A stretch of DNA of 64,000 nt. Origin: a virus. Its lineage: Duplodnaviria > Caudoviricetes. This document shows positions 1 through 64,000 of the stretch, piece by piece (position 1 is the stretch's first letter; each line of letters starts with the position of its first letter). The stretch is from the IMG/VR virus record IMGVR_UViG_3300025000_000057. One strand, given 5' to 3'. The notes under the pieces are model-generated. The model ran no database searches and was not told where the DNA came from. It worked only from the letters and a program-made list of their open reading frames with translations. The translations under genes and the position numbers were made by a program.

Positions 1-16
1 AAATATCAAGTACAAT

Positions 17-367
17 GTGACAGTTGATGGTCTTGAGCTAACAGGAGAGCGTATAACAATAACAAGAGAGTTAGCTAATAAACACCTTGGGTTAGATAAA
101 TTAGATCCAAATGACGCCACCGTTAGATGGCGTAGTCTTATTATAAACCGAGAGGGTAGTTTACTCTCAGCAACAGACGACTTAATAATACTGGCTGATG
201 ATGAAGAGAAAAGTCAGTGGTCATCTGTAAGGGTTCGTAGAGACACAAAAGAGTTTGGAGAAGATTGGTCTAATCGAATGGGTATTAGCCAGGCTCAGTT
301 CTACGAAGAGGCGGTTCACCATTACGTTAAACAGTTCTTAGACGGTAATTCGCAAGATACTAATTAA
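17..367 (+). CDS. hypothetical protein (may begin upstream of the window)
   Basis: 116-aa ORF followed by a long hairpin; no recognisable motif. Confidence 0.6.
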   Translation: MTVDGLELTGERITITRELANKHLGLDKLDPNDATVRWRSLIINREGSLLSATDDLIILADDEEKSQWSSVRVRRDTKEFGEDWSNRMGISQAQFYEEAVHHYVKQFLDGNSQDTN

Positions 368-371
368 ACCT

Positions 372-409
372 AATATGGGGTATGTTCTATTATGAACATA
401 CCCCATATT
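372..409. terminator. 16-bp perfect inverted repeat, putative terminator
   Basis: AATATGGGGTATGTTC / GAACATACCCCATATT with a 6-nt loop, intergenic. Confidence 0.6.
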
Positions 410-485
410 CTTAAAGAAGGTGATAAGGTGCTTAAGTTTATATGCAAGCTTATTGTAGGTAAACGTAAGATGGAGATGATGTGCC

Positions 486-1157
486 GTGAACAACGTAAGA
501 GAAGGCAATGGGCTATGCACTTCAAAAACAAATGCTACTTTGGGTAAGTTTATAGTATTTGAAGGAGTAGATGGCTGCGGGAAGACTACGCAAGTACAAC
601 TCCTTATGGAGTATTTAAAGAGTAAGAATATACCAGCGATACTTACAAAAGAGCCGGGCGGTACCAGTATAGGTGATAAAATAAGAGGGATTTTATTAGA
701 CCCTGATAATACCGAAATGGTACCTAGAACTGAAATGCTATTATATGCTGTCAGTAGAGGTCAACAGGCTTTTGAGAAAATCATCCCTACACTCAAGAGT
801 GGTACGACCGTAGTATGTGACAGATATTTCTACAGTAGCTTAGCCTACCAAGGAGGAGGTCGAGGGCTTAATAAAGATATAATATTAGAATTACATAGAA
901 TTGCTACAGACGATCTACATGCAGACCTTGTAATACTCATTGACATAACTGTAGAAGAATCTACGAGAAGGTTAACGGGGCGTAGAGGAGTTGCTCTTGA
1001 TAGATTAGAGAGAGAAACTGTTGAATTCTTTCAAAGAACACGAGCTGCTTATCTCGAACAAGCTAAATCTCCGAGATTTAATATCGTCAACGGAGATGAT
1101 ACAGTTGCTAATATACATAATAAAATTAAGACTCTAATTGATAACTTATATAAATAA
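486..1157 (+). CDS. tmk: thymidylate kinase
   Basis: P-loop FIVFEGVDGCGKTTQ, TKEPGG and CDRY..SSLAYQG motifs. Confidence 0.95.
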   Translation: MNNVREGNGLCTSKTNATLGKFIVFEGVDGCGKTTQVQLLMEYLKSKNIPAILTKEPGGTSIGDKIRGILLDPDNTEMVPRTEMLLYAVSRGQQAFEKIIPTLKSGTTVVCDRYFYSSLAYQGGGRGLNKDIILELHRIATDDLHADLVILIDITVEESTRRLTGRRGVALDRLERETVEFFQRTRAAYLEQAKSPRFNIVNGDDTVANIHNKIKTLIDNLYK

Positions 1158-1208
1158 CTGGTTACAAAAGCGTAACCAGTTATTTATATTAAGGGAGGTT
1201 AACATGAT

Positions 1209-1403
1209 ATGTTTAAAGTAACCAATTGGAGTAACCCGACTACATCTAAAAACGTAGAGGGTAAAGACCATAAAGACGCTGTTCGTAAAAGTGGTTACTC
1301 TGAACCTGGTAATACAGTTACTGTCCAAGATAGACACGAACACCATAGGTATTCTGTAAGTGAGACTGGCAAATTGATTCAGCAATCTAGCTATAAATAC
1401 TAG
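1209..1403 (+). CDS. hypothetical protein
   Basis: 64-aa ORF with GGGAGG SD. Confidence 0.6.
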   Translation: MFKVTNWSNPTTSKNVEGKDHKDAVRKSGYSEPGNTVTVQDRHEHHRYSVSETGKLIQQSSYKY

Positions 1404-1415
1404 GAGGTGCTGTAA

Positions 1416-1694
1416 TTGGATCAAGATCGAGGTGTTATTACGTCTATTAGTATAGCACCGGATGATAAGACTGTTAACCCAACTCCCGAGCCGACTCATG
1501 GGAGAATAGCTAATACAGCTTATCAAACATACAAACAATTAGCTAATCTTAATAACGGAGCATTAGATACTATTGATAATGCAGCAGAGATTGTAGTTGG
1601 CACTGTTACAGGTATTGCTAACATACTAGCAACTAGTACACTTGGGATGTTTAAATTAGCAACAGGTTTACTTCGCATAAATAAGAAAGATTAA
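1416..1694 (+). CDS. hypothetical protein
   Basis: GGAGG SD, TTG start. Confidence 0.6.
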   Translation: MDQDRGVITSISIAPDDKTVNPTPEPTHGRIANTAYQTYKQLANLNNGALDTIDNAAEIVVGTVTGIANILATSTLGMFKLATGLLRINKKD

Positions 1695-1730
1695 AAACCT
1701 ATTGCCCTTAATAAAAAGGGCAATAGGTTT
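1695..1730. terminator. 15-bp inverted repeat, putative terminator
   Basis: AAACCTATTGCCCTT / AAGGGCAATAGGTTT directly after the stop codon. Confidence 0.65.
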
Positions 1731-1761
1731 ATTTGAATATAATTGAGAGGGGAATGTATAG

Positions 1762-2412
1762 ATGAGTGGTACTCAAGAGCAGCAAGAGCGTACATCTAGT
1801 TTTACAGCCTTCTACGGAACATTAATCTGTAGAGTCACAGGACGGAATGAAAGTATCCGGCAAGTAACTGAAACTATCGCAGAGAAGACAATCTTCTTGA
1901 ATTGCGTGTATGATGTGCCCGTACGCCAGCCGAATGGTAACTACGGACTGGAAAGCCATTGGGTTGATGTTATCGTCCCTCACTTCTTAGCTAAGCGTCT
2001 TGATCAATATCTTATCAAAGGTAAGTTTCTTACCGTTAACGGTACTATTAGGATGGGCCATTACGTTGGTAAAGTGGTCGACCCTAATGGAATATGCTGC
2101 CCCACATGCAATTCCAGATTGGCCGTTGAGATGAATGTTAAGAAGCTAAAAGTCGAGATACTTGCTAATGATATTAGACTTTTACCAGGCAGCAAAGCAA
2201 CTACATCTACCGACGGTCAGCCCTTAGGTGTTACAAATGTAACTACGATGCAAGCAACTGGTCAGCCGGTAGCTCAGGGCGGACAAGTGCAGCAATTTCC
2301 TGTTAACAACGTTAATACCCAATATATTGCCCAGTCTAGTATCGAATCTGGCACCCAAAACCCGTTGGTTACAGCAGGTGCTAACGTTAATATTGATGAT
2401 ATACCGTTTTAA
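1762..2412 (+). CDS. ssb: single-stranded DNA-binding protein 1 (OB fold with Cys-containing insert)
   Basis: ESHWVDVIV and YLIKGKFLTVNGTI OB-fold motifs; acidic C-terminus NIDDIPF. Confidence 0.85.
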   Translation: MSGTQEQQERTSSFTAFYGTLICRVTGRNESIRQVTETIAEKTIFLNCVYDVPVRQPNGNYGLESHWVDVIVPHFLAKRLDQYLIKGKFLTVNGTIRMGHYVGKVVDPNGICCPTCNSRLAVEMNVKKLKVEILANDIRLLPGSKATTSTDGQPLGVTNVTTMQATGQPVAQGGQVQQFPVNNVNTQYIAQSSIESGTQNPLVTAGANVNIDDIPF

Positions 2413-2444
2413 CAGAGGACGTTAAGTTCTCTGTATCATGTAAC

Positions 2445-2473
2445 TTGACACATTGCTACAAGATATATATACT
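2445..2473 (+). promoter_or_regulatory. sigmaA-type promoter
   Basis: TTGACA-17nt-TATACT. Confidence 0.6.
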
Positions 2474-2888
2474 GGGTAACAGGGTGGTGATTGTTATAAA
2501 GACGCCAATGTTAGAACCAGTGGTTAATGAATTGGCCGACGAACTTATGCAAGTTGTATTAAAATATAAAAGTAAGATTACAAGGTATCAAGCTATGGAG
2601 GCTATCGGTTTTATATGTCAAGCTATGGTAGGTGGGTATATTAAACCAGAAAGACATAAAGAATACGCTGAATATTCTATAGAGATGTATCAGTATTTGT
2701 TAGGCGTTCTGGACGATTTTAATAAAGAACGTCCAGATATGCCGATAGGTGTATCTCTCTTCGTACTTGGTCATTTATATTATTTCTTAGCCAAAGGATT
2801 ACAAGATCTCCAGAAAGGAGAGATAACTCATGATTCAAAGTCAAGTGCTCCAGAATCTCAATCTCCATCAGGGAGTAAAACAAAATAG
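2445..2888 (+). CDS. hypothetical protein (true start probably downstream of 2445)
   Basis: ORF; the computed TTG start overlaps the -35 box. Confidence 0.55.
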   Translation: MTHCYKIYILGNRVVIVIKTPMLEPVVNELADELMQVVLKYKSKITRYQAMEAIGFICQAMVGGYIKPERHKEYAEYSIEMYQYLLGVLDDFNKERPDMPIGVSLFVLGHLYYFLAKGLQDLQKGEITHDSKSSAPESQSPSGSKTK

Positions 2889-3582
2889 TGTAACTTTAAT
2901 CCTATCAGCATTTCTACCTGACGTTATTGGCAGAGCTTTTCTACTTGCACAATGGATCGACAAGGAAAAAGTAACTGTCACGGCATATGCTATAAGTGGA
3001 AAACACTTTATTAAACAGTATGAGAAAACAATGCCACATGCAGACCTAATGACGGCCATGATTAATGTACGGGCCGGATACGGGGTAACAGGCTGGCTAA
3101 TTACTCACTGGGATGAGCAAGATAAGGCTATCAATCATGCTATATCTGAGATAAAAGGAGACTATTCACAACATAAACTAAGTCTTGATTTACTATATAA
3201 CGCTCCTATTCTCAGTTGGTATGATGGCCTTTTGATAGAGATTAAACCTCCATGTAAAAGTTGTCCTAAGAGTATACTTTGTTCTGGTGTCTGTAATAAT
3301 AAGCAACATACGAATCCTGAGTATTCAGAGTTTACTCTTTCAGAAGGTGAAGGAATATATCTCACTCTTAAGTCTACGCCGGTAGATGATAAAGAGATGA
3401 TTTGTATATCCAAAACAAGTGTTGATGGTTTAATTATCGCCAGACTTTATATTAAGATTGGCGATACGAAACAAAAATATCATGATTTTAGTGGTACACC
3501 CGGTGAGTTTAGTGATTACCTAAAACAGTTTAGTACTAAATTCTTAGAACCAAAAGGTGCTAAATGGGTACCCGATGACTAA
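2830..3582 (+). CDS. hypothetical protein
   Basis: 250-aa ORF overlapping the upstream gene, with a CxxC/CxxxC cluster. Confidence 0.6.
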   Translation: MIQSQVLQNLNLHQGVKQNSVTLILSAFLPDVIGRAFLLAQWIDKEKVTVTAYAISGKHFIKQYEKTMPHADLMTAMINVRAGYGVTGWLITHWDEQDKAINHAISEIKGDYSQHKLSLDLLYNAPILSWYDGLLIEIKPPCKSCPKSILCSGVCNNKQHTNPEYSEFTLSEGEGIYLTLKSTPVDDKEMICISKTSVDGLIIARLYIKIGDTKQKYHDFSGTPGEFSDYLKQFSTKFLEPKGAKWVPDD

Positions 3583-3602
3583 TATACAAAGGAGAGATTC
3601 TA

Positions 3603-3926
3603 ATGGCTGGACAAGTACGACGCAAAGAAGATGCTGTTAACCATGTTATGGCTACTGCGAAGCTAACCAAAGACCAGGCTACTGATGCTGTTAATGCCTT
3701 TCTTAGTTTCTTAAAAGAGGAACCTGCCAAAGGCAATAAAGTGCAGCTCATAGGTGAGATTACAGCTGAACCTGTTTATAGAAAAGCTCGCAAGGGCCGC
3801 AATCCTCAAACTGGTGGCGAAATTGATATTGAGGCTAAGAACCTCATAAAGTTAACAGCCGGCTCTAACTTTGATAAGGCTGTAGCACATTGTGATTTCT
3901 CAAGGATACGTGAGTCGGGTTCTTAA
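3603..3926 (+). CDS. hup: HU/IHF-family DNA-binding protein
   Basis: RKARKGRNPQTGGEIDIEAK arm motif. Confidence 0.88.
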   Translation: MAGQVRRKEDAVNHVMATAKLTKDQATDAVNAFLSFLKEEPAKGNKVQLIGEITAEPVYRKARKGRNPQTGGEIDIEAKNLIKLTAGSNFDKAVAHCDFSRIRESGS

Positions 3927-3968
3927 ATCCGACTCTTATCTAATACAGCACTAGCGGAGGTTCAACAC

Positions 3969-4730
3969 ATGGCAAAAGAAGTACAAAGAGACATATTCTT
4001 AGTAGAGAGGGGGATTACTGAAGAGAAATTGTGCGCTGTAGGTGCGGCACAATGCTATCGGCCAGATAATGCTAGGATAATCTATGAAAACATGGCTGAT
4101 GAAAGCATTGCTAGACAATTAACCAGCAGGCTAACAGAAGGTCATGTTAGCATACTGGCACATGGCGTAGCTACATTCTTCGTAGCAGGCTACACCCGTA
4201 GATTTCTGGCTCAGATTACTCGGAATACATTCCTTAAGCCGAGTGTACAGAGTCAACAGTTTATTCTTCATAAAGATTTCTCCTGGTCATCTACACCACT
4301 GATTGATATGGTACCGGTTGTTAAAGACTTTATTATAGCTCAGATGGAAGAAGATCAGAAGATATACAATCAGGTACACTCTCATCTGCAAAGGTTTCTT
4401 GATGATAATCCGGAGATTGCCAAACAGTTTAATAAAGATCAGGCTCAGGATGATGCCAGGTTAATGCTGAGAAACATTACAGAATCTAATATGATACTTA
4501 CCGGTACTATGTGGGCCTGGTATGAAGCCTTGCCTAAACGTATCTGCAGGCGCAACACTGAAGAGACTGTAGCTTTTTGCGTTAGCTGTTTGCGTCAATT
4601 AAGAGAGCAGCACCCAAGTATATTTAATTACTGTGGCGCACCCTGCCAAATGGGTGAGTGCCCGGAGAAACGTCCATGTAAGATCGGCCCGTATCCGGGT
4701 AATGTATGGGAAGGGACGGCTGTTATTTAA
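3969..4730 (+). CDS. thyX: ThyX-like flavin-dependent thymidylate synthase homologue with a divergent motif
   Basis: EGHVSILAH, AQITR..SVQSQQF, ARLMLRN.TE and CGAPCQMGECPE align with the ThyX layout; next to dCMP deaminase. Confidence 0.75.
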   Translation: MAKEVQRDIFLVERGITEEKLCAVGAAQCYRPDNARIIYENMADESIARQLTSRLTEGHVSILAHGVATFFVAGYTRRFLAQITRNTFLKPSVQSQQFILHKDFSWSSTPLIDMVPVVKDFIIAQMEEDQKIYNQVHSHLQRFLDDNPEIAKQFNKDQAQDDARLMLRNITESNMILTGTMWAWYEALPKRICRRNTEETVAFCVSCLRQLREQHPSIFNYCGAPCQMGECPEKRPCKIGPYPGNVWEGTAVI

Positions 4731-5443
4731 TGAGTGAAGAAACTGTAAAGTATTATTCAGAAACTCAGGAAGAGTTTGATAGACGAATGATGAAAGAGGC
4801 CGAGGCTATCTCTGTAAACTCGCCTTGTCTTAAGAAAAAGAATGGTGCTATTCTGGTATCAGCATCCGGGCCGATGACTACTGTAATGGAATGGAACGAT
4901 CTTAAGGATCGTTCATTATGCACTCCAGAGAAATGTCCCCGCATAGGTGCCGAGGCCGGCATTTGGAGCGAGGGTCAACCGGTTTGTGATGTTATTCATG
5001 CCGAAGTTAGGTTAATATGCGCGAGTGCTGAATGTGGAGTACCAATGCTAAATGGTACAGTATATTGTACTTATCAGCCGTGTGTTAACTGTGCAACTCT
5101 AGTATCTTTGACAGGAATTAAGCGGCTTGTTTACAGAGATACTTACGGTCAAGACAAAGCTAAGCCGGCTATGGATATCTTGAAAGATGCTGGTATTGAA
5201 GTAGAGCAATTGGATGCTCAATCCGCCGTAGACAAGGATATAGATGTTAAACTACTTCGTAGATTCGAATGCGGTATCGCATGTTTACAGCATGGTGAAT
5301 GTATAAAAACTGATTACGATTGTGAAGAAGATATGCCGGAAGGTACTTGCTGCGGACTTTGTGAAAAGTTTGATAATTGTGAGTATCCATGCCAAGATGT
5401 TGTTTTAAAGTTCGAAGAATGTACAGATCTTGGCAAGGATTAA
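4706..5443 (+). CDS. dCMP deaminase with a Cys-rich C-terminal extension (likely start 4730)
   Basis: SPC..KKNGA, HAE and PCVNC zinc motifs. Confidence 0.85.
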   Translation: MGRDGCYLMSEETVKYYSETQEEFDRRMMKEAEAISVNSPCLKKKNGAILVSASGPMTTVMEWNDLKDRSLCTPEKCPRIGAEAGIWSEGQPVCDVIHAEVRLICASAECGVPMLNGTVYCTYQPCVNCATLVSLTGIKRLVYRDTYGQDKAKPAMDILKDAGIEVEQLDAQSAVDKDIDVKLLRRFECGIACLQHGECIKTDYDCEEDMPEGTCCGLCEKFDNCEYPCQDVVLKFEECTDLGKD

Positions 5444-5447
5444 GGAT

Positions 5448-5525
5448 ATGATACCTGCCGACTTAGGTATTGTAACAGGTCTTATCCTTATAGGAGTTCT
5501 TATAGGATTAATGATTCCACGTTGA
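5448..5525 (+). CDS. 25-aa hydrophobic peptide
   Basis: AAGGA SD; MIPADLGIVTGLILIGVLIGLMIPR. Confidence 0.4.
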   Translation: MIPADLGIVTGLILIGVLIGLMIPR

Positions 5526-5540
5526 AAAGAGGGTGTAAGA

Positions 5541-5708
5541 TTGCTTAATATTATATGTAGTTGCGGACAATCGGTTCTGATAGATAAATCTATAGGTATG
5601 GAAGAACTTATGCATGTAGGCTTTGAGATCAGAACTACGGGTAATGACGATATCGAATTACGTTGTCGTTCCTGTGATGAAAAGATCACCTTTAAGGAAA
5701 GTGAGTAA
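5541..5708 (+). CDS. 55-aa putative zinc-ribbon protein
   Basis: GAGGG SD, TTG start; CSC...CRSC. Confidence 0.55.
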   Translation: MLNIICSCGQSVLIDKSIGMEELMHVGFEIRTTGNDDIELRCRSCDEKITFKESE

Positions 5709-5768
5709 GATAATCTGTCTGAAGTAGGTTCAAATCTTTATCGTTCGACTAAAGACTAATAAGATTAT

Positions 5769-6049
5769 TACAGAATAGCAATCGTGGTGGTGAACACGAG
5801 ACGCGAAAAGACAAGGTGAGCGTCGGTGAATAAGGAGATACGTGACGCTCCGAATATTTGCTGGCCTAATGGGTGCCCTGAAATAACAGGGCCGATGACA
5901 GCTCTACCTATCTGTGAATTGACACAGTGATACCGTCATATGGTGCCAGGTCTAACTGTATGATTTGTGTGTAACCAGGGAATTAAATCCAGGTAACTGT
6001 ATGTAGCCTAGCCCATGACCAAGTAAGTTCGAATCTTACCTATTCTGTA
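5769..6049 (+). ncRNA. unassigned structured RNA closed by a tRNA-like acceptor stem and T-arm
   Basis: TACAGAATAG (5769-78) pairs with CTATTCTGTA (6040-49); T-arm GTAAG-TTCGAAT-CTTAC abuts the 3' strand; GC-enriched interior with no ORF. Confidence 0.6.
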
Positions 6050-6077
6050 TTTAAACTAATAGATAGGAGTTGTTTTA

Positions 6078-6443
6078 ATGCCAGAAGATGCATCAGAAGA
6101 TAAATCCCTTATCAGTATGTCTGTAAGCGATTTTACCAAGAAGGTTACGCCCGTAAATGTTAAAGACGGTAACGAATTATTCCTCTTTAAGTGCGCTGGC
6201 TGCGGCGGTCTACATTTCCGTCATGCCGGGTATGTAGAGATGGTAATGCCCTATATGAGGGCGGATAAAACCAAGAATGTCTCAACCGACTCTTACAGTG
6301 TTAAAGTATGCGTAGCCTGCCGCAAGTGCTATATCTGGGTAAATGATCAGGTCTATGATATTACAGAACACATTGACTTGAAAGCTTGGGAGAAGCTTGA
6401 GAAAGAAGCTCATAAAGCCGTAGGCCCGGGTGGAAATTGCTAA
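6078..6443 (+). CDS. hypothetical zinc-finger protein
   Basis: AGGAG SD; CAGC...CVAC. Confidence 0.7.
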   Translation: MPEDASEDKSLISMSVSDFTKKVTPVNVKDGNELFLFKCAGCGGLHFRHAGYVEMVMPYMRADKTKNVSTDSYSVKVCVACRKCYIWVNDQVYDITEHIDLKAWEKLEKEAHKAVGPGGNC

Positions 6444-6471
6444 ACTTAGCCGCCGTAACTGGCGGTCACAT

Positions 6472-6554
6472 CAGGGGTTCTCCTAACGGTAAGGAAGTGT
6501 CGCGCCTAGGCTCCGACGACGCCATAGCGGGTTCAATTCCCGCACCCTTGACCA
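6472..6554 (+). tRNA. tRNA-like gene (83 nt) with a non-canonical anticodon arm, possibly Pro identity
   Basis: acceptor CAGGGGT/ACCCTTG, A73, encoded CCA; D-arm TCCT/AGGA with GG in the loop; T-arm GCGGG-TTCAATT-CCCGC. Confidence 0.7.
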
Positions 6555-6567
6555 CTTACAAAGTTAT

Positions 6568-6601
6568 AATTACGCCTGGTTAAAATAAACCAGGCGTAAT
6601 T
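6568..6601. terminator. 14-bp inverted repeat after the tRNA-like gene
   Basis: AATTACGCCTGGTT / AACCAGGCGTAATT. Confidence 0.6.
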
Positions 6602-6664
6602 AATAAGTAAAAGGAAATACAGTAATAAAAGACAATACTACAGTAAGAAGTAAATGTTAATATC

Positions 6665-6790
6665 TTCAGGGTAGTGGGGTTGTGCGATCATCCGGATCCC
6701 GCCCGGAACGGTAATATCGGCCATTTAAGCCCGAGGCGGTAAAGTTTAGATTAGTCAGTAGCCAGGTGAGGGAATCTGGCCTACCCTGAA
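6665..6790 (+). ncRNA. unassigned 126-nt structured RNA
   Basis: 10-bp terminal stem TTCAGGGTAG/CTACCCTGAA; GCCAG/CTGGC hairpin abutting the 3' strand; GC-rich island in AT-rich spacer. Confidence 0.55.
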
Positions 6791-7706
6791 TATTTATATA
6801 TCACATAAGAAAGGAGATGAAATAAGAGTGCATCTATTACACGATAGTACGGTTGTATGTTGCTTGCTAGATAAGGTATTCTGCGGAATGCTGGTATGCA
6901 TATATATAGACTTACCATACGCATACCTTTCTCTGGTTAAGCTACAACAGGGCGCCCCGCAACTATCACCGGAGATACACGGATTTCCAACCGGTTTTAC
7001 TTAAGGGTTTTGCTTAGTTCCCGAATATTTATATTTTAGCTCATTACCTGAGGGGTTGGGCCGGGCCGATATTGCTGTGACCGGCCCTCGGTTCATTTAT
7101 TGATTAATAAGAAAGGAGGTGAATACTAATTACTATATTAATAGCCTTTTGCCGGTTTTCTGGTTATGCGTGTAATTGTTATGTGTATGAAGGATCTTCT
7201 AAGCATATTGCTGTTTTAGGATATGGACATGCAATTGCTTTATCAGGGAATTCTCTTGCCTTAGAACGTGCTTTTATATTAGGACGTATAGGTAAGGATT
7301 TTACTGAAGCGTTTACAACTTATTGTGATGATTGGCGAGATGTAGTAAGTCGCGTAATGTATCCCATAAAGTTTATACTTAAATCATTGGCGCTTTTAAT
7401 ATCGCCAAATTGTTTATTGCCGGTGATTACCGGTACCATTTCGTTATTCCGGCGGCACTGTACTTTTGTTAGCGGTTACATCTAGCCCTTCGGGGCTAAT
7501 ACTTATCTACCTCCAATATTTATCTTACCAAAATTGCTTCTAACTGATTAAGAGAGGATGACGCCTAATGAAAGATGGTTTATACTCTAGAACCTTTGAT
7601 AAATAATATCTTGGCTGCCGGGCGCTGCCCGCGAAAGTTTCGATACGGGTAGCAGCATTTAATTTATATGATATAGTTTACTTCAGAAAGGAGGTGTTAT
7701 ATAAAA

Positions 7707-7880
7707 ATGGAATATGAATATATTTACGATTATATATACGATTTACCTTATCCGGAAGTTGAGCCATTATGGCGTAATGTTGAGTTCTTCTTAATTCCGG
7801 CAAGACTCGTATACCCGTTATTTACCATAGTCTCCGGGCCTCAGACTATTGGTGATATTCCGTATACCGATTATGGCTAA
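7707..7880 (+). CDS. 57-aa Tyr/Asp-rich small protein
   Basis: AAAGGAGGTG SD upstream; MEYEYIYDYIYDLPYPE... Confidence 0.45.
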   Translation: MEYEYIYDYIYDLPYPEVEPLWRNVEFFLIPARLVYPLFTIVSGPQTIGDIPYTDYG

Positions 7881-7976
7881 CGTCGCCCGGCCGGAGGGCT
7901 TATATCCGGTAACTAACGACCAATATTACGTATTTTCAACAAACACAGACCGGGTGTGCAGAACCCGGTCTTTTAT

Positions 7977-8558
7977 GGGCTCGACTGGTTTCGATGTGTT
8001 AGAGATGGTAAACTTGCCCGGACAGGTGGCGACTTACGCCAACAATATAAATGCCAAAACACCTTTACAAGCTGCTGCTTAGTCTTAGGACTGAATAGAT
8101 AAACAGCCTCAAAACATCGGAGCAAAACTCAGCTAACCGATTGAGAGTTTAAGAATTGAGTAATCCCCGGGAATGGGGTAGGAAATCTACATTCCTGTGG
8201 CTTCTGTGTAAGCCTACATCGGGCCGGGCCCGTGAATCGAAATGTGTAGAGCAAATCCTCGCAAATGTGAAGAGGTGGGAGGCGACAGTCCTGCGACTCG
8301 TAGAAGTCTAATGCTGCTAGTTCGGCATGAAGCGAAGAATGAAGGGGTATTACTGGTCATACTTGGAGCCGATAAGCTAGACCAGTTGGTGGAGGACCAT
8401 GTCCAGGATAGTTGGCAATTACTATCCACGGTGACCAACAGCCGGGGCGGTTCCGCCGTCCAGGAATGCGGCGAATGACTTACGTAATAAGTCTATTCCG
8501 GGTAGACGGTTAAGAGTAGCTAATACAGACGAGGGTTCGATTCCCTCCGAGTCCACCA
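7977..8558 (+). ncRNA. ssrA: tmRNA, unusually long (582 nt); tag (A)AKTPLQAAA
   Basis: acceptor GGGCTCG/CGAGTCC with G3-U wobble plus ACCA; T-arm GAGGG-TTCGATT-CCCTC; P2 TGTGTTAG/CTAATACA; tag codons 8053-8082 after ATAAAT. Confidence 0.92.
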
Positions 8559-8577
8559 ATATTTACCAACTAAGTAG

Positions 8578-8772
8578 GTGAAGTGTATGACAAAACGCTG
8601 TAAGTGTGGTTGCTGTCATGTACCTGATCATGGTGCATGTCAGACTTTTGAAGCGGGTATGAATGGTCGTTGCGTTTATTGTGACCATGGGATTAAGTGT
8701 CACCCGGGTAAAAAGAAAGAGCACAACACGCCACTGGGTAATTTGAGTAAGAAGATATTTACACATGAGTAA
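8578..8772 (+). CDS. Cys/His-rich small protein
   Basis: CKCGCCH...C...CVYC.H...CH; likely start 8587. Confidence 0.6.
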   Translation: MKCMTKRCKCGCCHVPDHGACQTFEAGMNGRCVYCDHGIKCHPGKKKEHNTPLGNLSKKIFTHE

Positions 8773-9025
8773 AAAGATAATCGACCTTTCGGAGGTAAAG
8801 AGATTATTAGACCTGGTTATGTCCGAAATGTATGAAACTGTAGACAAATTAGGTGAGGATGCAAGATTTAATAGTCCTCATGAAGGTTATGCTGTAATCC
8901 TAGAAGAGCTTGATGAGATGTGGGAAGCTATTAAAAAGAAAGATATATCACACTCAAGAAAAGAGGCTATTCAGGTTGCTGCAACGGCAGTACGATACTT
9001 ATATGATTTCACTGATAGTAAATGA
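8765..9025 (+). CDS. MazG-like nucleotide pyrophosphohydrolase
   Basis: ILEELDEMWE and EAIQVAA acidic helical motifs. Confidence 0.65.
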   Translation: MSKKIIDLSEVKRLLDLVMSEMYETVDKLGEDARFNSPHEGYAVILEELDEMWEAIKKKDISHSRKEAIQVAATAVRYLYDFTDSK

Positions 9026-9037
9026 GGTGATATTTAG

Positions 9038-9601
9038 GTGCCTAACGAACCTGATTATAAAAAGCTCTTCACTGAACTAAGAGCAAAAGCCGAAGCAGTA
9101 TGGAATGGATGGTCGAAAGGTTTTGACGGATCCGACCCGATGTATGAATTAAGGGATTATCTTTATACTTTGAGAAGTCCTGATGATTGTAAACATAAAT
9201 GTTCATGGCTACATGAAGGCCATTGTCCCTTTATGGTACGTATTAAGGACGAGTATTACTGTTTAGAGAAGGGCGTAGGAGAATGCGAGTCTGTTCCTAA
9301 GGGTAAATGCTGTCGTTATTGTAATGTCTATATACCTACTCCTGGTAAACAAGTATTTCCATTTCCTATACAAAGGGTGAATAATATGTCGGAACCCTTA
9401 GAGTCTTCAGAATCTTTAAGCCCCTTAGATTTATTCCTTAAAGAATTAGACCTCTTGTCGCGCCGGTGTAGTATATGGATAACCGGAGCATCTGATGCGG
9501 AACTGGTAGATGGTGAGTATAACGTTATAGCTACAGGTCTTGATAATGACGAAGATACTCAAGAATACTTCGTTGATGAAGAACTATGGAAGGAGGTATA
9601 A
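9038..9601 (+). CDS. hypothetical protein with a Cys-rich middle segment
   Basis: SD plus ORF. Confidence 0.6.
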   Translation: MPNEPDYKKLFTELRAKAEAVWNGWSKGFDGSDPMYELRDYLYTLRSPDDCKHKCSWLHEGHCPFMVRIKDEYYCLEKGVGECESVPKGKCCRYCNVYIPTPGKQVFPFPIQRVNNMSEPLESSESLSPLDLFLKELDLLSRRCSIWITGASDAELVDGEYNVIATGLDNDEDTQEYFVDEELWKEV

Positions 9602-9897
9602 GATTTATGTGGTTATTTGGAAAGAAATCTTCTAAGAAGTCTCTTATAGATGAGAAGGATAAGGTTGTTGCTACAATGACCTATGAAGAGGCTAAGAAAA
9701 TCCACCTTGCTCGTATGAAAGAAGTAATCTTTGCAAAACATGGTGGTACTGCTCAGGATATTTATGAAGCAGTTACTGAAAGCTATAATCTCTGGGAACA
9801 AATTGAAGAGAAGTACGGGTTAAATCATGTTAACGATTACTATACTATTGGTGTTACCGGTAAGGTATACCTCCGCCAAGAAAAGAAGGAGGTATAA
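9586..9897 (+). CDS. hypothetical protein (likely start 9607)
   Basis: AAGGAGG SD. Confidence 0.6.
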   Translation: MEGGIRFMWLFGKKSSKKSLIDEKDKVVATMTYEEAKKIHLARMKEVIFAKHGGTAQDIYEAVTESYNLWEQIEEKYGLNHVNDYYTIGVTGKVYLRQEKKEV

Positions 9898-10378
9898 GAT
9901 ATTGATCGTTAAAGTAGATGAGTTTTTAGCAATCCTAGATAAAGATACCCAGGAGCAAATGCTAAAACATGTTAACCAGGTAACTATGGCCTTGGTAGAG
10001 AAAAACAGAGCCCTGGGTAAGATTGACGAAGCTGTAGCTACTCATATGGAACGAATTTTAACTACTGGTTTTCAGGTAATAACTCCACCCGGTTTTAGTC
10101 GGTCTGTAAAAGAGTATGGGCCGATGGCTAAACTTGTTATGGAATTCGGAATGAAGTTATTGAAAGATCAAGGTTTTATGAGTAACTTATGTACAGAGAT
10201 TCGTAAAGATGTAGTAGGCTCATTACGAGAAACCATGGCAACAGTTGCTCAAGAGGAAGTTAATAATGTTATCAAAAGAGTTGCAAGTGGAGATTACCGA
10301 GAGGTAATACGAGCGGCTATCCAGGAAAGTCTTAGCATTACGGTAGATCATATCAAGGATAATTTATCCAAGATATAG
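9827..10378 (+). CDS. hypothetical protein (likely TTG start 9902)
   Basis: AAGGAGG SD inside the computed ORF. Confidence 0.6.
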   Translation: MLTITILLVLPVRYTSAKKRRRYKILIVKVDEFLAILDKDTQEQMLKHVNQVTMALVEKNRALGKIDEAVATHMERILTTGFQVITPPGFSRSVKEYGPMAKLVMEFGMKLLKDQGFMSNLCTEIRKDVVGSLRETMATVAQEEVNNVIKRVASGDYREVIRAAIQESLSITVDHIKDNLSKI

Positions 10379-10401
10379 TTATCATAGAAAGGGGTATTCA
10401 A

Positions 10402-10830
10402 TTGTCAAATCAAGAAGTTAATCAAGAACCCGAACTCAAACATGAAGAGCCTAATCCCGAGACGCCGGAAGAGAACAAGATTCCTGAACACATATTAAGG
10501 GCTGCCCAAGAGTTATGGCCCGTATGTGACGGTCTTTGTTTACGTCATGGGTGTGTAAACGCTGGCGAGGCTGTTATAGTTCCTATCGTAATGACTACCT
10601 TAAGCGTTGTTAATTCTTCACCAGAGATTCGTATCATGGTAGAAGAGAATAAAGAAATTGCTAATGAAACTACGCGAGAGGTCTTGGATCTTTTATCCAC
10701 TAAGAGCAATTACGGCGTTATTGATGTTGTGATAATGCTGAACTGCTTAAGTACGATACTTAAAGCCATGAGTAAGAATTCTCTAAAACCGGAAGTACCC
10801 GATACATTGCCTAACTTTAAACAAGAATGA
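10402..10830 (+). CDS. hypothetical protein
   Basis: SD plus ORF ending at a hairpin. Confidence 0.65.
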   Translation: MSNQEVNQEPELKHEEPNPETPEENKIPEHILRAAQELWPVCDGLCLRHGCVNAGEAVIVPIVMTTLSVVNSSPEIRIMVEENKEIANETTREVLDLLSTKSNYGVIDVVIMLNCLSTILKAMSKNSLKPEVPDTLPNFKQE

Positions 10831-10866
10831 TTAATAAGCCCCGTCAAAGTTGACGGGGCTTATTAA
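10831..10866. terminator. long inverted repeat, putative terminator
   Basis: TTAATAAGCCCCGTCAA / TTGACGGGGCTTATTAA. Confidence 0.6.
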
Positions 10867-10893
10867 TAGATTAAGATTAGGAGGTAAATATTA

Positions 10894-11106
10894 ATGGCAT
10901 CTAAATATCAAAAGGCCTTAGTTCGTCAACTTAAGGCTGAAGCTGATGCTTTAGCAGAATTCATGGATGAGTATACGCTAGAAGGAACACCCGTAACTGA
11001 TGACTTTGGCAATCCTATGTCAAAGGCTCAAGTTGTTCAGGCTGCTAGAGATTCTTGGAGAGAAGAAGTCAGAAAAATGGGGTTGAATCCGGAAAATATA
11101 TATTAA
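10894..11106 (+). CDS. hypothetical protein
   Basis: AGGAGG SD. Confidence 0.65.
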   Translation: MASKYQKALVRQLKAEADALAEFMDEYTLEGTPVTDDFGNPMSKAQVVQAARDSWREEVRKMGLNPENIY

Positions 11107-11498
11107 AGTATTGGTTAATAGAAAGGAGAGTACCTATGATTAAACTAACTCAACAAATTGATGTTACAACCGGTATAATCGGTCACGAGTTATATGCCAG
11201 AGGGCGTCAGATTTATATACTCTCAATTGTAAGCTCTCATGGCGCTAGTATGCTAAATGGTGTAATTATTTGTTCTGCTGAACAGGCGGGTGCTATACTA
11301 TGGGATTTATACAAAGCCGGTATTATTGGTTTTACAGTAGAAGCAGATAATCAGGACGAGGAAGTTGAACTGTGGGAGTTATTAGACAGTTACGGTATAG
11401 GAGCTGTTCCTGTAATTAGAAGTAAAGAACCTTTTAAGATAATGCATGCACGATATGAAAAGAGATGTGCTGCAATACATAGGGATTTGAATACATAA
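11055..11498 (+). CDS. hypothetical protein (likely start near 11138)
   Basis: AAAGGAG SD before MIKLTQ. Confidence 0.6.
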   Translation: MERRSQKNGVESGKYILKYWLIERRVPMIKLTQQIDVTTGIIGHELYARGRQIYILSIVSSHGASMLNGVIICSAEQAGAILWDLYKAGIIGFTVEADNQDEEVELWELLDSYGIGAVPVIRSKEPFKIMHARYEKRCAAIHRDLNT

Positions 11499-11546
11499 CA
11501 AAGGTATGATATAATATATGTAACATTGATACATAATACATAGAAG

Positions 11547-14405
11547 GTGATTTATATGATTGTACCAAGAGATTATCAGGCAGAGGCAGTACATGCGGTT
11601 AGAACACATTTTGTTAACCAGAATATCTGTCGGCAATTAGGCGTACTTCCTACGGCTAGTGGAAAGACCATTATCTTTTCATACATATTAATGGCTCGGA
11701 AAAGTAATGGCCCAGGTCTTGTGATAGCACACACTGACGAATTGCTAGGGCAAGCTCGAGATAAGATACTTCGAGTTTGGCCTCAAGCTCGTATAGGGTT
11801 AGTTAAAGCAGAAAACAATGACTGGCAAGATAAAGATGTTGTTGTTGCAAGTATCCAAACGCTATCAAAGGATAAAAGATTACAGCAATTCTCTTCTGAA
11901 TTCTTTGCTACAATCATCGTTGATGAGTGCCATCATGCCGTGGCCAGCTCGTATATTAAAGCCCTCGATCACCTTGCACCACGGGGTTCTAAAATCCTTG
12001 TAGTAGGTTGGACAGCAACCGCCAATAGAGGTGATAAATCCTCATTACGTAAAGTCTTCGATAAGATGGTCTTCTATAGAAGTGTCGACCAGATGGTACA
12101 GGCCGGCTGGTTGGTGCCGCCAATATCACAGTATGTTAATATAAACGCAGATTTCGGTAAGTTAAAAACAACAGCCGGAGACTTTAATAAACAAGAGATG
12201 GCTGATGAACTAAATACCGAAGAGAATAATAAGGATATCGTAAGAGCTTGGTGGAGATACGCCTGGACTCAAGGAAGGAAATGTACAATCTGTTTTACCG
12301 TAGACGTGAAACATGCTTATGCCTTACACCTATGGTTTACTAGGTGCCCTGGAGTAGTAGCAGAAGTAATCCATGGAGATAGTCCTGATCGTAAAGAGAT
12401 ACTCGAAAGATTCAAACTTGGTCAGATTAATGTCTTGTTAAACTGTCTTGATGAACAGACTGAAATACTAACAAGACGTGGTTGGGCTGGTATCGATGAT
12501 TTTAAGGATACTGATATGACTGCTGTATGGGATCAAGAAACAGACAAGATAACTTGGGAACCTGTTACTAATATCGTCCGTAGGAAGGTACAACCTGGTG
12601 AAAGAATGGTTACAGTCAGAAATCAGAGCTTAGATATACGAGTGACTGAAGGACACTCTATGAGAGTAGGAACTCGCAGTGGTGATTCTCCTATTTGGAA
12701 ATCAGTTAAAGCAGGTTCCTTACCAGAACAAACCAATCCTTATTATTTTCCTCTTAGTGGATATGCTGAACCCGAACAGATCAAAATGCCTGAAGTTAAG
12801 CGTCCTTCTAGTTCTATTAACCGTCAAATTAGTGCTCTATCTTACTATTATAGAAAGCAGGGTAATAGTAAAGATAAAGCTAAAGAACTCGCTACTAAAG
12901 CTGTCATGGATCGTATTAACTTTAACTATACTTCTTCTGATCAATTATCTTTAGATGACTGTAGATTCATTGGCCTATTTATAACAGACGGCCATTTTGA
13001 TAATAGCGAAGGGTATCGTGGTATTACAATAGGACAGTCATGGGTATATCCACAGCATCATCAAGAGATTAAGCGTATTCTGGAAAGTTGTGGGTTTGAT
13101 TATACTTATAATGAATCTGATAATATTAAAAGCTCTTATAAACAAGGTAGATATTGCATTCCAATAGGTAGTATAGGTGGTAAACTCAAGCGAGCTGGAT
13201 TTAAGAGGCTACTACCCTATTTAGATAAAGACGGTTCAGAATTACTGTTTAATCTGTGTAGGCAACAAGTTCAAGCTCTAATAGAAGGTATACATCTTGG
13301 AGATGGTAGTAAACATTATCATGAATATGGAGCTAATCCAAGAAAGAATCCTGGATGGGAAATATCTAAAACTAATAAAGTCCTATTTGATAAGTTACAG
13401 ATCTTATTGATATTGCGTGGCTTTCGAGCTTCTATGTCAGGCCCACGTATCCAACTTAATGGTACAAAACCCATATATACTTTGTACATTAGTGATAAGC
13501 AGTATCAATTAACGAATAATGCATCAGTTCCTACAAGTGGTGGAAATCCTGCTATCTTTGAGGATTTTATACTAGAAGAAAGAGTATGGTGTGTTACTAA
13601 TCAAACTCATACTATTATTACTCGTCGTAACGGTAAAGTAGTTATAATGGGTCAATGTATGGTGCTTACTGAAGGGTTTGACCATGAAGCTGTAGATTGT
13701 ATCTTAATAGCAAGACCTACAGTAAGTCAAGGTTTATATATGCAAATGATAGGTCGTGGATTAAGGCCGATCTTAGGCCCGGATGGTCGTGCTGACTTTA
13801 ATGCTAAGCCAAACTGTCTTGTACTCGATACCGTTGGTAACAGTGTAAACCATAAACTCGTAACTATGCCGATGGTTTATGGCGGCCAAGATTATAAGCC
13901 AAATACAACCAAGGCACGGGACGTAGCTAAACAATCCAAACCACGTAAGATTAGTCTTAAGCTCTATGGAGACTCCAGACAAGTTGGTGGTAGTGGTTTT
14001 ACAATGTTCCCATGGTTAGAGTTATCCTCAGAAGATATCGTACTTTCGTTTCCATTTAAACATCCATTTGCACTTCGGGTATGCTTTAACTTTGAGGTCA
14101 ATCAATGGCAGTATCAGCACTTCTATTACCAGGGAATGCAACCTTACGTACAAGTTAAAGCCTCTTACGATAATGCAGCTTCGGCTATTATTCAGGCCGA
14201 GGCAGATGCGGTTGTTATCGCAAGAGACCCTAAGAAACTAGCTAATGATGCTTATTGGCGTAAGAAGAAGGTCTCAGAAAAACAGAAAGAGACTTTAGCT
14301 AAGTTAAAGATAACTCTCGAAGACATAAATTCATTAACGATTGGTGAAGTAAGTGATATTATAACCAGTCATGTAATGAACCATGCAATATTACGACTAA
14401 ATTAG
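11547..14405 (+). CDS. SF2 DEAD/DEAH-type helicase interrupted by an intein
   Basis: Q-motif PRDYQ, Walker A PTASGKT, DECHH, TATANR, motif V restored as VLLN|CMVLTEGFD, motif VI QMIGRGLR. Confidence 0.92.
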   Translation: MIYMIVPRDYQAEAVHAVRTHFVNQNICRQLGVLPTASGKTIIFSYILMARKSNGPGLVIAHTDELLGQARDKILRVWPQARIGLVKAENNDWQDKDVVVASIQTLSKDKRLQQFSSEFFATIIVDECHHAVASSYIKALDHLAPRGSKILVVGWTATANRGDKSSLRKVFDKMVFYRSVDQMVQAGWLVPPISQYVNINADFGKLKTTAGDFNKQEMADELNTEENNKDIVRAWWRYAWTQGRKCTICFTVDVKHAYALHLWFTRCPGVVAEVIHGDSPDRKEILERFKLGQINVLLNCLDEQTEILTRRGWAGIDDFKDTDMTAVWDQETDKITWEPVTNIVRRKVQPGERMVTVRNQSLDIRVTEGHSMRVGTRSGDSPIWKSVKAGSLPEQTNPYYFPLSGYAEPEQIKMPEVKRPSSSINRQISALSYYYRKQGNSKDKAKELATKAVMDRINFNYTSSDQLSLDDCRFIGLFITDGHFDNSEGYRGITIGQSWVYPQHHQEIKRILESCGFDYTYNESDNIKSSYKQGRYCIPIGSIGGKLKRAGFKRLLPYLDKDGSELLFNLCRQQVQALIEGIHLGDGSKHYHEYGANPRKNPGWEISKTNKVLFDKLQILLILRGFRASMSGPRIQLNGTKPIYTLYISDKQYQLTNNASVPTSGGNPAIFEDFILEERVWCVTNQTHTIITRRNGKVVIMGQCMVLTEGFDHEAVDCILIARPTVSQGLYMQMIGRGLRPILGPDGRADFNAKPNCLVLDTVGNSVNHKLVTMPMVYGGQDYKPNTTKARDVAKQSKPRKISLKLYGDSRQVGGSGFTMFPWLELSSEDIVLSFPFKHPFALRVCFNFEVNQWQYQHFYYQGMQPYVQVKASYDNAASAIIQAEADAVVIARDPKKLANDAYWRKKKVSEKQKETLAKLKITLEDINSLTIGEVSDIITSHVMNHAILRLN
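12444..13655 (+). mobile_element. 404-aa intein with LAGLIDADG endonuclease, ending Gly-Gln
   Basis: starts CLDEQTEILT; block B VTEGH; LAGLIDADG-like FIGLFITDG and IEGIHLGDG; ends TRRNGKVVIMGQ with Cys at +1. Confidence 0.9.
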
Positions 14406-14430
14406 ATCATTTAGTAGAATGGAGGGTTAA

Positions 14431-14712
14431 ATGAACTGGTTAAAGAAATTATTAAAGATAGTAGATAAACCTAATCATCAGGTAGAGAACAAAGCTATAA
14501 AGAAAGTACAATGGGAAAAGTATGAATTCAAGGGCAAGAATAAGAACCTCTGTCCTTTTTGCGAAGGTACGTTAGTAGAGGGGCCGTATTTGAATGTAGC
14601 CTGTATTAAGTGCTTTGCCCAATTCTGTATAAGCCTATTTGGTAATGATTATGTTGGTGATGCTGATGCAGTTAGAATGAAATGGGCTTATGGATATAGA
14701 CAATCTCAATAA
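14431..14712 (+). CDS. hypothetical zinc-ribbon protein
   Basis: CPFC...CIKC. Confidence 0.6.
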   Translation: MNWLKKLLKIVDKPNHQVENKAIKKVQWEKYEFKGKNKNLCPFCEGTLVEGPYLNVACIKCFAQFCISLFGNDYVGDADAVRMKWAYGYRQSQ

Positions 14713-14748
14713 AATGAAAGCTATGGCTGAAGAACGGAGGTGCTATAA

Positions 14749-15465
14749 ATGTTCTACACAGAGATAGATCTTAATAATAGGCAGGCTATGATTTATTTCC
14801 TAAAATGTCACTTCAGGTATAACACCATGAATAGCTGGAATAGAACAACCAGTTATGCTAATAATGTCAAGCTACATAATCTGAATATACCTAAAGAGCT
14901 TATGAATACAGCCTATAAAATGCTCGAAGTGGATGAGGTAGATGACGAAATACGTAGGGCTATGCGAGAATGGGCAGCAGATCGCGATTACGTTTGGCAA
15001 GTTGGCTTTAACGGTAGAAGTAATGGCTATTTGGTATTATACCAGGGTGGTAGTAAGCGCTCAGAATACAAATCTTGCTGTGCAAATTGTGGACAGAGGA
15101 ACTTCAAGGCGGTAATGCCTAAGAATCCTACCCCGGAATGGCTGAAAGCTAATAAGGACTGGTATACCAAGGATAGTAAGTGCGGTGTTTGCGGGGCTAA
15201 TGCCAGGGTAAACTACATCAAACCTCCGCTTGAGGTATTCTCTTATTCAGGTAAGAGCGTTGATATGCATGAAGACTTCGAAGAATGGGATGATAGTAGC
15301 CTTAGAAGTCGTGTTGAACTGATTCAGGAGTTCGATAAACTATGCGACAAGTTAGCAGATATGTTTATTAATATGTGTAAGAACTATACTGTTGAAAAAG
15401 AGGTCATTATGGTTCCTAAGACAGTCATGGTCTTAAGAGCGTGTGAGACAGAGGTGGTAGAATGA
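14749..15465 (+). CDS. hypothetical protein with a zinc-ribbon insert
   Basis: GGAGG SD; CANC...CGVC. Confidence 0.7.
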   Translation: MFYTEIDLNNRQAMIYFLKCHFRYNTMNSWNRTTSYANNVKLHNLNIPKELMNTAYKMLEVDEVDDEIRRAMREWAADRDYVWQVGFNGRSNGYLVLYQGGSKRSEYKSCCANCGQRNFKAVMPKNPTPEWLKANKDWYTKDSKCGVCGANARVNYIKPPLEVFSYSGKSVDMHEDFEEWDDSSLRSRVELIQEFDKLCDKLADMFINMCKNYTVEKEVIMVPKTVMVLRACETEVVE

Positions 15466-15731
15466 ACATGATTACTATAGTCGGATGGATAGGATTTACC
15501 CTATCGATGATAGGGTATTACTTCGTAATTAAGAAGAATGTAATAGGCTTTTACGTATGGTCTATATCTAATGTCGTATTGCTTATAATAGGTATCGTAC
15601 AAAAGGATTGGCCCCAAGCGGCTTTATTCCTCTGTTACTCTATTACTAATGTAATAGGAATAAGACAATGGCGCAAGGATATCAAAGACTTTGAGCTAAA
15701 TCTATTCAGAAAGCTTAAATCATATAAATAG
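15462..15731 (+). CDS. small membrane protein, PnuC-like
   Basis: three hydrophobic segments, K.VIGFYVW..SN, ending GIRQW. Confidence 0.55.
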   Translation: MNMITIVGWIGFTLSMIGYYFVIKKNVIGFYVWSISNVVLLIIGIVQKDWPQAALFLCYSITNVIGIRQWRKDIKDFELNLFRKLKSYK

Positions 15732-15740
15732 GAGGCAGTA

Positions 15741-15911
15741 ATGCGGATTATATATACAATCGAAGATAAAGAAGACCTTGAAGGAGTTAGAGATGCTATA
15801 AACGAAGTTATGAAACGATATCCAGAGAATAGCTCAGAATGGAATAAACTAAACGAACTTTGGTGTATGACTGATAAGCTTATTCGAAACGTAGGAGGTT
15901 GTAATGAGTAA
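15741..15911 (+). CDS. 56-aa hypothetical protein
   Basis: AGGAGG SD; fills the gap between flanking genes. Confidence 0.55.
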   Translation: MRIIYTIEDKEDLEGVRDAINEVMKRYPENSSEWNKLNELWCMTDKLIRNVGGCNE

Positions 15912-16770
15912 GTTAATGTTGATTGATGGTAATAATTTATTATGCAGAGCCTATTATACACCCGGATACGCAGACCTTACACATAATGGAGCATCTGATG
16001 GTTTACCAACAGGTGCCGTATTCGGGTTTATGAAGATGTTGTCTAATGTACTTAGTTCCCGGCAGCCAAGTTACCTGGTCGTTTGTTTTGACACGGAACG
16101 CCGGTGTTGGCGTAATAACATATATCCAGAATATAAGGCTAACAGAAATGACACCCCGGAGAAATTAGTACCTCAGAAGAAGTACATTCGAGAGTGTCTT
16201 ACAGCCTTTAATATTCACTGGATAGAAAGACAAGGGTTTGAGGCTGACGATATAATAGCCTCTATCGTAGCCAATGTAGGTACTCTAGGTATCTTTGACG
16301 ATATCAGTGTACTAACAGGAGATCGTGATTTATTACAGCTTGTCAGTGATATAGTAACGGTACTTATCACTACTAAGGGAGTTTCAGAGATAGTAGATTA
16401 TACCCCTCTTAATATTGTAGAGTTATACGGCTGCCCGGCAGACCAGGTTCCGGCATTAAAAGCGCTGGCTGGAGACCATAGTGATAATATCCCAGGTATT
16501 CCATCTGTCGGTACTAAGAAGGCTGTTAAGCTGTTAGAAACTTACGGTTCCTTGGAAGGTATCTTAAGTAATATTGATACCATTCAAGGGAAACTTGGAG
16601 ACAATATGCGAGAGCATAAAGATAAGATACTTCTTTATGAAAGGATTACTACGCTATCAAAAGATTGTTCCTTACAACTTTCCATAGATTTATGGGAGCT
16701 GAATTTAACCCTTGAACGAGGTTATGCCTTATTATCTGAATTCGGTATTAAGAAAGTTCGTTTCATTTAA
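15904..16770 (+). CDS. 5'-3' exonuclease / flap endonuclease (PolA N-terminal-like)
   Basis: LIDGNNL, YKANR, FEADDII, TGDRDLLQLV, GDHSDNIPGI motifs. Confidence 0.93.
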   Translation: MSKLMLIDGNNLLCRAYYTPGYADLTHNGASDGLPTGAVFGFMKMLSNVLSSRQPSYLVVCFDTERRCWRNNIYPEYKANRNDTPEKLVPQKKYIRECLTAFNIHWIERQGFEADDIIASIVANVGTLGIFDDISVLTGDRDLLQLVSDIVTVLITTKGVSEIVDYTPLNIVELYGCPADQVPALKALAGDHSDNIPGIPSVGTKKAVKLLETYGSLEGILSNIDTIQGKLGDNMREHKDKILLYERITTLSKDCSLQLSIDLWELNLTLERGYALLSEFGIKKVRFI

Positions 16771-16989
16771 TTGGCTATACAGATTTATATAGGTATTTGC
16801 CAATGTGGTAAACCTATCTACAAACGGGGCGTAACTGGCCCAAACCCGAAGGTATGTAAGGACTGTGCTATCGTGGCTAAAAGAAAATCTAATCCTAAGT
16901 CTATAAGAGCTAAAGATAACCCGGATTACTATCGAGGTTGGCTCGCTAAGTTAATCCTAAACATTGATATGTTATATGGAGATAAATAA
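16771..16989 (+). CDS. hypothetical zinc-finger protein
   Basis: CQCG...CKDC. Confidence 0.5.
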   Translation: MAIQIYIGICQCGKPIYKRGVTGPNPKVCKDCAIVAKRKSNPKSIRAKDNPDYYRGWLAKLILNIDMLYGDK

Positions 16990-17192
16990 TGTGTGATATT
17001 AGAGCCATTCGGAGAGATAAGTGGAGGTTTGAATCCTGCATTTATCTCTCTGCTTGTATTTTAATTAAGAAGTTTGAGACTAAGTTATCCGTACCGGAGA
17101 TTAAGGTCTTATTAAGGACTCAATGCTCTCGGTGTAACAAATATGTCAAAAAGGATATAGGTGATTACCGAGCCTATCCTAGAAAAAGATAA
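16989..17192 (+). CDS. hypothetical protein
   Basis: coupled ORF with Cys pairs. Confidence 0.5.
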   Translation: MCDIRAIRRDKWRFESCIYLSACILIKKFETKLSVPEIKVLLRTQCSRCNKYVKKDIGDYRAYPRKR

Positions 17193-17208
17193 GGAGTTTT
17201 ATGAGTAA

Positions 17209-17469
17209 ATGACTATTTTAGAACATGTAAAAGGTATGCTTACAGAACATGGTATGACTAATAAACAGGTCAATCAATTAATGGAAAGTATCATGAAATC
17301 TGAGCTAAATGAAAAACTAGATATGACCGGGCGCTGGAATGATAAGACATCGGATTATCCATCGGCTATGATAAGTTATCTTACCGGAATTATTGGACAC
17401 GAAGCATTTAACTGGCTTAAAGAGAATTACCCCGAAGCTTGGTGTATTCCGTTATTTGAAGCAAAATGA
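17209..17469 (+). CDS. hypothetical protein
   Basis: SD plus ORF. Confidence 0.6.
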   Translation: MTILEHVKGMLTEHGMTNKQVNQLMESIMKSELNEKLDMTGRWNDKTSDYPSAMISYLTGIIGHEAFNWLKENYPEAWCIPLFEAK

Positions 17470-17478
17470 GGTGATATT

Positions 17479-17850
17479 TTGGAACTTGTAGCTAATATGT
17501 TAGCTAATTTCGATGTCAAAGATTTGTATGCGGGAGATCCGGAAGGCGAACCCTTTGCTATACGTATCTCGGCAAAATGCTGGATACCCATATCTATTAT
17601 GATATTTGCTAAAGATGAAGATGATGCAAAACAGCGAATCTTGAATGCTATAAAGGCATATGTAAATCGCTGCTCGGAACAAATTAAGTCATGCAATACT
17701 CTCAATAGTTCATGTAGTTATTATGAACTATTACTAAATCGGTGTAATCGTATATTGGAAATAGTAGAAAACGGCGGAATGAAAGTTGAGCGATTTGATA
17801 AACGGTATATAGCTAAAGTACCGTGGGCTGCTAATGATTATTTAGTGTGA
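17479..17850 (+). CDS. hypothetical protein
   Basis: GAGGTG SD, TTG start. Confidence 0.6.
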   Translation: MELVANMLANFDVKDLYAGDPEGEPFAIRISAKCWIPISIMIFAKDEDDAKQRILNAIKAYVNRCSEQIKSCNTLNSSCSYYELLLNRCNRILEIVENGGMKVERFDKRYIAKVPWAANDYLV

Positions 17851-18014
17851 GGTGATATTCTTGAAGTTTAGATACGGCTTAATTACAGCACTTATCGCAA
17901 TCTTACTGATTTGCTAATTGAAAACTGGACAGAGTTTTTAGCTTTAGTCTAATTATTCATGTATGAAACATTACTACATGGGACATACTACACTTAATAA
18001 AGGAGGTATGTTCT

Positions 18015-18362
18015 ATGATGCAGTTAAACGATTTCTTCGGTGATGATTTAGAGGTTACATTGCCAGAGGTATTTACTTGCCTAGTGTGTAATGGTGTTAT
18101 AGCAGCAAGGACGCCCAGTTTCTCTACTAATTACGCTCATACGGACGATAAAGATTTCGCACTACAGATAGCACTTGTAAAACACGGTTACTTCCTTAAA
18201 ACCTGGGAAAATAAGAATGTGTTAAACTCTGATATATTCCCGTATAAATGTGATTGTGATTGTAAGCATGAATGGAAAGAGATACCCGGTGGTGTTATGT
18301 TTGAACATGAATTTATATGTAAACATTGCGACCATATAATAACGGTTGATTATTCAGATTAA
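18015..18362 (+). CDS. hypothetical Cys/His-rich protein
   Basis: AAGGAGG SD; CLVC, CDCDC, CKHC. Confidence 0.65.
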   Translation: MMQLNDFFGDDLEVTLPEVFTCLVCNGVIAARTPSFSTNYAHTDDKDFALQIALVKHGYFLKTWENKNVLNSDIFPYKCDCDCKHEWKEIPGGVMFEHEFICKHCDHIITVDYSD

Positions 18363-18370
18363 GGAGGGTA

Positions 18371-19033
18371 TTGATGAAAATATTAATAATTGTTGATGGA
18401 AGGTGTGTAGTAGATGTAATCACAGACGAGAAAGTAGATATAAGAGTCTTGGATTACGATACTGAAAGTGCAGATGCGTTAGATGTTGTTAATATCGACA
18501 ACGGAGATTACACTGGTAGTGCTTATGTTTATAATGGTATTAGAGAATCAAAGGTTGAACCTAAGATAGTAAATTACAACTTCGAAGAAATCGACCGACA
18601 ACTGAATGAACCTAAGTATATGTGCTTTAATTGTCTGGAAGTATTCTTCGCTAGGGATTGGAACGATGCTACCAACAAAGAGTACCCTGACAATACAGCT
18701 AAATTGCCGGAAGATTATATTCTAAATAACCATACTGTATCTACGGTAGGACAAAAAGAGAGTAATGCTAGTTTGCCAGTTTTTGTATGTCCGCTTTGCA
18801 ATGCTAAACTAATGACAAATAAACTTATCTTAGTAATAGATATTACAGACGAGAATCTAGAAAAACTATGGGATAAATTAACCGATATACCTACTAATGA
18901 TTCTGACGAGATTGATCAACAGTTTTATAACTGGCCCGTCGGAACATTTCGGGAAGATATATGGAAATGGTTTGATACAAATCATTCAAAGGGTGTTTAC
19001 TATCTTATGCATGAGAGAAATAAGAAAGGATAG
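18371..19033 (+). CDS. hypothetical protein
   Basis: AAGGAGG SD; CFNC...CPLC. Confidence 0.65.
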   Translation: MMKILIIVDGRCVVDVITDEKVDIRVLDYDTESADALDVVNIDNGDYTGSAYVYNGIRESKVEPKIVNYNFEEIDRQLNEPKYMCFNCLEVFFARDWNDATNKEYPDNTAKLPEDYILNNHTVSTVGQKESNASLPVFVCPLCNAKLMTNKLILVIDITDENLEKLWDKLTDIPTNDSDEIDQQFYNWPVGTFREDIWKWFDTNHSKGVYYLMHERNKKG

Positions 19034-19040
19034 TAGTAAC

Positions 19041-19187
19041 ATGCAATGCAATATTACCATAGTTGCTAATACAGAAGAGGATATCATAATAGCCTTAGAA
19101 GAGGTTATGAGAAAAGTATCCGAGGGATATACGAGCGGCATGGATTCTGGTGAAACGGGTAGTTACGACTTTAATATCGAGGACTAA
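19041..19187 (+). CDS. small acidic hypothetical protein (MQCNIT...)
   Basis: 3' part of computed ORF 18897-19187; AAGGA SD before the ATG. Confidence 0.5.
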   Translation: MQCNITIVANTEEDIIIALEEVMRKVSEGYTSGMDSGETGSYDFNIED

Positions 19188-19198
19188 TAACTAAATAA

Positions 19199-19232
19199 TA
19201 TAATACGGGCCTGAAAATGGGCCCGTATTATA
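19199..19232. terminator. 13-bp inverted repeat
   Basis: TATAATACGGGCC / GGCCCGTATTATA. Confidence 0.55.
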
Positions 19233-19236
19233 TAAG

Positions 19237-19488
19237 GTGAAAGAAGGTGAGTTAGTGTCAGATAATTGTGTCTGTCCTAGATGCAATGGTGAGTTTGTTC
19301 TTACTGAGACAGTTATTTATGAAATTGATAAAGCTGGTTATGGTTATACGAATAATCCAGTTAATTCGGAAAGTGAATTATCCTGCAAAACTTGTAACTA
19401 TAAACCAAGTTTTGGTATAGACGTTAACGGCAAAGTTACACTGGAGGTGAATAATGATGAAGAAGATAGAGTGGTTAACTCCGAATAA
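19237..19488 (+). CDS. hypothetical zinc-ribbon protein
   Basis: CPRC...CKTC. Confidence 0.6.
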   Translation: MKEGELVSDNCVCPRCNGEFVLTETVIYEIDKAGYGYTNNPVNSESELSCKTCNYKPSFGIDVNGKVTLEVNNDEEDRVVNSE

Positions 19489-19927
19489 AATAAAGTTCGA
19501 GTCGCCTCACAAGGTATTTAACCAACAGTGTAAATTAATCAGTACAGGTAATATCATAAGTGATACTCAGATAGGTTTCTTTATCAGGCCTTATCACGAT
19601 CTTTATTGCAATGGTGTAATGTTCGAGACAGGTCATCTTCAAAGAACAGATCTTCTCTCGTTTGATAACCTGCCATCCAAAGTAAGAGAGTATATTAGGG
19701 AGAAAGGTGAAAGACAAACTTTAATCCTCTACGAGTTTAGGCATTGGTATAAGGATAAGAATCGTAGAGATGTAAAGGTTCTTCACGGTTATGTAATTAC
19801 AAGCTATCATCATGAGCATATTGCTACGTTTCGTACTAATACCTTATGGAAGAGCCAGGAAATATTAAAAGAAGCTATCCAGTATGTAATTGATGGCGAG
19901 GCTTCTGGTGAGATAATATATCTGTAG
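19454..19927 (+). CDS. hypothetical protein
   Basis: GGAGG SD. Confidence 0.65.
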   Translation: MMKKIEWLTPNKIKFESPHKVFNQQCKLISTGNIISDTQIGFFIRPYHDLYCNGVMFETGHLQRTDLLSFDNLPSKVREYIREKGERQTLILYEFRHWYKDKNRRDVKVLHGYVITSYHHEHIATFRTNTLWKSQEILKEAIQYVIDGEASGEIIYL

Positions 19928-19937
19928 GAGTGATGTA

Positions 19938-20294
19938 ATGAAATTACCCGAACTAGCCGTTTGTGCTATTAGTAACGCTATATACACGATCCTGTTATTA
20001 GCTAAGGTACGAGTTACTTATAATGAGATCGAGGTAGAATTCGAACGGACAATATCTGAAACTTTTGATAGCTTTATTGACAAGATGGATAATGCTATCA
20101 AAGGAAATGATGAAGTCTTAGCGGTAGTTAAAGAAGAACTTGTATACGAGTTAACGGAAGGTAACTATTTCGATAAGTCGCAAGACTTTACCCATGATTT
20201 AGGGATTTATCTTGAAGAACGTACAAGTGCTACTCTCGAAGTGATAAACTGGTTTATCACGGTAGCAGAGGAGGCTAAACATGGAAGAGAATAA
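19938..20294 (+). CDS. hypothetical protein
   Basis: AGGAG SD. Confidence 0.65.
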   Translation: MKLPELAVCAISNAIYTILLLAKVRVTYNEIEVEFERTISETFDSFIDKMDNAIKGNDEVLAVVKEELVYELTEGNYFDKSQDFTHDLGIYLEERTSATLEVINWFITVAEEAKHGRE

Positions 20295-20799
20295 ATACCG
20301 GGTAGTTATCCCGGCTAAGATTATTGATGTATGCGCTCCGGATGAGACAACGGCATGTCAAGATGCTGAGGAGATTGCCGGAGGAGAGCGCGGAAGCTGG
20401 ACGATTATTAATCTTAACGAAGGGCAATTAGCCTGTCCGCATTGCGGTGTTGTAGGAAATATCGTAGAAATCATAGAAAGCGTAACAATTAAATATCCCA
20501 TCGTAGGTACACACGTTGTAACAGACGCTCCAATTATAATTGAGAACCCCAAACTCAGTAAAGGGTATTGTAGATGCGACTCCTGTTATAGAAGAGTCGA
20601 TATTGATGATTTATTAAGTGATATGATTCCAAAAATAACAAAGCCGGATCAACCACTTATAGGTGCTATTAATCGTTTAGCTGCCGCTATTGAAGAATAT
20701 AATAAGCATGCAGCGGTTTGTAACCCTACAGATAACCGTCTTAGCGAAGAGAGAATTCAACAGGTCAAAGAATACCTAGACAGGGCAGATGATGGTTAA
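20281..20799 (+). CDS. hypothetical zinc-ribbon protein
   Basis: CPHC...CDSC. Confidence 0.65.
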   Translation: MEENKYRVVIPAKIIDVCAPDETTACQDAEEIAGGERGSWTIINLNEGQLACPHCGVVGNIVEIIESVTIKYPIVGTHVVTDAPIIIENPKLSKGYCRCDSCYRRVDIDDLLSDMIPKITKPDQPLIGAINRLAAAIEEYNKHAAVCNPTDNRLSEERIQQVKEYLDRADDG

Positions 20800-21197
20800 T
20801 GCTAAAACCGTTAGAGGTAACTAGAACATGGACTGGTGCTGATAATAAGCAGTATAAACTTATTGATGGTATTATCTATAATGCAGATACTCCTGATAAT
20901 CTTATTAGAATTTTGCAAATCCTGGCACAGAATGGGACTAGAGTACACATCTATTTTGGAAATAGTAATATCGGTACCGGATATATCAAAGTTTGTGATA
21001 AGAATTTAAGATTAGTATCCAAGAAAAATATACAGAGCGGACTTCTAATTCGAGGTCATGAAGATATAACTAAGATTACTAGAAGTATCAAACCTTATAA
21101 CGTTTACTATACTCGGACAGAAGAAAGTATAAATGACTTCGAATTGATCTTATCTAGAATTATAGAGATAAGCGAAGAGGTGGATGATATTGAATAA
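20799..21197 (+). CDS. hypothetical protein, paralogue of the next gene
   Basis: TPDNLIRIL...RVHIYFG segment shared with 21184-21627. Confidence 0.65.
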   Translation: MLKPLEVTRTWTGADNKQYKLIDGIIYNADTPDNLIRILQILAQNGTRVHIYFGNSNIGTGYIKVCDKNLRLVSKKNIQSGLLIRGHEDITKITRSIKPYNVYYTRTEESINDFELILSRIIEISEEVDDIE

Positions 21198-21627
21198 GAT
21201 CAAATGCGAAACGTATACAAACGATAACGGTATTAAGTTTAAGATTATAAATAATACCGCTTATCACGAAGAGACACCTGATCAGGTTGTTACTATCTTG
21301 GATAATGCTATATCGAGCAAGTATCGTGTACGATTACATTATGGGGATGTTAAAACTGGCCGAGATTGGCAAGAAATTTATGATATAGAAGGGTATATTG
21401 GAAGATCGACCGGTACTCTTAAAATCCCTCTTCTAGTGCATAATAGCCGGAGCTTGGGTGGTGGTGCTATACTCGATCATTGTATAGTTAAGATTACTAC
21501 AACCAGAAAGCCTAGGCGAACACTCTATCAGCATCCAGATTATCATATTGCGGATGAATCTGAAGTTATAATATCGGAACTTATTGAGGTTATATTACGA
21601 ATTGGAGAAGAGGTTCAAGCCATATAA
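21184..21627 (+). CDS. hypothetical protein, paralogue of the previous gene
   Basis: TPDQVVTIL...RVRLHYG. Confidence 0.65.
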   Translation: MILNKIKCETYTNDNGIKFKIINNTAYHEETPDQVVTILDNAISSKYRVRLHYGDVKTGRDWQEIYDIEGYIGRSTGTLKIPLLVHNSRSLGGGAILDHCIVKITTTRKPRRTLYQHPDYHIADESEVIISELIEVILRIGEEVQAI

Positions 21628-21645
21628 TACTTTACTCAGAGGAGG

Positions 21646-22065
21646 ATGATTAGAATGTCAGTAATAGACCTAACTCGTAAGGTATCTTGTAAGTGTAAGA
21701 CTTGTGGTGAGACATTTCAAATTGATATTGGTAATTCTACCCGTGAAGAAATTGATAAGTGGCTTGATAAAAGTGGCGGATTTCAATGCCCGGGCCGACA
21801 TGTTGAACTCGGTAAACGCAGCCATCACTGGACTATTGATTGGAATTCTCTACACGAGGATACTAAGCAAAGCGACGAAGATTGGCTAAAGGAGTTAATG
21901 ACCGAGCACGGTGTCGTCTATGAAAATGACGAGTTAAGCGCATATTTCAAAGTTACCGGATTTACTATGGGATTTTGTATGGCTAAAGATAAGACATCTG
22001 GGGAGGAAGTATGTCTTAGTTATGCCCACGCTCCTGAAAGCGGAAAACGTTATTACTTTAAGTAG
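21646..22065 (+). CDS. hypothetical zinc-binding protein
   Basis: AGGAGG SD; CKTC...CPGRH. Confidence 0.65.
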   Translation: MIRMSVIDLTRKVSCKCKTCGETFQIDIGNSTREEIDKWLDKSGGFQCPGRHVELGKRSHHWTIDWNSLHEDTKQSDEDWLKELMTEHGVVYENDELSAYFKVTGFTMGFCMAKDKTSGEEVCLSYAHAPESGKRYYFK

Positions 22066-22079
22066 GGAGGTTATATGTC

Positions 22080-22613
22080 ATGATAGGTAACGAGCTAAAG
22101 GAAAAGTGTAAAGCATGTACTATTAAATGCTTTCTGGTTCCAGAAACAAAGGAACTTATTATTAATAGATGCGAGAATGACGGTATACTTAATTACGTAT
22201 CTCTCATGTGTGATATTCATAGAGAATTAACACCTCTTATGAACAAACCAGCCTATCTCTTAATATTAACTGGTCAAGGAGATACTGAAATAAAAGTTGT
22301 TGACGAAGAAACTTATAACTGGATTGTAAGTACAGAACTTGGTAAATCTGAGCAAGATAAAGGAAAACTCTACTGGAATGATATAAGTTGTCCTCCAGAA
22401 GTGAGAAAAGCTATCATAGAAACAGAGGAAGAAGGAGAAGGATTTTCAATTTCTATTGGTATAAACTCTTATTCAAATGATAGAGCTCTTTTTGCGCCTT
22501 GTATTAAGGTTAATGGTAACGAAATGAGGTTTTCCACTGTAGTAGATGTTTATAACTGGACAGTCCGTAACGGTTATACCATTATTGATGAATATCAAGG
22601 ATATATCTATTAA
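22080..22613 (+). CDS. hypothetical protein
   Basis: GGGAGG SD. Confidence 0.65.
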   Translation: MIGNELKEKCKACTIKCFLVPETKELIINRCENDGILNYVSLMCDIHRELTPLMNKPAYLLILTGQGDTEIKVVDEETYNWIVSTELGKSEQDKGKLYWNDISCPPEVRKAIIETEEEGEGFSISIGINSYSNDRALFAPCIKVNGNEMRFSTVVDVYNWTVRNGYTIIDEYQGYIY

Positions 22614-22616
22614 ATT

Positions 22617-22652
22617 ATTAAACGGCTGGTTAAAATTAACCAGCCGTTTAAT
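22617..22652. terminator. long inverted repeat
   Basis: ATTAAACGGCTGGTTAA / TTAACCAGCCGTTTAAT. Confidence 0.6.
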
Positions 22653-22763
22653 ATATTATCTTTTATTATAGTGTATAGTTACATGATACATGGTACATAC
22701 TATATATTATAATAAAGGATATACACATGTATAAGTACAATACTATTATAAGGTGGTGAATGT

Positions 22764-22958
22764 ATGGACGATTTACGTTCCGGTAATGAGGAATCGAGAC
22801 ATTGTCATACTGACAAGACAGAGATGATTCAAAGTTCGACAATAGCAAAGTTTAATTTTGAAACATCGGGTAGTACAATTTTGGAAAAGAATGTAATTAT
22901 CGAAGCTTATTATTGTCCAGTTTGTGATAATGTCGTAATCGAAGGAGTTAACGACTAA
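22764..22958 (+). CDS. small zinc-ribbon protein
   Basis: CHTD...CPVC. Confidence 0.55.
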   Translation: MDDLRSGNEESRHCHTDKTEMIQSSTIAKFNFETSGSTILEKNVIIEAYYCPVCDNVVIEGVND

Positions 22959-23347
22959 TGGCTATGAGAGGTAAAAGAGAAATAAAGGCCCTGGAGTATA
23001 AAGAGTGTCCTGAAATCGGTAGATTTATTAACGGATATAAAGGTAAGAACGATATTTTACAACAGGACTTTGCACTTAAACACATATGGGGCAACGGTAT
23101 GATAATCGGCTTTCATAAGAAAGACGGTGCCTTTGATGCAGACCCTGATTATTATGATGCTTACAGACTAATCGGAGATAACCGAGATCAAAAGATGATC
23201 AAATCGGTGGATCTTTTCCCGATTGAATGGGAGGTTAAGTACTGGACGGGCTGGGGTATTGACGGGTGGATAGCTTATATTGAAAGAAAGGACAAAATTC
23301 CGGCAAGTGGATTTTTCCATAGGGAAAATCTTAAAGGTAAGAGTTAA
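22958..23347 (+). CDS. hypothetical protein
   Basis: translationally coupled ORF. Confidence 0.6.
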   Translation: MAMRGKREIKALEYKECPEIGRFINGYKGKNDILQQDFALKHIWGNGMIIGFHKKDGAFDADPDYYDAYRLIGDNRDQKMIKSVDLFPIEWEVKYWTGWGIDGWIAYIERKDKIPASGFFHRENLKGKS

Positions 23348-23361
23348 AGAGGTGCCTTGAA

Positions 23362-23673
23362 ATGCAATTAACAGAAGAAGTTCGTGAACAGATGGTATTG
23401 GAATTAGCTAAGATCTCAACCGAGCTTGGTTGGGATCCTAGTTTATTACTTTTGATAGCCTCTGATTTAGCAAAAGCTTCATTAATGATCGAACTAAACA
23501 AACTCGATCCTGAACATCAAGAAGTGTTTAATCATAACCTTAGCATAATGCAAAACTTTATTAAACAAAGGGTAGATGGTTATTCGGTAGATACAGTAAC
23601 TAAAGTGATAGTTCTCTCCGATGTGTTATCACGACTTATAATAAAATTAGCAAAGGAGAATGTACGAAAATGA
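23362..23673 (+). CDS. hypothetical protein
   Basis: SD plus ORF. Confidence 0.6.
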   Translation: MQLTEEVREQMVLELAKISTELGWDPSLLLLIASDLAKASLMIELNKLDPEHQEVFNHNLSIMQNFIKQRVDGYSVDTVTKVIVLSDVLSRLIIKLAKENVRK

Positions 23674-25199
23674 ATGCGTACTCAGATGATTATATACTTA
23701 TTAAGATAGGAGCAACCCCTGGTTCTAAGATCTTAGTCAGGGACGATTACTACTGTCAAAGCGGCAGTAGTGATAAAGTCTATATAGGAGTTAAGGTTCA
23801 AGATCCTAATCATGTTTTGAATTTGTACTACTGTTTATATGGTGCTCGTGGTAAGCAACTACAAGCTATGGCTTATAGCTACGACTCTTATATCCAGAAA
23901 CTAAATGAACGCATTAGGAAAGGTTACTCCAAATGCGATCTGAGTTATACACTCAACATAAATGGTAGTACAATACCGACTGCAACACATACACCAGCAC
24001 CTACGCAGACAATTCCGGTTCATAATCCAGATTCCGAAGTGGCTATACAATCATGGCCATTAGCAATTTGGCCACAAGGTGCTTCCCCTATGCCTAAGGA
24101 CGAAGCAGTATTACAAGAACTTATTGATAACAAAGATTACATTTACGAGTACAAATATCGTGGTGTAAGAGCTACCTTACACATACCACCCGAAGGTGTA
24201 GAGGAAACGGCCAGGATATTTGGTAGAAATGCGGTTCAAGACAACCCTACCAGACCGCATGAATTCACTCCTAAACTAATGCATCTGGCGACTCTTAAGT
24301 TTCCTAAAGAATTGGAAGGTACTGTACTTGATGGAGAGATACTTTCTACCAAATACGGACACACTGTAGGTTCGGATGCTAAGATTGCTGGTGATTTAAG
24401 TGCAGAAGATGGCCGGGATAATAGTCACTTATACTTTGTAGCATTCGATATGCCGGTTCTCAATTGTAAGGAGATTGTAAATAAACCATGGCACGAGCGT
24501 AGACAATTGTTAGAAATCGTGTGTCATAAACTTGTTTTAGAGGGTATTGACATTAAAGCCAGTTGGTATACTGATAAAGATAAAGCCGAGGCTCATAACA
24601 GGATACTGGCCGCCGGTGGTGAAGGTGGTATATTTAAGAATATACATGCCACTTACTCTTATGGTAAGAAACCAAAGGCATGGATAAAGTGGAAACGTAT
24701 TGAGACTGACGATGTTGTTATCATGGGCTACACAATAGCTGAACCAGGGAAATATAATAACGGCATGGATATTGTACTTATCGGAGCTATTGAGTATGGT
24801 ATGTACGTTGAATGTACTCTAGAGCAGTATAATATATTTATGAATAAACACGGACTTACCGAAATTCGAAAGTATGGAGACAAACCCGAGTTCTTTAAGT
24901 CAGCCGATGATAAGTTTTATCAACTCACTTATGTAGGTAAATGCTCAGGCTTATCAGATCCGGCCAGGAGAGAATTTACCAGCAATGGTAACGCTTATTT
25001 AGGGAAGGTAATGAAGATATACCGTCATGAGAAATCCGCCGACGGTACCGATAATCTTGCTAGGTACGGCGGAATGCATGAAGATAAAGAGGCTTATATG
25101 TGCATATACGATGGAACGGTAAAGGCAAAGCGAGCCTCGACAAGAAAAAGGAAGACTAACACACCTAATGATAATTCTGTAGAAAAGACTACAGCATAG
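23670..25199 (+). CDS. ATP-dependent DNA ligase with an N-terminal WGR-like domain
   Basis: motif I EYKYRGVR, III VLDGEI, IIIa FVAFDM, IV EGGIFK, V WIKWK; N-terminal YGARG...ERIRKGY. Confidence 0.85.
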   Translation: MNAYSDDYILIKIGATPGSKILVRDDYYCQSGSSDKVYIGVKVQDPNHVLNLYYCLYGARGKQLQAMAYSYDSYIQKLNERIRKGYSKCDLSYTLNINGSTIPTATHTPAPTQTIPVHNPDSEVAIQSWPLAIWPQGASPMPKDEAVLQELIDNKDYIYEYKYRGVRATLHIPPEGVEETARIFGRNAVQDNPTRPHEFTPKLMHLATLKFPKELEGTVLDGEILSTKYGHTVGSDAKIAGDLSAEDGRDNSHLYFVAFDMPVLNCKEIVNKPWHERRQLLEIVCHKLVLEGIDIKASWYTDKDKAEAHNRILAAGGEGGIFKNIHATYSYGKKPKAWIKWKRIETDDVVIMGYTIAEPGKYNNGMDIVLIGAIEYGMYVECTLEQYNIFMNKHGLTEIRKYGDKPEFFKSADDKFYQLTYVGKCSGLSDPARREFTSNGNAYLGKVMKIYRHEKSADGTDNLARYGGMHEDKEAYMCIYDGTVKAKRASTRKRKTNTPNDNSVEKTTA

Positions 25200-25204
25200 G
25201 AGGT

Positions 25205-25750
25205 GTGGTAGTGGAATTATGTGTATCGTCTAATGTAATAGCAAGTGAACATGCCTATGATAGGTGGAAAGAGTATGGCGGTAGAATATACATTCTTGAT
25301 GCCTTTGCAAAGGCTACCTACATAGGTAATGATTTTCACAAATCACAGGAGGCAGAATATTATATCTGGGAGGATAAGATCTTTGTATATGCATATCAAA
25401 CCAATATAATTATTACTGTGATTAATGTAAATTACAATTTATCCTCCGAGATTAACAAAGTCGTTATCAATAAGCAAACGAAACTAGTACTAAAGTTATT
25501 GGAAAAGGTAGATGTAGCAAAAGCCCGACTAGCTCTCAATGAGAGAGAGTCTACTCGAAAACTAAGTTATATTGAAGATCAAATCCTCGTACATGAGAGA
25601 AAGATCGAGGCCTTACGACATTCTCGAAACGCCATCCATGAAGAAGTATCGCGGTATAAGAAAGAAACAGAGGCTGCGATAAAAGATCATTCATCTGAGT
25701 TAAGCAGATTATATTTCTCAATTGACTATCGAGTAAAGAATAAGAAATAG
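25205..25750 (+). CDS. hypothetical protein with a C-terminal coiled coil
   Basis: GGAGG SD. Confidence 0.6.
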   Translation: MVVELCVSSNVIASEHAYDRWKEYGGRIYILDAFAKATYIGNDFHKSQEAEYYIWEDKIFVYAYQTNIIITVINVNYNLSSEINKVVINKQTKLVLKLLEKVDVAKARLALNERESTRKLSYIEDQILVHERKIEALRHSRNAIHEEVSRYKKETEAAIKDHSSELSRLYFSIDYRVKNKK

Positions 25751-25763
25751 GAGGTATATCTCG

Positions 25764-26183
25764 ATGATGCTTATAGATCTTACATGGCTTGAATTCAGAG
25801 CACTTCCTATTGAAAGTCGTAGACACAGGATAGAAGAATTCAAAGCCAAGGGATTTGGCATCTTTAAGTTAGCTAGAATATGGAATGTTACTAACGCTTC
25901 TATTCATAAAGCTCTTGAGACTTCATCAGAAATATCCGAACTTTCTAAGGGTACTGTCAAAGAACGTCTAGAAGATCTGGTTATTCAAATGGAAGATGGA
26001 ACTCCTAAACAGCTAATAGAGATCGCCATACAAACCTTAGGTTATGAAATTAACACAGATGCTCTAGAAGAAATGAGAAAAGAGAATGAGCGTCTAAATA
26101 ATGCCTATAATGATTTAAAGAAAGACTTTGCTACTGTTGTGAAAATACAAAAGAAGTACGAGGAGGTGTCTAATGCAAGCTAA
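25764..26183 (+). CDS. putative HTH-containing protein
   Basis: FKLARIWNVTNASIHKAL resembles an HTH. Confidence 0.5.
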   Translation: MMLIDLTWLEFRALPIESRRHRIEEFKAKGFGIFKLARIWNVTNASIHKALETSSEISELSKGTVKERLEDLVIQMEDGTPKQLIEIAIQTLGYEINTDALEEMRKENERLNNAYNDLKKDFATVVKIQKKYEEVSNAS

Positions 26184-26745
26184 TCGTGTATCTATAGGAA
26201 CCCCTGTTAAAGTATGGTCACTTGACAGTTCAGAGTATTACGGTAGCGGTATAATAGCTGGACATTTCTATGTATGGCGTAGTTCTCCAAGATTAGGAAG
26301 AACTCCTGTTTTAGACACGTATATAGCTATTACAGAGGGCCCTAACGCAGGTACTGACCTTATAGCCGGACTTGAATGTTTCTATCATACGATACCCTTA
26401 TGCGGACTTACAGAAAGACAAGCCAAGGCTATGGAGCAAATTACTCCTTTTAAACGAAATGGTCAACTCGCTATAGGTACTGTATTAACTAGCTTATCGC
26501 AACAGCTACTCCCAGAAAGTTTTAAAGCACTTAAAAGTCTGTTAACTACTCAGGCTAATAAAGAGATTGACATTTTTGAAGTACAATACGATTTTCCAGG
26601 TAGAGTTTATCTTGCATTAAACATTACTGATGTTACATGTAATAATATTAGAGAGATAATCAAGCACCACTTCTCATATGATGACGGTGGAGTACTTAAC
26701 TGGAAGATGGTAGCTTGGATACATGAAAAGAGGGAAATAACGTAG
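26173..26745 (+). CDS. hypothetical protein
   Basis: GAGGAGG SD. Confidence 0.65.
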   Translation: MQANRVSIGTPVKVWSLDSSEYYGSGIIAGHFYVWRSSPRLGRTPVLDTYIAITEGPNAGTDLIAGLECFYHTIPLCGLTERQAKAMEQITPFKRNGQLAIGTVLTSLSQQLLPESFKALKSLLTTQANKEIDIFEVQYDFPGRVYLALNITDVTCNNIREIIKHHFSYDDGGVLNWKMVAWIHEKREIT

Positions 26746-26753
26746 GGTACTAT

Positions 26754-26782
26754 TTGACATGTTACATGTTATATGCTACAAT
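26754..26782 (+). promoter_or_regulatory. strong sigmaA-type promoter
   Basis: TTGACA-17nt-TACAAT with an extended TG. Confidence 0.75.
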
Positions 26783-26871
26783 GTATTCAAGAATAAACGT
26801 CTTGAATAACTAACCCTTCCCAAAAGGGGAAGGGTTAGTTAATATTAATATATAAAGAGGGAGCGGATTGT

Positions 26872-28188
26872 ATGAGTAATCAAGGTTTAGCTATGCAAAA
26901 CCCAGGAGCGATTAATTTAAACCAATTAACACAACAACAGATCGAAGCTATGGCAATGGGAGCTGCTAATAAGTTAAACGTTATTAAGACAGAATTAAAC
27001 CAGGTTGTACTGGAGAGGGAGGCGGAAATCTCAAGCTTAATAAGAGCTCTTGCTGCAAGTGAACACGTACTATTTTTAGGGCCGCCTGGAGTTGCAAAAA
27101 CTATGTTGGCCAGGTATATGGTAAGCCATATCGTAGATGGCCGGTACTTCTACTGGTTAATGAACCGTACTACAGACCCAAGTGCTTTGCTTGGCCCTTA
27201 CAAGTTAAAAGAGATGGAGAAGGGTCGTTTCACAAGAAACTGGCAGGGAATGCTTCCAGACTGCCATATTGTAAACTTAGATGAGTTTTATAAAAGCAAT
27301 GAACCGGTTGTTAACATTCTACTGACCATCTTAAATGAAAGGTTATTCCACGATGATGGTCAAGCTATTCCGGTAGTATTGCGTACCTTGGTAGCCTGCT
27401 CAAATGAGGGGCCAGAGGATGATATTCTAAAACCGTTACATGACAGACTCCTATTCCGACACATTGTACAGCCGATTAAAGATCCTTCAAACCGTATCAA
27501 AATGATGAAATTAGATGTTGCTAGACGGTCTGTTGGAGGTCAGTATATTCCAAGAACTGTAATCAGCATTCCGGAATTAGATGCTCTTAGCATCGTAATT
27601 AACAGGTGGGTAAAGATACCTGATAGCGTATATGCTGCTCTTAATAAACTAGATATGGCGCTTATAAAGAAAGGTATCGAGATTACAGACCGTAGAAAGA
27701 CCGCCAGAATGAAAGTACTTCAGGCGGAAGCCGTACTAAATGGTCGCATGATTGTATCTACAAATGACCTTACAGCTCTTACACATATATTCTGGGAGCG
27801 CGAAGAGGACATTAAAGAGGTCGATACCGAAATATCAAAACTGGTTAATCCGTACGAGCAAAAGTTCAAGGAACTAATGACAAGAGCTACGGAAATCCAT
27901 AAGGTTACTATGGGTATTGATACATTTGCTGAAAGGGCTAAAGCCGCTATTGAAGCAAAGAGTGTTCTTGATAAGATTCTTGAGAAAATGAGTGGAATGA
28001 CAGATTCCATGAGGAAAGAAGGTCACGATACTGATAAGATACAAAAAGGTATTGTGGAGGTTGAATCGTTCCGTAGTCAAGTCATGCAAGATTGTCTAGG
28101 CGTTAATAAAGCAACTAATAATGCTCAGGTAATAGATCAACCCGATTTGTTTGGGACTAATGGTAGCGACGCATCATTACCCTTCTAG
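26872..28188 (+). CDS. MoxR/RavA-type AAA+ ATPase
   Basis: Walker A GPPGVAKT, Walker B NLDEFYK, sensor SNE, DRLL arginine finger. Confidence 0.9.
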   Translation: MSNQGLAMQNPGAINLNQLTQQQIEAMAMGAANKLNVIKTELNQVVLEREAEISSLIRALAASEHVLFLGPPGVAKTMLARYMVSHIVDGRYFYWLMNRTTDPSALLGPYKLKEMEKGRFTRNWQGMLPDCHIVNLDEFYKSNEPVVNILLTILNERLFHDDGQAIPVVLRTLVACSNEGPEDDILKPLHDRLLFRHIVQPIKDPSNRIKMMKLDVARRSVGGQYIPRTVISIPELDALSIVINRWVKIPDSVYAALNKLDMALIKKGIEITDRRKTARMKVLQAEAVLNGRMIVSTNDLTALTHIFWEREEDIKEVDTEISKLVNPYEQKFKELMTRATEIHKVTMGIDTFAERAKAAIEAKSVLDKILEKMSGMTDSMRKEGHDTDKIQKGIVEVESFRSQVMQDCLGVNKATNNAQVIDQPDLFGTNGSDASLPF

Positions 28189-28203
28189 AAGGAGGCGAAT
28201 GGA

Positions 28204-30156
28204 TTGAAAAACCCGTTTGAAGATTTTATAGATCCTTTTAACAATGATAATAACGAGGCTGAGAAATCGGGCTATATTGACCCGTTTTCTCAGCCACAAA
28301 AGCCGCATCAAATTGATCCTTTCAGTATTAATAATACACTGAAACCTAGTGATAATCCATTTGATTACTGGGTTCCTGATAAGCTAAATACTCCAGAAGA
28401 ACCAAGGGATATGTCACCGGAAGAGGCAGCGTTTCTGGCCGAGCAGGATATACTTCGGGAAGAGATTAGTAAACGTGATTTAAATGATAAGAAAAATGTA
28501 GCCGGTATCTTTGACCTGCCTGAGTTAACAACGGGGAGTAATATCAAGAAAAGTCGGCAAGCATTAAGACAAACAATATACGATGGCGATATCTTTACAG
28601 ATATAGTACAAGATTCGCCCGTTATGGAAGAGACACTCAACGAGGCTAGGAAGTTGTTAAGAACTCTGCCAGCGCTTGCTCAAGATCAATTCTTAGCATT
28701 GTTTAAAATGGAACCGGAAATGGTTACTATTGACCATATGATAAAAGAGTACGAAGTAAATTGGCATTTATTAAAAGGTACTATGAGCTGTCAGGAGTAT
28801 ATTAATTTAGTACCGAGTTGTACACTTGATATATTTTGCAGTGCCATTGGTTCTGAGGTACTCTTGCGGCGTATAGTCGACTTATTGAAAGAAAAGATCG
28901 AAGAGCACCGGAAGGCTAAGGAAGAGGCCGATAAAAACGGCATGCCAGATCCGAATGCTCAAAACCCTGGTCAGGTTAATATGGACGAATGGGTTAAAAC
29001 TATAAACGATATGATCGATAACTCTCAGAATTTAAATAAGGTCAATAATAGTATTAGCCAAATTGATGAAATGATAAAGAAAGCTGACGCTGCTAAACAA
29101 AAGGGGCTAGAATTAACAAAGGACGGTCTTCTAATGGATCAGCAATTAGCATTAAAACTTGCAGATCAACTTAGTAAGATTGTTAACGATAATATGAAAA
29201 CCCATGTCCCGGAAATCGAGACTATCATAAAAACAGCCTTGACTGATACCGAACCAGAAGTCGGTGCCGTTCGAGATGCTGTTAATATGTGGGGATGGGC
29301 TGAGAATGATGGTAATGTACGTATTACAATGGAGAATAAACGTCGAGCTCTAGAACGTTTACGTACCAGCGATAAAATGAAGCGATTGGCCGAGTTAATA
29401 GGACATTTCCGGAAAATCGCTCAGGCTGAGAAGAAACGTAAAAGCCCAGACGGTCAGGTGAATATTAAAACAGTTACCCAGGGTGGTAATATTCTAGAGG
29501 CTCTTCCGTCAGAACTCGGCCTCTTAATGCATCCTACTGCAAGAGCGGATGTACTGCGTAGAATGAATGAGAATCGTCTACTGGTCTATAAGAAAGAAAG
29601 TACCGGTTTTGTAGGCAGAGGGCCTATGGTGGTTTGTGGTGATACTTCTGGCTCTATGAGTGGTCAAAAGGAAGAATGGAGTAAAGCCTTAGCTCTTGCT
29701 TTAATCGAAATTGCACAACAGCAAAAGCGTGATTTCTATTGTATTCACTTTTCAACTAATATAGTGGGCGAATGGGAAGTTCAAAAAGGATTGTTTGATC
29801 CTAATGTTGTTATCGATATCGCTGAGAAATTCAGTGGCGGTGGTACTAACTTTGAACGACCCTTAATGAAAGCTATGGATGTTATCAAGAAGAATAAGTA
29901 TAAGAAAGCTGATATACTATTCATTACAGATGGAGATTGTGCCGTATCAGGTAAGTTTATCAGCGATTTTAAAGCCCTTAAGACTGAGAAAGACTTTATG
30001 GTACGTACCGTCTTGATCAATACTGGTAGTGGCGGTACTAGCAGATCCACCGTAGCACAATTCTCTGATAGCGTAACCGCAATAAGTAATTTAGCAGATT
30101 TAAATGGTGGTGATGATAGTGTTGCCAGAGCGATCCTTGGAGGTATCCAAGATTAG
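28204..30156 (+). CDS. VWA-domain (ViaA-like) partner protein
   Basis: MIDAS DTSGSM, GGGTNF, FITDG; follows the AAA gene. Confidence 0.9.
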   Translation: MKNPFEDFIDPFNNDNNEAEKSGYIDPFSQPQKPHQIDPFSINNTLKPSDNPFDYWVPDKLNTPEEPRDMSPEEAAFLAEQDILREEISKRDLNDKKNVAGIFDLPELTTGSNIKKSRQALRQTIYDGDIFTDIVQDSPVMEETLNEARKLLRTLPALAQDQFLALFKMEPEMVTIDHMIKEYEVNWHLLKGTMSCQEYINLVPSCTLDIFCSAIGSEVLLRRIVDLLKEKIEEHRKAKEEADKNGMPDPNAQNPGQVNMDEWVKTINDMIDNSQNLNKVNNSISQIDEMIKKADAAKQKGLELTKDGLLMDQQLALKLADQLSKIVNDNMKTHVPEIETIIKTALTDTEPEVGAVRDAVNMWGWAENDGNVRITMENKRRALERLRTSDKMKRLAELIGHFRKIAQAEKKRKSPDGQVNIKTVTQGGNILEALPSELGLLMHPTARADVLRRMNENRLLVYKKESTGFVGRGPMVVCGDTSGSMSGQKEEWSKALALALIEIAQQQKRDFYCIHFSTNIVGEWEVQKGLFDPNVVIDIAEKFSGGGTNFERPLMKAMDVIKKNKYKKADILFITDGDCAVSGKFISDFKALKTEKDFMVRTVLINTGSGGTSRSTVAQFSDSVTAISNLADLNGGDDSVARAILGGIQD

Positions 30157-30340
30157 GAAACAGGTAATGATAACTCGCGGGCCGGACAGTAATACCCGGT
30201 CTGTCGAGTTCATCTGTAACACAGACTGTATATGGTTTGATGTATACATAGGCCCAGATTGCGCTCATTCGGGGCACAATTGGAAACAACCAATACAAGG
30301 GCTCCTTTGTCCTAATATTGAAAGGAGAATGAAAACATGA
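30104..30340 (+). CDS. small Cys-containing hypothetical protein (likely start near 30170)
   Basis: ORF between the VWA gene and the next gene. Confidence 0.45.
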   Translation: MVVMIVLPERSLEVSKIRKQVMITRGPDSNTRSVEFICNTDCIWFDVYIGPDCAHSGHNWKQPIQGLLCPNIERRMKT

Positions 30341-31371
30341 CTACTGTTGGAGCACTTCAGATACAAGATAATCTTAATGAAAGTATTGGTACTGGAAATG
30401 GGATTGTCGGTATGACAGGAGCTTTTAATCTAAAAGATGAGCACCTATTAGGACATCTTGAATTTCATCAAGTACCTGACATGCGTGTTCAAAAGGACGA
30501 GGTTGCTGTACTTTGGGATAATAGCGGTCTCGACCCTAAATACTTACCGTCAAAAATTCATCCGGCTGATGCGTTTAGACGGGCAACCTCGACCGCAGCC
30601 TCTGGTAATATCATAATTACAGATGCCAATGGTGTAAATCATAAAGCCCGGTTACTGGTTAGAGAAGTCATTAATGATGATAATTTTATTGTCCGGCACC
30701 TGATTCGAGAATTGGTAGATGATAAGAATGAGGTACTGGATTACGCTCATGTTGGTAGCTGGAAGTTTAACAAGAAGACCAAAACGACCGAAGATGCCAT
30801 TACCACTAATTATTACAATGAATACAGCTATAGTGTAATAGTTCCTGATACAACAAAGCTGGTAGATGAGTTGTTAAACTATCATACTAAAGACACAGTA
30901 AGAAATCTCATTACCAAGGTAACCAGGGACTCAAACCCAACACCCATTATGCACCGTTCTCAGGGAAAGTTTATACCTAAAGGACATTACGATACCCTTA
31001 AGGGATTGCAGAGCTTTCTTAAAGAGTTGAGAGATGTGTATATCCCAGGTTCCGACTGTTCAATGGATCTTATCCCAATAGTAGATACCCTTGAGCAACG
31101 GGAGATGATCGCCAGAAAAGCTTCGTTTTCTTTAAAAGAAGATGCGGATAAGCTTATTATGGAATTTGCAGAAATCATGAACGTTAAGAAAGAAATCAAA
31201 CCTGAGATAGCAGAAAGACTAATTCGTAATGCCTTAGAAATGAGAGAGCGTATGGCGGAATACGAAGGTCTTCTTAATATGCGTTTACAGGTGCTGGCAG
31301 ATCAGATGAATAACTTTATAAGTAACGTAAGACTCGCTCCTACACCGGAATCTAAGAAAATACAGGATTAA
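30337..31371 (+). CDS. 344-aa hypothetical protein of the AAA-VWA operon
   Basis: AAAGGAG SD; coiled-coil C-terminus. Confidence 0.75.
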   Translation: MTTVGALQIQDNLNESIGTGNGIVGMTGAFNLKDEHLLGHLEFHQVPDMRVQKDEVAVLWDNSGLDPKYLPSKIHPADAFRRATSTAASGNIIITDANGVNHKARLLVREVINDDNFIVRHLIRELVDDKNEVLDYAHVGSWKFNKKTKTTEDAITTNYYNEYSYSVIVPDTTKLVDELLNYHTKDTVRNLITKVTRDSNPTPIMHRSQGKFIPKGHYDTLKGLQSFLKELRDVYIPGSDCSMDLIPIVDTLEQREMIARKASFSLKEDADKLIMEFAEIMNVKKEIKPEIAERLIRNALEMRERMAEYEGLLNMRLQVLADQMNNFISNVRLAPTPESKKIQD

Positions 31372-31404
31372 TCCTGTATTTTCCTTACAAAGGAGGAGAT
31401 TAAT

Positions 31405-31983
31405 ATCGATCTGGATTCTATTAAATCGGCTGAACAACTGCGAGAAAAGTTTGATGATTATCTGGATAGTTCAGGAACTCCAATCTCTCTTTATAAAGAG
31501 GGAGAAACTATAGTATCGGTAGATATAAATGGTACCGAATATGTACCTAAGAAAGAAGCATTCAAGACTTCCGGTTGGTCGTTTAGACAGATAAATGTAA
31601 ATATCGAGTTAAATAATGATACACTTGGTAAGTTTCTAACTAGGACTACAGAACTAGGGTATCGTATTACTAAAGTAGATGAAAACGATGTCTTAGACTC
31701 TAGTGTAGCTATGGAATCTTTCTTAGTATCTAAGGGAGATAACCATATAAGGATCGAACGTCGTACCAACGGAGGAGCTATGGTCTTTGTTAAAGACGAC
31801 GATCATGGTGAAAATAGTCCCTCTGATTTAGCTATCAAAATGGCTAAATCGTTTAAAGGTACTGTTAAGGGAATATTAGTAGCTCATAATAACTATCGAG
31901 ATTTAGGTATGTATCCTGTGGCTATCGTTGAAGGACGTATAGTAGATATAACACAGTTTCGGATAGGACTCGTTAAAAACTAG
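31405..31983 (+). CDS. hypothetical protein, probable ATC start
   Basis: AGGAGG 8 nt before ATC; frame open for 102 codons before the first ATG at 31711. Confidence 0.55.
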   Translation: MDLDSIKSAEQLREKFDDYLDSSGTPISLYKEGETIVSVDINGTEYVPKKEAFKTSGWSFRQINVNIELNNDTLGKFLTRTTELGYRITKVDENDVLDSSVAMESFLVSKGDNHIRIERRTNGGAMVFVKDDDHGENSPSDLAIKMAKSFKGTVKGILVAHNNYRDLGMYPVAIVEGRIVDITQFRIGLVKN

Positions 31984-32084
31984 TTAAAGATTTATCAAAA
32001 TCCGACTAATGTATGTATTTTTGTAGACATGTATGAATGAAACATGTTACAATGGACATACTATGTACAACGAGGTGAATATCA

Positions 32085-32258
32085 ATGAAAAATAGGATGT
32101 TGAGTCATCTTATACAGTATGGTAGTAAAGAAGAGTTGTTAGAAGTTATTTCTGAAATAACTTCTCAATTATATAAGAAAGGTCATGAAGATGGACATAC
32201 GAGTGGTTTTCAAAAAGGGTATGATTTTCGGTTAAACGAAGAAAATAAACAGGAATAA
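32085..32258 (+). CDS. 57-aa hypothetical protein
   Basis: GAGGTG SD. Confidence 0.55.
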   Translation: MKNRMLSHLIQYGSKEELLEVISEITSQLYKKGHEDGHTSGFQKGYDFRLNEENKQE

Positions 32259-32283
32259 TCTTACACTTTAAGGAGGAATTGTT

Positions 32284-32748
32284 ATGTCAGAAGGACAAGA
32301 GCAATATTATGTACCACCCGAACCAGGACTTATACCTGAACCTGAATCTATTCCCGCAATGATGCCGGAACCCGCATCTATGCCTGAGCTGCCGCTGCAG
32401 GAAACTACGCCGCAGGAAGTCGTACCCGATACTCCAGAACGAAAAGAAAAGGCTGAACGTACTCCTCCTAAGATGTCTGTAATAGGCTTAAGAGCCCGTT
32501 TAAAGAACGTCATGGATCAATCCTGCAACGCTTTATCAACTATCCAAGAATTATCAATGGATGATGAGTTCAAAGGCAAAGACGGTGCTAAGGTTACAAA
32601 ACAGATAACCGGACAAGTTGTATCCACTTCCATCATGATTCCGATTATGAAGATTGTCGGGGAGTATATGCAGTTCACTCCTAAAGAGATTGGTTATGTC
32701 GCCAATATCATGGCAATGGTTGCATCGAGGAGTGAAGATGATGTCTAA
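32284..32748 (+). CDS. hypothetical protein with a Pro/Glu-rich N-terminus
   Basis: AAGGAGG SD; PEP repeats. Confidence 0.65.
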   Translation: MSEGQEQYYVPPEPGLIPEPESIPAMMPEPASMPELPLQETTPQEVVPDTPERKEKAERTPPKMSVIGLRARLKNVMDQSCNALSTIQELSMDDEFKGKDGAKVTKQITGQVVSTSIMIPIMKIVGEYMQFTPKEIGYVANIMAMVASRSEDDV

Positions 32749-33106
32749 GATACAGATAAGACTCACCGGAGCCAGAGTTCTTGTAAAGTTATTCGAACCG
32801 GAAGATAAGACAGCCTCGGGCATTATTATACCTGACTCTGCCAAACAACCTACCCTTAAAGGCACAGTAGTTAGGGTTGGGCCCGGAGTTACAACAGAGA
32901 TCGGAGCTTTAGTTCCACCGTGTGTTGTCCCTGGAGATGTCGTATTGCTGCAAGCTTTTACTGGCACAATGATTAAAGAAAACGGTGAAGAGTTACTATT
33001 AATTAACGACAGAGATATCTTGTGCTGTGTAGAGCTATGTACTGTCGATAATACGACTATGGTACCGGATGACAAAGCATTAGGAATCACTTATTCCGAT
33101 TCTTAA
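32738..33106 (+). CDS. groES: GroES co-chaperonin
   Basis: RVLVK, KTASGIIIPDSAK mobile loop, GTVVRVGPG, VVPGDVV, NDRDIL. Confidence 0.92.
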   Translation: MMSKIQIRLTGARVLVKLFEPEDKTASGIIIPDSAKQPTLKGTVVRVGPGVTTEIGALVPPCVVPGDVVLLQAFTGTMIKENGEELLLINDRDILCCVELCTVDNTTMVPDDKALGITYSDS

Positions 33107-33149
33107 TTAATTAAGGCAAGGGTATAAAGAAACCCTTGCCTTAATTAAT
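33106..33149. terminator. 18-bp inverted repeat
   Basis: ATTAATTAAGGCAAGGGT / ACCCTTGCCTTAATTAAT. Confidence 0.65.
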
Positions 33150-33160
33150 CACATAGAGAG

Positions 33161-33868
33161 GTGAATATATTGAATCAAGCTACTCAAGATAGCATTTGTA
33201 TTCAGATCAATCCGTGGGAATTTAGAGAAGCGCTTAATGCTTGTTATGCCGTATTACAACACGATCCTAAGAATATCTATAATAGTATCTTATTTATGAC
33301 CCGTGGTGAATGGATATGTCTTATCGCTTCAAATGGTAAAACAAATATGATTAGTGTAGCAGTAAAAGGCTCAAACTTAAGTAAATTACCAGGTGATATA
33401 GTCTTAAATGTAATTCCACAAGAGACTTGGGAGATAGTAGAGAATGACGAACCTGTTTATATACAGTTTAAAGATAATACTATTCAATTCTCTCAGTATC
33501 GTTGGAATTACGGTTATGTAAGCAAATTATCGATAACGGATTATCCTATACGTCCAGAACATTTCCATCAACCGGTGTCGCATTTGTTTGAAGTAGATAA
33601 AAGCTCATTTTATAATGCACAGAAAGATATGTATTTAGAATCAGACCCTATGCAAAAAAGACTTATTGAAATAGGTGCTACCAGACCAATACCTGTAATC
33701 GAATATCATGGTGCTCCTACTCCGATAAAGTTTGGGCTTTCTGCAAGAGATCTCTTAAATCTTGATAAAATACCTACAGAGAAATTACACATAGGTATCG
33801 CTGGTTCAAGAATCTTAATTACCAATGAAGATAAGACTTACAAATACCTAGTCAAGGGGCTCATATAA
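33161..33868 (+). CDS. possible divergent sliding-clamp (DnaN-like) protein
   Basis: N-terminus EFREAL....AV......IYNSILF......LIASNG resembles the start of the beta clamp; only 235 aa. Confidence 0.4.
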   Translation: MNILNQATQDSICIQINPWEFREALNACYAVLQHDPKNIYNSILFMTRGEWICLIASNGKTNMISVAVKGSNLSKLPGDIVLNVIPQETWEIVENDEPVYIQFKDNTIQFSQYRWNYGYVSKLSITDYPIRPEHFHQPVSHLFEVDKSSFYNAQKDMYLESDPMQKRLIEIGATRPIPVIEYHGAPTPIKFGLSARDLLNLDKIPTEKLHIGIAGSRILITNEDKTYKYLVKGLI

Positions 33869-33948
33869 GAGCCCTATATGGGGAAATTTTCATATATATT
33901 TGCGGCGGTTTATATTTATATGCAAAACCTCTGGGAGTGTGAAATGAG

Positions 33949-34419
33949 GTGACTTTTCAAACTCGTACTAGATTTCATTCAGCTGAATTTAGACTTATTG
34001 TAAGCCAGATGGTCTTTGATGCGTTTATAATTCGTATGAAAGAGGTTGGTTATGCCTGTAAGAGCGAGTTCAATAATCGTGTCTATTACTTCTATGAAAG
34101 AAATCCTATAGTAGAAAAAGAAGTATTCTTGCAGATATTAAAACGCACAATGGTACAGGGTGATGATTTTATAGATTATTACGAGTTTCAATCAAACTTT
34201 TATGACGATAATGATAACAGTCCCTTGTATAATATTATCGAAGCTATGTGCGAGAAATACAATGGAACAATGATTGGTCACTATGAGTCCATATACAGCA
34301 ATCGAGGTTGGGGTATTTATATCAAAGATGGAATTCGTAACCATAAAGCTGGAGAATCATTTGAAAAACCAGTAATTCTGAATATGAACACTTCAATAAG
34401 AAAGGAGAAGGATAAGTGA
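33949..34419 (+). CDS. hypothetical protein
   Basis: ORF. Confidence 0.6.
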   Translation: MTFQTRTRFHSAEFRLIVSQMVFDAFIIRMKEVGYACKSEFNNRVYYFYERNPIVEKEVFLQILKRTMVQGDDFIDYYEFQSNFYDDNDNSPLYNIIEAMCEKYNGTMIGHYESIYSNRGWGIYIKDGIRNHKAGESFEKPVILNMNTSIRKEKDK

Positions 34420-34793
34420 GATGGAGAAATGAACCAGCGACATCTAAACAAATTGACTATGCCAAATCGTTGGCCAGAAAAACCGGCGGATACGATCTTG
34501 TAGATTGGTATAAATCATATACTAAAGGTGAAATGACAGATATGATTGATCATATGAAGGAGGAACTGGGTATGATTACCGATAGTAGACCGAATGTATA
34601 TCCTGATCCGACACCTCCATACCAGCCTGTATTTCCACCAGTAACACCAGCTAATCAAAATCTTACTAATTTCGTAGGTGTACTTACAGTAACATTTTCT
34701 TGTATAGATAAGGATGAAAACCATATTAAGTTAATGAATTTATTGAAAGCAAATGGTTATAAAGTACATGCTTTCGAGATAACTGAATTATAA
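34416..34793 (+). CDS. hypothetical protein
   Basis: AAGGAG SD; PATSKQIDY N-terminus. Confidence 0.65.
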   Translation: MRWRNEPATSKQIDYAKSLARKTGGYDLVDWYKSYTKGEMTDMIDHMKEELGMITDSRPNVYPDPTPPYQPVFPPVTPANQNLTNFVGVLTVTFSCIDKDENHIKLMNLLKANGYKVHAFEITEL

Positions 34794-34878
34794 GCCATTA
34801 TTAAATGGTAGGAAGGGTGATAACAAAAGATATCCAATACTAATATGAGAGATTAATATAAGGAGGTATACATTCATT

Positions 34879-35157
34879 ATGGCAGAGAGACCAGAAAACA
34901 TTTATGTTTGTCCTGATTGTGGTGGTAAGTATAAATCGCTTAAAGGAGAAATGACGCAAAAGCATTTCGGTAAGAATATTACAGTACACAACATTCCTTT
35001 TGCGATATGTATTGGTACATCCAGGACACCAGGATGCGGCAGGCCTGCAGAAATCGTTGATGCTAGAGTATCTCGACGAGTATACGAGTTGGCTAAAGAT
35101 GCTGCTAAAGATGGTAAAGAAGAACATATTTATTACAATGAACACTATACTGATTAA
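34879..35157 (+). CDS. YgiT/MqsA-type zinc-finger protein
   Basis: CPDCGG...ITVHNIPFAIC...CG. Confidence 0.6.
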   Translation: MAERPENIYVCPDCGGKYKSLKGEMTQKHFGKNITVHNIPFAICIGTSRTPGCGRPAEIVDARVSRRVYELAKDAAKDGKEEHIYYNEHYTD

Positions 35158-35686
35158 AGACGATGCGACTCCCAAGGATGAACGCAGAAAATTGAAGAAG
35201 GATCTGTGGAACAAGTATAATAAAAGATGTTATATCTGTGGGAACCTTCTTCAATTAAAGGATTGTACCATAGATCATGTAGATCCACTAAGTCGTACAG
35301 GTGAAGATGTCTCTGAAAATCGTGCTTGCTGTTGTGTTGATTGTAATGAAGAAAAGGGAGATTTACGTATAGACGAATACAAAGCTCTGATTGCTTTACT
35401 AAAGGAACTTGATGATAACTATATCTTGTATAACCTACGTGATAAGGGATTTGCTTTAGGTAATAATGATATATACGTTCCAGAACTTATACTACCAGCC
35501 TATAATTTAATCGTAGATATTAAATCAGGGTTTGATGATTCGTATATCAATATACTTAAAAGGTTCCGTGCTAAGCATTTATGCTGGCATACTGTAGTAC
35601 TAAAAGAAGGAACAACTCCTGAAGAATTCATCAACACATTAACTACAGGAGGGTTTCGTAATGCAAACATATATCTCAGTTCATAA
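35138..35686 (+). CDS. HNH endonuclease with a second nuclease-like C-terminal domain
   Basis: CYICG...TIDHVDPLSRTG...EN..CC.DCNEEK. Confidence 0.85.
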   Translation: MNTILIKDDATPKDERRKLKKDLWNKYNKRCYICGNLLQLKDCTIDHVDPLSRTGEDVSENRACCCVDCNEEKGDLRIDEYKALIALLKELDDNYILYNLRDKGFALGNNDIYVPELILPAYNLIVDIKSGFDDSYINILKRFRAKHLCWHTVVLKEGTTPEEFINTLTTGGFRNANIYLSS

Positions 35687-38600
35687 TCATACTGAATATT
35701 CAAAACTTGATGGTAAAAGTAACCCCTTTAAACTGGCTCAAAAGGCCAAAGAGTATGGTATGGACGCAATAGCCATGACAGATCACAGATGTATGGACGG
35801 TATGGTTCAATTCTACAAGGCCTGTACTGATAAGAAAAAAGGTGTAGGTATTAAACCTATCATAGGGTGTGAAGTAGAGGAAACAGAAGACCGTACCATC
35901 AAGAACCGAGCAGCTCGTAAAGAGAAAGGGCATAGGAATTATCATATGATACTATTGGCTCGTAATGAAAAGGGCCATAAGAATCTAATGAACATCGTAT
36001 CCGATGCTGCTGTAAATGGTTTATTCGATAGAAAAGAGCGTACTGATTTTGATTTCATCCGGGATAATAACCTGGGAGAGGGATTGTACGCAACTACGGC
36101 ATGTGTAGGCGGACGAGTATCACGATATATTCTGGAGGGTAAGATTAATGAGGCTAAAGAAGTACTCTATCAAATGATCAATCTATTTGATCAGGTTTTC
36201 TTAGAATTACAGCCTTATAATAATCCAGAACAAACGCAGGTCAATCAAGGTAAATTACAACTTGCGAAAGAGTTGAATCTACCTCTTATAATCACCTGTG
36301 ATAGCCATTATATTACTCCAGATGAAAAGGACATCCATGATACTCTTTTATGTATGCAAACCGGTACTCTTAAGACAGATCCTAAACGATTTAGGTTTTC
36401 ACCCGGATATGACGTGCATTTGTGGAGTCCTCAAGAAATGTGGGATTATGTACAGAAAAATGGTCTTCCTATAGAATGTATTACTAATACAATAGCGATT
36501 GCTAAGAATTGCAATGTAGAATTAAAGTTCGACCAGCGTATATTACCAAACGCTCCGGTGCCGGTCGGATATACTCCTGAAAGTTATCTTACTGAAATAT
36601 GTAAGTATAGAATCTGGGATTATCTTGGCAAACGTCCACACTTGGCTAACAAAACAAATGATTATTTGGCCCGGTTAGATAAGGAGCTTAATGTTATATG
36701 TAGTAAGGGGTACGCCTCTTACTTTCTAATCTTATCAGACATAGTTAGTTTCTGTAAGAGTAAGGGTATTCCAATAGGCCCGGGTCGTGGTAGTTCGGCA
36801 GCTAGTATTGTTGCAAGGTTGTTATATATCACAGACCTTGACCCTATTGAATGGGAACTCACGTTTGAGCGCTTTTTAAATCCTGAGAGAGATTCTATGC
36901 CGGATATTGATACAGACATATGCTATTTTAGACGGGCTGAGGTAATTGAGTACTGTAAGCAAAAGTATATCCATGTCGCTCAAATTGCAAACAATCTAAC
37001 ATCAAAGCTTAGGTCAACGATTCAATCTGTCTTTAGGGTTTATGATATACCTACAAAGATTGCTACCGATATAACCAAATTGGTTCCTGCAAAGATAAAT
37101 CAGATTGACACGACCTGGGAAATGATGAAAGACATTTACGATGACCCAGCTTGTGATTTAGCTAAGAAAATTGATGACCGGGAAGTTAAAACAGTTGTCG
37201 ATAACTTCAAGAAGTTAAACGAGGAGTTAGATCAACTTCCTCCTAATATCAAACGAGATATCTTATCACTTGAGGGTATTGTCAGAGGTTCCGGTATTCA
37301 TGCAGGTGGAATACTCTTATGTGATAGACCTATTGAAGAATTTGCACCTTTGACAGCCGGTTCTAAGACAGCAATCTTACCTGTCTGTAGTCTTAATATG
37401 AAAGGTGTAGACGAGATTGGACTCCTTAAGGTTGACCTTTTAGGCAGCCGGAGTATTACAGTTATCGATCAAGCTTCTCGTGATATAGGGATAGACTGGG
37501 ATACTATAGATTTGACCGATGCTAAAGTGTGGAAGGGTTTCCAAGACGGACACTATCATGCAATCTTTCAGATGCAGGGCGGCGGGATGACTAAGACCGG
37601 TAAAGAATTGAAATTAGAGTGTTTTGATGACCTGATTAACCTATTGGCTCTGTTCCGTCCCGGCCCGCTAAAGGGAATTATCGATCCGCAAGCTGGTACC
37701 ACCATGGTACAGCAGTATACAATAAATAGGTACGACCCTAGTAAGATTGCTTATGAGCATCCAGATCTAGCACCAATCCTTAGTGCTACTAAGGGTATGT
37801 TAATCTTCCAAGAGCAACTCATGATTATAGTCCAGAAGTTCGCAGGCTATTCACTCGGCGGCGCGGATACCTGGCGCCGAGCTGTTGGTAAGAAAGATGA
37901 CAAATTGCTACAATCCTTAAGAGATGAGTTTATTAATGGTAGTTTTGAAAACACCGTAGACGCAAACGGTAAAGAGATAAAAGATGCGAATGGGAATCCG
38001 GTACCGGTTGTAGATCCATCGACAGGGTACCCAAAGATTAAGGTTCCTGGATGTGTTCGTAATGGTTACTCACCACAACTTGCTGATTACCTCTTTAAAC
38101 TAATGGAGTTTTTCTCCGGTTATGGTTTTAATAAGGCTCACAGTGCTGTTTATGCTCTAAATGCTTACCGGACTATGTACCTTAAGATATATCATGCCGT
38201 AGAATTAATGAGAGCTGCTCTATCTAGTGAATCTGATTCGCTAGAGAAAGTAACTGAGAACTTAAAAGAGTGTAAACGTCTTGGTATTAAGATATTACCG
38301 CCGGATATCAATAAATCCGATCTTAACTTTACAATAGAGGAAAATGACCAGGGGCTTAAGTGTATCAGATACGGATTATCAGCAGTAAAGATGATTGGTG
38401 AAGGACATGTTGCTAAGATAAAGGCTACCCGCCCATTTAACTTACTATCTACGTTTGCAAGTGTCGTACCTGGTAAAGGTTTCGACCGTCGCCATGTTTG
38501 TTTTCTCATTATGGCTGGAGCTTTCGATCAGTTCGATACTAATCGTTATAAACTATTGAACGAATATAACTTCGGTATCAGAAACTTTAAAGAAGCTGCC

Positions 38601-39428
38601 GTCTGTAAATACGGTGATAAATTACCTGATAAAGTAGAATCCGACCAGGCTGTACGATATATCGAGTCTACTTGGGATCGTGCTGCTGCCTTTGAATGGG
38701 AGAAAGAATTACTCGGCTCATATGTTACCGGCCACCCATACGAAAACTTACCTTATACGAAATGGGAATTTGTCGGTGATGGAGCTCCTGTAGAATACGG
38801 TGGTAGAATTACAAGGGTAAATAAGATTATCACTAAGACAAAACAAGAAGAGATGGCTTTTTTTACCCTAGAGACAGCATATGATATGCGAGACGTTACA
38901 GTATTTCCAAACGTGTGGGCCAAAGATAGTAAGAAAATCAGTGAAGGTAAATTAGTCATAGTTAGGGGTACGAAAGATTATAGTAATAATTGCGTAAAAG
39001 CTACCGAGGTTGTTGGTGCAACAAAGAGTGCATTAACCAAGGCGGCTAAGCAAACAAATAAAGTACCCATAAAGATGCCAACTATAGATCCGGATGAATT
39101 TCCTGAGACACCTATACCAGCTGATGTAAGGTTATATTCCGACGTAGATGTATGGTCGTCTGAACTACTGACCGTACCCGTACCTCCAGATTACGATCTT
39201 CAAGAACCTGGAGAGTACTATTACGAACTTCCGGAATCAAATATACCAGAGCCTATAGACGTGCCGGTACCTTTAGAATTACCAGAATTACCGGAGTATA
39301 ATACAGTAAACGTTGTGCAACAAGTAGTACCGGACATATTATTAATACAGCCTGTATTTGAATCATATATACCACAAGACCCGGATGAAGAGTTATTACA
39401 ACAGCAACTGTTTGATATGTATAGTTAG
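35661..39428 (+). CDS. dnaE: DNA polymerase III alpha subunit
   Basis: PHP HNHTEYS.LDG, GPGRGS, PDIDTD, KVDLLG, YGFNKAH; acidic Pro-rich tail. Confidence 0.97.
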   Translation: MQTYISVHNHTEYSKLDGKSNPFKLAQKAKEYGMDAIAMTDHRCMDGMVQFYKACTDKKKGVGIKPIIGCEVEETEDRTIKNRAARKEKGHRNYHMILLARNEKGHKNLMNIVSDAAVNGLFDRKERTDFDFIRDNNLGEGLYATTACVGGRVSRYILEGKINEAKEVLYQMINLFDQVFLELQPYNNPEQTQVNQGKLQLAKELNLPLIITCDSHYITPDEKDIHDTLLCMQTGTLKTDPKRFRFSPGYDVHLWSPQEMWDYVQKNGLPIECITNTIAIAKNCNVELKFDQRILPNAPVPVGYTPESYLTEICKYRIWDYLGKRPHLANKTNDYLARLDKELNVICSKGYASYFLILSDIVSFCKSKGIPIGPGRGSSAASIVARLLYITDLDPIEWELTFERFLNPERDSMPDIDTDICYFRRAEVIEYCKQKYIHVAQIANNLTSKLRSTIQSVFRVYDIPTKIATDITKLVPAKINQIDTTWEMMKDIYDDPACDLAKKIDDREVKTVVDNFKKLNEELDQLPPNIKRDILSLEGIVRGSGIHAGGILLCDRPIEEFAPLTAGSKTAILPVCSLNMKGVDEIGLLKVDLLGSRSITVIDQASRDIGIDWDTIDLTDAKVWKGFQDGHYHAIFQMQGGGMTKTGKELKLECFDDLINLLALFRPGPLKGIIDPQAGTTMVQQYTINRYDPSKIAYEHPDLAPILSATKGMLIFQEQLMIIVQKFAGYSLGGADTWRRAVGKKDDKLLQSLRDEFINGSFENTVDANGKEIKDANGNPVPVVDPSTGYPKIKVPGCVRNGYSPQLADYLFKLMEFFSGYGFNKAHSAVYALNAYRTMYLKIYHAVELMRAALSSESDSLEKVTENLKECKRLGIKILPPDINKSDLNFTIEENDQGLKCIRYGLSAVKMIGEGHVAKIKATRPFNLLSTFASVVPGKGFDRRHVCFLIMAGAFDQFDTNRYKLLNEYNFGIRNFKEAAVCKYGDKLPDKVESDQAVRYIESTWDRAAAFEWEKELLGSYVTGHPYENLPYTKWEFVGDGAPVEYGGRITRVNKIITKTKQEEMAFFTLETAYDMRDVTVFPNVWAKDSKKISEGKLVIVRGTKDYSNNCVKATEVVGATKSALTKAAKQTNKVPIKMPTIDPDEFPETPIPADVRLYSDVDVWSSELLTVPVPPDYDLQEPGEYYYELPESNIPEPIDVPVPLELPELPEYNTVNVVQQVVPDILLIQPVFESYIPQDPDEELLQQQLFDMYS

Positions 39429-39429
39429 T

Positions 39430-39469
39430 TTACTAAGTCCGGCCTTGATAAAAAGGCCGGACTTAGTAA
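39430..39469. terminator. 17-bp inverted repeat
   Basis: TTACTAAGTCCGGCCTT / AAGGCCGGACTTAGTAA. Confidence 0.65.
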
Positions 39470-39506
39470 TATAAATACTCAGTTAAAGTATCTTAGGAGG
39501 GATTAA

Positions 39507-39938
39507 ATGTCTTATGCATATGGCTTAAATGGTAATGATATTGACTGGGAAGCTATTGAAAGTATGGCTGGTATTTATGAATATTGCATGGAATGTGATA
39601 AAGCCATACATGCTATCAAACAGTCTGTTAAGGATGTTCTGAACTCAAGTAATCATAAGTTCGATGATGAATCCATAGAACAGATTCTTGACCTGGTAGA
39701 AGAAAGATTTACTTTTGATAATGAATGCGAAGGTCATAGGCGTTGTTACTATTACCATTCTGGTTCTAGTTTTACGATAGCTCATATTATTGCGGCCGGT
39801 GGTATTCAGAAACTAGCCATGTGGGGTATTATCCATGATACCAATGGTAATTTTGTTAGCACCTTTGGTAAGGTACCTGATAAAATATTCACAACTGATT
39901 ATCTGGAAGAAAGAGATGAAGCTAATGAATGGTTTTAG
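39507..39938 (+). CDS. hypothetical protein
   Basis: AGGAGG SD. Confidence 0.65.
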   Translation: MSYAYGLNGNDIDWEAIESMAGIYEYCMECDKAIHAIKQSVKDVLNSSNHKFDDESIEQILDLVEERFTFDNECEGHRRCYYYHSGSSFTIAHIIAAGGIQKLAMWGIIHDTNGNFVSTFGKVPDKIFTTDYLEERDEANEWF

Positions 39939-40554
39939 AGCTTGGGATGTGAAAGAGAAACTTTGGATACCGGAAGAACTTGTTGCTATAGATGGTGATG
40001 GAAAGATCTATACCAGAGAAAATGAGTATGAAGATTGGATGGAAGAGGTTATCCCCATTACAATAGTTCGTCCTACTGGGTTGGAAGATATGTCTCGTCG
40101 TTCTATAGATGAGTATACAGCCCTATGCTATGAAGATACTGTGTGTATAGTTAAATGGTCTAACGAACTTGCCTGCTTTATTGTTATACTTCCCGATGGA
40201 AGTGATGAATTCCTTAATAGGATTCATGACAAAGCGTACATTATGAGCAGTATATTTGATAGACCGGAATTAATGACTCCTACTCAGAGGGAGAGGGTTA
40301 TGGGTACTAAGAACTTTAATGAAATACTATCAAAGATACCTGAAGCTGTTAAGAAAGAGATAGAACCTTACGGGATTAAGATAACCGGTTACGGTAGTCG
40401 TAGAAATAAACTGATAAGTATATCTACTGATTACTTTCCTCTCGAAGGTAATAAAAAGATGATTGAAGACCTATTATCTAAGGGATGGATAAGAAAACAT
40501 GGCTGTACTAGTAACAGTAAGAGATATCTGCGGATGACCAAGAATCTTATATAA
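39835..40554 (+). CDS. YopX-like protein (likely start 39916-39925)
   Basis: FRAWD N-terminus, TGLEDM, VKWSNELACF. Confidence 0.6.
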   Translation: MIPMVILLAPLVRYLIKYSQLIIWKKEMKLMNGFRAWDVKEKLWIPEELVAIDGDGKIYTRENEYEDWMEEVIPITIVRPTGLEDMSRRSIDEYTALCYEDTVCIVKWSNELACFIVILPDGSDEFLNRIHDKAYIMSSIFDRPELMTPTQRERVMGTKNFNEILSKIPEAVKKEIEPYGIKITGYGSRRNKLISISTDYFPLEGNKKMIEDLLSKGWIRKHGCTSNSKRYLRMTKNLI

Positions 40555-40606
40555 CCATGTATAATGTGACATGTAACTGGTAACACTATAAATAAGGGGT
40601 GATGAG

Positions 40607-40810
40607 ATGAGGACATGTCGGAATTGTGGTAATACAAAAACATTTATAGCTGATGCAGTAAGTCGTAGCACTGTAATTGTAAACAGTAATGGAGAGTTTA
40701 TAGACTGGGTAAATACAGGTACCGAATTACCTAAGATTGAGGTTCCATATGCTTGTGGTGAATGTCAAAGTACAGATATTTACGATCCGGACGATCCTGT
40801 TCCGTTCTGA
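40607..40810 (+). CDS. small zinc-ribbon protein
   Basis: CRNCGN...CGECQS; ends DDPVPF. Confidence 0.65.
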   Translation: MRTCRNCGNTKTFIADAVSRSTVIVNSNGEFIDWVNTGTELPKIEVPYACGECQSTDIYDPDDPVPF

Positions 40811-40858
40811 AAATGTTTCCGTTTTAATTATTGTGGTAGAAAACACTACCGATAGGAG

Positions 40859-41371
40859 GTGATAAATAGAATGAGAGTCGTAATAGAAATTAATCTTCCC
40901 GAAGAAAAGAATGAGTATTGCGACCTATTCAGTGAGAAACCCGTTACAGATTTTGCGAATCTAATATGTGCTCATATAAAGGTCAGCCTCGCTCGGGTAG
41001 GTGCTAGTTCATACGAGGTTAAGGAATATGAAGATGTACTTGAAAGCAACATCTCTAATATCTATAACGTCTTTGATGATGCTGGTGTAGATTGTAGACT
41101 AACAAAGATACAGGTTAAACGATTAGCTCGTAGCTTGGTTGGTAAGATTGATTATAGCTCTATAAATGAGCAAATTAGAAACTTCGTTGAAGATCGGCAT
41201 CCTGGTATCTTTGAGGAAAAATACATCATTAAATCCGATGATGGGTTTTGGAATAATGATGAAGGCTGGGTGGATGATATTAAACAAGCTACAATCTTCG
41301 ATGATGAGTTTAATTACGATTTAGTCATTGGTAATAATGTTCACTGGGTTAAGTTATCTACAATTGAATAA
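40859..41371 (+). CDS. hypothetical protein
   Basis: AGGAGG SD. Confidence 0.6.
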   Translation: MINRMRVVIEINLPEEKNEYCDLFSEKPVTDFANLICAHIKVSLARVGASSYEVKEYEDVLESNISNIYNVFDDAGVDCRLTKIQVKRLARSLVGKIDYSSINEQIRNFVEDRHPGIFEEKYIIKSDDGFWNNDEGWVDDIKQATIFDDEFNYDLVIGNNVHWVKLSTIE

Positions 41372-41404
41372 GGAACGGATGTTCGTGTATAATGTAGCAT
41401 GTAA

Positions 41405-41434
41405 TTGACAACAGTACATACTACATAGTATAAT
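41405..41434 (+). promoter_or_regulatory. sigmaA-type promoter
   Basis: TTGACA-18nt-TATAAT upstream of SSB2. Confidence 0.65.
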
Positions 41435-41459
41435 TAATATATCGAAGGAGGAATTTCCA

Positions 41460-42263
41460 ATGCCATTAAACAGATGTATCTTTTCAGGTTATATTTACTT
41501 TGGCCAAGACGCACAAGGCGTCAATAGAGAATTCGGTGAGTTAAAGTCCACTCCTGCTGGTAATAAGTATGTTCGTTTCTCTACTCAAGTACCTAAGTAT
41601 GGTAAGAATCCCGACGGTTCGAAGAAAGACCCGAACTGGATAGAGTGTATTGCTTGGGATAAGACCGCTGAACGCATTTGTACCGTAGCTGGTAATAATG
41701 GCGCTCTCTTATTTAGAAGAGGCCAACCAGTAGAGATTGAATGCAGATACGATCAGAATAAGTATCAGGATAATCAGGGTGGTAAGCGTGTAAGTCATGA
41801 TTTCGTAATTATGTCCATCGAGTTGCCACCGATTAGCTTTGCTCCACAACCTGCTCAACAGCAACCGGTACCTCAACAACAACAACCGTACCAACAACCT
41901 TATCAGCAACCGACTCAACAGCCTGTACAGCAGCCATACCAACAGCCGGCACAGCAACCTGTACAACAGCCGGTTCAGCAAACTCAGCAGTACCAACAAC
42001 CTTATCAGCAGCCTGCTCCGCAACCCGGTCAGCAACCTGCACAACAAACGTATCAGCAACCGGCTCAGCAGCCTTATCAACAACCCGGTCAGCAACCTGT
42101 ACAGCAAGGACAACCGGCTCAGCCGTATCAACAGCCTTATCAACAACCGGCGCAGCCTGCTCAACCGTACCAGCAACCTGCTCAACAGCCGCAAACCGCT
42201 CCTAATCCGGCTCAGCAGGGTGGTTATCCGGGTGGCCCGACAGACCCGACTTTACCGTTTTAA
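41460..42263 (+). CDS. ssb: single-stranded DNA-binding protein 2 with a long Q/P/Y repeat linker
   Basis: WIECIAWDKTAE, RGQPVEIECR, YQDNQG OB motifs; ends DPTLPF. Confidence 0.88.
   Translation: MPLNRCIFSGYIYFGQDAQGVNREFGELKSTPAGNKYVRFSTQVPKYGKNPDGSKKDPNWIECIAWDKTAERICTVAGNNGALLFRRGQPVEIECRYDQNKYQDNQGGKRVSHDFVIMSIELPPISFAPQPAQQQPVPQQQQPYQQPYQQPTQQPVQQPYQQPAQQPVQQPVQQTQQYQQPYQQPAPQPGQQPAQQTYQQPAQQPYQQPGQQPVQQGQPAQPYQQPYQQPAQPAQPYQQPAQQPQTAPNPAQQGGYPGGPTDPTLPF
41845..42220 (+). repeat. degenerate coding tandem repeat (QQPY/QQPA/QQPV)n
   Basis: CAGCAACC/CAACAACC units repeated throughout. Confidence 0.9.
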
Positions 42264-42553
42264 TGAACCCTGTAAACCAGTCTAAATCAGGACTTAACCA
42301 GATGGCTATCTACCTTTGTGAGGCTTATATACAGACAGGCCTCACAAAGGAGGATGCTAGACTAAAGGTTAGTCAGGACTTAAATGATTTATCAGAAACT
42401 TACTCAAACAATAAGCCTGTAAAGATGGACAAGTCTCGAATGTTCGACTTATTAAATACTGCCTTAAAGCAGGCGAAGGGACTTGGAATCGAAGGTATGG
42501 CTGTAAAGAATACGCTTGTAACAATTAAGGGGATGTTGGAGGCTGATAAATAG
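42263..42553 (+). CDS. hypothetical protein
   Basis: coupled ORF between ssb and recA. Confidence 0.6.
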   Translation: MNPVNQSKSGLNQMAIYLCEAYIQTGLTKEDARLKVSQDLNDLSETYSNNKPVKMDKSRMFDLLNTALKQAKGLGIEGMAVKNTLVTIKGMLEADK

Positions 42554-43815
42554 TGGCTGGAAAAGAGAAAACCATAGTAGTAGCTAAAGAAGGTCAAAGT
42601 ATACTTGATGCTACTATGGATGCTATTAATAAATTAATGGGTATCGGTAGTATAATGTACCTAGGTCAGGAGAAAGCCTTACTAAGAGTTGAAGCAATAC
42701 CTACTAAATCTATGGCTTTAAACATTGCTCTTGGTATAGGCGGAGCTCCTAGAGGCAGAATTATGGAGATATACGGCCCGGAACATTCCGGTAAGACTGG
42801 TATCGCTTTAGGCATTGTCTCGGAAGCTCAAGCTCTTGCCAGAATACTCAATACCGGTAAGAAAAGTGCATATGTAGATCCAGAATGTGGTTTAGATATA
42901 GAGCTGGCGAAATTACAGGGAGTTGATATTGATAGTCTACTGTATAGCCAACCTGCAAGTGGAGAGAAAGCTCTTGCTATTGTAGAAGCTCTTGTTAAGA
43001 CTAATATGGTAGATGTCGCTGTTGTCGACTCTGTAGCAGCCCTTGTACCACAAAAAGAACTAGACGGAGAGATGGGCGATAGTCATGTCGGTTTACAGGC
43101 TCGTTTAATGAGTCAAGCAATGCGTAAACTTACAAATTTGGTTGCTAAACATAAAGTACTTGTAATCTTCATTAATCAGTTAAGAGAAAAGGTTGGCGGA
43201 TACGGCAATCCCGAGACAACCCCGGGCGGTCGTGCGTTAAAGTTCTACGCCTCTGTAAGACTTGATGTTCGAAAAGGGGAATTTGTTAAAGTTGGTACAG
43301 ATATCATTGGCCATGCTACTACCGTAAAGGTAATAAAGAATAAAGTAGCAGCTCCTCATAAGGTAGCCACATTCTCTGTTCTGTATAACGAGGGTGTTGA
43401 TTTTGCTCAAGAAGTTTACGATTTAGGTCACGATCTCTTTGTTGTACAGAAGAGCGGTAGTTGGATGACATTTATCGATCCTACTACAGGACAGCCAGAA
43501 CTTAATGGCGCGGATAATAAGCCGTATAAGGTAAACGGTACCGCTCAGCTAAGAGAAGAGTTTAAAAGAAATCCTACTTTAAAACAACTTCTCTTTGACA
43601 GAATGCAAGCTTCCTTTGCTTCAAGAATGAGTAACGTACCTATGATCGATGAAGATGAAATTCCGGAAGGTAGCGCAACAGATATTGATATAGAGATTGT
43701 TACCGGAAACGAAACCGGGCAACTAATGGAATCGCCCGAAATACAACAACTAAATCCACCTACTCATGTACCTCCTATGGAAGATTGGCCAATACCAGAA
43801 CCAGTGAGAGGATAA
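42553..43815 (+). CDS. recA: RecA recombinase
   Basis: GRIMEIYGPEHSGKT, DSVAALVP, QARLMSQAMRKL, FINQLREK, GGRALKFYAS. Confidence 0.97.
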   Translation: MAGKEKTIVVAKEGQSILDATMDAINKLMGIGSIMYLGQEKALLRVEAIPTKSMALNIALGIGGAPRGRIMEIYGPEHSGKTGIALGIVSEAQALARILNTGKKSAYVDPECGLDIELAKLQGVDIDSLLYSQPASGEKALAIVEALVKTNMVDVAVVDSVAALVPQKELDGEMGDSHVGLQARLMSQAMRKLTNLVAKHKVLVIFINQLREKVGGYGNPETTPGGRALKFYASVRLDVRKGEFVKVGTDIIGHATTVKVIKNKVAAPHKVATFSVLYNEGVDFAQEVYDLGHDLFVVQKSGSWMTFIDPTTGQPELNGADNKPYKVNGTAQLREEFKRNPTLKQLLFDRMQASFASRMSNVPMIDEDEIPEGSATDIDIEIVTGNETGQLMESPEIQQLNPPTHVPPMEDWPIPEPVRG

Positions 43816-43819
43816 TATT

Positions 43820-44320
43820 ATGCGTATTCATAAAATAGTATCAGAATCTGTAGTAGATGGCCCTGGATTAAGAATAGTCATTTTCTTTCAGGGTTGTAAA
43901 CGTGATTGCCCTGGTTGTCATAATCCAGGGCTTCATGATTTCAAGAAGGGTAAGGAGGTTTCAACAAAAGAACTTATTGCAAGTATCGACCGACGCATGA
44001 ATCCACTGATACAAGGGATTACCTTATCAGGTGGAGATCCTATGTACCAGTGGAATGAAATTATAGACTTTCTGATTTACTTTAAGGAGTATTATTCTGG
44101 CAAGGATGTATGGATGTATACAGGTGCTACTTGGGAAGAGATTAAAGACATCATGACAATTAGTTTTGTTGATGTAATTGTAGATGGCCCCTATATGAAA
44201 GAGTTACATAGTAATAATGTAGCTTATAGAGGGAGTCTCAATCAACGTTTAATCAAAGTGCCGGCCAGCGTACTAAGTGGTCGAGTTGTATTATATGAAG
44301 CAGGTGAAAAAGATTGCTAA
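43820..44320 (+). CDS. nrdG: anaerobic ribonucleotide reductase activase
   Basis: VDGPGLR, QGC...CPGCHN, GGDP, RGSLNQR. Confidence 0.95.
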   Translation: MRIHKIVSESVVDGPGLRIVIFFQGCKRDCPGCHNPGLHDFKKGKEVSTKELIASIDRRMNPLIQGITLSGGDPMYQWNEIIDFLIYFKEYYSGKDVWMYTGATWEEIKDIMTISFVDVIVDGPYMKELHSNNVAYRGSLNQRLIKVPASVLSGRVVLYEAGEKDC

Positions 44321-46179
44321 CTCAGTTAAATCCAGAGCAGTTACAAGCAGTTGTAGCTACGAATCAACAAGTATTAGTATTAGCCGGCGCTGGTTCCGGT
44401 AAAACCAGATGTCTAACTTTTAGGATAGCTCACTCAATTAACATGGGATTTGATCCGGGTACTATTATGGCTGTTACCTTTACAAATAAAGCCGCTAATG
44501 AAATGGTCGCTCGTCTACAGAAAATGAATGTACAGACGAATAGGATATGGGTAGGTACATTTCATGGATTATGCTGTAGGATATTACGTAAGTATGCTAA
44601 TAATATAGGCTTTAGTAGTGCATTTACCATCTACGATGCCGATGATTCTAAGGCTGTCATAAGACGTATTATGAAATCTTACGGTATGCCTACTGAATAC
44701 AATGAAATAAATGGCATTGTCGGTAAGATATCTGATTGGAAGAACAAACTTAAGAGTCCTCAATTTGTATTTAATAATTTACCGACAGATGGAACAAGAC
44801 TTAAGGCCGAGCAGATTGCCAAAGTATACTCTGATTATACCAGAGAACTTTTAGCCAACCATGCTATGGACTTTGACGATCTTATCTTAAGAACTATACA
44901 GCTATTAGAACTTGATGCACATGCGAGATACTGGGCTCATAATAAGTTCCAGCATCTACTGGTTGATGAGTATCAAGATATCAACCATTCACAGTATGTG
45001 TTAATACAAAGATTATTAAATCCAGTTGCCGCTCTGTGGGTATGTGGAGATCCGGATCAAAGTATATATGGCTGGCGCGGTGCTGATATTACAAATATCC
45101 TAAACTTTCAGCGAGATTATCCCCAGGCTCAGCTATGTAAACTTGAAAGAAACTACAGATCGACTAAGACCGTAGTTGATGCTGCAGACTTCGTAGTAGC
45201 TAATAACAAAAGTCGGCTGCCTAAGAAATCGTATACTATAAATACAGCAGGTGCCCCAATTGAGCTGGTGAAATATTACGATGAAAGAGAAGAAGCAATG
45301 GGTGTAGCTTCTAACATCGTAAGGTTAATCAGAGAGGGTAATGCGTATAACAAGATAGCTATCCTATTCCGTACTAATGCTCAATCTAAACCTGCAGAAA
45401 GAGCTTTGCTTGAGTACAATATTCCTTATACACTGGTAGGTGGGGTAAGTTTCTACCAGCGTAAAGAGATTAAAGATTTAATTGCTCATATGCAATTGAT
45501 AGCTAATCCTTTTGATAAGGATGTCTTTAAGAGAGTAGCCTTACTTCAACCGGGCGTCGGAGCTAAGATTGTTAGCCGGGTTATAGAAATAAGTAATGGT
45601 GATTTGATTGATACATGTATAAACTCACCGAACAAAAAGATAAATGAGTTCGGTTATATGGTGAAAGAACTGAAGGATATATCAGTACTATCATCTCCTT
45701 ACGAGGTGCTAAGACAGATTATAGTTAAGTCTGATTGTATTAATACTCTCTCTGCAGATAAATCTACAGGCGAAGAAAGAGTAGCCAATGTAGAAAGACT
45801 TTTAGAACTAAGTAAGGGCTATCACATGATAACAGAGTTTTTAAGTCAGGCTGCTTTATCAAGTACTAATGATAAAGACGGCCCAGGTGTAAAACTTATG
45901 ACGGTACATGGCTCTAAAGGTCTTGAGTTTGACGTTGTATTCTTAATAGGGGCTGAAGAAGGTACATTCCCACATAAGAATAGTATGAATGATTTACGTA
46001 CCCTAGAAGAAGAGCGTCGGGGTATGTACGTAGCACTTACCCGAGCAGGGAACCGACTTTTTATATCCTGGGTTAAAGAGCGCTATTTGTATGGTAATCA
46101 CGTAGAAGGTAAACTATCCAGATTTATTAAAGAAATACCAAAACACTATATCATTGCAACACAGGATGCTTGGGACTAG
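44314..46179 (+). CDS. pcrA: UvrD/PcrA SF1 helicase
   Basis: AGAGSGKT, DEYQD, GDPDQSIY, NYRS, HGSKGLEF, YVALTRA. Confidence 0.95.
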   Translation: MLTQLNPEQLQAVVATNQQVLVLAGAGSGKTRCLTFRIAHSINMGFDPGTIMAVTFTNKAANEMVARLQKMNVQTNRIWVGTFHGLCCRILRKYANNIGFSSAFTIYDADDSKAVIRRIMKSYGMPTEYNEINGIVGKISDWKNKLKSPQFVFNNLPTDGTRLKAEQIAKVYSDYTRELLANHAMDFDDLILRTIQLLELDAHARYWAHNKFQHLLVDEYQDINHSQYVLIQRLLNPVAALWVCGDPDQSIYGWRGADITNILNFQRDYPQAQLCKLERNYRSTKTVVDAADFVVANNKSRLPKKSYTINTAGAPIELVKYYDEREEAMGVASNIVRLIREGNAYNKIAILFRTNAQSKPAERALLEYNIPYTLVGGVSFYQRKEIKDLIAHMQLIANPFDKDVFKRVALLQPGVGAKIVSRVIEISNGDLIDTCINSPNKKINEFGYMVKELKDISVLSSPYEVLRQIIVKSDCINTLSADKSTGEERVANVERLLELSKGYHMITEFLSQAALSSTNDKDGPGVKLMTVHGSKGLEFDVVFLIGAEEGTFPHKNSMNDLRTLEEERRGMYVALTRAGNRLFISWVKERYLYGNHVEGKLSRFIKEIPKHYIIATQDAWD

Positions 46180-46248
46180 CATCCTGTGTTGCAATATGGT
46201 ATAATAGTATTACATGTTGGGTAGACTATGTAATAAGGAGGGAACAAG

Positions 46249-46932
46249 TTGATAGAACAAATGACATCACAAAGAACGTATGAAGGACGTAACCTTTCCG
46301 CCGATTTCAAAAAGAAGTATATTATCAGTCTTAAAGGAAAAGATCACATCTTGTTTAAAGGACTGGTACAGCTTGGTCATGCCAAAGGTATGAAAGGTCT
46401 TAAAACTAAGATAGTTTATTATCCCGATCAATCTAATAATTTTACTGCTGTAGCAGAATCATGTTTGATTGATACCGATGGTAACGAGTGGTCTGATATC
46501 GGTGATGCAACGCCTGCTAACTGTAACAACATGGTAGCACCGCACTTTATCAGAATGGCAAGTACTCGTGCTAAAGCCCGGGTATTGAGAGATTTCCTTG
46601 GTATCGATATGGTATGCTTTGAAGAGTTACTATCCCCTTGGGAGCAAAAGCCACTCACGGTACTGCAAAAACAGTATATGTCAGAAATTATGACTAAGAA
46701 AGGTCTCTCTGGCGAGCAAGTACGAGCACTTAGCATAAGTCTTTGTCATAAGAATGATGCCTCTAAGCTGACTGAAGAGGATGGCTGGGATATTATTAGT
46801 CATATAGAACGGTTGCCTAATGCGTCTGCACAAACGCCGGTACCAACTCAGGAAACTACACCTGTATCGCCAATGATTAATCAAACAGCGCCACTTGAAC
46901 CGTCAATTCCTGCAATACAGGAACCTGCTTGA
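46249..46932 (+). CDS. hypothetical protein, possibly a Rad52/Sak-like annealing protein
   Basis: RMASTRAKARVLRD motif and recombination context; the fold is an inference. Confidence 0.35.
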   Translation: MIEQMTSQRTYEGRNLSADFKKKYIISLKGKDHILFKGLVQLGHAKGMKGLKTKIVYYPDQSNNFTAVAESCLIDTDGNEWSDIGDATPANCNNMVAPHFIRMASTRAKARVLRDFLGIDMVCFEELLSPWEQKPLTVLQKQYMSEIMTKKGLSGEQVRALSISLCHKNDASKLTEEDGWDIISHIERLPNASAQTPVPTQETTPVSPMINQTAPLEPSIPAIQEPA

Positions 46933-47432
46933 TATATCGTATGTGGCTTTTAGCTTTTGTACTATTTTCTCTGATTACTTTCCCAAGCTACCTTTACGAA
47001 CAGCCTATTAAACATACGGTTTCGATATCGGCTCCGAAATTAATACCTGTATCGAAACCTATACAGGATGTAAAGGTTACGGAAGTTAAAACGGAGATTA
47101 GAAAAACATTTAAGGTTGTAGCTACGGCTTATACTAAAAACGATCCTGGTATGGATGGTCGTGGTATAACTAAGAATGGTACAAAAGTAAAGCCCATCGA
47201 AAAACCTGACCCGGTTACTGGATTGACTACAATAGCAGCGCATCCAAGTTTCTTGTTACCGGGTACTATTATAGTTATCCCTGCATTATCTAACTACCCG
47301 AATAAAGGACGGTTTATCGTTGAAGATACTGGTGGTGCTATTAAACGTAACAAAATAGATATTTGTTTTGCTAGTCGTGGAAAAGCTATTAAGTTTGGTA
47401 TAAGAACACTTGAAGCATATAGGGAGGAGTAA
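46929..47432 (+). CDS. 3D-domain cell-wall protein with an N-terminal anchor
   Basis: ATAY, IAAHP, VEDTGGAIK.NKIDI. Confidence 0.85.
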   Translation: MIYRMWLLAFVLFSLITFPSYLYEQPIKHTVSISAPKLIPVSKPIQDVKVTEVKTEIRKTFKVVATAYTKNDPGMDGRGITKNGTKVKPIEKPDPVTGLTTIAAHPSFLLPGTIIVIPALSNYPNKGRFIVEDTGGAIKRNKIDICFASRGKAIKFGIRTLEAYREE

Positions 47433-47796
47433 GCATGTGAGTTACTACAAATATCTTGATAGCAAATTGCCAAGCTGCGGTGGATATAAACCAGAACCAA
47501 AGTTAAAGAAGTTTATAGTCACAGCGAGACCATATGAAAGAGCTGTTGATAAATTAGTACCTGGAGAATTATTCTCCGTGATGGGTACTTATGATGCTAT
47601 CGATTCTAATGCCGCTTATTTAGCTTTTCTAGACGAATACTGTAAAGATATCCGAGATGCCCAACGGTTCTATCCAGATGTATATGTAATCGAAATATCC
47701 GAAACTGCAAGTAAATATAGCTTGCATGATACCTTTGGTAAATTAGCAAAGTTTCCTAACCCGGGTTTATTTACAGAAGAAGATCGTTACTACTAA
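47410..47796 (+). CDS. hypothetical protein
   Basis: GGAGGAG SD. Confidence 0.55.
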   Translation: MKHIGRSKHVSYYKYLDSKLPSCGGYKPEPKLKKFIVTARPYERAVDKLVPGELFSVMGTYDAIDSNAAYLAFLDEYCKDIRDAQRFYPDVYVIEISETASKYSLHDTFGKLAKFPNPGLFTEEDRYY

Positions 47797-47800
47797 GGCG

Positions 47801-50263
47801 GTGAAATGTGTGGATTTAAAAGAAATAACAAAAGATTTAACCGAACATTTACCTAGCGTAAGTGATGAGCAATTTGAAAAAGAATTAATCGAAGCTGGTA
47901 TAGAAGGGTGTCCTAATATTCAGGGACGTACTAATTTGAAGATTGGAGTTATCAATGATACTCACATCCGAGAAACTAACCCTAAATCTCGGAAGGATGA
48001 TTACATTGTAGCCCTTCTAAAGAAGTACATGGAAGTTGGAGAACTTATTCAGACCTATCAAATTGATTTACTTGTACATACAGGTGATATGTTTGACGGC
48101 CCTCGTATTGATAATGAGATCTCCGGCTTATTTGCAGGAATTATGAAAGAGTATCTCTGTCCTATGGTGGTTGTACCAGGTAATCACGATATCTTTGGTT
48201 ACAGTATGCAAAATATCAATAAAACAACACTTGGTTTATTAGCAAAAGCCGGAGTGTTTAATCTATTAACCAGAGCCACTCCTACAACCTGTAAAACTAA
48301 TGATGGACTGGTAGTATCAATTCAGGGACAGGAGTTTACACCTGATGTAGATAAGAATCCGGATAAGTATATCGTAGATATAGATCTCTCAGCACAGTAC
48401 CACGTTCTCTTTGTACATGGTAACATTCTGGATAAACCAGGGCCACCGAATATGGATTATGTATTAGCAGACGATATTCCTGCAAGTAATACTCCATATC
48501 CTGCAATCATATGTGCAGGACATTATCATCCTGGTTTTAAGACAATGCAAAGTAAGAACAATCCGTTTATCATTAACAACGGTAGTATGGGTAGAAACTC
48601 TGCCAGTGTAGATGTACAAACCAGAATACCAGGTATGACTATCCTGGAGTTTGATAAGAATGGCTGGAAAGAAAACTTCGTAGAGTTTAAATCAGCTCAA
48701 CCCGGTATAGATGTATTCGATTTTAACACCAATGTACAAAAGAAAGCTAAGAGTAATTTTCTAAGTAATTTTAGACAAAGTTTAGCTAATACTGCTAATA
48801 TTAAGCCGTATGATGTTATGAAGATCTTAAATGAAAAGGCTAGTAAGGCAGGTTGTTTAACTAAGTGTCTTAAGATGCTAAGTGATGCCGACGCATTACA
48901 TGCTCAGGTAACACAAAAGTTACAGGGATATGTAGATTGTGGTTATACCAAGCGTATTACTCGTATCGAGATCGAGAATTTCATGAGTCACAGTAATACG
49001 GTAATCGATCTTAACCCTGAAACGAATATGTTTGTCGGGCCAAGTAATAATGGCAAATCCGTTATTATAAGGTTAGTTCGCTGGGTATGCTTTGACGATC
49101 CTAAAGGTGCTGACTTTATAAAACTTGGTGAATCTAAAACCCGTGGTAAAATCTACTATGATGATGGTACCTGGATTGAACGTGAGAGAACTAGGTCGGC
49201 TGCCGGTACCTTAAAGGTTTTTGATGGCAAGCAAGTATATGACTTTACTAAGTGGGGGCATCAAATCCCAATTGAAGTACTTAACGTACACCAAATGCCG
49301 GACGTTATCTTAGCTAAAGATAAGCGTATAAACCTTTCAGTTTCCGAGCAACTTGACGCTCCATTCTTATTGTCTGAAAGTCCATCTATCCGGGCAGCTA
49401 TAATTGGTACATTAGCCGGACTTGATGCATTCGACGTAGCTATCAGAGAAAATAGTAAAGGTATTGCCGGTATACAAAAAGGTATCAAGGAAAAAGAAAA
49501 GATAGTAAGTGATTTTATAAATAAACTTGGTACGTTTACCGATCTATCTGATATGGAAACAAAGATCGCTTCGGCTACCGTCGGTATCGATGTTATCGAA
49601 GAACTTACAAATACAGTCCAAGATATAGACCAAGCAATAAAAGACTTTACAGCAATGAATACCAATATAGCTACAAGTGACGCTGAATTAAAACGTATTA
49701 AAGCTATCGATGCAGCTAAACTCTTAGTTCTACTGGATAACGCTAGTGATATAGATGTAGAAGTTGCATGGCTTAACGAAGCTCTTGACAAAAGTCTCAC
49801 CCTGAATAAATATATCCAGGGATATCAAGAAACACAAGCTTCCTTGCCTAATATAACAGGGTTACTCGATCTTATAGACCAAGGATTACCTCTTGAGGAT
49901 GATATAAAAGAGCTTACTGATTTTATATCACAGTCAGAGCATCTACAATCAGAGATGGTTCGGGTACAACAAAGTCTTAATAACATACCAAATACTAATG
50001 GACTCTCTGACTATCTATCTCTGGCCGAGCAGCTGAATCCACAGATCGAAGAGATTGATATATTTCAAAGAGATATATCTACCATCTACACTCATATTAA
50101 CACTACCAAAAGTAATCTCTCAGATACTATAACAGCATCTAAAAGAATAAGAGATACTTATACAGCTTCCCTAAGAGAAGCTAAGGTATGTGGTGAGTGT
50201 TTTAGTATCCTAGACGATGCCCGGATAGCACTAATACTTGATAATGTAACGGGGGTAAGATAA
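47801..50263 (+). CDS. SbcD/Mre11 nuclease fused to the N-terminal half of SbcC/Rad50
   Basis: NDTH, TGDMFD, PGNHD, AGHYH; then RIEIENF, Walker A GPSNNGKS, coiled coil, CGEC hook near the C-terminus. Confidence 0.88.
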   Translation: MKCVDLKEITKDLTEHLPSVSDEQFEKELIEAGIEGCPNIQGRTNLKIGVINDTHIRETNPKSRKDDYIVALLKKYMEVGELIQTYQIDLLVHTGDMFDGPRIDNEISGLFAGIMKEYLCPMVVVPGNHDIFGYSMQNINKTTLGLLAKAGVFNLLTRATPTTCKTNDGLVVSIQGQEFTPDVDKNPDKYIVDIDLSAQYHVLFVHGNILDKPGPPNMDYVLADDIPASNTPYPAIICAGHYHPGFKTMQSKNNPFIINNGSMGRNSASVDVQTRIPGMTILEFDKNGWKENFVEFKSAQPGIDVFDFNTNVQKKAKSNFLSNFRQSLANTANIKPYDVMKILNEKASKAGCLTKCLKMLSDADALHAQVTQKLQGYVDCGYTKRITRIEIENFMSHSNTVIDLNPETNMFVGPSNNGKSVIIRLVRWVCFDDPKGADFIKLGESKTRGKIYYDDGTWIERERTRSAAGTLKVFDGKQVYDFTKWGHQIPIEVLNVHQMPDVILAKDKRINLSVSEQLDAPFLLSESPSIRAAIIGTLAGLDAFDVAIRENSKGIAGIQKGIKEKEKIVSDFINKLGTFTDLSDMETKIASATVGIDVIEELTNTVQDIDQAIKDFTAMNTNIATSDAELKRIKAIDAAKLLVLLDNASDIDVEVAWLNEALDKSLTLNKYIQGYQETQASLPNITGLLDLIDQGLPLEDDIKELTDFISQSEHLQSEMVRVQQSLNNIPNTNGLSDYLSLAEQLNPQIEEIDIFQRDISTIYTHINTTKSNLSDTITASKRIRDTYTASLREAKVCGECFSILDDARIALILDNVTGVR

Positions 50264-50998
50264 ATGGATAATAAAACTAGGCCGGGTGCAGTTAAACAAA
50301 TAGCTCCTCAGGTTAAACCTAGACAGATACAGCGACACGTTCGTTTTATACCTACCGAGGATGGTAATGGTGTAACCATTGAAATTGATGCAGAGAGTTT
50401 ACCATTTAATCTGCGCCGTTACGCCGCTCAGCTGGCTGGTAATTTACGAATGAGGTACCGTGATTCTCGTCTTACTAGGCAGGTAAAACGAGAAATAGAG
50501 CGCGAGGTGTGCCGTTGGATAACGAAATATAAAGATCCTGGCTTCATTAAGTGGGATGGTCAAGATAAGTTTGAACTTATTAAAACCAAGTTCCCAGTAC
50601 ACTTGCAAGATAAACTAAAGAATCTTGCAGACTTAATGAATCTTGTGTTCTATGAGTATCCAGACACCGAAGAAACCAGGCAGATTATGCTTTTGTTTAT
50701 TCAAGAATGGATTGAAACAAACTCTCTGGTATTACCTAGTGAAGTACAGAATATTCATGAAGATATTCTGACAACCATTAGGGATGAGGTTGGTGACAAT
50801 CCTATCGAAACTACAGAGACTCGTGAAAAAGTATCAGCACTTATCATGAACTTGGTAAGAAAGAAAAGGGAGGAGTTACTACATGAGCGAATCATTGAAA
50901 CAGCTAAAAGCGCAGGTACAGGAAATTCAGCTCCAAGAAGTGAGATTGACGGAGAACCTGAACAATCTGCAGAACCAGTATCAGGAACTGATCAATAG
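50264..50998 (+). CDS. hypothetical protein
   Basis: ORF inside the split Sbc locus. Confidence 0.65.
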   Translation: MDNKTRPGAVKQIAPQVKPRQIQRHVRFIPTEDGNGVTIEIDAESLPFNLRRYAAQLAGNLRMRYRDSRLTRQVKREIEREVCRWITKYKDPGFIKWDGQDKFELIKTKFPVHLQDKLKNLADLMNLVFYEYPDTEETRQIMLLFIQEWIETNSLVLPSEVQNIHEDILTTIRDEVGDNPIETTETREKVSALIMNLVRKKREELLHERIIETAKSAGTGNSAPRSEIDGEPEQSAEPVSGTDQ

Positions 50999-51467
50999 AG
51001 TATCGGCTAAGGGTTATAACTATCAAAACCTACAGGCCGAGAGAGATGAACGTATTCAGAAACGAGATCAGCTGAAGCAATATGTATCTGACGTACTGAC
51101 TGGTAAGCAGATAGAGCCTCCAGTGTTTAATACACCGGAACCCGTACAAACACCGGTAGAACAACCTGTGCAGCAAGTAGCTCAACAACTGGTAATGCAA
51201 GAACATGTACCACCGGTAATGCAAGAGTTTTGTGAAAGTGGACAGTCTTTACCCAATATTCCTATAACGGGAGAAGAGTATATGTTGCCAGAGCAACAAC
51301 ACCCAACCTTTGATAGTTTTCTTACACAAGGAGGGTCTCAGGAGAACTCACCTTTACCGGAATCCGTTGCAGGTGTATCGAGTTGGCCACTCCCGAATCT
51401 AACTCCTCCTACTGAAGGTGATTCAACCTTGCAACCTAAAAACTCTGTAATGGATTTTCCATTCTAG
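50883..51467 (+). CDS. coiled-coil protein with a Q/P-rich tail ending DFPF
   Basis: GGAGG SD; heptad-like N-terminal ~70 aa. Confidence 0.65.
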   Translation: MSESLKQLKAQVQEIQLQEVRLTENLNNLQNQYQELINRVSAKGYNYQNLQAERDERIQKRDQLKQYVSDVLTGKQIEPPVFNTPEPVQTPVEQPVQQVAQQLVMQEHVPPVMQEFCESGQSLPNIPITGEEYMLPEQQHPTFDSFLTQGGSQENSPLPESVAGVSSWPLPNLTPPTEGDSTLQPKNSVMDFPF

Positions 51468-51490
51468 AGTGTTAAAGGAGACATACGCTC

Positions 51491-52165
51491 ATGATATCTA
51501 CTATAGATTTAAAAGAGCAGCTTGAACAATTAAAAGCAAGTTACAACAGCCGTCTAGGTGAAAAGAAAGGCATTGAAGAACAGATTGTATCTCTGGATAA
51601 ATCCGTTCTTGAAGATAAGGTCTCCATTGCAGACTTTGAAGCTATAGGTCTGGTACTCCAGGATACTACCGATGAAGCTCGTAAAGTGTATTCTGATAAT
51701 CTAGCCCTTGTCGTAACAAGTGCATTACAACACACCTTTGGGCCGGATTTTAGATTAATCATTGAACATAAAGAATCTCGGGGTAAACCTGAGATACACT
51801 TCTACGTTGAGCATGAGCTGGGTAATAAGATTATCAAAAGTTCGCCTGAAAAGAGTATGGGTGGCGGCGTAGTTGATATCGTAGCATTTGCTCTACAAGT
51901 AGCTGTCAAGAAACTCTGTAAGGAACCGGCCCAAAATGGCTGTATGATTCTTGATGAGCCCGCTAAGATGGTTAGTCAGAACTTCGCTATTAAGTTAGGT
52001 CAATTCATCCAGTTTATTAGTAAGGAATTTGACATACAGATAAACGGTGTTACACATCAGCAATACTTGGCCGACCAAGCGAGTAAATGTTTTGATGTAA
52101 ATATCTATAATGGCAGTAGCGTAGTTAAAGAAAAGATACCTGTAATAGCACCGGTGGGGCCCTAA
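51491..52165 (+). CDS. C-terminal half of the SbcC/Rad50 ABC ATPase
   Basis: signature-like SMGGG, Walker B ILDEP, H-loop VTHQ; no Walker A. Confidence 0.85.
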   Translation: MISTIDLKEQLEQLKASYNSRLGEKKGIEEQIVSLDKSVLEDKVSIADFEAIGLVLQDTTDEARKVYSDNLALVVTSALQHTFGPDFRLIIEHKESRGKPEIHFYVEHELGNKIIKSSPEKSMGGGVVDIVAFALQVAVKKLCKEPAQNGCMILDEPAKMVSQNFAIKLGQFIQFISKEFDIQINGVTHQQYLADQASKCFDVNIYNGSSVVKEKIPVIAPVGP

Positions 52166-52222
52166 TAAGGTAAAATTTCTATATATATTTGCAAAGAATT
52201 ATGAATAGGAGGGAAACTTTCC

Positions 52223-52375
52223 ATGGCTGACAAAGAATGTACTTGTGGTGGTAAGTGTAAAGACTCAGACTGTAAATGTAAGAAAGAGCAAATTATTATT
52301 GGCAATAATGATATGGGTAAGCTTGATGTAACCATAGGTAAAGACGGTCAACCGGTAATAAAGATTACTGATTAA
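52223..52375 (+). CDS. 50-aa Cys-rich peptide
   Basis: AGGAGG SD; MADKECTCGGKCKDSDCKCKKEQ...; stop overlaps the next ATG. Confidence 0.65.
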   Translation: MADKECTCGGKCKDSDCKCKKEQIIIGNNDMGKLDVTIGKDGQPVIKITD

Positions 52376-52674
52376 TGCATCTAAAGACTATCAGTTTACC
52401 GAAGCTCAATAACCTAACTCCTACATTAGAATCAACTACCCTTAAATTAATGGAGGAGTCGGGAGAGCTTGCTCAAGCTATAGGCAAACTTCGAGGCATG
52501 AGTGGCGAGACGCCTAATAAGGAATGGTTGCAGTCTGCGGCAAAAGAGCTTTTTGATGTAGCTCAAACAGCTATATCTATGATGTTTGTACTAGAAGATC
52601 AGTACGGCATCAATATAGAAGAAGCTCGTGATACTCATATCAAAAAACTCATATCTAAAGGATATATTAAATAA
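52375..52674 (+). CDS. MazG-like nucleotide pyrophosphohydrolase
   Basis: KLMEESGELAQAIGK, ELFDVAQ. Confidence 0.85.
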   Translation: MHLKTISLPKLNNLTPTLESTTLKLMEESGELAQAIGKLRGMSGETPNKEWLQSAAKELFDVAQTAISMMFVLEDQYGINIEEARDTHIKKLISKGYIK

Positions 52675-52727
52675 ACATTCCCCGGTCTTGTGCCGGGGAT
52701 AGCCTTATACGAGGCGGAAAGGGTGAT

Positions 52728-53690
52728 ATGGATATAAATTCTATGTCTGTTAATGTACAGACAAATATTAATTGCAACTTTAAGTGCGATCATTGTTTTT
52801 ACAATTGCTCACCTAATTGTAAAGGTGTTATGACAGATGAAACAATATGGAATATTAATCGTCTTGTCTCTGAAGCTATAAGTGTATACGACGCGCCTAT
52901 ATTAGACTATAACTTCTTTGGTGGAGAACCTTTCTTAGTACCCAAAGTACTAGACCGTGCAATCGAGATTCTCTGTAGAAGGGTAAAAGATTATAATACC
53001 ATGATCTTTATTAGTACAAATGGTTCTTTTGTATTAAAGAAAGATAGACTCGAACTTGTTGTTAAACTCATGGAAACTTATCAGGAACTATTTAGTATGC
53101 GAATTAGTAATACAATCTGGCATCAAAAGTACAGGTCAAAACATATGGAAACTCTGTTACGAAACCTTGCTGAACTCTTAAATTACCCATATGAAGACGA
53201 GAAACTGGTTGAGAAATTCGGATTTGAAGAGGTACTATACTGGTTTGAAGATAATCCTTACGGTATTTTTATAGATTCAGAATTACATGGTGAGGGTATT
53301 AGCCATCTAAATCGATTACTTAAGCCACATAATGTCGCTTTACCTATTGGACGTGCGGCAAAAACCGGAGTATTTAATAGCGATTTTAGTGAAAATGCTA
53401 CTTGCTCTATATCACGAGGTGTCCAAGATATTGAACAAAATGAACTAATTTTCACAGTTCATTGGAATGGCGATATTGGCCCCTGTTGTTATGGCGGTGG
53501 CGGGGTTGTCGCAAATATAAATGAGGTACGTGATTTTGCAGATTATTTAGAAAGATATAAGAGATTTGCGGAAGTATTTGAAAAGAAGATCGGTAATCGA
53601 GCTACCTGGAGTGACTGTAAGCAGTGTAGAAACATTAACTTAAGAGGAGGACTAAAAGAATGGTCAATACAGCAAGCGACCAATCAGTAG
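52728..53690 (+). CDS. radical SAM enzyme with SPASM/twitch-like C-terminal cysteines
   Basis: CNFKCDHC, GGEPF, STNG; CSIS...GDIGPCC...CKQC. Confidence 0.9.
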   Translation: MDINSMSVNVQTNINCNFKCDHCFYNCSPNCKGVMTDETIWNINRLVSEAISVYDAPILDYNFFGGEPFLVPKVLDRAIEILCRRVKDYNTMIFISTNGSFVLKKDRLELVVKLMETYQELFSMRISNTIWHQKYRSKHMETLLRNLAELLNYPYEDEKLVEKFGFEEVLYWFEDNPYGIFIDSELHGEGISHLNRLLKPHNVALPIGRAAKTGVFNSDFSENATCSISRGVQDIEQNELIFTVHWNGDIGPCCYGGGGVVANINEVRDFADYLERYKRFAEVFEKKIGNRATWSDCKQCRNINLRGGLKEWSIQQATNQ

Positions 53691-54385
53691 TGAATATCGA
53701 CTTGATAAAGAATCTTACAGATAACTTTAGTCAAAGACTACTTAAGAATGGTTACAGTCAGGCTTCGGTATCTATAGGTGTCCATAAGGTAGGAGCCTTA
53801 ATGAAACACTCTTTAATAAGTGGACACGCTGCTCTTAAACAAAGATGCGATTATTGTCACATCTCTAAAGAATATGGTACTGGTATGGTATACGGATACG
53901 GCAATCCTAGTTCGCCTATCATGTTTATCGGAGAGGGCCCGGGAGAGCATGAAGATATGTTTAACTTACCATTTACAGGTATTGCTGGAGCTGCCTTAAC
54001 CATGTGGCTTGAAAAAATGCCATTAAGACGAGAGCAGGTCTATATTACAAATGTATTAAAGTGTCGTCCACTTAATAACCGAACACCCTCTACAGACGAG
54101 TGTACTACATGTATAAAAAGGTATCTGGAAGAAGAAATCAGAATGGTTAATCCTAAGATTATTGTAGCTGTAGGTGGTGTAGCTTTAAATGCGCTCCTTC
54201 CTGGCAAGAACCTTAAGATTACACAAATTCGCGGCCTTTTATGCTCTTATTGGCAGAATAATATAGAGTACAATGTTATGCCAATATATCATCCGGCGTA
54301 TGTACTCCGTAAGACCGGTGCTGATTTTACCACAGTCAATATAGATGTTTATAACGATCTACTGTTGGCGTACTCCAAGTTGTAA
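53660..54385 (+). CDS. family-4 uracil-DNA glycosylase
   Basis: C..C, GEGPG, PFTG.AG, NVLKCRP, HPA. Confidence 0.92.
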   Translation: MVNTASDQSVVNIDLIKNLTDNFSQRLLKNGYSQASVSIGVHKVGALMKHSLISGHAALKQRCDYCHISKEYGTGMVYGYGNPSSPIMFIGEGPGEHEDMFNLPFTGIAGAALTMWLEKMPLRREQVYITNVLKCRPLNNRTPSTDECTTCIKRYLEEEIRMVNPKIIVAVGGVALNALLPGKNLKITQIRGLLCSYWQNNIEYNVMPIYHPAYVLRKTGADFTTVNIDVYNDLLLAYSKL

Positions 54386-54396
54386 GGAGGAATTAC

Positions 54397-54681
54397 ATGG
54401 CTGTTATTATAGAGGGTAAGACAATTCGTGGAACTCTTAATGTAATCTTCAACAATGGTAAGAAAGGTCGGGTTCACGATGTGGGTGACGCATGGTTTCC
54501 ATTTAAACTTATCGAGGTCGACGGCCGACAATTTCATGTACGCCATTCGAATGGAGATTGGGCTGTAAAGGAATACATCAGAGATGAACTTCTCTTAGGA
54601 AAATTGGCCAATACTAACAAAGTATATGATGATAACGGTCATCCTTTGTATGATGAGACTACTATGATATTTAGGAGGTAG
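54397..54681 (+). CDS. hypothetical protein
   Basis: AAGGAGG SD. Confidence 0.6.
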   Translation: MAVIIEGKTIRGTLNVIFNNGKKGRVHDVGDAWFPFKLIEVDGRQFHVRHSNGDWAVKEYIRDELLLGKLANTNKVYDDNGHPLYDETTMIFRR

Positions 54682-54689
54682 GGATAGTT

Positions 54690-54803
54690 ATGGAAAACAA
54701 TGCCTTTCATGTATGGATTATCATAATTACTTACGTCTTTGGTTTAATGAAAGGTGTATCAATAGTTTCATTCTATAATTTATTACATAGGAAAGGAAAG
54801 TAG
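54690..54803 (+). CDS. 37-aa membrane peptide
   Basis: SD-like sequence upstream; hydrophobic WIIIITYVFGL. Confidence 0.4.
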   Translation: MENNAFHVWIIIITYVFGLMKGVSIVSFYNLLHRKGK

Positions 54804-54808
54804 TTATT

Positions 54809-55042
54809 GTGATAAACTTAGCAATGGTATTTAACAATTGTACATGGCAACGTAAATTCAAGACACCTCCTAATGGTAGAGTAGTTGTTCGCTTTCGCGT
54901 CGGGGAAGAGTTGAGTGCGGCCCGTTATCTTGGTGGAAAATGGGAGAATACACGTAGTTTATCCCGTTCTTTATATTTGTGTAACGATTCAGAGGGGCCT
55001 CTATTATGCATAACAGAGGATAGATGTGAGAAAATACTGTGA
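54809..55042 (+). CDS. hypothetical protein
   Basis: ORF. Confidence 0.5.
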   Translation: MINLAMVFNNCTWQRKFKTPPNGRVVVRFRVGEELSAARYLGGKWENTRSLSRSLYLCNDSEGPLLCITEDRCEKIL

Positions 55043-55195
55043 CGAGGAGGTGGTATGTAAGTGAAACCTATCAATGATTCGTCTTAGCTAAATGTACGTT
55101 TTACATACCGATATCGTAAACTTACTGTTAAGTTACTGTTAAAGGAGTGGAGTTAATTGTTACAAATTAGTACAGAGGATACTGTTATTTAATCA

Positions 55196-55765
55196 GTGTA
55201 TTCACAGGTTCCTATCGAATCTGTAGCCGTGCTTGCTAAAGAGGATCTTTATGCACAGGAATGGCTTCTTACTAAATACAACAATTTAATATGTTCCGTG
55301 GCAAAATCCTATTTCATAGCAGGTGGCACCAATGAAGATATAGTTCAAGAAGCCAGAGTCGGTTTCGTAAAAGCAATAGAGAATTACCGACCTGGCTATA
55401 ACTTCGTCATGTTTAGCAAAATGGTTATGCGTAGACAGATCTATGAAACTATCAGACATTCTAATCGCAATAAATATAAACCCTTAAATGATGCGATTAG
55501 TATGTATGATGTAGAAGGTATAGACACCTACGAAGGTAGCGTAGAACCGGAACAGGTCGTATTGACAGCTGAAGAAGATAAGATATTCAATAGACGACTC
55601 AAGGTTTTACTATCAGACCTAGAGTATCAGGTAGCTCTATGTATGATTCAGGGCATGGGTATAAATGATATAGGTGAGAAGTTGTGTAGATCTTATCGTT
55701 CTGTAGACAATACTATGCAGAGAATAAAGCACAAAATGAAACGATGGTACTACGAGGTGGTTTAA
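55196..55765 (+). CDS. sigH: SigH (Spo0H)-like sigma factor
   Basis: AKSYFIAG...EDIVQE, RQI...I, KPLND, LLSDLE, RSVDNTMQRIKHK match the SigH pattern. Confidence 0.85.
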   Translation: MYSQVPIESVAVLAKEDLYAQEWLLTKYNNLICSVAKSYFIAGGTNEDIVQEARVGFVKAIENYRPGYNFVMFSKMVMRRQIYETIRHSNRNKYKPLNDAISMYDVEGIDTYEGSVEPEQVVLTAEEDKIFNRRLKVLLSDLEYQVALCMIQGMGINDIGEKLCRSYRSVDNTMQRIKHKMKRWYYEVV

Positions 55766-56499
55766 TGAAGAGAGTATTTGCTTGTGCAGATATACATGGT
55801 CATTGGTACGCTTGGAAGCTACTATTAGAAAAGGCAGGATACAACCCAAGAAACGATCTTCTAATTGTTCTTGGAGATCTTATCGACAGAGGGCCGGATT
55901 CGTATAAAACGGTACAGTTTGCCCGTGAATTAGAAAAAGAGGGAGCTAAGATTCTGATAGGAAATCATGAAGTAGCTGCACATGCATATTCAACAGGGAC
56001 TCTTGAGGAAACCATCTACTTTAAGAACTACGGTGGAAGTTCCACAGTACGTTCATATGTTGATCAGTTTGGAATAGATGCTCTTAATAAACTTGCCGAA
56101 GATTGTGATTGGTTACTTAATATGCCATTAACTTTCGAGCTAGAACATTATTTCTTCTGTCATGCCGGCTTTGATGTAAGTAAGCCATTAAACGAACAAA
56201 CAGAGGAATTTGTTTGGGGTACGAACAACTTCTTATATAAGGAGACAGGTATCCCTAAACTTGTAATATTCGGTCATAACGAAGCTATACATTTAAGAGG
56301 GGATAAACAACACCGACCTTGGATGTTTAAAGGTAAGATGTGTATCAATACAGGGGCTGACATTGGCGGATGGTTATCACTTATAGAGTTACCAAAAGGT
56401 ATTGTATACTCTACACAGTGTGTTAATACACCATTTCCAATACCAGACCCGAGCAAGATCTATCCGGGTAAGGTTATAACATACAAACTAGGCAGGTGA
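55765..56499 (+). CDS. PPP-family Ser/Thr phosphatase (metallophosphoesterase)
   Basis: DIHG, GDLIDRG, GNHE, HAG, FGH. Confidence 0.92.
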   Translation: MKRVFACADIHGHWYAWKLLLEKAGYNPRNDLLIVLGDLIDRGPDSYKTVQFARELEKEGAKILIGNHEVAAHAYSTGTLEETIYFKNYGGSSTVRSYVDQFGIDALNKLAEDCDWLLNMPLTFELEHYFFCHAGFDVSKPLNEQTEEFVWGTNNFLYKETGIPKLVIFGHNEAIHLRGDKQHRPWMFKGKMCINTGADIGGWLSLIELPKGIVYSTQCVNTPFPIPDPSKIYPGKVITYKLGR

Positions 56500-56503
56500 G
56501 AAT

Positions 56504-56788
56504 ATGAGCGATCTTATTGGTAAGGTAGTAAGTTGGACAAGTCAGACAGGTGGTAGTACTACTAAAAAGACGGGTATTGTACTTGTAATAGTACCTAAAA
56601 GAGTATCTGTCGAAAAGGTTATAGCCGACAATAAACTGGATACTTTTAGGACTAAAGCTCAAAACGTTAACCAAGTATCCGATAGGTACTTAATTAAAGT
56701 ACAGTCTCCTAGTGGTAAAACTGCTTATTACTATTTGCCTCCGGTTACTACCAAATTCATTATCGAAGGAGGGATTAAAGATGTATAG
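56504..56788 (+). CDS. hypothetical protein
   Basis: SD plus ORF. Confidence 0.6.
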   Translation: MSDLIGKVVSWTSQTGGSTTKKTGIVLVIVPKRVSVEKVIADNKLDTFRTKAQNVNQVSDRYLIKVQSPSGKTAYYYLPPVTTKFIIEGGIKDV

Positions 56789-57185
56789 ATGTACAAATGA
56801 AGATTGTAGGCAAGGCTTATACATCAAGATAGGTTCTGATACCTTTACAATAGAACCTATGAATGTCTACCCTCCCATGAAAGGACATGAAGAAATTGAG
56901 TGTCCTGTCTGTGATAATAAAGATACCGCTGATAACTGGGAGAAGTGCTTCAAAGATCCATTGCCCTTTACCTTCTTAGAAAGAGAAGGATTATGTATGT
57001 GTGGTGGAGAGATTATTCAGAATGTAAACATGCACACAGCCTTAAAGATGTCTAATACTAAAGGCTTGATACAAGATGCTAAACCACCCTTAGTTTGTGA
57101 GGATTGCGGTGCTCCGGCCGGTAAGGTATTCTCACCCGAGAATGTACCTTCAATCGAGGCTATCAAAAAATACCGGAATTTATAA
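56781..57185 (+). CDS. multi-zinc-ribbon protein
   Basis: CTNEDC, CPVC, CMCG, CEDC. Confidence 0.6.
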   Translation: MYRCTNEDCRQGLYIKIGSDTFTIEPMNVYPPMKGHEEIECPVCDNKDTADNWEKCFKDPLPFTFLEREGLCMCGGEIIQNVNMHTALKMSNTKGLIQDAKPPLVCEDCGAPAGKVFSPENVPSIEAIKKYRNL

Positions 57186-57188
57186 CAA

Positions 57189-57551
57189 ATGAGTAAACTA
57201 AACTTACGATTAATTAAAGGCTCAGGAATTCCTGAGCCTTTGTCAGGCCCAATAGACAAACGTTACGAGATTCTGTGTTGCAAAAGGTGTGGTAATACCG
57301 GGGAGAAAGGCCCATTCGAAGGCGAGGTTGTAGTAAAACTAAGACTTAAAATTTGTAATATGAAAGATAATGGTGGTCATAAGATTACCGGTAAATATGA
57401 ACCGATTGAATACTCTTATGATAGTACTATATCTGACGAAGTAATTACTAGGTGCTTAGCATGTGGTTCGATAGAGATAGATAGGATCCCCTTGGGAGGT
57501 GGTAAGAATCGCTATAGTACCGGAAGCGTTAAAGAAAGAGATCAAAGCTAA
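57189..57551 (+). CDS. zinc-ribbon protein
   Basis: CKRC...CLAC. Confidence 0.55.
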   Translation: MSKLNLRLIKGSGIPEPLSGPIDKRYEILCCKRCGNTGEKGPFEGEVVVKLRLKICNMKDNGGHKITGKYEPIEYSYDSTISDEVITRCLACGSIEIDRIPLGGGKNRYSTGSVKERDQS

Positions 57552-58800
57552 GAATGATATTGTCGACGTAATCAGCGAATATATGCAGCTTATCAGACAG
57601 GGTAATTTATGGGTTGGTCTTTGTCCATTCCCCCATGGCGGTACCGATAACGAGCCACACTTTGAATCTGACCCTAGTTTTACTATCTATGAGAATCAGA
57701 GTTTTTATTGCTACTCCTGTTGTAAAGGAAATAAAGAAGATGGTAATGCTGGTTCTGATGTGATAGCATTTATCATGGAGATGGAAGGGTTAGGTTATAT
57801 CGACGCTTGCCGTCACTTGGCAGAGCGGGCTGGAATTCCGTTTAGTTTAGCCAGAAACGAAGACGGGAATTTATCCGGTAAGATAAATCAGGTAACCAAT
57901 ACTAACCGGGAATTCTATATAAACCTCTGGAGTAATAACTACGAACTTGCTCAGCAGATAGCCAGGGAAAGAGGGATCGATGCTAATTGGCTACAGACAA
58001 ATGCAAGATTAGGTCTAGTCCCAGAGAATTATTATTGGGAGGTGGCCCGGGGCCGGTTTTGTATCGGTATACCAGAGATGAGTAAGGTAAAGAATCCGCG
58101 CACAATTGGGATGGCTTATAGACATCCAGACGGTCGCTCTCCTAAATGGATTAACGATAGTGGTTCGACAGCGTTTAGTAAAAGCAATACGTTATACTAC
58201 TTCCCATACGCTTATAAGCACATAAGAAAATGTAGAAGTGCTATAGTAATGGAAGGATATATGGATGTATTGTCAGCCCATTACCATACCTTAACGAATA
58301 CCGTAGGTATAATGGGTAGTCAATTTACAGACGAGCAGATGAATATCTTAAGAAAAGAAACTGATACACTTTACCTCTGGCCAGACGGTGATATTGCAGG
58401 TACGGCTATAGTAGAGAAGTCCTTACCGAAGCTATTGGAAAAGGGCTTTAAGGTTATCTGGGTTCAAACGCCAGGAAAAGATCCAGACGAGATTATGTTC
58501 GGTAAGACACCGGACGAGGTAAGATATATAATACAAAACCAGTCTATACCAGCTCTGTTGGGTATTATTCAGAAATACAAACAAGATATAGATTTAGCTG
58601 CAGGATGGACTAATCCCGACATGCTTGATATGATGCGTACAGAATGTCTTGATAAGCTAATACTACTCCTAAAGGCTATCAGACGGTCTGGAGAATTAGT
58701 ACTCTATATGGAGAAGGTAGCTAGTATATTTGGTGTAGCGTCTAATAATCTATTAGGGTTATTGAACAGCTTAGATACACATAAGGAGATGATAAAATGA
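57499..58800 (+). CDS. dnaG: DNA primase
   Basis: zinc finger CPF.H...CYSC, KWINDS, TOPRIM EGYMDV and DGDIAG. Confidence 0.93.
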   Translation: MVRIAIVPEALKKEIKAKNDIVDVISEYMQLIRQGNLWVGLCPFPHGGTDNEPHFESDPSFTIYENQSFYCYSCCKGNKEDGNAGSDVIAFIMEMEGLGYIDACRHLAERAGIPFSLARNEDGNLSGKINQVTNTNREFYINLWSNNYELAQQIARERGIDANWLQTNARLGLVPENYYWEVARGRFCIGIPEMSKVKNPRTIGMAYRHPDGRSPKWINDSGSTAFSKSNTLYYFPYAYKHIRKCRSAIVMEGYMDVLSAHYHTLTNTVGIMGSQFTDEQMNILRKETDTLYLWPDGDIAGTAIVEKSLPKLLEKGFKVIWVQTPGKDPDEIMFGKTPDEVRYIIQNQSIPALLGIIQKYKQDIDLAAGWTNPDMLDMMRTECLDKLILLLKAIRRSGELVLYMEKVASIFGVASNNLLGLLNSLDTHKEMIK

Positions 58801-59249
58801 ATGAATCAACCAAGTTACCTCTTCCGGCGCCTGCCGGAGTTATATATACCTTTACTGATGCGGAACTTAAAAGTTTACTTGAGAGCTACATTAAAGAGCA
58901 AACTGGAATAGATGTAGATCTTATAGTAGACTATGATTCAGAGGTTATAAACCTTATGGTATATATCAATGGTGACGAGATTTATGATTGGGATCCGGAC
59001 GATATTTGTGGCAAAGATAAACCACTATGTCATTTAGATGAGTGGTTTATAAACGCTATGCAGATTGTGTCTAAGATATTTGGTAATACCGCTGTAGCTA
59101 CACCAATAATTTCATCCGCATCCGACTCTAACAGTAAGGACTTTGATATAGATATCATTGTACCGATAGAGGATTACAAGAACAAACTACGTTTACGGGA
59201 GGTACACAATGCCGGTATCAAAAACTCGAAAGAAACGAAAGAAGAGTAA
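58797..59249 (+). CDS. acidic hypothetical protein
   Basis: AAGGAG SD. Confidence 0.6.
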   Translation: MNESTKLPLPAPAGVIYTFTDAELKSLLESYIKEQTGIDVDLIVDYDSEVINLMVYINGDEIYDWDPDDICGKDKPLCHLDEWFINAMQIVSKIFGNTAVATPIISSASDSNSKDFDIDIIVPIEDYKNKLRLREVHNAGIKNSKETKEE

Positions 59250-59496
59250 AGAACAATCCAAGGAGCAAGTTACCCAGGTAGAACAACCGAGACGATCATT
59301 AGGTGATATGTTACTGGAGAACTTCGGCTCCGCTAAGCCAAGGTCTATTGATTTAAAGTGTGATATGTGTAAAGTAAAGCTCGACGGTTTCTGTGCTGGT
59401 AAACCTGAGTACACTTCTTTAAAGATACTTGATTGTATGAGGACTAGAGCTTACATGACAGCGCCAATAAAGGAACGTTTGGAAGTCCTTAATTAA
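59209..59496 (+). CDS. hypothetical protein with a basic N-terminus
   Basis: GGGAGG SD; C..C and C residues. Confidence 0.6.
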   Translation: MPVSKTRKKRKKSKEQSKEQVTQVEQPRRSLGDMLLENFGSAKPRSIDLKCDMCKVKLDGFCAGKPEYTSLKILDCMRTRAYMTAPIKERLEVLN

Positions 59497-59512
59497 TGTA
59501 CTTGGAGGGTAA

Positions 59513-60031
59513 TTAATTGCCCTCCTTTATAATACCTTCACCAATAATATTAATAATATCTTCGTTTAAATAATCTGCAACCTTTTGTACTAATATACGT
59601 TTTTCTTCTGGAATGTCGGAAAAGACTTTCCATTCGCGCTCTAATCTCTGAATAATCTCAAAGGGAACTTCAGCTCTTTTAGCTAGTTTAATCTGAGAGA
59701 TTCCATATATACAACGTATTAATGCAAGTTTAGAAAAGCTACGTAACGGTAACGATCGAATAGTATCATGTCTTGTCTGGGGAAATAACTTAAATACAGG
59801 TTTGCCAAGGAGGAAGGCAATCTTACCAGCTTCGTTTATAGTTGGAATAACTTTCTTATTCTCTATATTCATCCAGACAATGTGATGTATATTAGCCATT
59901 CGAGCTGCTTTTGCTTGCGAAAGATTATATGACATTCTAAACATAATCATGTCTATATTTTTCATTATATCAAGTCTTGCGTATATTTCTTTAGAGACTT
60001 TCCAGTTCTGAAAGTCATGAACTTTTGACAT
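59513..60031 (-). CDS. XRE-family regulator with two HTH domains
   Basis: LSQAKAA......IEN....PT and ISQIKLA...V....IQRLE; the only convincing minus-strand gene. Confidence 0.8.
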   Translation of the reverse strand: MSKVHDFQNWKVSKEIYARLDIMKNIDMIMFRMSYNLSQAKAARMANIHHIVWMNIENKKVIPTINEAGKIAFLLGKPVFKLFPQTRHDTIRSLPLRSFSKLALIRCIYGISQIKLAKRAEVPFEIIQRLEREWKVFSDIPEEKRILVQKVADYLNEDIINIIGEGIIKEGN

Positions 60032-60077
60032 AATATCACCCCATTTTGTAATTCTACAATTTCATATTAATACCTTT

Positions 60078-60872
60078 ATGGAATACTTACCAAGGGAGGT
60101 AATAGAATTGACAGGTAAAGAGCTATTATTAGCTCAATTAGAACACTTTAAAAGTGATGGGAAAATAATCGAACTTGAAGATGACCAGCATTCACAAAAG
60201 GTCAAAGATACAGCTAAAAATTGCAATGTTCCAGACGAACTTATAGAAGCTTTTTATGCCTATTATAAAGACTTCTTAGACCCTTTTCTTGATAGCGATG
60301 TTTATAGCGGTGGCCCATTCGATAACGACGAAGAGGGACTCCTAGGTATCCAATCAAAACTTTGGAACTTCTTTTATCCATTAACTCAGTGTGTTATAAA
60401 GAATTATATTGGTATAAGGATGCATACAGTAATCGAACCTTCGTATGAAGATGCGAGTACAATAACAATAATCGTTAGTAACGACACGAGTTACGATGGT
60501 TTACCTTGTAGTATTGTAGCTCTTAAAGATATCCGGAAAGCTTGGCAAACTATAGCCCGTAATCCGTCCGAGTTGTACGAAGTTTTATTAAATTACTATA
60601 ACGATATGATTAAGGTTATCGATCATATTCTTGATATTAATAAATCGTATGTTGTTATTCACTTATCCGGTACTACACTAGTAAGAACTTGGACGTGTCG
60701 TGATAAGAAACTAGCTGTTGATATAGCTAAGTACATATCTACAGATATTAGTAATGATATTAACGATGAAATTTACGTAGAGAGATCTCCATTAATACAG
60801 CAAGGTAATATATTAGAATCGAAGTCGGAAAGAATATGGAGTTGGGGAGTCGGTACAGAACCTCGTGTATAA
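60078..60872 (+). CDS. hypothetical protein (likely TTG start 60107)
   Basis: GGGAGG SD inside the computed ORF. Confidence 0.65.
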   Translation: MEYLPREVIELTGKELLLAQLEHFKSDGKIIELEDDQHSQKVKDTAKNCNVPDELIEAFYAYYKDFLDPFLDSDVYSGGPFDNDEEGLLGIQSKLWNFFYPLTQCVIKNYIGIRMHTVIEPSYEDASTITIIVSNDTSYDGLPCSIVALKDIRKAWQTIARNPSELYEVLLNYYNDMIKVIDHILDINKSYVVIHLSGTTLVRTWTCRDKKLAVDIAKYISTDISNDINDEIYVERSPLIQQGNILESKSERIWSWGVGTEPRV

Positions 60873-60927
60873 TTAGCTAATATTTCTATTCTATATTACA
60901 TTATGAACTGCTGTATATTCATATTGA

Positions 60928-60956
60928 TTGACAATGTGGAATACAATAGTTATAAT
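60928..60956 (+). promoter_or_regulatory. consensus sigmaA promoter
   Basis: TTGACA-17nt-TATAAT. Confidence 0.8.
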
Positions 60957-60974
60957 ATATGATATGGAATAGAG

Positions 60975-61469
60975 GTGAAACGTATGTCGACACCACCAAC
61001 ACATTATGTAAGCCAAAGAGCGCTTGATGATATAATAACCTTTCTACAGCTCAATACATGGAATCGTAAGTGTACAATGAGCTTACAAGATATTGCAGAA
61101 CGTCTCAAGTATTCCGCCACTACTCTACATAGAGCTCTCAAGAAACTCCAAGCTGACGGAGTTATTGAGATACAAAAAAGTAGTAAAGCTGCAGAACCAA
61201 GTACAATTATCTACAACGGAGAGCTTATAGATACATCATTACTAACCAAAGGTAGTCGATTATGTAATGATGTAAAAGATAACAACGAATTAACCCAGGG
61301 ACTCGTCGATCATATAAATAACTGTCATAATACAATTAAACGTTTAAAGTTAGAGCTTGATCGATACAACGAGTTACGTAGTAGGGTTATGAGCGTAACT
61401 CCTGTTAGCGATACTCTAGAGAGTATAATACTTAGCAGACCTCATAAAGATTATAGAACTATACTTTAA
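60975..61469 (+). CDS. winged-HTH transcription regulator
   Basis: SLQDIAERLKYSATTLHRALKKLQADGVIEI. Confidence 0.8.
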   Translation: MKRMSTPPTHYVSQRALDDIITFLQLNTWNRKCTMSLQDIAERLKYSATTLHRALKKLQADGVIEIQKSSKAAEPSTIIYNGELIDTSLLTKGSRLCNDVKDNNELTQGLVDHINNCHNTIKRLKLELDRYNELRSRVMSVTPVSDTLESIILSRPHKDYRTIL

Positions 61470-61622
61470 AGCAACCAAAACTGGTTGCTTTTGCTTTTAT
61501 ATAAAGGAAATCTATATCGATATGACGGACTATCTAATTGAGTCTATAATTTAATTTATACACGAGTATAAAACATGTCTCGGTGAGACATACTACAACT
61601 TATAACGAAAGAAGGAATCTAA

Positions 61623-61850
61623 ATGACCCCAGAACAAGAGAAGGATGCTGCACTTTGTGAAGAGATGGATATTCGTGGCGAAAGTAAAGATTGCTTGGGA
61701 TGCTCTTGTAGCGTCTGTATAGCACAGCACCCCATTGGCCTGAGTATTACTAAGATTCATGCACTCATAGATAAAGAATTAGCCATTGTAAAGGAAACAA
61801 ATCCCCAAATGGCAGAGGGTATGCAGCGAATTAAAGAGGTATTGAAATAA
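61623..61850 (+). CDS. hypothetical protein
   Basis: SD; Cys cluster. Confidence 0.55.
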   Translation: MTPEQEKDAALCEEMDIRGESKDCLGCSCSVCIAQHPIGLSITKIHALIDKELAIVKETNPQMAEGMQRIKEVLK

Positions 61851-61930
61851 TGTACCCATGTGACAGTGTTATGTTACAATGAGCAACGGGGATATATAAA
61901 AGGGTATTATGAATTAAGGAGGTCAAGTGA

Positions 61931-62521
61931 ATGACGCAAGATGAATGGAAAGCTAAAGAAAAATCGTATCAAGCGAGGGTTACCGCAATTGTTATTCCGC
62001 CTGACGTGACACCGCAGCAGATTATAGCCATCCAGGCAGAAATCGATCCCTTATATGCAGAGGCTAGAATCGATTTAGCTAAGACCAAGCGCACCTACGA
62101 TAGGGTTAAACGCGATATTAAGAACTATGAGAAAATGGTAGGTCTTAACCTCAAACAAATGGTGTCCGATCCTGCTATTCCGAAAGAGTTAAAACCATCT
62201 AATGAAAAGGAAAGAGACGCCTGGTGTATCGACTATATCAAGAGGACTCATTTGCCGGGTTATAATATCGATATTTATATTGCCATGAATATAGCAGAAG
62301 AGCGACATGTATTTATCGAGGCCGTAGTCGATATCTTAAAAGAGAAAGCTGACAGACTCATTACAGACGTCGCATGTTTAAAGATGGATGCAGAGTTATT
62401 AATGAATAGACCTGGTCGTGGTGCTGCTAATATAATAGATAACAATAACTATCCACAACCTCCTCTTGATCGTATTGAAATTCCTAATATAGTTTTGCCG
62501 GAACCTAGGCAACCGTATTAA
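61931..62521 (+). CDS. hypothetical protein
   Basis: AAGGAGG SD. Confidence 0.65.
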   Translation: MTQDEWKAKEKSYQARVTAIVIPPDVTPQQIIAIQAEIDPLYAEARIDLAKTKRTYDRVKRDIKNYEKMVGLNLKQMVSDPAIPKELKPSNEKERDAWCIDYIKRTHLPGYNIDIYIAMNIAEERHVFIEAVVDILKEKADRLITDVACLKMDAELLMNRPGRGAANIIDNNNYPQPPLDRIEIPNIVLPEPRQPY

Positions 62522-62522
62522 T

Positions 62523-63140
62523 ATGTCTGAATGCGAATTCTATGGACGTTGTTTAAGCGGGGCTAAGAATTCGTGCTACAGGTGCATGAATAAAGATCTT
62601 TTAAGATTACCTGAAGATAAGGTACGTAACCAACGTCGTAAGAAAGCCGGACACTTTAATAACTCACAAATCGCCAGGAATAATCCATCCTGGCGTAATG
62701 CCGAAACTCAAGGTACATTAACTGTAAATGCTATGCCTAGCGCCGTAGAGATGGAGGCTAAGATTAACCCCGGTTCCGGAAATCAAACACATCGTCCAGG
62801 AGATTTTCTGGATGATGTGATATTTAATGAGACTAAAGAAAGAAAACCTATAATTACAGGTGGAGGAAAGTTATCTATAACAATAGAAAAAGGATGGCTT
62901 GATAAGGCTATTGCAGAGTGTAAGGGTAGGGGCAAGTTCCCGGTAGTTAACTTCAAACTTAAAGATACAGATGATTTGTACTCATTCTCTAAATTCGATA
63001 CCATTGCAGAGATGGTTCAGATGATTAAGTATCTAAAGAATGAACTGTTTAACTCCAGGGAGCAGTTAAAGATAACAATGCGAGAACTGCAAATCCTTCG
63101 CGATACTGTCAGTATGCAACATGAGAAGGAGAGCGATTAA
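62523..63140 (+). CDS. putative PD-(D/E)xK nuclease / Holliday junction resolvase
   Basis: GSG...PGD......NETK motif; N-terminal Cys cluster. Confidence 0.55.
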   Translation: MSECEFYGRCLSGAKNSCYRCMNKDLLRLPEDKVRNQRRKKAGHFNNSQIARNNPSWRNAETQGTLTVNAMPSAVEMEAKINPGSGNQTHRPGDFLDDVIFNETKERKPIITGGGKLSITIEKGWLDKAIAECKGRGKFPVVNFKLKDTDDLYSFSKFDTIAEMVQMIKYLKNELFNSREQLKITMRELQILRDTVSMQHEKESD

Positions 63141-63141
63141 T

Positions 63142-64000
63142 GTGTCAACACCTTATGTACGTAAACGTGATGGTGAAACACTAGCAGAATGGTATCCTGA
63201 GAAAATTCGTATGGCAATACAGAAAGCTTTTATTGCCAGTGAGATACCTTATGAAGATCAATGTCTTACGTTATTAATAAGTAAGGTAATTGAACAATTG
63301 CCGGATGAAAAGATCATTGATATAGAAACCATCCAGGACGTTGTTGAGCAGACTCTTTGCGTCGCAGGATACTGGAAAGTATCTAGAAGATATGCCGTAT
63401 ATAGAGAACGACGAGCTGCCCTACGCGAAGGTAAGGATGATCTAATGGATGTAATCCGGGATATCGACCGAGAAGCTACAAAGGATAATGCTAATGTAGG
63501 GCCCACTATGGCTGGTAAGGTACTTCAGATATCCGAAGCCGCATCTGGGTATTTTTACGGTAAGAGAGTAATACCTCGAGAGTTTAGTGAGGCACATGAT
63601 AATGGAGACATCCATATCCATGATAAAGCTTGGTATGGCAAAGGACTCAATTGCTGTCAAATACCTTATGAGAAACTAGCTGCTCATGGATTTAATACCG
63701 GCCATGGCTTTATCCGTCCAGCCCGTAGCTTAAAGACCGCTGCTATGCATGCGAGCATAATTATCCAGGCAAATCAGAATGAGATGTACGGCGGTCAAAG
63801 TTATCCGGATTTCGATAATCAGTTCGTCGCGACCGGAATAATGGAGCAACAACGGGAGAAGATACGTCGTGATTTACGGTATGGCGTAGAACTTACAGGT
63901 AAGAACTTTAACGAATTAGATCCGGAAGCCATTGATACTCAGGTAGAAAGAATACTCGATCATAAAGGATTCCAAGCTATGGAGGCTTTAATCTATAACC
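63142..64000 (+). CDS. nrdD: anaerobic ribonucleoside-triphosphate reductase, 5' part
   Basis: ATP cone VRKRDG...KI..AI.KA, KDNAN, AHDNGDIHIHD, NCC, QNEMYGGQS; runs off the window. Confidence 0.93.
   Translation, partial: MSTPYVRKRDGETLAEWYPEKIRMAIQKAFIASEIPYEDQCLTLLISKVIEQLPDEKIIDIETIQDVVEQTLCVAGYWKVSRRYAVYRERRAALREGKDDLMDVIRDIDREATKDNANVGPTMAGKVLQISEAASGYFYGKRVIPREFSEAHDNGDIHIHDKAWYGKGLNCCQIPYEKLAAHGFNTGHGFIRPARSLKTAAMHASIIIQANQNEMYGGQSYPDFDNQFVATGIMEQQREKIRRDLRYGVELTGKNFNELDPEAIDTQVERILDHKGFQAMEALIYN

Follow-up and report, generated by a model that had tools for sequence, protein, structure and literature searches.

A 281-nt non-coding RNA with a tRNA-type acceptor/T-arm frame and a multi-hairpin interior encoded by an uncultured huge groundwater phage

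The 64,000-nt stretch of DNA that was analyzed (the window) proved identical to contig CACUYJ010000001.1 of the NCBI assembly GCA_902725955.1 (a 219,483-bp record), and the same DNA was present in groundwater and sediment metagenomes, with no RNA data set listed among the public runs containing it; its source is an uncultured huge phage of 219 kb from groundwater. All long ORFs in the window are located on the plus strand and encode phage replication and nucleotide-metabolism proteins. A 370-nt gap without genes, flanked by small zinc-ribbon genes, is mostly filled by a 281-nt RNA (5769–6049, plus strand), whose GC content is 0.46 compared to approximately 0.39 in the window. The RNA belongs to a 2.8-kb RNA island, together with a tRNA-like gene and a tmRNA, and is separated from the canonical tRNA array of the phage by about 70 kb. 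Identical copies were found in five other assemblies (complete in four of them and represented by the first 170 nt in JGI contig L024), and no further copies were detected in the window, in the adjoining 20 kb or in the examined relatives.

The tRNA-like gene of the island (6472–6551, plus strand, 80 nt) scored 32.6 bits with the Rfam tRNA model and was not called by ARAGORN. It combines the C1-G72, A2-U71 and G3:U70 pairs with A73 and an encoded CCA, while its "anticodon loop" of 14–16 nt includes the palindrome GCCUAGGC. The gene is apparently an alanine-type acceptor unable to decode. The tmRNA (7977–8558, plus strand, 582 nt, tag AKTPLQAAA*) is a true one, reaching 59.2 bits with RF00023, for which the gathering score is 47 bits. 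It contains approximately 250 extra nt after the tag, in the PK2 region, and is directly preceded by a terminator-like hairpin (7947–7971). Two more unclassified structured RNAs were noticed, one in the island at 6666–6789 (plus strand, 124–126 nt) and another beyond the window in the same phage (L023 15202–15361, plus strand, 160–166 nt). In both, the terminal helix measures about 10 bp and has ...UAG/CUA... at its end, and its 3' strand is directly abutted by a 7–8-bp hairpin without a T-loop. The helix strands CAGNNTAG/CTANNCTG are common to the RNA at 6666–6789 and the 281-nt RNA, with two such pairs in the window against a mean of 0.27 in shuffled sequences, which is suggestive of a possible kinship; a family is not claimed, because the coincidence was recognized post hoc and the generic frame is as common in shuffled sequences.

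Table 1. Structural features of the 281-nt RNA (positions in the window).
Feature	Position	Strand	Remarks
Terminal helix, 5' strand	5769–5778	+	5772–5778 (AGAATAG) is the acceptor-stem equivalent, positions 1–7
D-arm-like hairpin UCGUG-GUGGUGAA-CACGA	5782–5799	+	UGGU core in the loop; alternative to P2
8-bp hairpin GAGCGUCG/UGACGCUC	5818–5825/5843–5850	+	17-nt loop; compensatory C5824U and G5844A
Hairpin GCCCUG-AAAUAA-CAGGGC	5875–5892	+	Pair probability at least 0.88 in both strains
Hypervariable linker or loop	5898–5911	+	6 of the 30 variant differences: 5900, 5902del, 5903, 5905, 5906, 5909
Hairpin CUGUG-AAUUGA-CACAG	5912–5927	+	Two-strain consensus fold; variant changes 5917 and 5919 in the loop
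10-bp hairpin GUCAUAUGGU/ACUGUAUGAU	5935–5944/5955–5964	+	Three G-U pairs; compensatory A5940G and U5959C
Small hairpin GGA-AUUAAA-UCC	5978–5990	+	Variant form GAGG-AAUUGAA-CCUC
CCAUGA, candidate 3' strand of a P2/anticodon-stem-like helix	6013–6018	+	Partner UCGUGG 5782–5787
T-arm GTAAG-TTCGAAT-CTTAC	6023–6039	+	Directly before the 3' acceptor strand
Terminal helix, 3' strand	6040–6049	+	CTATTCT is positions 66–72

The two ends of the RNA, TACAGAATAG and CTATTCTGTA, form a perfect terminal helix with pair probabilities of 0.67–1.0 in both strains (the phage itself and the variant described below). The initial annotation had recognized here a seven-pair acceptor stem followed by G73 and abutting a perfect T-arm. 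Both elements are indeed present, the acceptor equivalent being the inner 7 bp of a helix that in fact extends over 10 bp; G6047 stands at the discriminator place, yet is paired with C5771. The T-arm (pair probability 0.86–0.88) carries all of the conserved nucleotides, i.e., G53, U54, U55, C56, R57, A58 and C61. Thus, the 7-bp acceptor and the directly adjoining T-arm, with its 5-bp stem, UUCRANN loop and G53-C61 pair, correspond to a tRNA, while the other tRNA hallmarks, an anticodon arm with a 7-nt loop and an overall length of about 70–95 nt, are not those of this 281-nt molecule. Three nucleotides separate the acceptor from the next helix, unlike the tRNA pattern. The reported lack of a G3-U pair and of an encoded CCA was also correct: the third acceptor pair is A3-U70 rather than G3:U70, and the stem is followed by G-TAT. 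The ten canonical tRNA genes of the phage form an array beyond the window (L023 15458–18255); nine of them, all but tRNA-Ser(GCU), encode CCA, and so do the tRNA-like gene and the tmRNA. The T-arm of the phage tRNA-Gln (GTAGG/TTCGAAT/CCTAC) differs from that of the 281-nt RNA by one compensated base pair, and an origin of the frame from a phage tRNA gene would be compatible with this similarity.

Between the acceptor and the T-arm there are approximately 240 nt of hairpins replacing the D and anticodon arms (Table 1). The fold had a z-score of -2.46, with 2 of the 200 shuffled sequences being as stable. According to the pair probabilities, the terminal helix, the T-arm and the hairpin 5875–5892 are robust in both strains, while the helices 5818–5850, 5935–5964 and 5978–5990 are supported by changes in the variant. 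The interior hairpins named in the initial annotation all exist in the sequence. The proposed GCCCTG/CAGGGC stem is the robust hairpin just mentioned, and GTCATA/TATGAT turned out to be a part of the 10-bp helix with a compensatory change. The two remaining stems, GACGC/GCGTC and ACACAG/TTGTGT, can be formed, but they compete with other pairings: the former with the better supported 5818–5825/5843–5850, and the latter with CTGTG/CACAG (5912–5916/5923–5927).

The UCGUG(G) sequence at 5782–5787 has two mutually exclusive partners, CACGA (5795–5799) and CCAUGA (6013–6018), so that the TCGTGG/CCATGA pairing suggested previously as a mimic of the tmRNA P2 does exist, but only at the expense of the TCGTG/CACGA hairpin that had been listed along with it. 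In the first case, a 5-bp hairpin starts 3 nt after the acceptor, compared to 2 nt for a tRNA D-arm with G18 G19 in the loop, and its loop GUGGUGAA contains the same UGGU core as the D-loops of the phage's own tRNAs. The sole change in this hairpin in the variant is U5791C, located in the loop just after GG. In the second case, the pairing with CCAUGA, which sits 4 nt (CCAA) before the T-arm, creates a helix resembling an anticodon stem or the tmRNA P2, and the junction is then a simple three-way one. The P2-like pairing was favored in the single-sequence fold, while the two-strain consensus fold favored the D-like hairpin by about 4 kcal/mol; both UCGUGG and CCAUGA are invariant in the strain variant. 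Another element of the interior is the 17-nt loop GUGAAUAAGGAGAUACG of the 8-bp hairpin (5826–5842), which displays a Shine-Dalgarno-like AAGGAG and is unchanged in the variant.

The sole source of variation was one low-depth (3.6x) contig from run X3 of the same study, which could be aligned over positions 5761–6054 and is approximately 12% diverged, with 27 substitutions and 7 indel letters over this range. Of these, 24 substitutions and all of the indels are located in 5791–5995 (205 nt), and there are none in 5996–6024. No differences occur in 5761–5790 either, a 30-mer including the 5' strand of the terminal helix, which is shared because both contigs start there. The three other substitutions fall somewhere within 6025–6054, so that conservation is not claimed for the 3' half of the T-arm, the 3' strand of the acceptor or the trailer. 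Beyond position ~6054 the variant contig carries different DNA.

Within the variable region, helices are preserved by paired changes. In the 8-bp helix, C5824U and G5844A replace a C-G pair by U-A. In the 10-bp helix, A5940G and U5959C replace A-U by G-C, the changes at 5942 and 5963 are one-sided and compatible with pairing, and the change at 5954 is in the loop. In the small hairpin, a paired insertion (A behind 5978 and U behind 5989), together with U5988C, re-registers the stem into a longer one, from GGA/UCC to GAGG/CCUC. The remaining changes are mostly located in hairpin loops (5883 and 5885, both in the loop of the hairpin 5875–5892; 5917 and 5919; 5954) or belong to the cluster at 5900–5909. 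In a simulation of 3,000 trials with the same number and kind of substitutions placed randomly, at least two helices of at least 8 bp with a double-sided pair-preserving change were obtained in 0.6% of the trials (p ~0.006) and three in none, while three such helices, two of them overlapping, were observed in the variant. The strand can be assigned as plus, because the G-U pairs would become C-A mismatches on the opposite strand, and the G-U-compatible changes of the variant likewise make sense only for a plus-strand RNA. These results show that the 281-nt element is a real non-coding plus-strand RNA gene with helices under selection and with a tRNA-type frame. Compensatory changes of the kind sought by the covariation check of the initial annotation were seen in one strain variant, and its view of the locus as a genuine structured RNA with a tRNA-type acceptor/T-arm frame was supported.

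Two coding candidates were rejected in the course of the same comparison. The only ORF in the region, 5826–5930 (34 aa), is interrupted in the variant by frameshifting indels (+1 at 5853 and -1 at 5902) and is therefore not coding. In the case of a mini-ORF with a Shine-Dalgarno sequence and a GUG start at 5842, GUG is replaced by GUA in the variant as a part of a compensated pair.

A loose descriptor of an acceptor plus T-arm matched five places in the window, three of them in the RNA island and two by chance in coding DNA, with the latter corresponding to a rate of 2 matches per 128 kb; because such chance matches occur in coding DNA, the bare descriptor is insufficient as evidence. A generic descriptor, "closing helix plus abutting hairpin", was as common as in shuffled sequences. 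The significance of the 281-nt RNA, consequently, derives from several features taken together: the helix of 10 perfect pairs, the T-arm with all of its canonical nucleotides, the position outside coding sequence, the z-score of -2.46 and the compensatory changes.

The RNA did not fall into any of the curated families. The Rfam scan of positions 5600–6200 gave no match to any family at E <= 10, with tRNA, tmRNA, the introns of groups I and II, YrlA, RNase P, GOLLD and ROOL among those covered, and nothing relevant to the RNA was obtained at the gathering score. ARAGORN, used in the tRNA and tmRNA modes with or without introns of 0–300 nt, called nothing, while the control tRNA-Gln was detected. 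Furthermore, none of the 3,906 products of a deletion scan, in which each 5' end point from 18 to 79 was joined to each 3' start point from 195 to 257, was recognized by ARAGORN as a tRNA. Hence, two outcomes named in advance as fatal for the initial interpretation, a match to a known family in a covariance-model scan and splicing to an ordinary tRNA, were not encountered in the Rfam search at E <= 10, in the single deletions or in the ARAGORN intron mode, and the reported absence of a group I P7 or group II domain V agreed with the lack of Intron_gpI and group II matches at E <= 10. Comparison with the rest of the window, the tmRNA included, revealed no similarity to the RNA. Altogether, the data support the conclusion that the RNA is neither an ordinary or intron-bearing tRNA nor a tmRNA, and that it cannot read codons.

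Searches for homologues outside this phage lineage gave none, and by sequence the RNA is an orphan. It had no homologue among 50,697 phage records in blastn or among viral contigs using exact and gapped patterns. The exact patterns also gave no matches in metagenome contigs, although this negative result is weak because the collection failed to return JGI contig L024, which holds the sequence. The only match in genome contigs was a chance 20-mer within a hydrolase gene of Chloroflexia and was discarded. A covariance model (R1) applied to the compared loci, to 20 kb beyond the window and to two IMG/VR records detected no homologue; its only matches were weak ones, across the whole frame, to tRNA-Tyr (12.8 bits) and tRNA-Gln (9.4 bits) of the same phage. 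Synteny was followed through 28 proteins related to the product of the downstream 121-aa gene, and the RNA was absent beside these relatives in every contig examined (L001, L003–L007, L010–L012). The deaminase, the 55-aa protein and the DNA polymerase had no non-identical relatives within reach to serve as synteny anchors.

One of the contigs related through the 121-aa gene, L005 from a 220-kb groundwater phage, contains a 2-kb stretch without genes (4180–6259). Approximately 580 nt of it consist of degenerate GGTAAAGTA-like repeats. The stretch also carries two unusual tRNA-like genes, one of which has G-U as its third pair and an anticodon arm seemingly ending in a GUAA tetraloop, and, at ~5830–6100, four hairpins whose loops are of the GUUGAAA type.

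The closest known counterpart of the 281-nt RNA is RNAC of phage T4 (species 1 RNA, gene rnaC). Together with RNAD, it originates from the T4 tRNA region and is expressed late, and neither has a known role; RNAC has been known as a stable RNA since the 1970s and is still without a function (PMC3014915, PMC9697503). Inspection of its sequence (NC_000866 70908–71046, 139 nt) demonstrated that the ends form an irregular 7-bp stem (C2-G137, G3-C136, A4-U135, two U-U, C7-G132 and G8-C131), directly abutted by CCGGG-UUCGAAU-CCCGG, and that the interior is not a normal cloverleaf. Thus, both RNAs are phage-encoded among tRNA-type genes and non-decoding, both have a terminal stem of about 7 bp with its 3' strand abutted by a 5-bp T-stem with the UUCGAAU loop, and in both the interior is other than a D/anticodon cloverleaf. 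In contrast to the 281-nt RNA, RNAC is 139 nt long, has U-U mismatches in its stem instead of 10 perfect pairs and lies directly in the tRNA array and not in a separate tmRNA-bearing island; the two share no sequence, and the R1 model found nothing in the T4 locus. The 281-nt RNA, therefore, shares with RNAC a design that is a class rather than a curated family. The claim of novelty made initially holds for the sequence, which belongs to no curated family, but not for the design, already known from RNAC. The phage RNA represents a clean, well-supported example of this old unsolved RNAC-type class, new in sequence and known in design.

With a probability of about one half, the locus is best interpreted as encoding a tRNA-framed, non-decoding stable phage RNA of ~276–281 nt on the plus strand with the T4 RNAC-type design. 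In such an RNA, the terminal helix would stack on the T-arm into the acceptor/T-arm "minihelix" of tRNA, and a multi-hairpin domain of ~225–240 nt would fold independently at the place of the D and anticodon arms. The frame would make the molecule a substrate for the host tRNA maturation machinery, with a putative RNase P cut on the 5' side at C5771/A5772, 3' trimming near G6047 and, possibly, addition of CCA. This processing would free the RNA from a longer transcript, and the frame would lend it a tRNA-like stability, while the interior may serve as the functional payload. Maturation through the tRNA pathway is probable, although several features speak against a simple tRNA-like course. The terminal helix is 3 bp longer than an acceptor and its leader is paired with the discriminator and the trailer; these extra pairs sequester the discriminator, which is unfavorable for RNase P and RNase Z, the enzymes put forward in the initial annotation. 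The missing CCA and the 3-nt linker point in the same direction. As a leading guess, the payload might act during infection as a tRNA-shaped mimic or sponge for a tRNA- or ribosome-binding factor, a proposal prompted only by the neighborhood (the tmRNA and the tRNA-like gene with G3:U70, CCA and a closed anticodon loop of 14–16 nt) and by the conserved AAGGAG loop.

Alternatively, the sequence might not act as a free RNA at all but as a cis-acting leader or 3' UTR of the flanking zinc-ribbon genes, or as an element at the DNA level, either mobile or a protein-binding site. The 10-bp ends form a perfect inverted repeat, frames of the generic type (a terminal helix plus hairpin) are no rarer than expected by chance, neither a convincing sigma-70 promoter nor a terminator was detected on inspection of the surroundings of the RNA, and the variant contig has different DNA downstream of ~6054, all of which would suit such an element. 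It is, nevertheless, unlikely, since the compensatory and G-U-compatible changes indicate that the fold of a plus-strand RNA is under selection, a canonical T-loop has no rationale at the DNA level, and there were neither target-site duplications in the flanks of the RNA nor other copies in the sequences searched. A different possibility concerns a tRNA gene with a large self- or protein-spliced intron, the removal of which would produce a working tRNA, possibly without a D-arm. The length equals that of a tRNA plus a small group I intron, the acceptor and T-arm are canonical, and a 6-bp helix lies 4 nt before the T-arm at the place of the anticodon stem, so that the group I-intron tRNA genes (such as tRNA-Leu(UAA) and tRNA-Ile) and canonical tRNA (RF00005) resemble the 281-nt RNA in these respects. 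The latter, however, has no intron core or anticodon arm, and its exons make no tRNA, as evident from the negative Rfam, ARAGORN and deletion results given above. In addition, formation of the D-like hairpin leaves no segment ahead of the variable loop that is complementary to the nucleotides following this hairpin, and the selected interior helices include no recognizable P7 or G-binding core, which leaves an intron-bearing tRNA as the most improbable of the readings.

The remaining alternatives are related to ribosome rescue. The RNA might be a tmRNA-like molecule of non-alanine identity functioning in trans-translation, with UCGUGG/CCAUGA as P2, resumption at GCU 5860 and the tag AGLMGALK. 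As in the tmRNA family (RF00023, including the phage's own representative), an acceptor and T-arm domain closes a large structured interior, and the topology fits with the candidate P2 located 4 nt before the T-arm. The frame GCU GGC CUA AUG GGU GCC CUG AAA UAA (5860–5886), consisting of 9 codons (8 sense and a stop), ends in the loop of the GCCCUG/CAGGGC hairpin, similar to the stop codon in the loop of the tmRNA helix 5; GCU is preceded by an A/U-rich run, comparable to AAUAUAAAU ahead of GCC in the true tmRNA of the phage, and the variant frame (...AUA...AAG UGA) has a Leu to Ile replacement, a synonymous Lys codon and a retained stop. The initial statement that there is no tag ORF was, therefore, nearly accurate: this 9-codon frame exists, but has no other support. 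On the opposite side, no match to RF00023 was present in 5600–6200 at E <= 10 and ARAGORN found no tmRNA; A3-U70 stands in place of G3:U70, CCA and a D-loop analogue are absent, and the linker is 3 nt long; there is no clear PK1, nor a convincing tag, the end of which is not a protease-type motif; the three ORF-compatible changes are not significant (p ~0.2 in our rough estimate); and a canonical tmRNA of the phage is already available 2 kb away. This makes a trans-translating function very unlikely. It is also quite unlikely that the RNA is a tRNA/mRNA-like hybrid distinct from tmRNA, whose non-alanine domain would dock to the ribosome while the Shine-Dalgarno loop and the short frame engage the 30S subunit. 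Just as doubtful is the extension of this hybrid model in which the RNA, the alanine-type tRNA-like gene and the oversized tmRNA would constitute a module reprogramming ribosome rescue or blocking a tRNA-directed host defense.

Compared to T4 RNAC, the RNAC-type molecule preferred here is twice as long and has a textbook T-arm and demonstrably selected interior helices, and it comes from a huge phage, where it is placed beside a tmRNA and an anticodon-less alanine-type tRNA-like gene. If such RNAs were matured by the tRNA machinery and acted as mimics or scaffolds, they would represent a natural counterpart of the engineered "tRNA scaffold" and could add a new level to the control that phages exert on translation or on tRNA-directed host defense. 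Both comparative analysis and experiments are limited, because the RNA is so far private to one uncultured phage lineage.

The sequence AATATTTA was found 5 times in the 64 kb, four of them on the plus strand inside a 1.8-kb section of the RNA island (6789, 7024, 7515 and 8558). Each of these island copies follows a C-rich run and is located either at an RNA end or upstream of a small gene that has a Shine-Dalgarno sequence; the motif may be a promoter or a processing signal. CCGAATATTT is also present within the 281-nt RNA (5850–5859) and at 7021–7030. Beyond the window, just before the 160-nt RNA of the same phage, there is a match to the Acb2/Tad1-hairpin Pfam family (L023 14930–15184), which is a family of anti-CBASS/Thoeris sponges.

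The YrlA-type Y RNAs (RF02553) are another group of non-coding RNAs with a tRNA-like module that includes a T-arm, and some of them occur in phages (PMC4201824). Their ends, however, are in a Ro60-binding stem opposite to the tRNA-like module, while the ends of the 281-nt RNA form the acceptor-like stem itself; the latter had no match to RF02553, and Ro60 was not detected, with the 650-aa VWA protein encoded at 28204–30156 showing similarity to the VWA domain only and none to Ro60/TROVE. This protein, with the VWA domain at its C-terminus and a weak match to a PHROG "RNA-binding protein", is encoded after a MoxR-like ATPase (26872–30156 for both, plus strand). A sub-threshold YrlA match (34.9 bits, E = 3e-4) was observed beside a VWA-domain gene at positions 290–394 of L006, a 129-kb phage contig that also contains a homologue of the 121-aa gene.

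Follow-up and report, generated by a model that had tools for sequence, protein, structure and literature searches.

A 582-nt locus in the genome of a groundwater phage (219,483 bp; NCBI GCA_902725955.1) raises two questions: whether an RNA of this length is a genuine tmRNA, and what its surplus nucleotides represent. The locus was analysed within a 64,000-nt stretch of phage DNA (IMG/VR record IMGVR_UViG_3300025000_000057), referred to below as the window, and all coordinates are those of the window unless another contig is named. A reading made from the letters alone (the sequence-only reading) had placed an expanded tmRNA with an intact tRNA-like domain at this locus.

Identification of the tmRNA gene

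The Rfam tmRNA model, RF00023, matched the plus strand at 7977–8558, exactly the coordinates assigned by the sequence-only reading, over model positions 1–374 of 374 with 59.2 bits (E 1.2e-20; gathering score 47 bits), and was the sole Rfam family above threshold across the 64-kb window. This score is low for a tmRNA, most of those sampled here scoring 100–220 bits, and most of it is contributed by the tRNA-like domain, the tag region and pseudoknot 4. Folding of the whole gene gave z = -2.14 against shuffled sequences. The elements of the tRNA-like domain and helix 2 were located as follows.

7977–7983, plus strand: acceptor stem, 5' strand, GGGCUCG (Rfam alignment; pair probability 0.99)
7984–7994, plus strand: D-loop analogue ACUGGUUUCGA (aligned to the RF00023 consensus GAucuGGaUUCGA)
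7995–8022, plus strand: helix 2, 5' strand, with 2a at 7995–8002 and 2b–d at 8011–8022 (Rfam alignment; P 0.85–0.97 for 8011–8019)
8497–8527, plus strand: helix 2, 3' strand, UCCGGGUA..GGUU..CUAAUACA (Rfam alignment and pair probabilities)
8531–8547, plus strand: T arm GAGGG-UUCGAUU-CCCUC, uninterrupted (Rfam alignment and pair probabilities)
8548–8558, plus strand: acceptor stem, 3' strand, CGAGUCC, with discriminator A73 and encoded CCA (Rfam alignment)

The acceptor stem is of 7 bp (7977–7983 with 8548–8554) and includes G3:U70, the U lying at 8552, with ACCA at 8555–8558. Helix 2a consists of 8 bp, UGUGUUAG/CUAAUACA (7995–8002/8520–8527), with a pair probability of 0.96, and beyond it 8011–8022 pairs with 8497–8511. 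The tRNA-like domain is intact, as had been read from the letters, with acceptor stem, G3:U70, A73, CCA and T arm all present and the T-loop unbroken. The locus is a genuine one-piece, phage-encoded tmRNA gene with its functional signatures preserved.

ARAGORN, which the sequence-only reading had proposed as a check, called no tmRNA and no tRNA gene anywhere in the 64-kb window; this miss is a limit of the tool and no defining biological feature of the gene. Judging from its accession, the NCBI record appears to derive from a survey of huge phages in which tmRNAs were assigned with ARAGORN, so the 582-nt tmRNA may have been missed in the source study.

Tag reading frame

Two features carry the messenger function.

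8053–8082, plus strand: tag reading frame, consisting of the GCC resume codon, AKTPLQAAA and UAG (translation; the Rfam alignment puts the model resume codon here)
8079–8094, plus strand: helix 5, UUAGUC/GACUGA, bearing the stop codon as well as UAG at 8086–8088 and UGA at 8092–8094 (pair probabilities, translation)

The frame has nine codons (8053–8079), lacks a start codon and ends at a UAG stop (8080–8082); extended to 8094 it reads AKTPLQAAA-stop-S-stop-D-stop, with three in-frame stops within 15 nt. Translation of 8053–8082 agrees with the tag (A)AKTPLQAAA given previously. Its description as short does not hold, as nine codons are ordinary where 10 aa is the commonest tag length (2025 tmRNA database paper, PMC11915505).

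With the standard one-piece tmRNA (SsrA, RF00023; 84,269 standard-form sequences in the 2025 database, PMC11915505) the gene shares a tRNA-like domain that includes G3:U70 and CCA, a long helix 2, an alanine resume codon, a short tag ending in alanines, a stop codon in helix 5, and a structured segment separating the tag from the 3' strand of helix 2. It differs in having 250 nt where the model has 31, in having no more than a small hairpin at the position of pseudoknot 1, and in being invisible to ARAGORN.

Length compared with other tmRNAs

The typical tmRNA was given as about 350 nt, with a range of 250–425 nt, in a 2005 alignment (PMC1168896), and the tmRNA of phage G is 308 bp (PMC12484599). 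At 582 nt the present gene exceeds all of the approximately 340 full-length matches sampled in three phyla, which spanned 314–503 nt. RF00023 gave 137 matches above cut-off in 151 Patescibacteria genomes (full-length ones 314–503 nt, eight of them at least 450 nt), 143 in 151 genomes from the phylum of a Eubacteriales genome (326–422 nt) and 57 in 61 Chloroflexota genomes (349–405 nt). The gene is therefore far longer than usual, as had been claimed, and comparable lengths did not occur among the sampled matches, though the Patescibacteria show a long tail.

The Patescibacteria tmRNAs of 456–503 nt resemble the phage gene in being oversized, one-piece and low in Rfam score, and in carrying their surplus after the tag or in the pseudoknot domain, around pseudoknot 2. 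They differ from it in their ends (GGGGAUG...CAUCUCCACCA), in being AT-rich (35–43% GC) and in that the surplus consists partly of long tag frames, and they have no sequence in common with its interior.

Six phage tmRNAs in IMG/VR that share the 3' end of the 582-nt gene are all of normal length (332–388 nt). In three of them, L063 (375 nt), L070 (383 nt) and L071 (388 nt), the last 31–32 nt, covering T arm, acceptor stem and CCA, are exactly those of the 582-nt tmRNA, and in the other three (L064–L066, 332–333 nt) the final 26 nt match it at 92%. The 5' end GGGCUCGACUGGUUU.GAU recurs in L063 as well, whose agreement with the 582-nt tmRNA covers 19 nt at that end and 32 nt at the 3' end. The interiors and tags of all six were without blastn similarity to it. 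The existence of phage tmRNAs with the same tRNA-like ends at normal length was counted in favour of the preferred reading given below.

The last 25–31 nt recur unchanged in tRNA-Ala genes from many Patescibacteria and in several phage tmRNAs. Among GTDB species genomes the 25-mer from the 3' end was mostly the 3' end of Patescibacteria tRNA-Ala genes, and it also ends the tmRNAs of some Eubacteriales. An identity so short and so widespread does not suffice to name a host. At 8527–8561 the last ~30 nt are identical to other, more abundant contigs from the same groundwater and sediment samples, and assemblies break there.

Position and composition of the surplus

The tag stop (8082) and the 3' strand of helix 2 (8497) are separated by 414 nt, close to the approximately 410 nt estimated from the letters, against about 180 nt in RF00023. 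The surplus was placed by the Rfam alignment and by helix probabilities.

8113–8362, plus strand: surplus block of 250 nt, against 31 in the model (Rfam alignment)
8108–8145 and 8309–8352, plus strand: local stem-loops inside the surplus (helix probabilities)
8220–8232, plus strand: CGGGC/GCCCG hairpin inside the surplus (helix probabilities)

Taken together with the candidate pseudoknots described below, roughly 8095–8352 would be the surplus between helix 5 and the equivalents of pseudoknots 2–4. The GC content of 8108–8352 is 48.6%, compared with 49.5% throughout the tmRNA and about 38.7% in the 64-kb window, which puts the block in the top 0.8% of 245-nt windows. Raised GC is what one would expect of structured RNA in an AT-rich genome; a recent capture from a GC-richer donor could look alike. 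The GC-richest stretch of the window lies elsewhere, at about 41775–42400, reaching 59.6% in 245 nt (mean 38.6%) inside an ORF at 41460–42263.

Pseudoknot positions

The pseudoknot positions were assigned as follows.

8028–8040, plus strand: small hairpin GGCG-ACUUA-CGCC at the position of pseudoknot 1 (Rfam alignment; P = 0.92)
8353–8496, plus strand: candidate equivalents of pseudoknots 2–4 (Rfam alignment, helix probabilities)
8353–8385, plus strand: stem-loop CUGGUC/GACCAG within the candidate region
8386–8440, plus strand: branched element within the candidate region, GUUGGU/ACCAAC enclosing GGAC/GUCC and GGAUAGU/ACUAUCC
8441–8473, plus strand: GC-rich hairpins within the candidate region
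8477–8493, plus strand: GACUUA/UAAGUC within the candidate region

At the position of pseudoknot 1 there is a hairpin of 4 bp only, with 5 nt between its strands versus 18 in the model; this spacing leaves no room for the model's second stem, and by the Rfam alignment a full pseudoknot 1 looks unlikely in the 582-nt tmRNA. Several helices of 8353–8496 have probabilities of 0.86–0.97, and Rfam aligns the helices of pseudoknots 3 and 4 at about 8380–8470, with several of the pairs non-standard. The region 8353–8496 probably holds the equivalents of pseudoknots 2–4.

Folding and content of the surplus

The five helices that the sequence-only reading had picked out are all present (8170–8175/8190–8195, 8199–8203/8210–8214, 8353–8358/8380–8385, 8406–8412/8421–8427 and 8477–8482/8488–8493), and the first two of them, GGAAUG/CAUUCC and GGCUU/AAGCC, fall inside the surplus block; as a set they are statistically indistinguishable from chance. 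Against dinucleotide shuffles, 8108–8352 folded with z = -0.63 (reverse strand -0.84), showing no excess of stability, and contained 7 candidate H-type pseudoknots compared with 4.5 +/- 3.1 in the shuffles. Of the added structural domain proposed previously, the extra sequence inside the gene, its place in the pseudoknot domain and its raised GC stand, while the structural part finds no counterpart in folding, which is no better than that of shuffles. The other proposal, an embedded RNA element, is not supported: no Rfam family at E<=10, no repeat and no homolog was found.

Several contents for the extra sequence were tried and rejected. A small protein encoded within the gene was set aside, the ORFs of 78, 51 and 74 aa having no Pfam match, as was an internal duplication of pseudoknot modules, since the two halves aligned locally with no more than a shuffle-level score. 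The odd RNAs upstream (5769–7976) showed no similarity to the block by blastn or nhmmer; the two share two words of 12–13 nt, which is chance level.

A mobile or palindromic repeat found no support either, and this bears on a wider possibility: selfish or foreign DNA, such as a small mobile repeat or a captured segment, may have landed in a tolerant part of the gene and simply be carried along. Treatment of the surplus by the Rfam alignment as one contiguous 250-nt insertion fits this reading, as does the lack of a fold-energy signal in the block. Yet neither the 64-kb window nor 50,697 phage records contained a second copy, and 401 Patescibacteria genomes gave matches at chance level only; no terminal repeats, long closing hairpin or internal duplication were found, and the GC of the block equals that of the rest of the tmRNA and not that of the genome. 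An insertion of this kind is rather unlikely.

Possible intervening sequence or processed forms

To our knowledge the T-loop is the only site of group I introns in tmRNA genes. Intron-form genes, of which the 2025 database holds 883 sequences (PMC11915505), resemble the present one in being much longer than their functional core, and differ from it in that here the T-loop is intact and no group I intron model matches. The form was rejected on those two grounds, Intron_gpI giving no match at 7900–8650 at E<=10. Over the same interval and at the same threshold there was no other Rfam family of any kind (no group I or group II intron, ribozyme or riboswitch), and so no recognisable intron. The permuted two-piece form (RF04321, RF01849-51) was also rejected, with partial hits only (22.4 and 21.2 bits versus a cut-off of 47).

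The surplus might still be removed after transcription, either as an unrecognised intron or by RNase excision leaving a normal-sized or two-piece tmRNA. The gene minus 8113–8362 would be about 330 nt, a normal tmRNA size, and introns outside the T-loop may have been systematically missed according to the authors of the 2025 database (PMC11915505). Apart from the empty intron and ribozyme searches and the sub-threshold partial hits of the permuted model, the sole helix bridging the block is a 5/6 pairing, CCUCAA/UUGGAG, at chance level. Post-transcriptional removal is accordingly judged highly improbable.

Homologs and population variation

Blastn of the gene against the 50,697 phage records found no homolog of its interior, and a 25-kb part of the window likewise gave nothing by megablast in the same records. 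Scans of IMG/VR with the helicase as query, with the 5' 22-mer and with a degenerate tag pattern gave no interior homolog; a metagenome scan with the 3' 31-mer yielded only relatives of other phage tmRNAs, and BLAST of 8084–8500 against the 401 Patescibacteria genomes gave chance-level matches only. A neighbouring 187-aa ORF had no homolog beyond its own cluster among 5.8 billion proteins. Helicase homologs reached no more than 40% identity, and the contigs carrying the closest of them have no tmRNA; two of these contigs begin with the helicase gene itself and therefore lack the region upstream of it. The helicase itself (11547–14405) is 952 aa, far longer than most homologs (525–680 aa), and in a few of the long homologs there are Pfam domains of inteins or homing endonucleases.

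Six public copies covering the gene wholly or partly were 100% identical, and the gene was identical in contigs of runs from two studies; the public copies are one phage population. Because all copies are identical, covariation analysis is impossible and the copies offer no evidence of selection. Among the sequencing runs listed as containing the stretch, none was an RNA run. Comparison of the NCBI record (L044) with the window and an ENA contig (L045) showed an identical tmRNA and two in-frame indels, each in a small ORF bordering the RNA island that lies upstream of it. The first, of 33 nt (8612–8644), is in a Cys-rich 64-aa ORF just downstream of the tmRNA, and the second, of 27 nt at about 6078–6443, is apparently in a 121-aa ORF (112 aa in L044).

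Surroundings of the gene

One structured element immediately precedes the gene.

7947–7971, plus strand: hairpin AGACCGGG...CCCGGUCU with UUUUAU after it, the end lying five bases ahead of the tmRNA start (sequence)

This element represents a 5' leader structure or, alternatively, terminates the small gene upstream; it was flagged as terminator-like on the opposite strand only. No sigma-70-like promoter was recognisable adjoining the tmRNA gene. The sole Rfam trace in the upstream RNA island (5450–7976) was a bare T-arm match at 6527–6543 (16.7 bits); as this is the only trace and ARAGORN found no tRNA in the window, the tRNA-like elements of the island are not standard tRNAs.

No SmpB gene was found in the 64-kb window using a profile of five bacterial SmpB proteins and tblastn. 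In a Nealsonbacteria genome (L030/L077; G001, contig C3, 19383–20145) smpB (19720–20145) adjoins a tmRNA (19383–19715) on the same strand.

The lack of SmpB in the window is one of the points that would suit a gene that no longer tags, being either in decay or a decoy competing with the host tmRNA for SmpB, synthetase or stalled ribosomes. The low Rfam score with a poorly matched interior and the reduction of pseudoknot 1 to a hairpin point the same way, and there is a precedent in mycobacteriophage DS6A, whose tmRNA-like RNA without a tag frame reportedly inhibits endogenous tmRNA in E. coli, as cited in PMC11915505. Against this, the acceptor stem, G3:U70, CCA, T arm, helix 2a and a tag frame with an alanine-rich end and triple stops are all intact, and the GC content has not relaxed toward the 38.7% of the genome. 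Loss of tagging is thus considered unlikely.

Interpretation

The preferred reading, given a probability of roughly 60%, is a real phage tmRNA in which the surplus is a lineage-specific expansion of the pseudoknot domain, most likely with a passive or scaffolding role. Counted in favour of a working tmRNA were the RF00023 match over the full model, the absence of a Pfam-matching ORF and of any other Rfam family, the mutual fit of both ends, the intact tag frame, the triple stop and the GC content shared by the surplus; the expansion itself finds a parallel in the 456–503-nt Patescibacteria tmRNAs, which have their surplus in the corresponding region. On the other side were counted the low score, the hairpin at the position of pseudoknot 1, shuffle-level folding of the surplus, the identity of all copies, and the lack of an SmpB gene in the window and of a recognisable promoter.

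What follows on how the RNA would be expressed, charged and used for tagging, and on what the extra block might do, is inferential throughout. The tmRNA would be cut out of a longer transcript, as the lack of a recognisable promoter and the hairpin ending five bases before the gene suggest. Host alanyl-tRNA synthetase would charge it with alanine, and together with SmpB it would enter stalled ribosomes (trans-translation). The ribosome would resume on GCC, add (A)AKTPLQAAA and stop at UAG, backed by two further in-frame stops. The expansion of about 230–250 nt between helix 5 and the equivalents of pseudoknots 2–4 would then be extra folded RNA at a place where the molecule may tolerate variation.

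The presumed role of phage tmRNAs is to keep the ribosomes of the host free for use, or to detect stalled translation, while infection proceeds. A more ambitious reading would make the ~250-nt block a self-contained functional module that the phage tmRNA has acquired: either a new kind of intervening sequence, whose excision leaves a normal or two-piece tmRNA, or a platform binding a phage or host protein, through which the phage controls ribosome rescue during infection. This reading is very unlikely. The case for the gene is weakened in that only one phage population carries it. Counts of phage tmRNAs based on ARAGORN miss such forms. An intact tmRNA with about 250 nt of surplus would give a measure of the additional RNA that the pseudoknot domain can accommodate, and the 582-nt tmRNA is a natural test case of whether that domain can host new functions.
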